Both the position numbers and the translations under genes were made by a program. A stretch of DNA of 24,432 nucleotides, taken from the NCBI GenBank assembly GCA_041562555.1, contig JBFEXS010000023.1, forward strand, positions 1-24,432. Direction: 5' to 3'. The stretch is from Sulfurimonadaceae bacterium (lineage in GTDB: Bacteria; Campylobacterota; Campylobacteria; Campylobacterales; Sulfurimonadaceae). The notes beneath the pieces were generated by a model. The model saw only the letters and a list, made by a program, of their open reading frames with translations. It had not been told where the DNA came from and did no database searches. Of this stretch, positions 1 through 24,432 are shown piece by piece (within the stretch, counting starts at the first letter, position 1; the number at the start of each line of letters is the position of its first letter).

Positions 1-1221
1 AGCGGTTCTACCGGCGTACCAAAAGGAGTGGAACTTTCACATAAAAATCTGATCACCCAGATCAAAGATACACGTGAGGGTTTTGATCTCCATCCTGATT
101 ATAAGGCACTCAGCTTTTTACCCTTGGCACATATCTTTGAACGTATGGTGATGTCTTATTACCTTACTTCAGGTATCTCTGTCTTCTTCGCTGATGATGT
201 CAAGAACGTAGCCAATCTTTTAAAAGAGATTAAACCGCAGGTGATGACAGTCGTACCTAGGCTTTTAGACAAGATATATACCAAGATGCATGAAAATGCA
301 GCACAGGCAAAAGGGATCAAGTGGCTTATAGCGCAGGCTGCTTTTTACAGGGCCAATCATAAAGACCCAAATATTCCTAAACAGAACTTTATTGATCGGT
401 TGTTTGCAAAACTCGTCTATAGCAAGTTGCTAGAGGCTCTTGGAGGCGAATTGAAATATCTTATTACCGGCGGGGCACCTTTGTCGATGCAGGTCTATAC
501 GTTCTTCCATAATATCGGTATTCCCCTATATCAGGGTTACGGCCTGACGGAGACTTCACCGGTGATCTGTGTAAATACTTCAAAAAACAACAGAATCGGT
601 AGTTGTGGTAAGAAATTCTCCCATGTAGAAGTGAAATTGGCAGAGGATTCTGAACTCTTGATGAGGGGAGACTCTTTGATGCTGGGGTATCACAAACAGC
701 CCCAAAAGACGAAAGAAGTCATGGATGAAGATGGGTGGTTTCATACCGGTGATCTGGCTGAAATCGATTCTGAAGGGTATATCTCTATTCTGTCTCGTAA
801 GAAGGAGCTTTTTAAAACATCTACGGGAAAATATGTCAGTGCAATTGCTATGGAACAAAAGATCACTGCAAATAAATGGATCGATTACGCTGTGGTTATC
901 GCGGATAATCGTCCTTTTGTATGTGCCTTGATCTTCATGGATGAGGTTTTGTTAAAAGAGTTTGCGCAAAGGAAGGGACTGAGCGACCTTCCTTTTGAAG
1001 AACTGGTCTCCCATCGTCGTATACAGGCGATAGTACTGAATATCATCAAAAAAGTGAATGAAAAACTCAACGACTGGGAACAGATACAGAAATATCACAT
1101 TATAACGGATGAGGTGAGTATTGAGAGCGGGATCTTGACTCCTTCGATGAAGGTCTCTCGCAGTAATGTAGAAAAGAGATATCAATTAGAGATAGAAAAT
1201 TTTTATAGGAGTGCACAATGA
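1..1221 (+). CDS. Long-chain fatty acyl-CoA ligase (AMP-dependent synthetase), 5'-truncated
   Basis: Frame 1 is open from base 1 and reads SGSTGVPKGV (AMP-binding P-loop), so the true start lies upstream of the window. It also has FLPLAHIFER, YQGYGLTETSP, GWFHTGDL and LTPSMK motifs of FadD15/ACSL-like ligases. Confidence 0.93.
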   Translation, partial: SGSTGVPKGVELSHKNLITQIKDTREGFDLHPDYKALSFLPLAHIFERMVMSYYLTSGISVFFADDVKNVANLLKEIKPQVMTVVPRLLDKIYTKMHENAAQAKGIKWLIAQAAFYRANHKDPNIPKQNFIDRLFAKLVYSKLLEALGGELKYLITGGAPLSMQVYTFFHNIGIPLYQGYGLTETSPVICVNTSKNNRIGSCGKKFSHVEVKLAEDSELLMRGDSLMLGYHKQPQKTKEVMDEDGWFHTGDLAEIDSEGYISILSRKKELFKTSTGKYVSAIAMEQKITANKWIDYAVVIADNRPFVCALIFMDEVLLKEFAQRKGLSDLPFEELVSHRRIQAIVLNIIKKVNEKLNDWEQIQKYHIITDEVSIESGILTPSMKVSRSNVEKRYQLEIENFYRSAQ

Positions 1222-2507
1222 AAGAACGGATTGCGATTATCGATGGTCTTCGTACCCCCATTGCCAAGGCGGGTGGAAAGTTTCAAGGGTTTCAAGCAGA
1301 AAAGTTGGGTGCCCATATCGTTCAGGAATTGGCACTTCGTGTAGGCATTCCTTTTGAGGATTATGATGAAATCATTATCGGGAATGTCTCCCAACCCGGG
1401 CATGCGGCAAATGTTGCTCGCGTCATTTCCTTGGAAGCGGGTTTTCCTGATTCTACAATAGCATATACGGTGCATCGTAATTGTGCCTCGGGGATGGAGT
1501 CGATCACATCTGCGGCGTCGAAAATATTTTCCGGTGATGGAGAGATATTCTTAAGCGGGGGAGTTGAGTCCATGTCTAATGTCCCCTTGCTCTACGGTGA
1601 GAAGATGACGGAGTTGTTTGCTGCTTTGTTCAAGGCGAAAAGCCTATCTGAAAAACTGTATACTCTGAGCCATTTTAGACCACGCTACTTAAAACCTATT
1701 GTCGGCCTGTTGCAGGGGTTGCGTGATCCGGTCTCAGGTCTGATGATGGGTTCAACGGCTGAAGTCTTGGCGCAGGATTTTGGAATTGATAGAGAAGAAC
1801 AAGATGCTTTTGCACTCCAAAGCCATAAACGTGCGGAGGCCGCAATCAAGGCCGGAATATTCAAAGAAGAGATCGCCCCGGTGGTCTATGATCTGAAAAA
1901 AGGTCTCGTGATGGAAGATGATGATGGTGTACGGTTTGGACAGAATATGAAAGCTTTGGGTAAATTGCGTCCTTTCTTTGATCGCAAAAACGGTACGGTC
2001 ACTGCAGGAAACTCTTCTCAGATTTCAGATGCAGCGGCGGCAGTCGTCCTGATGAGTGAATCAAAAGCGAAAAAGATGGGCCTGGATCCTTTGGGCTATA
2101 TGAGTCATTATGCCTATGCCGGATTAGAACCAAAGCGCATGGGGATGGGGCCTGCCTATGCGACGGCAAAACTGTTTAAACAGACGAGGTTAGGTATGAA
2201 AGATTTTGATCTTATCGAGATGAATGAGGCCTTTGCTGTTCAGGCATTGGCCAATATCAAGGCATTTGAATCCGATGCTTATGCACAGGAGCATTTTGGA
2301 CGCTCTAAAGCCCTGGGCAGCATTGATACAACATTATTGAATGTCAACGGTGGTGCAGTGGCTCTTGGACACCCCGTAGGAATGACAGGTACACGTTTAG
2401 TGATCCATACCCTTAAAGAACTGCGACGACGCGGCAAGAACAGAGGCTTGGCAACACTGTGTATCGGCGGCGGCCAGGGTGCATCACTAGTCTTGGAGGT
2501 GGAATAA
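1218..2507 (+). CDS. fadI: Acetyl-CoA C-acyltransferase (3-ketoacyl-CoA thiolase), FadI/FadA-like
   Basis: Catalytic motifs NCASG, NEAF, GHPVG and CIGGG are present. ATGA overlap with the ligase stop; AGGAG RBS at about 1207-1211. Confidence 0.92.
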   Translation: MKERIAIIDGLRTPIAKAGGKFQGFQAEKLGAHIVQELALRVGIPFEDYDEIIIGNVSQPGHAANVARVISLEAGFPDSTIAYTVHRNCASGMESITSAASKIFSGDGEIFLSGGVESMSNVPLLYGEKMTELFAALFKAKSLSEKLYTLSHFRPRYLKPIVGLLQGLRDPVSGLMMGSTAEVLAQDFGIDREEQDAFALQSHKRAEAAIKAGIFKEEIAPVVYDLKKGLVMEDDDGVRFGQNMKALGKLRPFFDRKNGTVTAGNSSQISDAAAAVVLMSESKAKKMGLDPLGYMSHYAYAGLEPKRMGMGPAYATAKLFKQTRLGMKDFDLIEMNEAFAVQALANIKAFESDAYAQEHFGRSKALGSIDTTLLNVNGGAVALGHPVGMTGTRLVIHTLKELRRRGKNRGLATLCIGGGQGASLVLEVE

Positions 2508-4612
2508 TGAAAGTGTTTGATTTTTCTATAGAGGATAATATTGCCACACTCTGTCTGGACCTTGAAGATTCGACGGTTAATGTCCTCTCGTCAGATGTCT
2601 TACGTACTTTGGATGAAAAGCTCGATAAACTAAAAACCATGCAGGATATCAAACTGCTGAAAATAACCTCGGCCAAGGAGGGGATATTTATTGCAGGTGC
2701 GGATATCTCAGAAATAGAGACCTTGCGGGATGAAGACGAGGCGTATGAACTGGTGCGTGAAGGTCAGAAAATACTTTCAAAAATCTCTGCTTTACCATTC
2801 CCGACCCTTGCGATCATTGATGGTGCCTGTTTGGGCGGTGGTCTGGAACTGGCCCTGTGTTGTAGCTATCGATTGGCTACCGAAAACACAAAAACGAAAA
2901 TTGGCCTTCCAGAAGTGAATCTTGGTGTTTTACCCGGATTTGGAGGTACACAGCGCTTGCGACGTCTAACGGGGCTTTCAAAGGCCCTGGAATTAATTCT
3001 GGGTGGGAAGATCTTAAACGGTAAAAAGGCGGAAAAACTGGGTGTAGTGGATGCCTGTGTCCCAAAAGGGTATCTGGAATTTAAAGAGAAAGCTTTTGTC
3101 GAAACAATTTTAAATGATCCCAAAAAGATCTTGGCTAAACGCAAGAAGAACTCTTTTATGGAAAAATATCTTCCTTCTGTTGTCTTCTCATATGCCCGTA
3201 AAAATGTGATGAAGATGACAAAGGGTAAATATCCCGCTCCCCTTGCTATTTTGGACCTTATTGAGAAGACTTTGAACAAAGAGGTCGAAGAAGGGTTGGA
3301 ATTTGAAGCCAGAGCTTTTTGTAAGTTGGCCATAACAGATATCAGTAAAAACCTTATTGGACTTTTTTATACCTCTGAAGCCCTTAATAAAGAGGCAGGC
3401 GTCAAACGCAAGGTAAATCCGACACCGATCAATATGGTTAATGTCATCGGTGCAGGGGTTATGGGTTCAGGCATGGTCTTTCAGTTCTCGAAGATCGACA
3501 AATTGGTCAGAATGAAACTACGTCGCTATGAGCAGGCAGGTGCAGCGATGCAAAGTATTGCCAAGGTGTATGACGGGTTTATAAAGCGTCATCGGCTCAC
3601 CAAGGAAGAGGTGGGACAGAAGCTGGCACATATCTCTTATACAACGGAGTTTGACGGGTTTAAACATACCGATCTCGCCCTAGAAGCAATTGTCGAGAAT
3701 AAAGAAGCCAAACAGGAACTGTATACTGAATTGGAAGCACGCATGGATGAGAAGGCGATAATCGCATCGAATACATCTTCCCTGTCCATCACAATGCTAA
3801 GCGAGAAGATGCAGCATCCGCAACGTTTTATAGGAATGCATTTTTTTAACCCGGTACCAAGAATGCCCCTTGTGGAGATCATCCCCGGCAAAAAGACATC
3901 GGATAAAACGATTGCTACCGTTGTGGCTTTGGCAAAAGAAGCCGGAAAAACACCGATCGTCGTAGGTGATTGTGCAGGTTTTCTGGTTAATCGTATTTTG
4001 TTGCCATATATCAATGAAGCCGTTCGTATGTTCGAAGAGGGTGCGGACTTTGAACGTATGGATAATATCATTGCTGATTTCGGTATGCCCATGGGCCCAT
4101 TTGTTCTGGCTGATGAAGTAGGACTTGATGTCGGTTATAAGGTGGCGAAGGTACTTGAAGAGGCTTATGGAGAACGTATGAAGGTATCACCTATATTAGA
4201 TAGGGTATATCAACAGATGCAGCTCTTAGGCAAAAAATCCGGCAAAGGTTTTTATATTCACGAAGCGAAAAAACGTGTGGTGAACGATGCGGTCAAGAAC
4301 CTTGTGTTCTCCAAGCGTCAGTTTGATAAACAGGAGATAATCGATAGAGCGATGCTGATAATGGTGAATGAAGCAGCAATGTGTTTGGAAGAAGGTATCG
4401 TTCAAAGTGCTCAATATTTGGATATGGCGATGATTATGGGTACGGGGTTCCCTCCTTTTAGGGGAGGCTTGTTACGTTATGCGGACTCCCTTGGTATAGA
4501 AAATATCGTTATCACACTCGAATCATTATCCAAAAATTATGGTCTCCGCTTTGCACCGGCAAAACTTCTTGTTGTTATGGCTAAAAATGGCCAAACTTTT
4601 TATAAAGGATAA
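2507..4612 (+). CDS. fadJ: Fatty-acid oxidation multifunctional enzyme (enoyl-CoA hydratase + 3-hydroxyacyl-CoA dehydrogenase), FadJ/FadB-like
   Basis: Crotonase motifs FIAGADI, GGGLELAL and LPEVNLGVLPGFGGTQRL; dehydrogenase motifs GAGVMG, SNTSS, GMHFFNP and GFLVNR. Start moved from 2459 to the ATG at 2507 (TAATG overlap with the thiolase stop, GGAGG just upstream). Confidence 0.92.
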   Translation: MKVFDFSIEDNIATLCLDLEDSTVNVLSSDVLRTLDEKLDKLKTMQDIKLLKITSAKEGIFIAGADISEIETLRDEDEAYELVREGQKILSKISALPFPTLAIIDGACLGGGLELALCCSYRLATENTKTKIGLPEVNLGVLPGFGGTQRLRRLTGLSKALELILGGKILNGKKAEKLGVVDACVPKGYLEFKEKAFVETILNDPKKILAKRKKNSFMEKYLPSVVFSYARKNVMKMTKGKYPAPLAILDLIEKTLNKEVEEGLEFEARAFCKLAITDISKNLIGLFYTSEALNKEAGVKRKVNPTPINMVNVIGAGVMGSGMVFQFSKIDKLVRMKLRRYEQAGAAMQSIAKVYDGFIKRHRLTKEEVGQKLAHISYTTEFDGFKHTDLALEAIVENKEAKQELYTELEARMDEKAIIASNTSSLSITMLSEKMQHPQRFIGMHFFNPVPRMPLVEIIPGKKTSDKTIATVVALAKEAGKTPIVVGDCAGFLVNRILLPYINEAVRMFEEGADFERMDNIIADFGMPMGPFVLADEVGLDVGYKVAKVLEEAYGERMKVSPILDRVYQQMQLLGKKSGKGFYIHEAKKRVVNDAVKNLVFSKRQFDKQEIIDRAMLIMVNEAAMCLEEGIVQSAQYLDMAMIMGTGFPPFRGGLLRYADSLGIENIVITLESLSKNYGLRFAPAKLLVVMAKNGQTFYKG

Positions 4613-4614
4613 AC

Positions 4615-7008
4615 ATGGATTATATTTTACTAGGGTTAGTACTTTTATTGTTAGGTTTATGGTTTGTTGGGACAAAGGCTGTTTATTGGGCAGCACTCTT
4701 AGCAGTGATTATTTATATTTCTTGTGATCCCGGAGCGGTGTTTTGGTTGATATACGTGCCGATAAACCTCGTATTATTGGTACCTGAGATACGCCGTAAT
4801 CTCATCTCCAAGCATTTGGTCGGTCTTATCAATAAGTTGAAATTGATGCCAAGTATCTCGAACACGGAAAAAACAGCATTACGAGCAGGTACGATATGGG
4901 TGGATGGGGAGTTCTTCTCTGGAAAACCGAACTTTTCGAATATATTCAAGGAGAAATATCCTGCATTGACATCTGAAGAGAAGGAGTTTCTGGATACAAA
5001 GGTTGATACGGTATGTCAAATGACAGATGACTGGGAAGTGTTTCAAAAACGTGATCTGTCAAAAGAGGTGTGGCAGTACCTCAAAGATGAGAAATTCTTT
5101 GGAATGATTATCCCAAAATCTTATGGAGGATTGGGCTTTTCAGCATTGGGGCATTCGGCAGTAATACAAAAGATGGCTTCACGTTCCCAAGTGCTTGCGA
5201 TCTCCACGATGGTCCCTAACTCTCTTGGGCCGGCGGAGCTGTTGATGCATTATGGGACAACTGCGCAAAAAGAGCATTATCTACCAAGACTGGCAGACGG
5301 CAGGGATATCCCTTGCTTCGCATTGACAGAACCGATGGCCGGTTCAGATGCAACATCGATACGTTCGTATGGTGAAGTCTTTGAAGATGAGGATGGGAAT
5401 GTCAAGATACGACTGCAGTTTGATAAGCGCTATATCACTTTAGGTTCCATTGCAACCGTGATCGGACTTGCATTTACGCTACGCGATCCAAACAATGTGT
5501 TGGAAAGGGGGGAGGACCTGGGAATAACCTGTGCACTGGTAGATGCAAAACTCAAAGGGGTGAAGCAGGGACGTCAACATGATCCTTTGGGCGTGCCGTT
5601 TATCAACTCCCCAATCAGTGGTAAGGATGTCATCATCAGTATCGATGATGTCATCGGAGGAGAAAAGGGGATCGGCAAGGGTTGGATGATGCTTATGGAA
5701 TCTCTTGCTGTAGGCCGCGGTATTTCACTCCCGTCTACAAGTACGGGTGGAGCTAAGCTTGGAGCACGTGTCGCAGGTGCTTATGCCGAAGTGAGAGAAC
5801 AGTTTGGTATCTCGATTTCCAAATTCGAAGGGATTGAAATTGAACTTGCCAGGATAGCAGGGTTTACCTATATGATGGATGCAGCGAGGAAGTTTACCAT
5901 TGGTGCAATCGATGAGGGTAAAAAACCTGCAGTTATCAATGCGGTGATGAAATATCACTCTACGGAGAAGTTTAGAGAGATCATGACGCATTCGATGGAT
6001 ATCCTGGGTGGAGCAGCAATCTCATTAGGTAAAAAGAACTTGATCGCCCATGCGTATTTGGGAGCACCGATCGCCATTACGGTAGAAGGTGCAAATATAA
6101 TGACGCGTACACTCATTCAGTTCGGTCAGGGCGTTATCAGATGTCATCCCTATGCATATAAGGAGATCGAGGCTCTTGAAGAGGGCGATGTGAATGCCTT
6201 TGATGAAAACTTTTTTAAACATATCGGGTTTACACTGAGAAATATGGTCAGAATGATACTTCTAAGCTTGAGTAGAGGATATCTACATATCTCATCGCGT
6301 TCGTCGCTGATAGCAAAATATGAACGAAAACTGGCATGGTCTTCTGCAACGTTTGCTTTCCTGACAGACTTTGTTATGGGATATTATGGGGGTAGTCTAA
6401 AGCAAAAAGAGAAAATTACCGCACGTTTTGGCGATATCCTCTCCTGGATGTATCTTCTTACGGCGACACTCAAACGATTTGAGGCAGAAGGGAAGCAAAA
6501 AGAGGATGAAATCTATGTCAGATGGATTGGAGAGTATGCCTTGCATCAGATCCAAGTCGCATATGAGGAGATCAGTCAAAATATCGATCGTTCACTGGTA
6601 GGTCTTTTCTTCGCCTATCCAATTGCATGGTATATGCGTCTTAATGCTATCAGCAAAGCACCGCGTGATTTTTATTCTAAAACCCTGGCTTCAAAAATCA
6701 CTGTCGATGGAAATGACAGAGAGCGCTTGACAGAGGGGATCTATTTAAGTGAAGACGTAGACCAAGCCATAGGAAGGCTTGAACATGCCTTCAAGCTGTC
6801 AAGAAAGGCAGATAGTATCGTACATAAGATCAAAAAAGAGCTGCGTGCAGGTAGGCTGCAAAAAGGCTCGAACCTTTATGATGATGCCTTAAAGGCAGGT
6901 GTAATCAGTGAGGCTGAACATGAATTGTTGCATGAGGCTAGGAGAGTCAAAGAAGAAGCTGTCCTGGTAGATGAGTTTACGACGAAAGACTATTTGAAAC
7001 GAGCATAA
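4615..7008 (+). CDS. fadE: Acyl-CoA dehydrogenase, FadE type (N-terminal membrane anchor, C-terminal extension)
   Basis: 797 aa with hydrophobic N-terminus and VPNSLGPAELL, CFALTEPMAGSDA, KRYITL, GRGISLP and TVEGANI motifs, as in E. coli-type FadE. Confidence 0.92.
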   Translation: MDYILLGLVLLLLGLWFVGTKAVYWAALLAVIIYISCDPGAVFWLIYVPINLVLLVPEIRRNLISKHLVGLINKLKLMPSISNTEKTALRAGTIWVDGEFFSGKPNFSNIFKEKYPALTSEEKEFLDTKVDTVCQMTDDWEVFQKRDLSKEVWQYLKDEKFFGMIIPKSYGGLGFSALGHSAVIQKMASRSQVLAISTMVPNSLGPAELLMHYGTTAQKEHYLPRLADGRDIPCFALTEPMAGSDATSIRSYGEVFEDEDGNVKIRLQFDKRYITLGSIATVIGLAFTLRDPNNVLERGEDLGITCALVDAKLKGVKQGRQHDPLGVPFINSPISGKDVIISIDDVIGGEKGIGKGWMMLMESLAVGRGISLPSTSTGGAKLGARVAGAYAEVREQFGISISKFEGIEIELARIAGFTYMMDAARKFTIGAIDEGKKPAVINAVMKYHSTEKFREIMTHSMDILGGAAISLGKKNLIAHAYLGAPIAITVEGANIMTRTLIQFGQGVIRCHPYAYKEIEALEEGDVNAFDENFFKHIGFTLRNMVRMILLSLSRGYLHISSRSSLIAKYERKLAWSSATFAFLTDFVMGYYGGSLKQKEKITARFGDILSWMYLLTATLKRFEAEGKQKEDEIYVRWIGEYALHQIQVAYEEISQNIDRSLVGLFFAYPIAWYMRLNAISKAPRDFYSKTLASKITVDGNDRERLTEGIYLSEDVDQAIGRLEHAFKLSRKADSIVHKIKKELRAGRLQKGSNLYDDALKAGVISEAEHELLHEARRVKEEAVLVDEFTTKDYLKRA

Positions 7009-7027
7009 AGAGGAGGGAGAATATAGT

Positions 7028-9223
7028 ATGAGTAATTTACTCTATAGTTCCAGCAATTATTTAATTCGCATGGTAGAGTCAATACTCGAAACAAATATTC
7101 ATGTGCATGGAGAAGAGAACCTGCTTCATGATGCTCCCACTCTTTTTGTGGCAAATCATTTTACCCGTTTTGAGACCTTCGTTATGCCCTATATTATTTT
7201 TTCACACTCTCAGATGGGTGTGCGTTCACTCGCAGATCACTCTATCTTTGTCGGATACTTTGGAAAGTTTTTAAATAGGGTCGGAACACTTTCTACCAAT
7301 GCAGAACATAGAAATGAGATCATTCTTGGTGATCTTATGACAGGTCGGGAGAATTGGATCATTTACCCTGAAGGGGCGATGGTTAAAAATAAGAAGATTA
7401 TCAAAAACAATGAGTTCATTCTAGACTTCCTAGACGGTACCAGTCCGGTTCATACGGGCTCAGCCGTATTGGCAATAGAAAGTGAATTACTAAAACAGGA
7501 GTATAAAAGAGCCCAACAGGCAGGTGATGTCATCAAGGTAAGACAGATGCGTGAGAAGTATTTTATCAAGCCAAATGAACGTGTCTCTTATCGCAGTACA
7601 GTCGTAGTCCCGGTTAATATCACCTATACGCCAATTCGTCCCGGGATGAACCCTATGATGAGCATTGGGAACAAGGTGGTTGAGCATATCGATGAACGTA
7701 TTAAGGAAGAGCTGGAGATCGAAGGCAATATCTTGCTTAATTCGGAAATACATGTACGATTCGATAAACCTGTGGATATCCTGACATACATCTATAAGGC
7801 GAGAGATGAAATGCGGTGTCAAACAGATAAGGAAGGAACGATCTCGGATAAAGACCTGATCGGATACTGTCGTCATGATCTGACAACACAGTTCATGGAT
7901 GCAGTCTATAAAAACACCTTGATCAATTTTGATCATATCTTTGCGCTGGTATTGGCCCATTATTGTGAAGAATATATTGGGTTACATGAGTTGAAAAGGG
8001 CTATTTTCTTGGCCGCAAGGGATGTCATGGCGTTGAAGACCTATCATGTCCACCATAGTATCAGGGATGAGCTCTACAAGCTGCTTACGGATGAGAAAGA
8101 CCCCTGGTTTGAAAGTGCATTGGGTCTGGCCTTGGAGCAACATGTCTTAGCACATGTTGAAGATGAACTGTATAGGATTAATAAAGGGGTGTTTGAGCAA
8201 GAACATGAGTTCCATACGATTCGTATTCGCAACACTTTAAAGGTCATCTTAAATGAGATCTCCTTATTCAATAATGTGACGCAAAGTGTACAGGATAATC
8301 TGAATAAGAGCTCTCACAAGATTAAAGAAGAGGTGTTCTATCTTATTTACAATCAGGATAAGAAGATTTATAAACAGACCTACAATAAGTTTTATTCAGT
8401 GCTTCTGTCAAAGCCAAAGGAGATCGGTGAGCCGTTTATCTTATATAACCCCGATTTTTGTGTAGGCGTCGTCTTATCTCACGGTTATACATCCTCTCCT
8501 TCGGAGATCAAAGAGCTGGCATATCATCTGCATGAACAGGGGATGAATGTCTATGGGGTCCGTTTACAGGGGCATGGTACCGTAAGCGAAGACCTTCGTG
8601 ACAGTACCTGGGAAGGTTGGTACGATAGCTTTAATCGCGGTTTTGCCGCTTTGCGGCAGGTAAGTAAGAAACTTTTTGTTGCAGGGTTCTCGACAGGAGG
8701 ACTATTAGCCATAATGGCAACGGCGAGAAAGCGTAATAGGGTTGATGGACTAATTGTGATCAATGCGGCTTTGGAGCTTCAGGATATCCGTGTCAATTAT
8801 GTCGTCCCGACACTTAATAAACTGAATGATTTTTTAGCACTTTTTAAAGCGGACTTGGAGTATGTTGAAGGTGAATCGGAGTTTCCGGATTTCAATTACA
8901 AACGAAATTACATCAAGTCTTTGGATCAGTTGCGTTTATTGATGCAAGAGTGTCAGTTGGCACTACCTTTGATTACAACACCTACCTTGATCATACAAGG
9001 AGATAAAGATCCTGTAGTGAAGCCTGAAAGTGCCAACAAGATTTTCGATATGATCAGTTCGCAAGACAAGCGATTGGAGAGCCTCTCTTCAAACCGCCAC
9101 GTGATTGTCTTGGGTGAGGGAAAAGAGAGAGTCTTTAATTGTGTAAGTGAGTTTATTCAGTCAAAGGCCAAGGACTTTTTTTTATACAAAGCAGATGGAA
9201 TGCGTGAAAAGTGTGATCTGTAA
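7028..9223 (+). CDS. Fusion of a PlsC/PlsB-like acyltransferase domain and a C-terminal alpha/beta-hydrolase (esterase/monoacylglycerol lipase-like)
   Basis: The N-terminal part has VANHFTRFE (HX4D-like block I) and IYPEG. The C-terminal part has SHGY, nucleophile elbow GFSTG (8684-8698), QGDKDPVV and SNRHVI. Strong GAGGAGG RBS upstream. Confidence 0.82.
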   Translation: MSNLLYSSSNYLIRMVESILETNIHVHGEENLLHDAPTLFVANHFTRFETFVMPYIIFSHSQMGVRSLADHSIFVGYFGKFLNRVGTLSTNAEHRNEIILGDLMTGRENWIIYPEGAMVKNKKIIKNNEFILDFLDGTSPVHTGSAVLAIESELLKQEYKRAQQAGDVIKVRQMREKYFIKPNERVSYRSTVVVPVNITYTPIRPGMNPMMSIGNKVVEHIDERIKEELEIEGNILLNSEIHVRFDKPVDILTYIYKARDEMRCQTDKEGTISDKDLIGYCRHDLTTQFMDAVYKNTLINFDHIFALVLAHYCEEYIGLHELKRAIFLAARDVMALKTYHVHHSIRDELYKLLTDEKDPWFESALGLALEQHVLAHVEDELYRINKGVFEQEHEFHTIRIRNTLKVILNEISLFNNVTQSVQDNLNKSSHKIKEEVFYLIYNQDKKIYKQTYNKFYSVLLSKPKEIGEPFILYNPDFCVGVVLSHGYTSSPSEIKELAYHLHEQGMNVYGVRLQGHGTVSEDLRDSTWEGWYDSFNRGFAALRQVSKKLFVAGFSTGGLLAIMATARKRNRVDGLIVINAALELQDIRVNYVVPTLNKLNDFLALFKADLEYVEGESEFPDFNYKRNYIKSLDQLRLLMQECQLALPLITTPTLIIQGDKDPVVKPESANKIFDMISSQDKRLESLSSNRHVIVLGEGKERVFNCVSEFIQSKAKDFFLYKADGMREKCDL

Positions 9224-9235
9224 TGAGGTGGAAAG

Positions 9236-10795
9236 ATGAGTGAAGAACTGTTTGAATTTGCCGAAGAGAAGCAAGCGAGCGTAAGTTATGATGGATTCTG
9301 GAAGATACTGGTTGTGGATGATGATGAAGAGGTACATGCCATCACAAAAGCAGTGTTGAAAGACTTTGTTTTTGAAGGAAAAGAACTGGCACTTGTGCAT
9401 GCGAATAGTGCGGCAGAAGCAAGGAAGTGCCTGAGCGAACATGAAGACATTGCTCTGATACTGCTTGATGTGGTAATGGAGACAGATGCAGCCGGACTTG
9501 ATTTTGTCGAATATGTACGCAATGAACTCAATAATAAACTTGTACGAATCGTTCTACGTACCGGCCAGCCTGGACAGGCGCCCCAACGCGATGTCATAGT
9601 TTCTTTGGATATCAATGATTATAAGGAGAAAACAGAACTTACCGTTGATAAGCTTTTTACAACGGTGATCGCCTCGATACGTTCTTATAGGGATCTGATT
9701 AATATCGAACATAAGCGTTCGGTTATCGAGCAAAACCGAAAGGGGTTAAAGCAGATCATCGATGCTTCGTCAAACCTGTTTGAGATACATTCTTTACAAG
9801 AGTTTGCGAAGGGTGCACTTACCCAACTGATATCCATTCTGAATCTTGACGAAGATTCTCTGTATTTGAAAGTTGATGGGCTAAGTCTGAGTAAAACCAG
9901 CGACGGTTTTTATGTTTTAGCGGGAACAGGTAAGTACTCACAGTTTGAGAATCAACCGGTGAATCAATACATTGATAATGATCTAAAAGAAAAATTCGAT
10001 CGTGTCCTTGAAGAAGAGAAATCGATGTTTTTTGATGAAGTCTTTATTGGGTATTTCAGGTCAAGTAATGGCAGCATCAATATGATCTATGTAGATGGCT
10101 GTAAGGGACTAACGGACAACGATAAGGGGTTGATCGATATATATTCTTCCAATGTCGCGATAGCCTTTGAGAATCTTTATCTCGATAAGGAGGTCCTTGA
10201 TACCCAGAATGAAGTGATCTCAACACTCAGTGAGGTAGTTGAAAGCCGCTCCAAGGAGACAGCAAATCACGTCAAGCGTGTGAGTGAGTATGCGTATTAT
10301 CTTGCAAGAAAATCGGGCCTTGGGGAGATTGAGAGCACTACCTTGAAATATGCTTCGCCCCTGCATGACGTAGGTAAGATAGGTATTCCAGATAGTGTTT
10401 TGTTGAAGACGACACGTTTGAGCGATGCTGAGTTTGAAGTGATCAAGACGCATACATCGATTGGCTACAGCATCTTGCGTAACTCTAAACGTCCGATACT
10501 TCAAGCTGCCGCAATAGTTGCCCATGAACATCATGAGAAGTTTGATGGGACAGGGTATCCAAGAGGGCTTAAGGGACATGATATTCATATTTATGGTCGT
10601 ATCATAGCGATTGCAGATGTATTTGATGCTTTGTCGCATCGACGTTGCTATAAAGAGGCATGGAGCCTTGAGGAGACCCTGTCCTACATGGAAGTAAATG
10701 CGGGAACGCATTTTGATCCGGTATTGATCAAACTATTTTTATCGGATATCAGCTATATCCAGGATATTATGCGACGCTATTCTGACGAGATCTGA
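9236..10795 (+). CDS. Response regulator with REC, central DUF3369-like and HD-GYP (putative cyclic-di-GMP phosphodiesterase) domains
   Basis: REC motifs LVVDDD, LLDVVME and LRTGQPG; HD-GYP motifs HDVGKIG, HHEKFDGTGYP and IADVFDAL. GAGG RBS upstream. Confidence 0.9.
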   Translation: MSEELFEFAEEKQASVSYDGFWKILVVDDDEEVHAITKAVLKDFVFEGKELALVHANSAAEARKCLSEHEDIALILLDVVMETDAAGLDFVEYVRNELNNKLVRIVLRTGQPGQAPQRDVIVSLDINDYKEKTELTVDKLFTTVIASIRSYRDLINIEHKRSVIEQNRKGLKQIIDASSNLFEIHSLQEFAKGALTQLISILNLDEDSLYLKVDGLSLSKTSDGFYVLAGTGKYSQFENQPVNQYIDNDLKEKFDRVLEEEKSMFFDEVFIGYFRSSNGSINMIYVDGCKGLTDNDKGLIDIYSSNVAIAFENLYLDKEVLDTQNEVISTLSEVVESRSKETANHVKRVSEYAYYLARKSGLGEIESTTLKYASPLHDVGKIGIPDSVLLKTTRLSDAEFEVIKTHTSIGYSILRNSKRPILQAAAIVAHEHHEKFDGTGYPRGLKGHDIHIYGRIIAIADVFDALSHRRCYKEAWSLEETLSYMEVNAGTHFDPVLIKLFLSDISYIQDIMRRYSDEI

Positions 10796-10796
10796 A

Positions 10797-11954
10797 TCAA
10801 GATAAGAGATGTCTGTGTATATAGCGTTTGAAACGTATGATATAGTAGGAAATTCCAAGTTTATTATCGGCTCTTCCCAGGGAAAGGATATCATCAATGT
10901 AGAGTGGAAAAAAGAGTTTTTTAATTCTGTGTAGTTGTTGAAATATTGTATCATCAAGTTTTAGAACAAAGAAAAACTCCATCCATCGAATTCCCCTCTT
11001 CTTTGGTCTTAAGATATAATATTTCGTATATTGCTCCATCACTTCCTGAAACTGTTTGTTAAGTGAACTTTTTTTGAGAAGCCTTTTTGTTTCCTCATCA
11101 GGCATCTTTTGTAAGTAGAGTTCCTGAAGGAGCCGTAAACTTAAAAGATAAATCTTCAGGACTTTCTCCTCTGTGGCAAGTGCATATAGTCTTTTCCAGT
11201 CATATATGTGGTGATATTTATCAAAAAGACGATTAAGATCATTAATCCATTCTATTCGCTCAAAGCGATGTTTGGCTGCATGGATACATAGATACAAAAA
11301 CTCCTCTTCATGATCAAGAATACGCAGCTTTAGCCCTTGTAAAGAAAGGCTTGAACTGTGTTTAAAAAGGGTGGGGGTGTCACCAAAAATCGCAGAAGAG
11401 AAGGCAAAAAGCTTCCAATGGAGTTCAATGACAAGACCGGTTTCCGGATGTACAAAGGAGATATCCGAAAAATGCTCTAAAATATAGGGATTACGAAGTG
11501 CTTCAAGGGAGTGTTCACAACAGTATCCCATCTCAAGAATCACTTCTGAGACTTTTAAAAGGTCTCCCGGTAGAACGAGGATGTCCAAGTCGCTGAAAGG
11601 ACGCAGCCTGATCTCTCCATAGGCGTGTTGGGCTAAGGCTGGACCTTTTATAGAGAGAAGCTCAATATCGTGGTATGTCTTCAGTTTATAGCAGAGTTGA
11701 AGAAGTTGGGCAGTGATGAAAAAATTGCTTTTGGCTATTTTTACAGCTGCATCTTTTATAGCAGGTGCTGATTTGATTTCCTTGATTGCAAGGAGCACTT
11801 CGTATACTAAAGGCAGTACACCATGAGCAATGGCCAGATCAAGTAAAAGAGTTTCATCGATGCCATCATGAAAAATCTCTGAGATTCTCTTCTGTGAGGG
11901 CGTAATCTGAGAGACTTCGAACAGTAGTTCCAATTCATTGCTGAATTTACTCAA
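10797..11954 (-). CDS. Nucleotidyltransferase family protein (NTP_transf_5-like, as found in lasso-peptide and HprK-related loci)
   Basis: IKGPALA..Y...RPFSDLDILV (KG plus DxD), IELHW and HAAKH motifs. The TTG start overlaps the PqqD-gene TGA (TTGA at 11951-11954). Confidence 0.85.
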   Translation of the reverse strand: MSKFSNELELLFEVSQITPSQKRISEIFHDGIDETLLLDLAIAHGVLPLVYEVLLAIKEIKSAPAIKDAAVKIAKSNFFITAQLLQLCYKLKTYHDIELLSIKGPALAQHAYGEIRLRPFSDLDILVLPGDLLKVSEVILEMGYCCEHSLEALRNPYILEHFSDISFVHPETGLVIELHWKLFAFSSAIFGDTPTLFKHSSSLSLQGLKLRILDHEEEFLYLCIHAAKHRFERIEWINDLNRLFDKYHHIYDWKRLYALATEEKVLKIYLLSLRLLQELYLQKMPDEETKRLLKKSSLNKQFQEVMEQYTKYYILRPKKRGIRWMEFFFVLKLDDTIFQQLHRIKKLFFPLYIDDILSLGRADNKLGISYYIIRFKRYIHRHLLS

Positions 11955-12223
11955 GTGAGCTCAATTAAGTGATGACTTTTCAGTTCATTGATGAGCATTA
12001 GCAGGTCCTGTTCAAGCTGTTGAGGACCTACATCAAACTCTTGCAAGATCAATGTATATGTTTCTTGTAGACTTTTTCCCTCCTGTAGCATATTCACAAA
12101 AAGTGCCCCGACGGGGTTTAGTCCATAATGCTCTTGTGTTTGAATATCAAGCAAAACAGCTTCGTCATCAAAATGTTGGAACATGATATGGGAAGGAAAA
12201 GAAATCTGTTTTTCAAATAGCAT
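11951..12223 (-). CDS. Stand-alone PqqD-family protein / RiPP recognition element (lasso B1-like)
   Basis: 90 aa with the typical DDEAVLLD....HYGLNPVG...L...EFDV...LEQDL..LI..L...LI pattern. Overlaps both neighbours. Confidence 0.9.
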   Translation of the reverse strand: MLFEKQISFPSHIMFQHFDDEAVLLDIQTQEHYGLNPVGALFVNMLQEGKSLQETYTLILQEFDVGPQQLEQDLLMLINELKSHHLIELT

Positions 12224-13100
12224 GGCTGCTCTTTATACGTGATTTGTGGTGCTGACATATAGCCTCATAGACTTCGTGAAGACGTGTCAGATCCCATGGG
12301 ATATCAATAGAATACACGTCGATAACCTTTGCTATTTTAGCAATTAATTCAAAAGAACGTGCTTTGTTAAGGGGAAGGTTGAAATCAAAGTTATATTGCA
12401 AGGCTTTGTATTTTTCCAGTCCTCGCAATATATTAAAATGGACAGGGTCTTCTTTGGGTGCTTTCCGGAGGACATATATGGCATCGAGTGCCTGTATGCC
12501 CGCAGCAAAATTGTCCACCGAAACGCCCAGATCCTCCATCTTACGATAAGGCCTATGATAGGGATAAGAGGGGACAGAGACGATCTTGTCATCCTGGGCA
12601 AGAAGCGCTACTCTGTCATCGCTGATCATAGTATGGTTCTGTCGGATGAAATAATCCGTCAAAGTCGATTTCCCACCATGGGATGGTGCGATAAATAAAA
12701 CACGATGGTCATTGATCTCAACTCCTCCGGCATGAATAAACTCAAAGATGCCTTCAATCGTTAAAAAGACAGGACACAATGTATGCAAGAACCAATACCT
12801 TAGAAGTTCAGGAGTGCCTTCGGTGTGTAGTTGATATGAAACAACAAAACTACCTTTAGACCAAAAGAAATCAATGACGTCTTTGACACTGAAACACCAT
12901 TGTTGGCCATCAACATTTGACTCAAAGGTGTGGTCCGTGGACAATGATACTTCACGGCCCTGGTTTTGCTGATAGTAAATAACATTTGCAAAACTTCTTT
13001 GAGGTGTGTCTAGGGGTGTTAAAAAGATGGTAGAGGCAGGGCGTTTGCTGTCATCATGAATGGGAATATCGTAATGTATGTCGTGTGCAAAGGCTGTCAT
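12213..13100 (-). CDS. HPr kinase-like peptide kinase (PadeK / HprK-related)
   Basis: IHAGGV (catalytic His region), Walker A APSHGGKST and SDD acidic pair, in the order seen in HprK-fold kinases. Lacks the size and N-terminal domain of a canonical HprK. Confidence 0.82.
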   Translation of the reverse strand: MTAFAHDIHYDIPIHDDSKRPASTIFLTPLDTPQRSFANVIYYQQNQGREVSLSTDHTFESNVDGQQWCFSVKDVIDFFWSKGSFVVSYQLHTEGTPELLRYWFLHTLCPVFLTIEGIFEFIHAGGVEINDHRVLFIAPSHGGKSTLTDYFIRQNHTMISDDRVALLAQDDKIVSVPSYPYHRPYRKMEDLGVSVDNFAAGIQALDAIYVLRKAPKEDPVHFNILRGLEKYKALQYNFDFNLPLNKARSFELIAKIAKVIDVYSIDIPWDLTRLHEVYEAICQHHKSRIKSSHAI

Positions 13101-13159
13101 CTAAAATATATTACCCTGTTCTGTTTTTCATAAGTATAGCGAAAGTGATCCCTGTAGCC

Positions 13160-13227
13160 ATTATAATTCTATCATTTACTGTTGGTTAACTAATTTAAAC
13201 CAGATATAATTAATACTATGCCATAAT
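13160..13227. promoter_or_regulatory. Candidate divergent sigma70 -10 elements for the kinase operon and the peptide gene
   Basis: Palindromic ATTATAAT at 13160-13167 gives TATAAT on both strands; there is also TATAAT at 13205-13210 and TGcCATAAT at 13219-13227 in an AT-rich spacer. Confidence 0.4.
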
Positions 13228-13271
13228 CAGGCAAAAGTAATCTAGTCTAAAGTTTTGAAATGAGGGTAAGC

Positions 13272-13526
13272 ATGGAAAAAGTATTTGAAAATGACTGTAA
13301 TGAGTCACGTCGTGATCTTTTAAAAAAGGCCTATGTAGCGCCAGCAATAGTGGCTTTAGGCTCGATGACGCTGACAACGAATCTCAGCGGTTCGTCATCT
13401 TTACAGAATAATGGATGGGGAAATGGTGATCAAACAGCACCGGGGCACTCTTTGCCTAACAATGATGCTGAAAACAATTTGCATGGAAAATATCATAATA
13501 AATTTGGTTCTCCAAACCCTAATTAA
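13272..13526 (+). CDS. Small (84 aa) putative RiPP precursor / Tat-signal peptide
   Basis: GAGGG at 13262-13266 precedes the ATG at 13272. The product has SRRDLLK, then YVAPAIVALGSMTLTT, a Ser-rich linker and an Asn/Gly-rich tail. It is divergent from the kinase-PqqD-NTase operon and followed by a hairpin. Confidence 0.72.
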   Translation: MEKVFENDCNESRRDLLKKAYVAPAIVALGSMTLTTNLSGSSSLQNNGWGNGDQTAPGHSLPNNDAENNLHGKYHNKFGSPNPN

Positions 13527-13550
13527 TACTCGTATGTCCCGCAACTGAGA

Positions 13551-13578
13551 TCAGAGTCTTTTCAGGCTTTGACTTTTT
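13551..13578 (+). terminator. Probable intrinsic terminator of the peptide gene
   Basis: TCAGAGTCT-TTTC-AGGCTTTGA forms a 9-bp stem with two G-U pairs, followed by CTTTTT, about 25 nt after the stop. Confidence 0.5.
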
Positions 13579-13743
13579 CCTTCGTAACAAAGATGGTTTT
13601 TACCACTTCCTTTAGTTCACTTCTGATGTGAATAATGTTAAATATAGATACTTTTAAAGATTAAAGTTTAATTTTTTTTACAAACTAAAGTCAGATTAAT
13701 CTTAACAATATACAATTAAGCATTCTAAACTATGGAGAAAATA

Positions 13744-14025
13744 ATGAAAAAAGTTCTTGTATTACTTGCAGTTCTAGGTTTAAGCTCAGCTGCAATGGCT
13801 GACGCATATACAAAGTGTGCTGGTTGTCACGGTGCAAACGGTGAGAAAAAAGCTCTTGGTAAAAGTAAAGTGATCGCTGAGATGGCTAAAGCTGATATCG
13901 TTGCTGCACTTAAAGGTTATAAAGACGGTTCATATGGTGGTCCAATGAAAGGTCTTATGAAAGGTCAAGTTGCTGCACTTAGCGATGCTGACATTACTGC
14001 TATCGCTGAAAAAATCGGTAAATAG
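13744..14025 (+). CDS. Periplasmic monoheme cytochrome c553
   Basis: Sec signal MKKVLVLLAVLGLSSAAMA, heme motif CAGCH and YGGPMKGLM with the axial Met. GGAGA RBS favours the ATG at 13744 over 13732. Confidence 0.93.
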   Translation: MKKVLVLLAVLGLSSAAMADAYTKCAGCHGANGEKKALGKSKVIAEMAKADIVAALKGYKDGSYGGPMKGLMKGQVAALSDADITAIAEKIGK

Positions 14026-14041
14026 TAAATTCTTTCTTCCA

Positions 14042-14064
14042 TGTGCGGGTTTTAAACCTGCACA
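14042..14064 (+). terminator. Hairpin downstream of cytochrome c, probable terminator
   Basis: TGTGCGGGTTT / AAACCTGCACA inverted repeat 16 nt after the stop; the U-tract is weak. Confidence 0.5.
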
Positions 14065-14147
14065 CTTCCATTAAACTTTCTATATTTTATCATTCGCTTT
14101 CATTAACAAATCTTTTTAATTTTTGATTTTTAACTCAGGAAATTGAC

Positions 14148-14174
14148 CCAACTATTTACTACTAAAATAGTTGG
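14148..14174. repeat. Perfect 10-bp inverted repeat (terminator of the minus-strand gene or a protein-binding site)
   Basis: CCAACTATTT-N7-AAATAGTTGG, ending 26 nt beyond the stop of the 14201-14725 gene. Confidence 0.5.
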
Positions 14175-14200
14175 TCTATAGGAGGATTGGATGATTAGGT

Positions 14201-14725
14201 TTATTTCTCGCTGATAAGTTCTGTAATAATATGATGCTGTAGGTCTTTGTCCTTGATCCCATGCTCTTTGGCTTCCGAATAGATGTGTGAAACCTTTTGG
14301 TTGTTCTTGTCATAATCAAAATGAGGAAAGTGGTTTTTCCATGCTTTGATAATGAGTTGTTTCGAGATCTGTTCTATCAACCATGATTTGAAAAGAGCAA
14401 AAGTAGAAAAAAGCATGATTGTGATTATAATAGAGAGAATGATGAGTGCATGACAATCGATTTTTGCTAACAAGGAATGAAAGATAATAGAGGGGGGAGT
14501 GGTGATCAAAAACAGTAAAATGACGAAGACAAGATATAAACGTGCCAAACGAATGCGAAAACCGGTCATATTGTACTCGAGATTCATGCCGTCATTATAG
14601 ATCTTATTGGCATTCATCAACTCGGTAAAGCGCATTGGTTGATCAGAGAGCTTAAAAACAAAGGGAGTGATCTTTGATTGAACAAAGTTTTTAAGGATAT
14701 CTTTCGGTGCAGCAAAAAGGCCCAT
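14201..14725 (-). CDS. Hypothetical membrane protein (two predicted TM segments)
   Basis: 174-aa ORF with two hydrophobic stretches, a purine-rich RBS and an upstream TGGTATAAT. Confidence 0.75.
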   Translation of the reverse strand: MGLFAAPKDILKNFVQSKITPFVFKLSDQPMRFTELMNANKIYNDGMNLEYNMTGFRIRLARLYLVFVILLFLITTPPSIIFHSLLAKIDCHALIILSIIITIMLFSTFALFKSWLIEQISKQLIIKAWKNHFPHFDYDKNNQKVSHIYSEAKEHGIKDKDLQHHIITELISEK

Positions 14726-14754
14726 CTTTTCTTTCTTTCAGTTTAATTTTGTGT

Positions 14755-14788
14755 ATTATACCACTTGTATGAATTAATGCTGTATAAT
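14755..14788. promoter_or_regulatory. Divergent -10 elements
   Basis: TGGTATAAT on the minus strand (14755-14763) and TATAAT on the plus strand (14783-14788), between divergent genes. Confidence 0.6.
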
Positions 14789-14812
14789 CTTGAAAATTTT
14801 TAGGAGTGATGT

Positions 14813-15376
14813 ATGATAAAAGCGAGTGCACGTCATATTTTAGTGGATAGTGAAGAACAGTGCTTGGCACTTAAATCGGAGATTGAATCAGGAAAAGATT
14901 TTGCTGAAGTTGCAATGCAAAACTCCGCATGTCCATCCAAAGCTCAAGGCGGGGAACTGGGTGAGTTTGGACCGGGACAGATGGTACCAGAGTTTGACAA
15001 GGTCTGTTTCGAAGGCGACCTTGGGGTACTTCATGTGGTGAAAACGGATTTCGGTTATCATATCGTGGAAGTGACCGGTCGCGGAGAAGTTCAGATGCCA
15101 AGCGGTATGGCAAGTGCACGCCATATCTTGGTTGAGAGTGAAGAAAAATGCCTGGCGCTTAAAGCAGAGATTGAAGCGGGTAAAGACTTTGCTCAAGCTG
15201 CACAGGAATACTCTTCGTGCCCATCAAAGGCTCAAGGCGGGGAACTGGGTGAGTTTGGACCGGGACAGATGGTACCTGAGTTTGACAAGGTCTGTTTCGA
15301 AGGCGATCTGGGCATTATCCATGTGGTACAGACACAGTTTGGCTGGCATCTGGTAGAAGTTACCGCACGCTCTTAA
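14813..15376 (+). CDS. ppiC: Peptidyl-prolyl cis-trans isomerase with two tandem PpiC/parvulin domains
   Basis: Two copies of ASARHILV...CPSKAQGGELGEFGPGQMVPEFD...T.FG(Y/W)H. AGGAG RBS; no signal peptide. Confidence 0.92.
   Translation: MIKASARHILVDSEEQCLALKSEIESGKDFAEVAMQNSACPSKAQGGELGEFGPGQMVPEFDKVCFEGDLGVLHVVKTDFGYHIVEVTGRGEVQMPSGMASARHILVESEEKCLALKAEIEAGKDFAQAAQEYSSCPSKAQGGELGEFGPGQMVPEFDKVCFEGDLGIIHVVQTQFGWHLVEVTARS
14942..15306 (+). repeat. 77-bp near-identical direct repeat within the double parvulin gene
   Basis: 14942-15018 and 15230-15306 match at 76 of 77 positions (A14989 vs T15277), offset 288 bp. Confidence 0.9.
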
Positions 15377-17297
15377 GCCCTTTAACAAAGGCATGGATTT
15401 TGGCCTTTAGCAAGCCAAGTTCATGCTGTCTCTTAGAATATCGGAGTTCATGGTAGAGTCGGTTTATCTCTGCAAGACTTTGGTAATGATTCGTCTTTCC
15501 CATAAGTGATTGTAAAAACTCGGACATACTTTCGCCCTGTTTTCGTTCAAATCCCTCTTTTCTTAATGCCCTTATCAAAACCTCCATCTCACACAATAGT
15601 TTGTCTTTACATTGCACTTTTTGAAGTGAGATGAACAGAAAAAATGCGAGTGTGACAAGAAGTAAGAGCGTAGCTATAAACTTGATCAGAAAGAGTGTGT
15701 CCGAGAGCAACTCTTTAAGTAATGAAAGTTGTTTGGAACGGTCATACTGCAAGACCCAGGTATTGATAAGATGACGTGTATACATATAATATATATTAAG
15801 GTGTTTAAAAAGCTTCTGTAGTGTAGTGTCTTGTGTGTATGCGCTCGCAAGACCTGTATTGTCGGCTTTGATAACACGTCTTGCAGTGGATGTCGGCTCA
15901 AATCTGATCCAGCCTTTGTCTTTTAGGTAGAGTTCGACCCAGGCATGGGCATCGGCTTCTTTGACAACAAGGTAATCATTGATGGCATTGGCTGCATCTG
16001 CCTTATATCCTGTAACGATACGGGAAGGGATACCCAGCATACGCGCAGATGTAGCAAAAGCAGCAGCAAAATGGACACAATACCCAACCTTTGAATCGTG
16101 TAAAAACGAATCTGTAGGGCGCAAGAGGTCCAGTCTCTTAGGCTTGAGGGAGTAGGAAAGGTCCAAAGAGGTGAAATAGCTCATGAGGGCTTTGGCCTTG
16201 GTGTTGTCGTCTTGATCTATATCGATAGTGTTCATTAGGTCCTGATAGGTTCTGGGATCACGGCTGATGTTGACATCAAGGGCTCTTTCAAAGGTATTCT
16301 CTTTCTGTGTTGTATAAACCAGTGCAGCACGACCTTCATAATAGGTGATCTCGTCAATAGGTTGTGTAGAATAGGTGATGTAGTCCTTCGTTATATAACT
16401 TTTGGGAGGTTGACGTAGGGGCAGATCGAGCATATACAGCCATCGTTTTTTATGCGGATATAGTTTGACCCTGTAGTCTATGACTGCTTTTGGGTTGAAA
16501 ATGGATACGCGAGTAGCCCTTGGCGGTTCACTGTTGATCCACTCATTGAGTTTATCCTCATATAAAGTAGAGCCACGAAAGTATAAAAGGGCAGCAGGAG
16601 GCACCTCTCCTTCAAAACTGACCTCCATGACGATCTTGGGAGAGGGAACAAGCAGCGCCTTGGAATCGAGATACATATGACCATCGTGACCTGTTCGGCT
16701 AATCTGCTCACCTTGAAAACCGAAGCTTGCTTTTTTATAGGATATTCGAGGAAAGGTAAGAAAGAGAAGCAAAACGATCGGTAAAGAGAAGAGATATAAA
16801 AGCCCATTAATACGGAGTGCATTTCGAAGGCTGCTATGCATACGCGCATAAAGCAGCAGGAGTGTAAAGATAAAGAGGGTGAACAGGGCATAAAACAACA
16901 TGGATATAGAGTTGAAAAAGAAGAATGACAGGATCATTAACATCGCAGGGGAGATCAACAGATAAAAATTGATTGTCTGGGTGAGTCTTTGCAAAATGAT
17001 GGCCATGGTTAGAAAGGAGATGAGTAAAGAGATGAAAACAAGCAGGCGTGAGAAACTAGAGAAGTTATATTCGGCAAAGAAACTTAGACTGATCGCCAAT
17101 ATACCTAAAAAAGTAAAGATAAGAAGCGTGAGTCGCGAATTTGATTTTTTATAGATAAAGATCAGACCCAAAAAAGCAAAAACAAGCATAGGTAACTTGA
17201 GGATGAAAAGGTGCGGCAGAAAGGAGAGACCAAGGGCAATATCAAGCAGTTGAAGACGCGTTAATTTAGTAGAGGGCAAGAAATGTGAGAATTTCAT
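15360..17297 (-). CDS. Membrane-anchored transglutaminase-like protein (DUF3488/TgpA type)
   Basis: Multi-TM N-terminus; GYCVHFA (Cys), RIVTGY, AHAWVE (His) and RFEPT. Third gene of the MoxR-DUF58 operon. Confidence 0.88.
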   Translation of the reverse strand: MKFSHFLPSTKLTRLQLLDIALGLSFLPHLFILKLPMLVFAFLGLIFIYKKSNSRLTLLIFTFLGILAISLSFFAEYNFSSFSRLLVFISLLISFLTMAIILQRLTQTINFYLLISPAMLMILSFFFFNSISMLFYALFTLFIFTLLLLYARMHSSLRNALRINGLLYLFSLPIVLLLFLTFPRISYKKASFGFQGEQISRTGHDGHMYLDSKALLVPSPKIVMEVSFEGEVPPAALLYFRGSTLYEDKLNEWINSEPPRATRVSIFNPKAVIDYRVKLYPHKKRWLYMLDLPLRQPPKSYITKDYITYSTQPIDEITYYEGRAALVYTTQKENTFERALDVNISRDPRTYQDLMNTIDIDQDDNTKAKALMSYFTSLDLSYSLKPKRLDLLRPTDSFLHDSKVGYCVHFAAAFATSARMLGIPSRIVTGYKADAANAINDYLVVKEADAHAWVELYLKDKGWIRFEPTSTARRVIKADNTGLASAYTQDTTLQKLFKHLNIYYMYTRHLINTWVLQYDRSKQLSLLKELLSDTLFLIKFIATLLLLVTLAFFLFISLQKVQCKDKLLCEMEVLIRALRKEGFERKQGESMSEFLQSLMGKTNHYQSLAEINRLYHELRYSKRQHELGLLKAKIHAFVKGLKSVR

Positions 17298-18141
17298 GGT
17301 GGCTCCTGCTGCGTGAATTTAGCGTGGTATTGGGAAAATGCATACTGTAACTGATACCTTTTTTCTTGCACTCTATTGCCCAGAGACACAATTGAGAGAG
17401 CCTTTGCTCATCACTCTCAGCAGATGTTATAAAGTCAAAATGTAAATGTTTGCTTTTTTCCAGAAGGCTGAACTCCTTGGACATCAGTTCAGTACCCTTG
17501 GCTACGGATGGCCAATAGATCAGGGAGAGGGGCTCTCCCTCTTTATAAAGTTTGATCCCCTCAAAGTCTTCCTGTTCACCGAAGAGGGCTTTGTGTTTGG
17601 AACTGAGCGTATCAAGACTTTTTCCCTTCGCCTCCGGATAGATGATGACTTCATCGTTTATCGGGACTGTTTTATATAAGATCTCGTGTGGCAGTGGGAA
17701 ATAACTTCCTATCTGAAGATCGGGAAGATGTGTTTTTCCTCTTTTCGTCGGGGTAAAAGAGAGTGTGATCGCCTTTTTCTGCAGACCTGCAAGCGTGTCT
17801 ATGATGACGGTAGAACTTTTGTTCGTACATTCGAGGGCATAGCTCTCTCTATCAGGGTTTGGATTGTAAATATTCAGAGAATATTCAGAGGCCTGATTGG
17901 CAAAAAGATCCTGTGCACTCAGCAAAGAGACCTGGAGTTCGTAAAGATTGAGCCTGCCGATGATACTTGAGGCCCCTGCAAGAGAGAAGGTGAAAAACAT
18001 CATCAAATAGACAATGTTGTAATTATGCATATAGGCCAAAAAGAACAGACCCACAATACTGAGTACAAGTAGGATAAAATACTTGGTCGGTCTGGTATGG
18101 ATCTCTTTAAGAATCCGGATGAATGTGTGAAAGAATTTCAT
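17266..18141 (-). CDS. DUF58 domain protein
   Basis: N-terminal TM pair, KRG, IIYP and EDFEGIKLYKEGEPLSLIYW..AK....KEF motifs. Start is uncertain (ATG at 18141 or 18153; 18237 is unlikely). Confidence 0.85.
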   Translation of the reverse strand: MKFFHTFIRILKEIHTRPTKYFILLVLSIVGLFFLAYMHNYNIVYLMMFFTFSLAGASSIIGRLNLYELQVSLLSAQDLFANQASEYSLNIYNPNPDRESYALECTNKSSTVIIDTLAGLQKKAITLSFTPTKRGKTHLPDLQIGSYFPLPHEILYKTVPINDEVIIYPEAKGKSLDTLSSKHKALFGEQEDFEGIKLYKEGEPLSLIYWPSVAKGTELMSKEFSLLEKSKHLHFDFITSAESDEQRLSQLCLWAIECKKKGISYSMHFPNTTLNSRSRSHHEILTFLALY

Positions 18142-19015
18142 CAGATATCTCATGGGCTGATTTGGAACCCTCTTTGGAAGAGAGTCTGTGCGCCGTGACG
18201 TAAGGCAGGAGGAAAGAGATGTCTGAAGGAATGACATAATCCCGTCCCTGTATCAGAGCCCAGGCTCTGGAGAGTTTACTCAAGGCAACGGCGCCACGTG
18301 TTGATATTCCACCTTGATACAGTCCGCTTTCTCGGGTAAAGCCCAAGATCGCCTGCAGGTAGTCTAACAGGGCCTCACTGATATGGACAAGTTCTACTGC
18401 AGATCGAAGCTCTTGTATATGGGTTGGATTGACGGGACTCAGTTCGTCAAGTTTAAGCTGCAGATGCTGTGCCAAGATAGAACGCTCTGCCTGCTTATCA
18501 GGATATCCCAATGAAAAAGAGATGGCAAAACGGTCAAGTTGTGAACTCGGAAGCTCAAAGGTACCTACTTCCTCAAAGGGATTTTTTGTCGCCATGACAA
18601 AAAATGGATGCGGAAGTTGCATCGTTTTACCGTCGATACTGACCTGGTGTTCTTCCATCGCTTCCAGGAGTGCAGACTGGGTTTTTGGGGTTGCACGATT
18701 GATCTCATCTGCAAGAAGGAATTGCGAGAATATAGGACCGGACTTGAAACGAAAAGCGGACTCTTTCGTATCAAAATAGTTCATACCCAAAATATCGCTG
18801 GGAAGGAGGTCTGAGGTGAATTGGACTCGAGAGAAATCAAGACCCAGTACCTGCGCGAAAACTTTTGCCAGAGAGGTCTTTCCGACTCCGGGAAGATCTT
18901 CTATGAGAATATGTCCGTCACATAAAAAAGCGCACAGGCACAGCTGTATCTTTTCACGTTTTCCCTTGATACGTTTTTCGATCTCGTCAATTATCATATC
19001 TATTTTCTTTTGCAT
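18107..19015 (-). CDS. moxR: MoxR-family AAA+ ATPase
   Basis: IEDLPGVGKT, RVQFTSDLLPSD, LADEINRATPKTQSALLEAMEE, ATKNP and QLDRF motifs. Confidence 0.95.
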   Translation of the reverse strand: MQKKIDMIIDEIEKRIKGKREKIQLCLCAFLCDGHILIEDLPGVGKTSLAKVFAQVLGLDFSRVQFTSDLLPSDILGMNYFDTKESAFRFKSGPIFSQFLLADEINRATPKTQSALLEAMEEHQVSIDGKTMQLPHPFFVMATKNPFEEVGTFELPSSQLDRFAISFSLGYPDKQAERSILAQHLQLKLDELSPVNPTHIQELRSAVELVHISEALLDYLQAILGFTRESGLYQGGISTRGAVALSKLSRAWALIQGRDYVIPSDISFLLPYVTAHRLSSKEGSKSAHEISDEILSHIHPDS

Positions 19016-19021
19016 GGGGCT

Positions 19022-19030
19022 ATCTTAGCA
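19022..19030 (-). promoter_or_regulatory. Extended -10 element for a probably leaderless moxR transcript
   Basis: TGcTAAGAT lies 6 nt before the ATG at 19015, with no SD sequence in between. Confidence 0.55.
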
Positions 19031-19087
19031 TAAATCTCACAGGACAATGGTTAGAGATGGAGATTAAAGAGTAAAGTAAAATTATTT

Positions 19088-19096
19088 TGGTATGAT
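19088..19096 (+). promoter_or_regulatory. Extended -10 element for the DUF420 gene
   Basis: TGgTATGAT upstream of the AAGGAG RBS and the ATG at 19122. Confidence 0.55.
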
Positions 19097-19121
19097 TCGG
19101 GAAATTCTTTAAGGAGAGAAG

Positions 19122-19595
19122 ATGTTTTTTGAGCCAGGTTTCATGGGAACACGGGCACCTCTATATTTGGATATTGTAGGAGTCTTTTTCTTTTTACTTC
19201 CTTTTATGCTCTTTTTCTCAATTCGTTGTGCAGTAAAAGGAGAGATCAAAAAACACTTTATCTCTCAGGTTGTGATCTTTGTTCTGACCCTTGTCTTCGT
19301 TGTCGTTTTTGAAACAGGTATGCGTTTGGCCGGAGGTTTTCAAGAGTATATGAAGTCGAGTCCGGTATCTTACAGCTTTTTTATAACATTCTTGATCATT
19401 CATGTTCTTGTCGCGATTGCGACGTTTAATTTGTGGTCTTATCAACTGATCACTTCGGTAAAGGCTTATCGCAAGGGCACTCTTACGGGTGAAGTGGCTG
19501 CAAAACATAAGAAACTCGCACGTATTTTAGTCCTGGGGATCTTTATCACGATCCTGCAGGGTATTGGGATCTACTACTTTCTGTTTATGATGTAA
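19122..19595 (+). CDS. DUF420-family membrane protein
   Basis: Four TM segments with conserved His residues (KKH, IIH, KHKK) and N-terminal GFMGTRAP. AAGGAG RBS. Confidence 0.8.
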   Translation: MFFEPGFMGTRAPLYLDIVGVFFFLLPFMLFFSIRCAVKGEIKKHFISQVVIFVLTLVFVVVFETGMRLAGGFQEYMKSSPVSYSFFITFLIIHVLVAIATFNLWSYQLITSVKAYRKGTLTGEVAAKHKKLARILVLGIFITILQGIGIYYFLFMM

Positions 19596-19596
19596 C

Positions 19597-20478
19597 CTAG
19601 TTCAACTGCTTGAAACTTCCGAGGATATTTCCGGTGGAAGTGATATCCTCCAATCCGTATATTCTTTTTTGTTCTGATAAAAATTCCTGAATCCTGTGAA
19701 GTCCGCCTTGTTCAAGCAGGGCTGAACTGGTCTTTTGCTCGATGAGCAGTAGCATCATACATAGTGTTGATGAAGCAAATTGTGGGATATAACACTCTTC
19801 AGTCTCTCCTATCTCTGTCTCGAGATTGTTTAATGTCTCTATGCCGATGAGTACATCCGACAGCGGAAGATCACAATATTCGCAGATCAGTTGAGAAAGG
19901 GAGTCTGTATCCTTTGGGGATAAGTATTCAAGGTTGTCCAGACAGCTTGCAAGTCTGTATCGGCTGAGTGCATTATGGATAAAGGGTTGGATGTTCTCTT
20001 GGACGATTTGTGTATCCGCATCAGCCAGGCAGAGCATCGTTATCTCAATATTAAGGGCTTCTTGGATTTGATAGTTAAGCAGGCTTACCAGACCATCGAT
20101 ACGATGATTGTAGGGAGTGTTCACCATGATGGTATTGAAATCCAAGAATGCATCGGCTTCGACAAGATAAGGCCCCTGAGGGTAAATGCTCTCGTCAAAA
20201 TGAAGCCGGTGATAGATGCTTAGAAGTGTTTTTTCCCCATTGTTTGTACTGATGAGCATTGCTTCGAGACTGATGCCTTCTGACTGGGTCGGAAGCATGA
20301 GGGAAAAATAGTTTTCCTGGGTAATCAGTCGAAGTTCTGGATAGACCTGATGTAAGGTCTGAAATGCAGTCAATATGTCGGGATTGTAGATTGTAGGGTT
20401 GTGTAATATCAACTTTTTTAAGAAGCTTCCTTCATCTGGTATATGAAAGAGTCCATGTATCGTATTTGTGTTTTGCAT
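19597..20478 (-). CDS. Hypothetical protein (293 aa, acidic)
   Basis: Long ORF that exactly fills the gap between neighbours, with TATAAT 5 nt upstream of the ATG. No family recognised. Confidence 0.7.
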   Translation of the reverse strand: MQNTNTIHGLFHIPDEGSFLKKLILHNPTIYNPDILTAFQTLHQVYPELRLITQENYFSLMLPTQSEGISLEAMLISTNNGEKTLLSIYHRLHFDESIYPQGPYLVEADAFLDFNTIMVNTPYNHRIDGLVSLLNYQIQEALNIEITMLCLADADTQIVQENIQPFIHNALSRYRLASCLDNLEYLSPKDTDSLSQLICEYCDLPLSDVLIGIETLNNLETEIGETEECYIPQFASSTLCMMLLLIEQKTSSALLEQGGLHRIQEFLSEQKRIYGLEDITSTGNILGSFKQLN

Positions 20479-20483
20479 GGCGG

Positions 20484-20506
20484 ATTATAGGGAAGGTTGG
20501 TATAAT
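20484..20506. promoter_or_regulatory. Back-to-back -10 elements (bidirectional promoter)
   Basis: ATTATA at 20484-20489 (TATAAT on minus) and TGGTATAAT at 20498-20506 (plus). Confidence 0.6.
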
Positions 20507-20533
20507 GGTACCTTACAAATAAAAAGGTAGTGA

Positions 20534-21052
20534 ATGTTTATGAATTTGACTAAGTTTTTGATGAAAACGGTGTTTTTGACAAGTATAGTATTAGGGGTTT
20601 CAGGGTGTACGAAAACGGTTGAACCGGAAACTGTGATGTCTGTTGACGGTATTGCATTGGACGGATATGATAGTGTCGCCTATTTTGAGTCTTATGCAGC
20701 GGTTCAAGCAGATTTTACGCATAATTATTCCTATGAAGATCTAGAATGGTATTTTGAGAACAGTACACACTTGGATATGTTCATCTCTGACCCCGAGCGT
20801 TACATGCCTGCCTTTGGCGGTTTCTGTGCTTATGAACTTGCCCATGAGAATGTGGTGCCTAGTAATCTGGAATACTGGTATATACATGATGAAAAGCTTT
20901 ATCTCTTCAGCAGTGAAAGTGCAAAGCAAGAATGGTTTGACGAGATCTCAACTCTTTTACCTTTGGCCACAAAGCAGTGGGAAATGCTAAGTACCGAAGA
21001 AGAGGTCTTTGAAGAGATCGGTGACAGCTTTATCAACCTGGATGAGAACTAG
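20534..21052 (+). CDS. YHS-domain (seleno)protein family member, Cys form, probable lipoprotein
   Basis: ALDGYDSVAYF, PERYMPAFGGFCAY and KLYLF motifs; lipobox-like VSG-C. The start could also be 20540 or 20561. Confidence 0.78.
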   Translation: MFMNLTKFLMKTVFLTSIVLGVSGCTKTVEPETVMSVDGIALDGYDSVAYFESYAAVQADFTHNYSYEDLEWYFENSTHLDMFISDPERYMPAFGGFCAYELAHENVVPSNLEYWYIHDEKLYLFSSESAKQEWFDEISTLLPLATKQWEMLSTEEEVFEEIGDSFINLDEN

Positions 21053-22017
21053 GCAGATAAAAAGGCATAGGCCCTTTGTTCCAGCCAAAATGAGGGCTTG
21101 AAAAGGTTCCCTTGGATAAATCCTACATGCCCACCGTGCTCACTTGTCTCCAGAGTGATCGTCTTGGATAGTTCGTCGATATCCGGAATAACGCTCTTTG
21201 GCATAAAGGGGTCATCTTTGGCATGAAGGATCAAGGTGTCTGTTGTGATCTGCTTTAAAAAGCCTCTTGCACTGTTGGTGTCGTAATACTCTTTTGCATC
21301 TTTGAAGCCATGTACAGGGGCAGTATAGATGTCGTCAAACTCGTAGATACTCTTAATGGCCTGAATACGTTGCCGACTGAGCTGAAAATCTTTCACGAGA
21401 TCTATATGTGCTGCTTTCTCAAGCAGCGTCTTTTTTAGATCTATCAAGAGGTAGTGTTGGTAAAGTTTTGCCAATCCTTTATCAAGGTGCTGGGTACAGG
21501 CTTCGAGCTCCAAAGGAGCACTGACAGCAATGGCCTTATTGAGTCCATTCTGTTTATGTGTCGCTAAATATTTTAAGAGCATATTGGCTCCGATGGAGTA
21601 GGCTACCGAGACGATTTCAGCCTTCGGAAACCGTTCTTTGAGTGAGTGTATGCAAAAGTGGGCGTCTTGGGTCTCTCCTGCGTGATAGGAACGTGCTTTA
21701 GTATTTATCTTGTCCCCGCAGGAGCGGAAGTGCATGAGTACACATAGTTCATCCCTGTCCTGAAGAAATCGCATCATACGCTGAATATAATGAGATCGGA
21801 TGGAACCTCCCAAGCCATGAAAGAGTATTGTGATCCGTTTGATTTCTTTGGTGTGATCGGGACGGGCATTCCAAACAAGTTGGGTGAAGTCACCATCTTC
21901 AAAGATCAGGTCCTCGCTGTAGAAGTCTTGATGCTTAGGTGAGATATATAGGGGTAGTATGGTCTGTATATGAGGGTTCTTAAGGTACCAGGGAGTATAA
22001 AACCCTGGATTAGACAA
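21049..22017 (-). CDS. YheT-family alpha/beta hydrolase
   Basis: NPHIQT, FHGLGG, HFRSC, YHAGET, AYSIG (Ser), KDDPF (Asp) and GGHVGF (His). Start placed at the TTG at 22017, which overlaps the upstream stop, rather than at 22233. Confidence 0.87.
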   Translation of the reverse strand: MSNPGFYTPWYLKNPHIQTILPLYISPKHQDFYSEDLIFEDGDFTQLVWNARPDHTKEIKRITILFHGLGGSIRSHYIQRMMRFLQDRDELCVLMHFRSCGDKINTKARSYHAGETQDAHFCIHSLKERFPKAEIVSVAYSIGANMLLKYLATHKQNGLNKAIAVSAPLELEACTQHLDKGLAKLYQHYLLIDLKKTLLEKAAHIDLVKDFQLSRQRIQAIKSIYEFDDIYTAPVHGFKDAKEYYDTNSARGFLKQITTDTLILHAKDDPFMPKSVIPDIDELSKTITLETSEHGGHVGFIQGNLFKPSFWLEQRAYAFLSA

Positions 22018-22450
22018 AGATCTCACACGGCAGTCCGACAGGAATAGGATCATGTAGCCTGATCTGTACGGAGGGATCGTCTTTTGTCCGGTACAGTTGA
22101 TAGGGGATATACAAGAGCCGTGCAGAGAGTTTATTCTCAGCCTTAAAGTCTTTTTCCTCAATATGGATACGAATACCGGTAGAGACTTCCGGTGAAAAAT
22201 TTTCCGGTATATCGACATTGGACAAAAGAGCAAAGGCCGTTATTTTCTCTGCTTCTGCTTCCATCTTCAGGATCTCTATAAGGGTCTGATAACGGGTATG
22301 CCCATCCGTCTCATCAAGTTCAATCTCCCGCACATTGTTGTCGTGTTCCAAGACCATAGCAAAAGAGTCGAGTTTCTGTGAATCACTGAGTGCTTGAGAA
22401 GCTAGAGAAATACAGGTGTCAAGCATTGCAAATAAATCTTCATTATCCAT
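22010..22450 (-). CDS. Hypothetical protein (146 aa)
   Basis: AAGGA RBS precedes the ATG at 22450; upstream TATAAT; coupled to the YheT-like gene. Confidence 0.75.
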   Translation of the reverse strand: MDNEDLFAMLDTCISLASQALSDSQKLDSFAMVLEHDNNVREIELDETDGHTRYQTLIEILKMEAEAEKITAFALLSNVDIPENFSPEVSTGIRIHIEEKDFKAENKLSARLLYIPYQLYRTKDDPSVQIRLHDPIPVGLPCEIFV

Positions 22451-22467
22451 CTGTGTCCTTTGGAACA

Positions 22468-22480
22468 ATTATAGTATAAT
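22468..22480. promoter_or_regulatory. Palindromic bidirectional -10 element
   Basis: ATTATA-G-TATAAT gives a perfect TATAAT on each strand within a 36-bp divergent spacer. Confidence 0.65.
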
Positions 22481-22486
22481 CCTGCC

Positions 22487-24432
22487 ATGATAACCTTTAG
22501 CCTATCTGATCTCCGTCATATATGTGACAGTGCGACATTCTCCCTTGGATATGATGCCAATGAAGCTTCTTTGAGTGAGGTGAAAAGTACTGTGATGGTC
22601 AGTGATGGTATCATGCAGATCAGCGCCAAGACACAGGGAAGAAAGCTTTACAAACAGAGTATTAATATCTACACTCAGGAAGAGGGACTGAAGATCATCG
22701 GTAAATGCTCCTGTGAGACGGCACGTAACTGTAAACATGTCATCAGCGCTGCTTTGGCATATCTGGATGAAGCGGCAGAGACGGTTGAAGTGGAAAAAGT
22801 GTCCGAAACGAATGATGTGATCATGGATTGGATGGGTCAATTGTCAGATGCCTTTAATAAAAAAGGTACACCTGCATCCAATAAATCAAGCCTTCTTCTA
22901 TATGAACTGAATTTTTCCAAGTCTTCAGAAGAGATTGAGTTGAGTCTGTTTACCGCCCGTGAACTCAAAAACGGAGGATATGGCAAGATCAACCGTGCAC
23001 GGGCAAATACAGTTTTTAATACTTATAGACTTCCAGAATATTTTAAAGAAGGTGATGCGGATAATGTACTGCTTTTTAAAACCCTTTGTGAGGGAGTCAA
23101 GACCAGTGCAATCCTAAAAGGAAGGTTGGGCGCACTGGTTCTGGAAGGTGCAATTCAAACAGGACGCTGTTTCTGGAAACGCGGGCATACGACACCTGTC
23201 ACTTTAGCTGGATCAAGAACCTTGAAATTACGCTGGGATGAGCAAATGGGATTTAGCAAATTGGCTTTTTCTTTGGGAAATAAAAGCTTTTTGATAGGGA
23301 CGGATCCTCTATACTATATCGATACATCTACCAAAGAAGTCGGATTGGTTGAGACGAAGCTTAATCAGGAACAGCGCGAATTGATCAAGACGTCTCCTTA
23401 CTTTTCCAATACACAATTGGAAGAGATTGTTCTTGAATTGGGTACAAGGATACCTCAATTGGAGATAGAGACACCAGGGAATTTGACATTGACAGAACTC
23501 AAAGGGACCATGCCAAAGCCGATTCTCAGGCTTAATAAAACGAGCAAAGGGTTTGATCTGAACGTGGCTTTTGCCTATGAAGAACATACGGTCAAAGCAC
23601 TTCCTTTTTACAGCAGCATGACCTTGGTAGCGGAGAAACTCAAAATATGGCGTGATGAAGAGAAAGAACGCCATCTCCTACATCGGCTTCAAGACTATGG
23701 GTTTTACGTAGATGAGGGAAGACTCCAGGCAAAGAATATGTCTGCATGGATGAGACTGATGGAGGATATCGCCCATTTGGAAGAATCGGGGTTTGAGATC
23801 ATTCAAGAACCTGGATTCGACCTGAGTTTTCATAAACTCACGGAAGTTAAGCTAGAAGTTGAACCAAGCTCTCACTGGTTTGAAGTGGGGATGCATGTCA
23901 TGCTGGATGGCCAGCAGTTGCCACTTTTCCCTATCCTTTCGACCCTGTTGAATGAAGGGATCGACCTTGAAGCGCAGACAGAGGTATGTGTGCCGATCGA
24001 AGCAGGCAAATACATGATGATCTCAACAGAGATTATTAAACCTATTATCAAGACCTTTTATGAGCTTTTGGATACGCCTAACAGTGAGGGGTTTAAACTT
24101 CATAAATATGAAGCCCATATTATGGATAATTTTCAAGCTCCAGGCTTTAGAATCAATGATTCGACACCACTGAGTCAAATTGCAAAAGAGCTAAGAGACA
24201 GACCGAAACTTCAAACCAAGGCAAAGGGTCTGCAAGCCGAGTTGAGAGCATACCAGCAAGAGGGCATACAATGGATGCAGTTTATGCGTCGTTATGGTTT
24301 TGGCGGTATTCTGGCGGATGATATGGGACTGGGTAAAACGATACAGACCTTGGCAAACCTTCTCATTGAAAAAGAATCGCAGCGGCAGACAAAAGCAAGC
24401 CTTATCATTGCCCCGACCTCACTTTTGGGTAA
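22487..24432 (+). CDS. SWIM zinc-finger SNF2-family helicase/ATPase, 3'-truncated (absent from ORF track)
   Basis: Manual translation from the ATG at 22487 gives MITFSLSDL... and the SWIM motif CSC-ETARN-CKH. The same frame near the end reads LRAYQQEG and GGILADDMGLGKTIQ (from 24302), then LIIAPTSLLG at the window edge. Confidence 0.9.
   Translation, partial: MITFSLSDLRHICDSATFSLGYDANEASLSEVKSTVMVSDGIMQISAKTQGRKLYKQSINIYTQEEGLKIIGKCSCETARNCKHVISAALAYLDEAAETVEVEKVSETNDVIMDWMGQLSDAFNKKGTPASNKSSLLLYELNFSKSSEEIELSLFTARELKNGGYGKINRARANTVFNTYRLPEYFKEGDADNVLLFKTLCEGVKTSAILKGRLGALVLEGAIQTGRCFWKRGHTTPVTLAGSRTLKLRWDEQMGFSKLAFSLGNKSFLIGTDPLYYIDTSTKEVGLVETKLNQEQRELIKTSPYFSNTQLEEIVLELGTRIPQLEIETPGNLTLTELKGTMPKPILRLNKTSKGFDLNVAFAYEEHTVKALPFYSSMTLVAEKLKIWRDEEKERHLLHRLQDYGFYVDEGRLQAKNMSAWMRLMEDIAHLEESGFEIIQEPGFDLSFHKLTEVKLEVEPSSHWFEVGMHVMLDGQQLPLFPILSTLLNEGIDLEAQTEVCVPIEAGKYMMISTEIIKPIIKTFYELLDTPNSEGFKLHKYEAHIMDNFQAPGFRINDSTPLSQIAKELRDRPKLQTKAKGLQAELRAYQQEGIQWMQFMRRYGFGGILADDMGLGKTIQTLANLLIEKESQRQTKASLIIAPTSLLG

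Follow-up and report, generated by a model that had tools for sequence, protein, structure and literature searches.

A putative cyclase-free peptide-modification cassette with a Tat-like leader in a marine member of the Campylobacterota

The DNA analysed here, a stretch of 24,432 nucleotides from a marine bacterium of the Sulfurimonadaceae (Campylobacterota) termed “the window” below, carries overlapping genes for an HPr-kinase-fold enzyme, a discrete RiPP recognition element (RRE) and a nucleotidyltransferase-fold enzyme, which face a small peptide gene. We favour, at a probability of roughly 60%, the reading that these four genes form a cassette for RRE-dependent peptide modification that lacks a cyclase, and thereby a Gram-negative counterpart of the linear polyphosphorylated peptide (LPP) systems that uses general export. 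The host probably makes a phosphate-decorated secreted peptide. Gene content, folds, the co-occurrence of cassette and peptide and the anatomy of the leader were observed, and from these we infer every chemical and export step.

Gene layout and the three enzymes

Consecutive minus-strand ORFs of the trio overlap by 4 and 11 nt in the ORF listing, and the kinase gene, starting at 13100, and the peptide gene, starting at 13272, are divergent with 171 nt between them (Table 1). The plus-strand peptide ORF (13260-13526) encodes 88 aa, or 84 aa from the ATG at 13272, which has GAGGG as ribosome binding site (RBS) 5 nt upstream; the database gene call is also 84 aa (P0121). Between the window and L006, a locus of the same clade, the peptide gene differs at 26, 18 and 46 first, second and third codon positions over 84 aligned codons, and this third-position bias supports it as coding. 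A promoter-like site for the minus-strand operon lies at 13189-13160 (TTAACC-18-TATAAT), but neither promoter-like nor terminator-like sites in 10600-13800 are more numerous than in shuffles (two terminator-like sites against a shuffle mean of 2.3), so that, for the hairpin with T-run that the site search places at 13551-13572, only the position 3′ of the stop codon is suggestive. One flank holds fatty-acid oxidation genes, an acyltransferase-hydrolase fusion and an HD-GYP response regulator, the other cytochrome c, parvulin and TgpA/MoxR genes.

Table 1. Features of the cassette, in positions of the window
Feature	Position	Strand	Remark
NTP_transf_5 (PF14907) nucleotidyltransferase-fold enzyme	10797..11954	-	385 aa
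Discrete PqqD-type RRE (RiPP recognition element)	11951..12223	-	90 aa
HPr-kinase-fold enzyme, putative peptide kinase	12213..13100	-	295 aa
Divergent intergenic region	13101..13271	.	promoter-like site and GAGGG
Predicted leader, residues 1-40 of peptide	13272..13391	+	alignments A1 and A3
Predicted mature part, residues 41-84 plus stop	13392..13526	+	homologue alignment
Terminator-like hairpin and T-run, 3′ of peptide gene	13551..13582	+	

The kinase is recognized weakly by sequence profiles (PF07475, 20.1 bits, under the cut-off of 33.3), and the fold search was decisive. With an AlphaFold model of mean pLDDT 92.1 as query, the ten best Foldseek rows against the PDB are all HPr kinase/phosphorylase (best row 3tqf_B, E 2.4e-7, TM-target 0.66), by which the HPr-kinase fold of the predicted structure is confirmed. 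An N-terminal beta-rich domain (about residues 1-91) is followed by a P-loop catalytic domain, and H123, G143-K144-S145-T146 and D161-D162 are invariant in 25 homologues. The kinase shares its pairing with PqqD with the HPr-rel-A system (TIGR04352 kinase A and TIGR04353 PqqD chaperone), membership of which was rejected at 20.1 bits against a curated cut-off of 200 and 16.8 bits against 35, respectively.

The RRE belongs to the PqqD family (PF05402, E 3.9e-14; score 53 bits, cut-off 23), and the lasso PqqD models NF033530 and NF033536 match it weakly, under cut-off. A profile of its family (A4) searched against the PDB retrieves TbiB1 (E 4.3e-21), PbaB1 (9x90, 5.4e-13), TfuB1 (2.5e-12) and LppB (9x8z, 1.7e-9); the LPP study describes TbiB1, TfuB1 and LppB as binding their leaders as an added beta-strand (PMC13381572). 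Complex prediction for the RRE with leader residues 10-52 gave 0.47, against 0.02 for the best of three controls, with at least 92% of contacts shared between runs and a partner pLDDT of at least 55. Of 157 solved complexes, 116 pass the mark applied, as do 2 of 215 mismatched pairs, and scores of 0.60 or less comprise only 18 of those 157 together with both passing mismatches. Structures of RRE-leader complexes exist already and the predictor may have memorised them, so that the prediction lends weak support to binding.

Assignment of the 385-aa enzyme to PF14907 is strong (E 1.9e-47; score 162 bits, cut-off 31), with K103-G104-P105, R118, D122, D124, E177, H179, H225, K228 and H229 invariant in 21-22 homologues. 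Its AlphaFold2 model (pLDDT 91.2) finds MenT1, TM1012, LnuA and ANT(2'')-Ia as best PDB folds, all nucleotidyltransferases (E 1e-4 to 1e-2), which are generic neighbours only and give no pointer to chemistry. The step has no firm chemistry, because LppN, the NTP transferase of LPP, is described as inactive in the published heterologous host (PMC13381572). A homologue occurs in 15 of 301 genomes of the order, a count that we rejected as a measure of the spread of the cassette since the homologue lies outside a trio in four of the five genomes examined. The original prediction had described three overlapping minus-strand genes head-to-head with an 84-aa ORF for which it noted a separate RBS and terminator, and had called the three products HprK-like kinase, stand-alone PqqD/RRE and NTP_transf_5-like enzyme; the ORF calls bear out the layout, and all three assignments hold, that of the kinase through its fold.

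The peptide and its leader

In Tat signal peptides a box of the form S-R-R-x-F-L-K is accompanied by a stretch of mild hydrophobicity. The window leader reads S12-R13-R14-x-L-L-K-K, followed by Y21-x-x-P24-x-I26-x-x-L29-G30, M32-T33 and, at the place of an AxA site, L38-S39-G40; the lasso model NF033528 (lasso_cyano) matches it at E 0.034. In 49 leaders aligned on the tyrosine, Tyr, the proline at +3 and the RR pair are found in 49 of 49, V/L/I at +5 in 48, G at Y+9 in 47 and A or G at Y+19 in 43, and Ser stands at Y+20, Y+21 and Y+22 in 13, 20 and 14 of them; G40 of the window corresponds to Y+19 and S41-43 to Y+20 to Y+22. In the family the RR pair sits in the context S-R-R-x-F-L-K, which is canonical for Tat. 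With the TIGR01409 model (TAT_signal_seq), 25 of 40 leader peptides give a match at E<=10, the lowest E being 0.0023, and A.A is present in 25 of 40 leaders. Twelve sister lasso precursors keep YxxPxLxxxG, whereas none of the 12 has RRxFLK, and the mean hydropathy from Y-2 to Y+13 is +1.38 in RR-leaders (0.82 to 2.10, n=48) against -0.45 in the sister lasso precursors (-1.39 to 0.28; n=12). Judged by sequence, then, the leader looks like a lasso-type docking tag and a Tat-type signal for export combined in one, a merger which would explain the missing dedicated peptidase and exporter. The genome of the host encodes TatC and an S26 signal peptidase. The RR...YxxP motif of the original prediction is indeed present, but its Tat-type character (RRxFLKK, hydrophobic stretch and AxA-like site) had been missed.

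We think it unlikely that the leader serves for docking to the RRE and nothing else, with release and export left to unlinked proteins or with a product that stays in the cell. Such a leader would agree with the TIGR01409 score of the window (12.5 bits, under the cut-off of 16.7) and with a clade mostly without a textbook AxA (LSG in the window, LNG in L006, none in L007), and the hydrophobic residues would favour beta-strand binding by the RRE as described for TbiB1, TfuB1 and LppB (PMC13381572). However, the sister lasso leaders bind related RREs with neither RR nor hydrophobicity, the RR pair is invariant in its canonical context, A or G at Y+19 fits signal peptidase I, and the loss of ABC and B2 genes goes with the gain of RR, hydrophobic and AxA-like features.

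Past the leader, the core begins with S41-S42-S43-L44 and continues as NNGWGNGDQxAPGxSLxxNxAENN..H..HG..NPN; S42, S43, L44, G50 and D53 are invariant in nine peptide homologues. It is a conserved module of ~40 residues that recurs in larger secreted-type, adhesin-like proteins, and profile search finds it in lipoproteins, a pseudopilin-like protein and LapA/RTX-type proteins with no known cassette link, so the peptide could work unmodified. The peptide ends in N84 and thus departs from the paeninodin rule of a C-terminal Ser acceptor, which makes the acceptor site a guess by analogy with S3 of LppA.

To survey co-occurrence, a leader HMM was searched (E<=0.01) against the small ORFs of 80 kinase-homologue loci and the window (81 in total). 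Matches were found in 22 of 22 trio loci (window included), in all 12 loci of another type without cyclase (c9-type), in the single lasso+c9 locus and in six of eight unclassified, mostly truncated, loci; the lasso+NTP5 locus (0/1) has none, and among 37 lasso-type loci there is one, a weak match to an ordinary lasso precursor. The peptides that went into the HMM come from the loci surveyed, and the independent part of the result consists of 11 further matches and the blanks at lasso loci. That the 84-aa ORF belongs with the trio, as originally claimed, and that RR...YxxP peptides accompany it are both upheld by these counts (22/22 against 1/37).

Less probable again than a docking tag alone is that the 84-aa ORF encodes an ordinary small protein exported by Tat or Sec that happens to neighbour the trio, whose substrate would be something else, for instance a polysaccharide intermediate or a different protein. 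The occurrence of the core module in many proteins with other export signals speaks for this, as do the trio loci that often lie within polysaccharide gene clusters (14-16 of 23 NTP5-bearing loci adjoin Wza/Wzc; the window's own clade does not). Yet leader peptides, with varied cores, accompany every trio and c9-type locus, the lasso docking spacing of Y, P, L and G is embedded in the signal itself, a discrete RRE implies a peptide substrate according to the LPP study (PMC13381572), and the RRE-leader prediction points, weakly, the same way.

Lasso machinery in the window, the genome and related loci

Neither Asn_synthase nor PF13471 (B2) nor an ABC transporter came up in the Pfam scan of 17 large ORFs of the window, nor is there an LppS-like (SpI-like, SipW-type) peptidase among the window ORFs. 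Across the 23 NTP5-bearing loci, an ABC gene occurs in one, B2 in none and Asn synthase in one, and no S24/S26 peptidase or ABC gene was seen in the 42 of 60 flank-cluster representatives scanned from the 22 trio loci. The host genome, 88.9% complete, has one PqqD, one leader peptide, no PF13471 and no lasso cyclase, its PF00733 matches being Cys2 AsnB, GuaA and NadE; B2 is likewise found in 0 of 21 other trio-bearing genomes, whose completeness is unstated. Core starts after T33, T35 or T36 of the window peptide give no D/E at positions 7-9, a pattern that the sister lasso loci do show. We therefore reject a lasso peptide, and the original prediction of a non-lasso system in a window devoid of cyclase, peptidase and transporter holds up, as regards cyclase and B2, in the 88.9%-complete genome too.

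Two candidates for the missing functions were considered and rejected. TgpA (15360-17297) as a B2 stand-in has PF01841 with a TgpA_N membrane domain and lies in a TgpA/MoxR-type gene group, and it is shared with L004 and L006 only; the adjoining 323-aa ORF (17266-18237) gave no Pfam match. The AsnB on contig C46 is a protein of 599 aa that starts MCAIFG, matches Asn_synthase over its full length (303 bits) and neighbours a methyltransferase, a GAF protein, P-II and DUF1538. Cyclase-like genes of lasso-type loci also match GATase_7, so that domain alone does not discriminate.

It seems very improbable that these genes are what is left of a lasso cluster in decay and now serve no function. The one hint is L007, where two ORFs stand in place of a single kinase ORF and the C-terminus of the peptide diverges; against it, the four reading frames of the window are intact, the catalytic motifs are invariant, the peptide gene changes mostly at third positions, the kinases of trio type fall together in one coherent group (27 rows), and cassette and neighbourhood are kept in L004 and L006 and largely in L007. 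Least credible of all is that the trio tailors the product of a lasso cluster elsewhere in the genome, since, although the genome is incomplete and B2 adjoins a kinase homologue in four of five other genomes with an NTP5 homologue (NTP5 being far away in three and at a distance of 3 kb in one), a precursor of its own adjoins the trio and the genomic blanks given above stand against it.

Proposed route and relation to known systems

In the cassette that we favour, the RRE would bind the 84-aa precursor in the cytoplasm via the Y21-x-x-P24-x-I-x-x-L-G30 box, and the HPr-kinase-fold enzyme would phosphorylate a serine just past the leader, possibly several times, with S41-S43 as the best candidates. 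The PF14907 enzyme may then add a further group to the phosphate, either a sugar, as in pseudomycoidin, or a nucleotide. Because the leader also resembles a Tat-type signal (S-R-R-x-L-L-K-K and hydrophobic stretch), general Tat (or Sec) machinery would export the modified peptide, and housekeeping signal peptidase I would cut near L38-S39-G40. General export and cleavage would thus replace LppS and LppD of LPP as well as the B2 protein and ABC exporter of lasso clusters, and the expected product is a linear peptide of ~44 residues with a modified Ser-rich N-terminus and the NNGWGNGDQxAPG...NNAEN...NPN module.

Tat signals are bound before export by cytoplasmic chaperones of the TorD/DmsD/NapD type, a possible parallel for the RRE for which no homology with PqqD is claimed. 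More tentatively, one leader may have two readers: the RRE would hold YxxPxLxxxG until kinase and nucleotidyltransferase have decorated the serines next to it, in the manner of a Tat proofreading chaperone, after which the bulky phospho(glyco)peptide would be released to Tat, with signal peptidase I in place of a RiPP protease. The product would act on the cell surface, perhaps together with the exopolysaccharide whose genes adjoin most sister cassettes.

The closest described system is LPP (lppA-K-B-S-D-N) from Paenibacillus alginolyticus and other Bacillota (Popov et al., Nat Commun 2026, PMC13381572). As its main text has it, LppK polyphosphorylates core S3, an SpI-like peptidase cuts the leader after T-1 with the assistance of the RRE, the clusters sit in capsule loci, and the family is restricted to Bacillota. 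Common to both are an HprK-like kinase with a discrete RRE and no macrolactam cyclase, a precursor with a conserved N-terminus bearing YxxPx[V/L/I] and a variable C-terminus, a conserved Ser a few residues past the cleavage site (S3 of LppA, predicted S41-S43 here), leader removal of signal-peptidase type (predicted here), and capsule or exopolysaccharide placement, the last in the Wza/Wzc-adjoining sister loci and not in the window clade. LppN, an uncharacterised NTP transferase, is likened to the PF14907 enzyme by description, not by sequence. The differences are the absence here of LppS (SpI-like peptidase) and LppD (MsbA-like exporter), a Campylobacterota rather than a Bacillota host, and a leader that shares only YxxPx[VLI] with the LPP motif YxxPxVLxHQxIxFETxxS and carries RRxFLKK...LGxLT...AxA instead. 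The RRE profile is also nearer to TbiB1 (E 4e-21) than to LppB (E 2e-9), and the grouping of the kinase with local Campylobacterota lasso kinases suggests an origin separate from LPP.

All three accessory families are shared with the paeninodin and pseudomycoidin clusters, which make phosphorylated and phosphoglycosylated lasso peptides and whose cyclase, B2, ABC exporter, Asp/Glu at 7-9 and C-terminal Ser acceptor are absent here; in the published account, kinases of this type (PadeK of paeninodin; PsmK, with PsmN, of pseudomycoidin) act on the linear precursor, and the pseudomycoidin nucleotidyltransferase adds a hexose to the phosphate (PMC8498205). Kinase-bearing lasso clusters of Sulfurovum and its relatives (ABC-B2-kinase-cyclase-PqqD; 37 of 81 loci) have kinases at 34-47% identity and the same YxxPxLxxxG spacing, but their leaders are hydrophilic and lack RRxFLK, and they carry cyclase, B2 and ABC genes. 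Our literature search found no published Tat-leader kinase/RRE system and, for HprK with RRE, the LPP paper only, the main text of which contains none of the terms Tat, twin-arginine, Proteobacteria, Pseudomonadota, Campylobacter or Sec (PMC13381572). The originally proposed route from kinase, RRE and nucleotidyltransferase to a linear phosphorylated peptide has, by analogy, an experimental precedent in LPP; as described there, the enzyme logic is already known, and the window cassette is a minimal Gram-negative variant rather than a new class.

Taken with its 21 sister loci and the 12 c9-type loci, the cassette suggests that Gram-negatives built the LPP logic from their own lasso clusters, with export and leader removal apparently handed to general secretion through the merger of docking tag and signal peptide. 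If true, the range of the family would be wider than Bacillota, an unannotated surface module would be linked to a modification pathway, precursors could be found by the rule of a Tat-like signal carrying YxxPxLxxxG, and a four-gene system would be at hand to study RRE-guided peptide phosphorylation.

The cassette and its relatives

The three overlapping minus-strand genes facing an 84-aa reading frame, as originally predicted, were borne out by the ORF map and by Pfam, and so was the unrelated character of the flanks, which Pfam names as fatty-acid oxidation genes, an HD-GYP response regulator, cytochrome c, parvulin and TgpA/MoxR genes. The enzyme genes, here termed the trio (an HPr-kinase-fold kinase, a PqqD-type RRE and the nucleotidyltransferase-fold enzyme NTP5), overlap by 4 and 11 nt, and 171 nt separate the kinase start from the divergent peptide gene. 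The peptide start is best placed at the ATG listed below, since GAGGG lies 5 nt upstream and the database gene call is also of 84 aa; this GAGGG and the hairpin with its T-run would correspond to the ribosome-binding site and terminator claimed for the gene, which changes in coding-DNA fashion when sequences are compared.

Features of the cassette and its surroundings in the window
Feature	Position	Strand	Description
Acyltransferase-alpha/beta hydrolase domain fusion	7028-9223		731 aa; immediately after a FadE-like gene
HD-GYP response regulator	9236-10795		also carries DUF3369; convergent with NTP5 gene
NTP5	10797-11954	-	385 aa; NTP_transf_5, PF14907, E 1.9e-47
PqqD-type RRE	11951-12223	-	90 aa; PF05402, E 3.9e-14
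Kinase	12213-13100	-	295 aa; HPr kinase/phosphorylase fold
Precursor peptide	ATG 13272	+	84 aa; divergent from kinase
Hairpin and T-run	13551-13572	+	3' of peptide gene
Tandem double parvulin	14813-15376		two PpiC domains within 187 aa

The HMM searches proposed with the prediction matched NTP5 and the RRE to their Pfam families; the kinase is weak by sequence, with 20 bits for PF07475, under the cut-off, and only 20 versus 200 bits for the HprK-related TIGR04352. In a fold search with its AlphaFold model (pLDDT 92.1) the ten best PDB rows were all HPr kinase/phosphorylase, and 25 homologues all keep H123, GKST 143-146 and DD 161-162. For NTP5 the model (pLDDT 91.2) shows a nucleotidyltransferase fold, with the motif G104...D122-x-D124 invariant among homologues. 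The HD-GYP regulator gene ends 1 nt from the end of the NTP5 stop codon, which leaves no terminator space between the two. The window neighbourhood recurs in the sister loci L004 and L006 and mostly also in L007, where the kinase is broken into two ORFs (L007:7980-8926 and L007:7636-7923) and a Cys/His-rich tail replaces the NNGWGNGDQ module of relatives in the C-terminal half of the peptide; either decay or a faulty assembly may account for this.

Of 873 candidates, 224 proved to be kinase relatives at E ≤ 0.001, and the peptide has 8 relatives. Scanning species-representative genomes with the kinase alignment gave 120 relatives, and the loci around the best 80 were typed, together with the window, by ORF clustering with cluster representatives named by Pfam.

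Types among the 81 loci (best 80 of 120 relatives plus the window), with leader peptides matched at E ≤ 0.01 by an HMM whose 40 source peptides phmmer had initially picked out of these loci
Type	Loci	Composition	Loci with leader peptide
Trio (NTP5)	22/81	peptide, kinase, PqqD, NTP5	22/22
c9, second cyclase-free type	12/81	kinase, peptide, LamG or FG-GAP protein, 257-aa protein, PqqD	12/12
Lasso	37/81	ABC, B2 leader peptidase, kinase, Asn-synthetase-like cyclase, PqqD	1/37 (weak; an ordinary lasso precursor)
Mixed	2/81	one lasso+c9, one lasso+NTP5	lasso+c9 1/1; lasso+NTP5 0/1
Unclassified	8/81	contig ends for the most part	6/8

The check suggested in the original prediction, on whether such peptides accompany the trio, gave a leader peptide in every trio locus and in a single lasso locus. 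Because the HMM was built from peptides of the same loci, the independent evidence in these counts lies in the 11 further HMM matches and in the blanks of the lasso loci. Judged by these counts, the 84-aa peptide belongs with the cassette; its leader is conserved across lineages and the cores diverge widely.

The kinase tree has 82 rows; its 21 trio-type rows all fall, along with 6 unclassified ones, into one group (support 87/97, not starred) that adjoins the lasso-type and c9-type groups, and the window kinase falls with L004-L006 in a 4-row clade with support 100/100. Wza adjoins 14 and Wzc 16 of the 23 NTP5-bearing loci, whose scanned flanks consist of glycosyltransferases, acyltransferases and sugar-nucleotide enzymes; the window's own clade lies outside such Wza/Wzc-type loci. 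No peptidase or ABC exporter was found among 42 of the 60 flank-cluster representatives, the other 18 being window-clade neighbours that already had names, three L007 neighbours and short ORFs. In five Arcobacteraceae loci (L009, L020, L030, L038, L042), GDP-mannose-pathway genes lie between kinase-PqqD and NTP5, namely those for ManC, GDP-mannose dehydratase, phosphomannomutase, a NUDIX protein and an epimerase, and this gene content hints at a GDP-sugar as the NTP5 donor. The c9 loci (L015, L044, L060, L062, L073, L075, L076, L078, L080-L083; e.g. L075:2768-6918) occur in Campylobacterota, Methyloprofundus and Thermodesulfobacteriota; they have no NTP5, their 257-aa protein has no Pfam match, and their peptides join the RR-leader to a short Pro-rich core, e.g. 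...FGPPPSAPGPGQGW.

A putative docking leader with signal-like features

When 49 leaders are aligned on their Tyr (position 0), this Tyr, P+3 and an RR pair are invariant (49/49), followed by V/L/I at +5 (48/49), L+8 (45/49) and G+9 (47/49). The spacing of Y/P/L/G at 0/+3/+5/+9 is that of the lasso RRE-binding motif and is also present in 12 lasso precursors found in sister loci, none of which (0/12) carries RRxFLK. Hydropathy from Y-2 to Y+13 averages +1.38 in RR-leaders (0.82 to 2.10, n=48) and -0.45 in the 12 lasso precursors (-1.39 to 0.28), with no overlap. Further on, +19 is A or G in 43/49 leaders, +17 is A in 24/49, and Ser stands at +20, +21 and +22 in 13, 20 and 14 of the 49. From this contrast with lasso precursors, leaders of the cyclase-free loci, where B2 and ABC genes are also missing, appear to have gained an S-R-R-x-F-L-K box, a hydrophobic stretch and an AxA-type site. 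In the window peptide G40 corresponds to +19 and S41-S43 to +20 to +22, so that the predicted mature peptide begins SSSLQNNGWGNGDQ. Of 40 leaders, 25 match TIGR01409 at E ≤ 10 (best E 0.0023), and the source genome encodes TatC and an S26 signal peptidase. Against export, however, the window leader reaches 12.5 bits for this model where the cut-off is 16.7, and the window's clade is without a textbook AxA.

The RRE family profile matched the structures of TbiB1 (E 4.3e-21), PbaB1 (5.4e-13), TfuB1 (2.5e-12) and LppB (1.7e-9). When the RRE was modelled in complex with leader residues 10-52, the score was 0.47, and the highest of 3 controls reached 0.02 (contact agreement between runs at least 92%, partner pLDDT at least 55). 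The pass is at a mark reached by 116/157 solved complexes and 2/215 mismatched pairs; at scores ≤ 0.60 only 18/157 solved complexes passed, along with both of these mismatches. Since solved RRE-leader complexes exist, the pass may reflect likeness only, and the predicted complex lends docking weak support.

A shared core module

A search of 1.84 billion representatives, with a profile made from the 9 closest peptides, matched 115 proteins at E ≤ 0.001, of which 18 reached E ≤ 1e-10, and several matches cover the core part alone within larger proteins. The module of about 40 residues, NNG[WF]GNGDQxAPGNSxxxNNAEN...H..HG..NPN, has no covering model in Pfam or NCBIfam. It occurs in one to three copies in two proteins with a LapA-type retention module, one RTX-repeat and one pseudopilin-like protein, and C-terminally in two small proteins with lipoprotein-type signals, whose terminal 40 residues are nearly the same as those of the window peptide (module-bearing proteins P0144, P0147, P0158, P0159, P0163, P0165, P0171, P0188 and P0201). 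This recurrence in larger secreted-type proteins argues for a conserved extracytoplasmic element rather than a hypervariable RiPP core, and the kinase target is likely the Ser-rich junction, not the module. In six Sulfuricurvum loci (L046, L048, L050, L063, L068, L077; e.g. L063:7520-10678) the trio is flanked by two precursors with the same leader. The precursor upstream of the trio ends ...W(A/N)xxxFG..; in the downstream precursor the NNG[WF]GNGDQ module occurs once or twice (singly in L068 and L077, not at all in L046).

Lasso peptides, LPP and the proposed pathway

The cassette is not a lasso system. The lasso cyclase and B2 had been noted as missing, and the proposed genome-wide search likewise found neither in the source assembly (2.1 Mb, 137 contigs, 88.9% complete): PF13471 had no match, and Asn_synthase had three, to GMP synthase, NAD synthase and an AsnB of 599 aa that begins MCAIFG. 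Its single PqqD gene and single leader-family peptide both lie within the window, and no B2 was found in the 21 other trio-type genomes, whose completeness was not reported. Kinase-bearing lasso clusters (L008, L012, L019, L040, L054, L064 and others) keep the order ABC-B2-kinase-cyclase...PqqD, and those of Sulfurovum occupy a constant chromosomal site between GTP cyclohydrolase II and GidB; among the candidate precursors, present in 12 lasso-type loci, one (L054) has a C-terminal Ser. [quoted passage not shown]

The nearest published logic is that of the linear polyphosphorylated peptides (LPP), which Popov et al. (PMC13381572; Nat Commun 2026) regard as confined to Bacillota. Their clusters, often within capsule loci, encode LppA, the kinase LppK, the RRE LppB, the SpI-like peptidase LppS, the exporter LppD and the NTP transferase LppN; LppK places up to four phosphates onto core S3, LppS cleavage after T-1 requires LppB, and LppN had no detected activity in a heterologous host (PMC13381572). 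The window shares the kinase-RRE logic, with NTP5 as a candidate counterpart of LppN; like LPP clusters it has no cyclase, and its peptide has the YxxP box and a Ser near the predicted cut site. It is without LppS and LppD, has a signal-like leader and belongs to another phylum. By sequence, its RRE and kinase look nearer to local lasso components than to LPP ones.

We consider RRE-guided phosphorylation of the peptide in the cytoplasm the most likely reading, at a probability of roughly 0.6, and we infer all chemical and export steps. NTP5 may extend the product; the peptide would then be exported by the cell's general Tat or Sec machinery, and signal peptidase I would cleave it; a leader served by general export and signal peptidase I would explain so minimal a cassette. 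The occurrence of the core module in cassette-free contexts counts against this mechanism, as do the low Tat-model score, the missing textbook AxA, the weak complex prediction and the incompleteness of the genome. The cassette is real and conserved, a Gram-negative version of an enzyme logic already published in 2026, and its main interest lies in the putative merger of docking tag and export leader, and in the surface module carried along with it.

Follow-up and report, generated by a model that had tools for sequence, protein, structure and literature searches.

A putative dual-use leader, combining a lasso-type docking motif with a twin-arginine signal, beside a kinase/PqqD/PF14907 cassette of Campylobacterota

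In known RiPP pathways, the leader docks the modifying enzymes, and a dedicated protease and pump complete maturation. Here, we describe an 84-aa peptide in which a segment of about 40 residues appears to combine a docking motif with a general export signal. The peptide is encoded in a stretch of 24,432 nucleotides (positions 1 to 24,432 of contig JBFEXS010000023.1, assembly GCA_041562555.1, from a Sulfurimonadaceae bacterium of the Campylobacterota; hereafter ‘the window’). On balance, we favour the reading that it is the substrate of the adjoining cassette of an HprK-like kinase, a PqqD-type RRE, and a PF14907 transferase, that its leader is put to dual use in a manner resembling the linear polyphosphorylated peptides (LPP) of Bacillota, and that the product leaves the cell through Tat and signal peptidase I.

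If this reading is correct, a three-gene cassette together with housekeeping Tat and LepB would suffice for maturation. A function and a modifying enzyme set could then be assigned to many small proteins named ‘hypothetical’ or ‘Tat-signal’ (558 clusters at 50% identity), the LPP family would reach Gram-negative bacteria by a different exit route, and a tractable system would be at hand for a single peptide segment shared by a cytoplasmic chaperone and the Tat receptor. The arrangement also suggests a simple rule for locating the substrates of orphan PqqD/HprK/PF14907 cassettes. The features of the locus are collected in Table 1.

Table 1. Features of the precursor gene and of the divergent operon, in window positions
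Feature	Position	Strand	Basis and remarks
Precursor gene, 84 aa	13272..13526	+	ORF list; leader/signal about residues 1-40, then Gly/Asn-rich core
Ribosome-binding site GAGGG	13262..13266	+	Read from the sequence; 5 nt 5' of the ATG at 13272
Twin-arginine n-region S-R-R-D-L-L-K-K, residues 12-19	13305..13328	+	RR, K18, and K19 invariant in alignment A2
Y-V-A-P-A-I-V-A-L-G, residues 21-30	13332..13361	+	Candidate lasso/LPP-type RRE recognition motif inside the hydrophobic region of the putative signal
Putative c-region and Ser-rich junction S-M-T-L-T-T-N-L-S-G-S-S-S	13362..13400	+	Inferred
Terminator-like hairpin and T tail	13551..13582	+	Pattern match only; 25 nt 3' of the stop codon
Promoter-like site TTAACC, 18 nt, TATAAT	13160..13189	-	Directed toward the kinase operon; consensus match only, 10/12 positions
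HprK-like P-loop kinase, 295 aa	12213..13100	-	Weak PF07475 and TIGR04352 matches at the P-loop region
Discrete PqqD-family RRE, 90 aa	11951..12223	-	PF05402, 3.9e-14
PF14907 (NTP_transf_5) nucleotidyltransferase, 385 aa	10797..11954	-	PF14907, 1.9e-47

Anatomy and conservation of the leader

The start Met of the precursor is matched by the starts of its homologues, and the Gly/Asn-rich core includes NNGWGNGDQTAPG. No Pfam or NCBIfam family was found for the whole 84-aa peptide (E <= 0.01), and a word-indexed homologue search with the precursor returned eight proteins including the query (homologues P0002-P0008). Bases 13305-13391 encode S12-G40, S-R-R-D-L-L-K-K-A-Y-V-A-P-A-I-V-A-L-G-S-M-T-L-T-T-N-L-S-G, exactly as the original prediction had read them. 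That prediction also fitted the segment to the lasso leader pattern YxxPxLxxxGxxxxxT. Y21, P24, I26, G30, and T36 of the window copy do match it; the Thr, however, is not kept in the family (T in 24 of 150 relatives), and its occurrence at motif position 16 here is best taken as a chance fit.

A profile built from leader and core together (A1) was too broad, reaching 122 of 401 genomes mainly through generic Tat signals and adhesin repeats, and was replaced by one built from a leader-only alignment (A2), which holds 11 sequences: the homologues from the word search, together with relatives drawn from three genomes within the order. Invariant in A2 are R13, R14, K18, K19, Y21, A23, P24, L29, and G30. 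Over 1.84 billion representative proteins, the A2 profile gave 558 matches (E <= 0.001; clusters at 50% identity), the best 150 of which are 46-141 aa long throughout. Counts among these 150 are partly circular, the profile itself favouring RR and Y..P: RR is found in 149 (K-R in one) and Y with P at Y+3 in 150, with F at RR+2 in 138, V/I/L at Y+5 in 145, L at Y+8 in 137, and G at Y+9 in 143, and further downstream Pro at Y+14 in 96 and Ala at Y+17 and Y+19 in 99 and 98, respectively. The consensus of the same 150 relatives is a complete signal peptide, (S/T)RRxFLKK followed by a 17-residue h-region and P-x-x-A-x-A, and the region C-terminal to it is highly variable.

The original prediction had staked the dual reading on the conservation of RR and YxxP together in homologues, and both proved to be conserved, not only among the database relatives but also among peptides that adjoin the kinase (n = 30): RR occurs in all 30, the motif begins with Y in 28 and with W in two, and RR and [Y/W]xxP stand together in 30/30. 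Within the source genome, six-frame segments contain 21 Tat-like n and h regions, and the precursor is the only one whose h-region contains Y..P.[LIVMFA]...G; the pattern as such occurs 41 times in the 1.96 million six-frame residues of the genome. Against a chance origin of the double motif, its conservation in relatives weighs more than this rarity.

Signal-peptide properties and the route of export

The S-R-R-D-L-L-K of the window agrees with the Tat motif (S/T)-R-R-x-F-L-K, with Leu in place of Phe. The Tat model TIGR01409 scores the window leader at 14.3 bits, below its curated threshold of 16.7. In scans of single leaders, 9 of the 11 A2 sequences match TIGR01409 (E <= 10, best 0.0017) and TIGR02811, all weakly and below the cut-offs. 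Models of lasso leaders give a similar picture, NF033528 lasso_cyano (over residues 18-44) and PF19397 (over residues 18-31) each matching five of the 11 leaders, again weakly and below the curated cut-offs.

The Kyte-Doolittle value of the motif window is 1.14 in the precursor and +1.51 +/- 0.27 in the Tat-type family. The source genome's own Tat signals (n = 6) span 1.13-1.81, a range that includes the h-region of the window leader, and the Sec-type cytochrome c that serves as the sole Sec comparator has 2.46. The genome encodes TatC, two TatA/B genes, and an S26 signal peptidase (LepB), and the homologue WP_138153094.1 carries the NCBI name ‘twin-arginine translocation signal domain-containing protein’.

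An A.A at a fixed distance from the motif is found in 108 of the 150 best of 558 relatives, and Pro at -6 from the predicted cut is common among relatives. The window copy lacks A-x-A and offers only S-G-S or G-S-S as candidates; its segment at 13362..13400 is the probable cleavage zone of signal peptidase I and a candidate phosphorylation site. After the predicted A-x-A cut, the cores are enriched in Ser, which stands at position 1 in 41 of 108 relatives and at least once in positions 1-3 in 71 of 108 (background, 9.7%). This enrichment is compatible with a phosphorylation site like that of LPP.

The same dual-use leader and cassette might instead be served by Sec, with RR kept for another reason such as recognition by the kinase or the RRE. 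We regard this as unlikely. The window copy does fall under the TIGR01409 cut-off and has Leu at the Phe position, the cores are small, rich in Gly/Asn/Ser, and probably unfolded and hence Sec-compatible, and enzyme-modified DUF2282 precursors and bufferins are described as carrying Sec signals (PMC12710340, PMC11626156). However, Sec n-regions accept K/R exchange, whereas 149 of the 150 best relatives keep RR with F-L-K after it; the h-region resembles in hydropathy the Tat signals of the genome and not its single Sec example; the NCBI pipeline names a homologue as a Tat-signal protein; and a bulky phospho/glycosyl decoration added in the cytoplasm would suit Tat better than Sec.

The cassette and its two genomic contexts

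Divergent from the precursor gene lie three minus-strand genes, for the kinase, the PqqD protein, and the PF14907 protein. The predicted model of the kinase (pLDDT 91.7) finds its best fold matches in the HPr kinase/phosphatases 1knx, 1kkl, and 3tqf (E ~1e-6), followed by PEP carboxykinases. By curated models, the kinase is not a member of TIGR04352 (20.1 bits against a cut-off of 200); the TIGRFAM HPr-rel-A set to which that model belongs (HprK-related kinase A) is, we presume, a trio of kinase, PqqD relative, and nucleotidyltransferase. The window kinase is homologous to kinases within true lasso clusters.

The best NCBIfam matches of the 90-aa PqqD protein are lasso PqqD chaperone models, under their cut-offs. 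A word-indexed search recovered three proteins including the query, and the PqqD alignment was therefore assembled from loci. Compared with solved proteins, the resulting profile matched TbiB1 at 3.1e-23, 9x90_B at 1.1e-17, TfuB1 at 5.6e-10, and true PqqD at 1.9e-4; with the window sequence alone, the best solved relative was again TbiB1 (8.5e-10). By these sequence relations, the PqqD protein of the cassette belongs with the RREs of lasso systems. Its Asp73, invariant in alignment A4, has an Asp as its counterpart in TbiB1 and TfuB1 and a Gln in 9x90_B, which presumably is PbaB1. In LppB, D70 is described as the Asp that binds Tyr, with Gln in its place in the Trp-reading PbaB1 (PMC13381572).

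A predicted complex of RRE and leader scored 0.46 (runs 0.46, 0.46, and 0.43), against 0.02 for the best of three controls, a verdict of weak support on a scale where the pass mark is attained by 116 of 157 solved complexes and two of 215 mismatched pairs, and where 18 of the 157 solved complexes and both of those mismatches lie above the pass mark at scores of up to 0.60. The runs agreed in at least 92% of contacts, with a partner pLDDT of at least 54. As the TbiB1-TbiA and TfuB1-TfuA complexes have already been solved, the pass of this predicted pair may reflect likeness alone.

The window ORFs of at least 90 aa include neither a lasso cyclase nor a B2 protease, and no SpI-type peptidase or ABC/MsbA-like exporter. 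Transglut_core3 (B2) was not found in the source genome, which is 88.9% complete, and of its three Asn_synthase matches the sole full-length one (599 aa) is on another contig. A transglutaminase gene at 15360-17297 was considered as a lasso B2 and rejected, its 645-aa product being of the TgpA type in a MoxR/DUF58-like operon. The precursor was likewise rejected as a true lasso precursor, given the missing B2 and cyclase and a penultimate Thr that is not conserved. Such variability at the Thr position is what one would anticipate in a system that has neither enzyme.

The survey of loci was anchored on the kinase, not on the peptide, and hence is not circular. It covered public genomes and 401 genomes of the same order, 23 of which have the kinase, and every kinase locus was classified with models built for the survey. 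Fifteen loci, that of the window included, are of a Tat type, with peptide, kinase, PqqD, and then transferase, and sometimes a second peptide. All 15 carry one to three leader peptides (23 in all), with RR and Y..P in 23/23 and the Gly in 22/23. PF14907 is adjacent in 10 of the 15 and not adjacent in five; B2, cyclase, and ABC genes are absent from every one. Eleven further loci are true lasso clusters with an ABC transporter, Transglut_core3, HprK, Asn_synthase, and PqqD nearby (with Pfam confirmation for three), and none of them has a Tat-type leader. The remaining kinase loci comprise four with the kinase alone and one further match, L055, that is a weak fragment. Seven additional kinase-adjacent peptides have RR in 7/7, together with YxxP in five and WxxP in two.

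This clean split into two contexts within the same order supports the idea that a dedicated protease and exporter are replaced by Tat and signal peptidase. The original prediction had offered the Tat route as an explanation for the lack of both at the locus, and the distribution agrees with it: the 15 loci without ABC, B2, and cyclase are all of the Tat type, and the 11 that have these genes are not. More broadly, its reading of a leader with two roles gains support from the comparative evidence, that is, from the conservation of RR and YxxP, the split of contexts, and the lasso-type RRE.

In the lasso clusters, four precursors were found. L064 and L065 fit YxxPxLxxxGxxxxxT and end in Ser; in L061, the Leu and Gly are replaced by Ile and Ala, and the last residue is Trp; and L062 is broken by the end of its contig. 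On the Kyte-Doolittle scale, the motif windows of these precursors lie on the hydrophilic side (-0.39 to -0.88). Set against these sister leaders, the Tat-type leader appears to be one in which the recognition residues are kept, the spacers have turned into an h-region, and an n-region with RR is added. The Tat-type loci fall into two clades in the kinase tree, with seven and eight members and good support, both nested with lasso-type kinases in a 21-row group (support 100/99). The label of Tat type or lasso type requires two changes on this tree, which is midpoint-rooted, with an arbitrary root and long branches (L059, L067, L068, and L061), and gives no direction of evolution.

At the level of genomes, a leader match at E <= 1e-9 was obtained in 10 of the 401, all 10 of them among the 23 with the kinase. 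The best matches of the leader profile in kinase-less genomes are small Tat proteins associated with formate dehydrogenase and lacking Y..P. Four genomes have an unlinked ‘orphan’ leader peptide, and each of them has the kinase and exactly one PqqD of the same type elsewhere. There is also a second leader type, with K-R, then F-M-K-K-F-G-K-Y-A, and no YxxP, which can carry the same NNGWGNGDQ core and adjoins a longer HprK-like protein and PF14907. No PqqD was found near this type, a 20-kb locus included, and YxxP thus tracks the discrete RRE.

An ordinary family of small secreted proteins, in which Y..P..LG would be a flavour of the signal peptide and the cassette would act on polysaccharide or on another protein, is a somewhat less probable account than the Sec variant of the dual-use leader. 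In relatives, the cassette often lies within polysaccharide export loci that also encode Wza, Wzc, and glycosyltransferases, the peptide is unlinked from the enzymes in the four genomes with orphans, and its modification is itself a prediction. Such a family would nevertheless leave unexplained why the peptide is present in 15/15 loci, why the RRE is nearest to lasso B1 proteins and the sister kinases sit within true lasso clusters, and why Y..P is lacking both from the generic formate-dehydrogenase-associated Tat peptides of kinase-less genomes in the order and from the leader type that has no PqqD nearby. The tolerance of W for Y, moreover, is that of known RRE motifs, reported as [Y/W]xxPx[L/V/I/F/A], and LPP clusters, too, are described within capsule loci and yet modify peptides of this kind (PMC13381572). 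Least probable of all is an N-terminus that serves as a cytoplasmic RiPP leader, hydrophobic by accident, or as an uncleaved membrane anchor, with no release by Tat and signal peptidase: the window copy is without A-x-A and the locus encodes no exporter or peptidase, but the n/h/c architecture is complete, with A.A and the Pro at -6 recurring in relatives, and since sister lasso leaders work with hydrophilic x positions, hydrophobicity would here be an added feature.

Proposed mechanism and relation to known systems

The analysis shows the anatomy of the sequence, its conservation, the linkage of the genes, the families and folds of the enzymes, and that the genome encodes TatA/B/C and LepB. 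From these we infer that the RRE binds the leader, that the peptide is phosphorylated and where, in which order the steps occur, that export uses Tat and not Sec, and where cleavage falls. Leader residues 1 to 36-40 would perform both enzyme docking and export. In the cytoplasm, the discrete PqqD-type RRE would bind [Y/W]xxPx(V/I/L)xxLG and present the peptide to the HprK-like kinase, which would most likely phosphorylate a Ser close to the junction of leader and core; the PF14907 transferase, where present, would extend the phosphate. Preceded by S-R-R-x-(F/L)-L-K-K and followed by a c-region of small residues, the docking stretch would at the same time form part of a twin-arginine signal peptide. 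TatABC would then receive the peptide in decorated, linear, and hydrophilic form, and the leader would be removed by the housekeeping signal peptidase I. As proposed, the use of Tat and signal peptidase I means that no B2/SpI-type peptidase, cyclase, or ABC exporter would be needed.

Two observations belong beside this scheme. The C-terminal Ser, which is the site of the lasso kinases, is not required in the precursor family, and the phosphorylation site given here is a guess. In addition, an RRE that grips a hydrophobic h-region might be expected to interfere with Tat targeting, a point against a leader of dual use.

We also offer, tentatively and as something that may well not hold, an extension in which the RRE would act as a ‘hold-back’ chaperone for Tat. 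It would clamp the [Y/W]xxP/h-region until the core has been decorated, and its release would license export and cleavage. Lasso leaders and Tat signals would then be interconvertible, and the order would have switched between ‘cyclise and pump’ and ‘decorate and Tat-export’ with the same pair of RRE and kinase. TorD, DmsD, and NapD are cytoplasmic proofreading chaperones that bind cognate Tat signals before export, and by analogy a cytoplasmic protein is proposed here to bind a Tat signal at the same stage. Their clients, however, are cofactor enzymes, whereas the present case would involve a PqqD-type winged helix, small peptides as clients, and covalent decoration as the purpose.

The literature searched, which takes in few of the subscription journals, yielded no description of a RiPP leader that is a Tat signal bound by an RRE. 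Phosphorylated and phosphoglycosylated lasso peptides such as paeninodin and pseudomycoidin likewise have an HPr-kinase homologue, a nucleotidyltransferase, a B1-type RRE, and a YxxP leader; in lasso precursors, the C-terminal Ser is reported to be the residue phosphorylated by HPr-kinase homologues, and in pseudomycoidin a nucleotidyltransferase is reported to attach a hexose to the phosphate (PMC8498205). As with a lasso leader, the peptide of the window has a YxxPxLxxxG-type motif beside an RRE of B1 kinship, and binding between the two is predicted. In contrast to those systems, the cassette has no B2, macrolactam cyclase, or ABC exporter, the penultimate Thr is not conserved, the precursor has no C-terminal Ser, and the leader is hydrophobic and Tat-like.

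Bufferins and DUF2282 precursors are described as modified peptides bearing Sec signals (PMC11626156, PMC12710340). They resemble the present family in having a general export signal at the N-terminus of an enzyme-modified peptide, which makes a dedicated exporter unneeded. Their signal is of the Sec type, and PMC12710340 reports finding no specific RRE-recognised motif there, whereas an RRE motif and a Tat-type signal appear to coincide here; the enzymes, MNIO there and a kinase here, are unrelated.

The closest described system is the LPP of Bacillota (PMC13381572, Nat Commun 2026), in which lppA is accompanied by LppK, LppB, LppS, LppD, and LppN. According to that account, the HprK-like kinase polyphosphorylates core Ser3, binding by the RRE requires YxxP, and clusters, often situated in polysaccharide loci (capsule loci included), have one to three precursors (35-200 aa) whose YxxP-containing N-terminus is conserved and whose C-terminus varies widely. 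LPP differs in having its own SpI-like (SipW-type) peptidase and MsbA-like exporter, neither of which is found among the window ORFs; the ABC model, correspondingly, had no match in the 15 Tat-type loci. The LPP leader is given as YxxPxVLxHQxIxFETxxS, only the YxxPx(V/I/L) part of which is shared with the precursor family, whose own leader is a putative twin-arginine signal with RR-x-F-L-K-K, hydrophobic x positions, and A-x-A. The hosts differ as well, Bacillota there and Campylobacterota here, and the words Tat, Sec, periplasm, and Proteobacteria do not occur in the available text of PMC13381572. We nonetheless read the locus of the window as an LPP-like variant, akin to lasso-peptide tailoring systems, with Tat and signal peptidase I in place of the peptidase and exporter, a reading suggested by what the two have in common: kinase, RRE, and transferase (LppN being likened to the PF14907 protein by kind only); one to three precursors per locus, of 46-154 aa here, with variable C-termini in both; and a setting in polysaccharide loci, seen here in relatives.

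The core motif and the stretch preceding it

The core motif of the window peptide, NNG(W/F/Y/H)GNGDQxAPGNSxxxNNAEN, is recognised by neither Pfam nor NCBIfam. It is also found, at times repeated, inside very large open reading frames at loci L013, L018, L026 and L028, where the frames run from 635 to >5000 aa and carry RTX/adhesin-like repeats. Most peptides of the NNGxGNGDQ core class have a short S-S-L-(Q/K) stretch before the motif, kept even when a predicted A-x-A cut (a signal peptidase I cleavage-type site) lies many residues upstream; this stretch is a second candidate modification site.

Other Tat-type and related leaders

A second family of leaders, with the order K-R-x-F-M-K-K-F-G-K-Y-A, A-G-M-A and A-x-A, lacks the RRE recognition motif YxxP. 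Tandem copies with differing cores are frequent in this family, and some of its leaders bear the NNGWGNGDQ core of the window peptide. Neighbouring genes encode a PF14907 transferase and a longer HprK-like P-loop protein (~380–418 aa), but a search of these loci revealed no PqqD. This may be a sister cassette whose recognition element differs or is fused. In genomes of another taxonomic family of the order, small Tat-signal proteins of ~70 aa directly adjoin formate dehydrogenase genes and match TIGR02811-type sequences; these served as a natural control, being Tat peptides without YxxP.

Features discussed, with locations in the window or at loci of other genomes (L-numbers)
Feature	Location	Strand	Remark
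S-S-L-(Q/K) stretch	window 13392-13412		also in relatives
MoxR-type AAA ATPase	window 18107-19015	-	
323-aa protein	window 17266-18237	-	without Pfam family
TgpA-type transglutaminase	window 15360-17297	-	
Second leader family	L035 (G103:C1:1398000-1417999), L074, L076, L030, L031		proteins P0006, P0007
Formate dehydrogenase-linked Tat-signal proteins	L005-L010, L012, L014-L017 and others		
Orphan-peptide loci regions	L071:4947-6275; L073:6141-7382		
Lasso precursor	L061:8919-9128		

Other genes in the window

The operon formed by the MoxR-type ATPase, 323-aa protein and transglutaminase genes (15360-19015, minus strand) is unrelated to the peptide cassette. On the plus strand, positions 1-10795 begin with genes for fatty-acid beta-oxidation: a fragment of an acyl-CoA synthetase, a thiolase, and FadB-like and FadE-like genes. 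After these come a fusion of acyltransferase and alpha-beta-hydrolase (731 aa) and a response regulator combining DUF3369 with an HD-GYP-type HD domain.

Orphan peptides and lasso clusters

‘Orphan’ peptides with Tat/YxxP leaders (L070-L073) have short cores with a C-terminal G-P-P-P-S-D-P-x-G-W; in L071 and L073 a DUF4214 protein directly precedes them, and kinase and RRE are unlinked. Campylobacterales genomes also hold genuine lasso clusters that include an HprK-like kinase (L043, L056-L065); their gene content is ABC, B2, kinase, cyclase and PqqD. Four candidate precursors were read (L061, L062, L064 and L065): that of L062 is interrupted by the contig end, Ser is the last residue in L064 and L065, and the L061 precursor ends in Trp, its terminal P-S-D-P-G-G-W resembling the ending of the orphan peptides.
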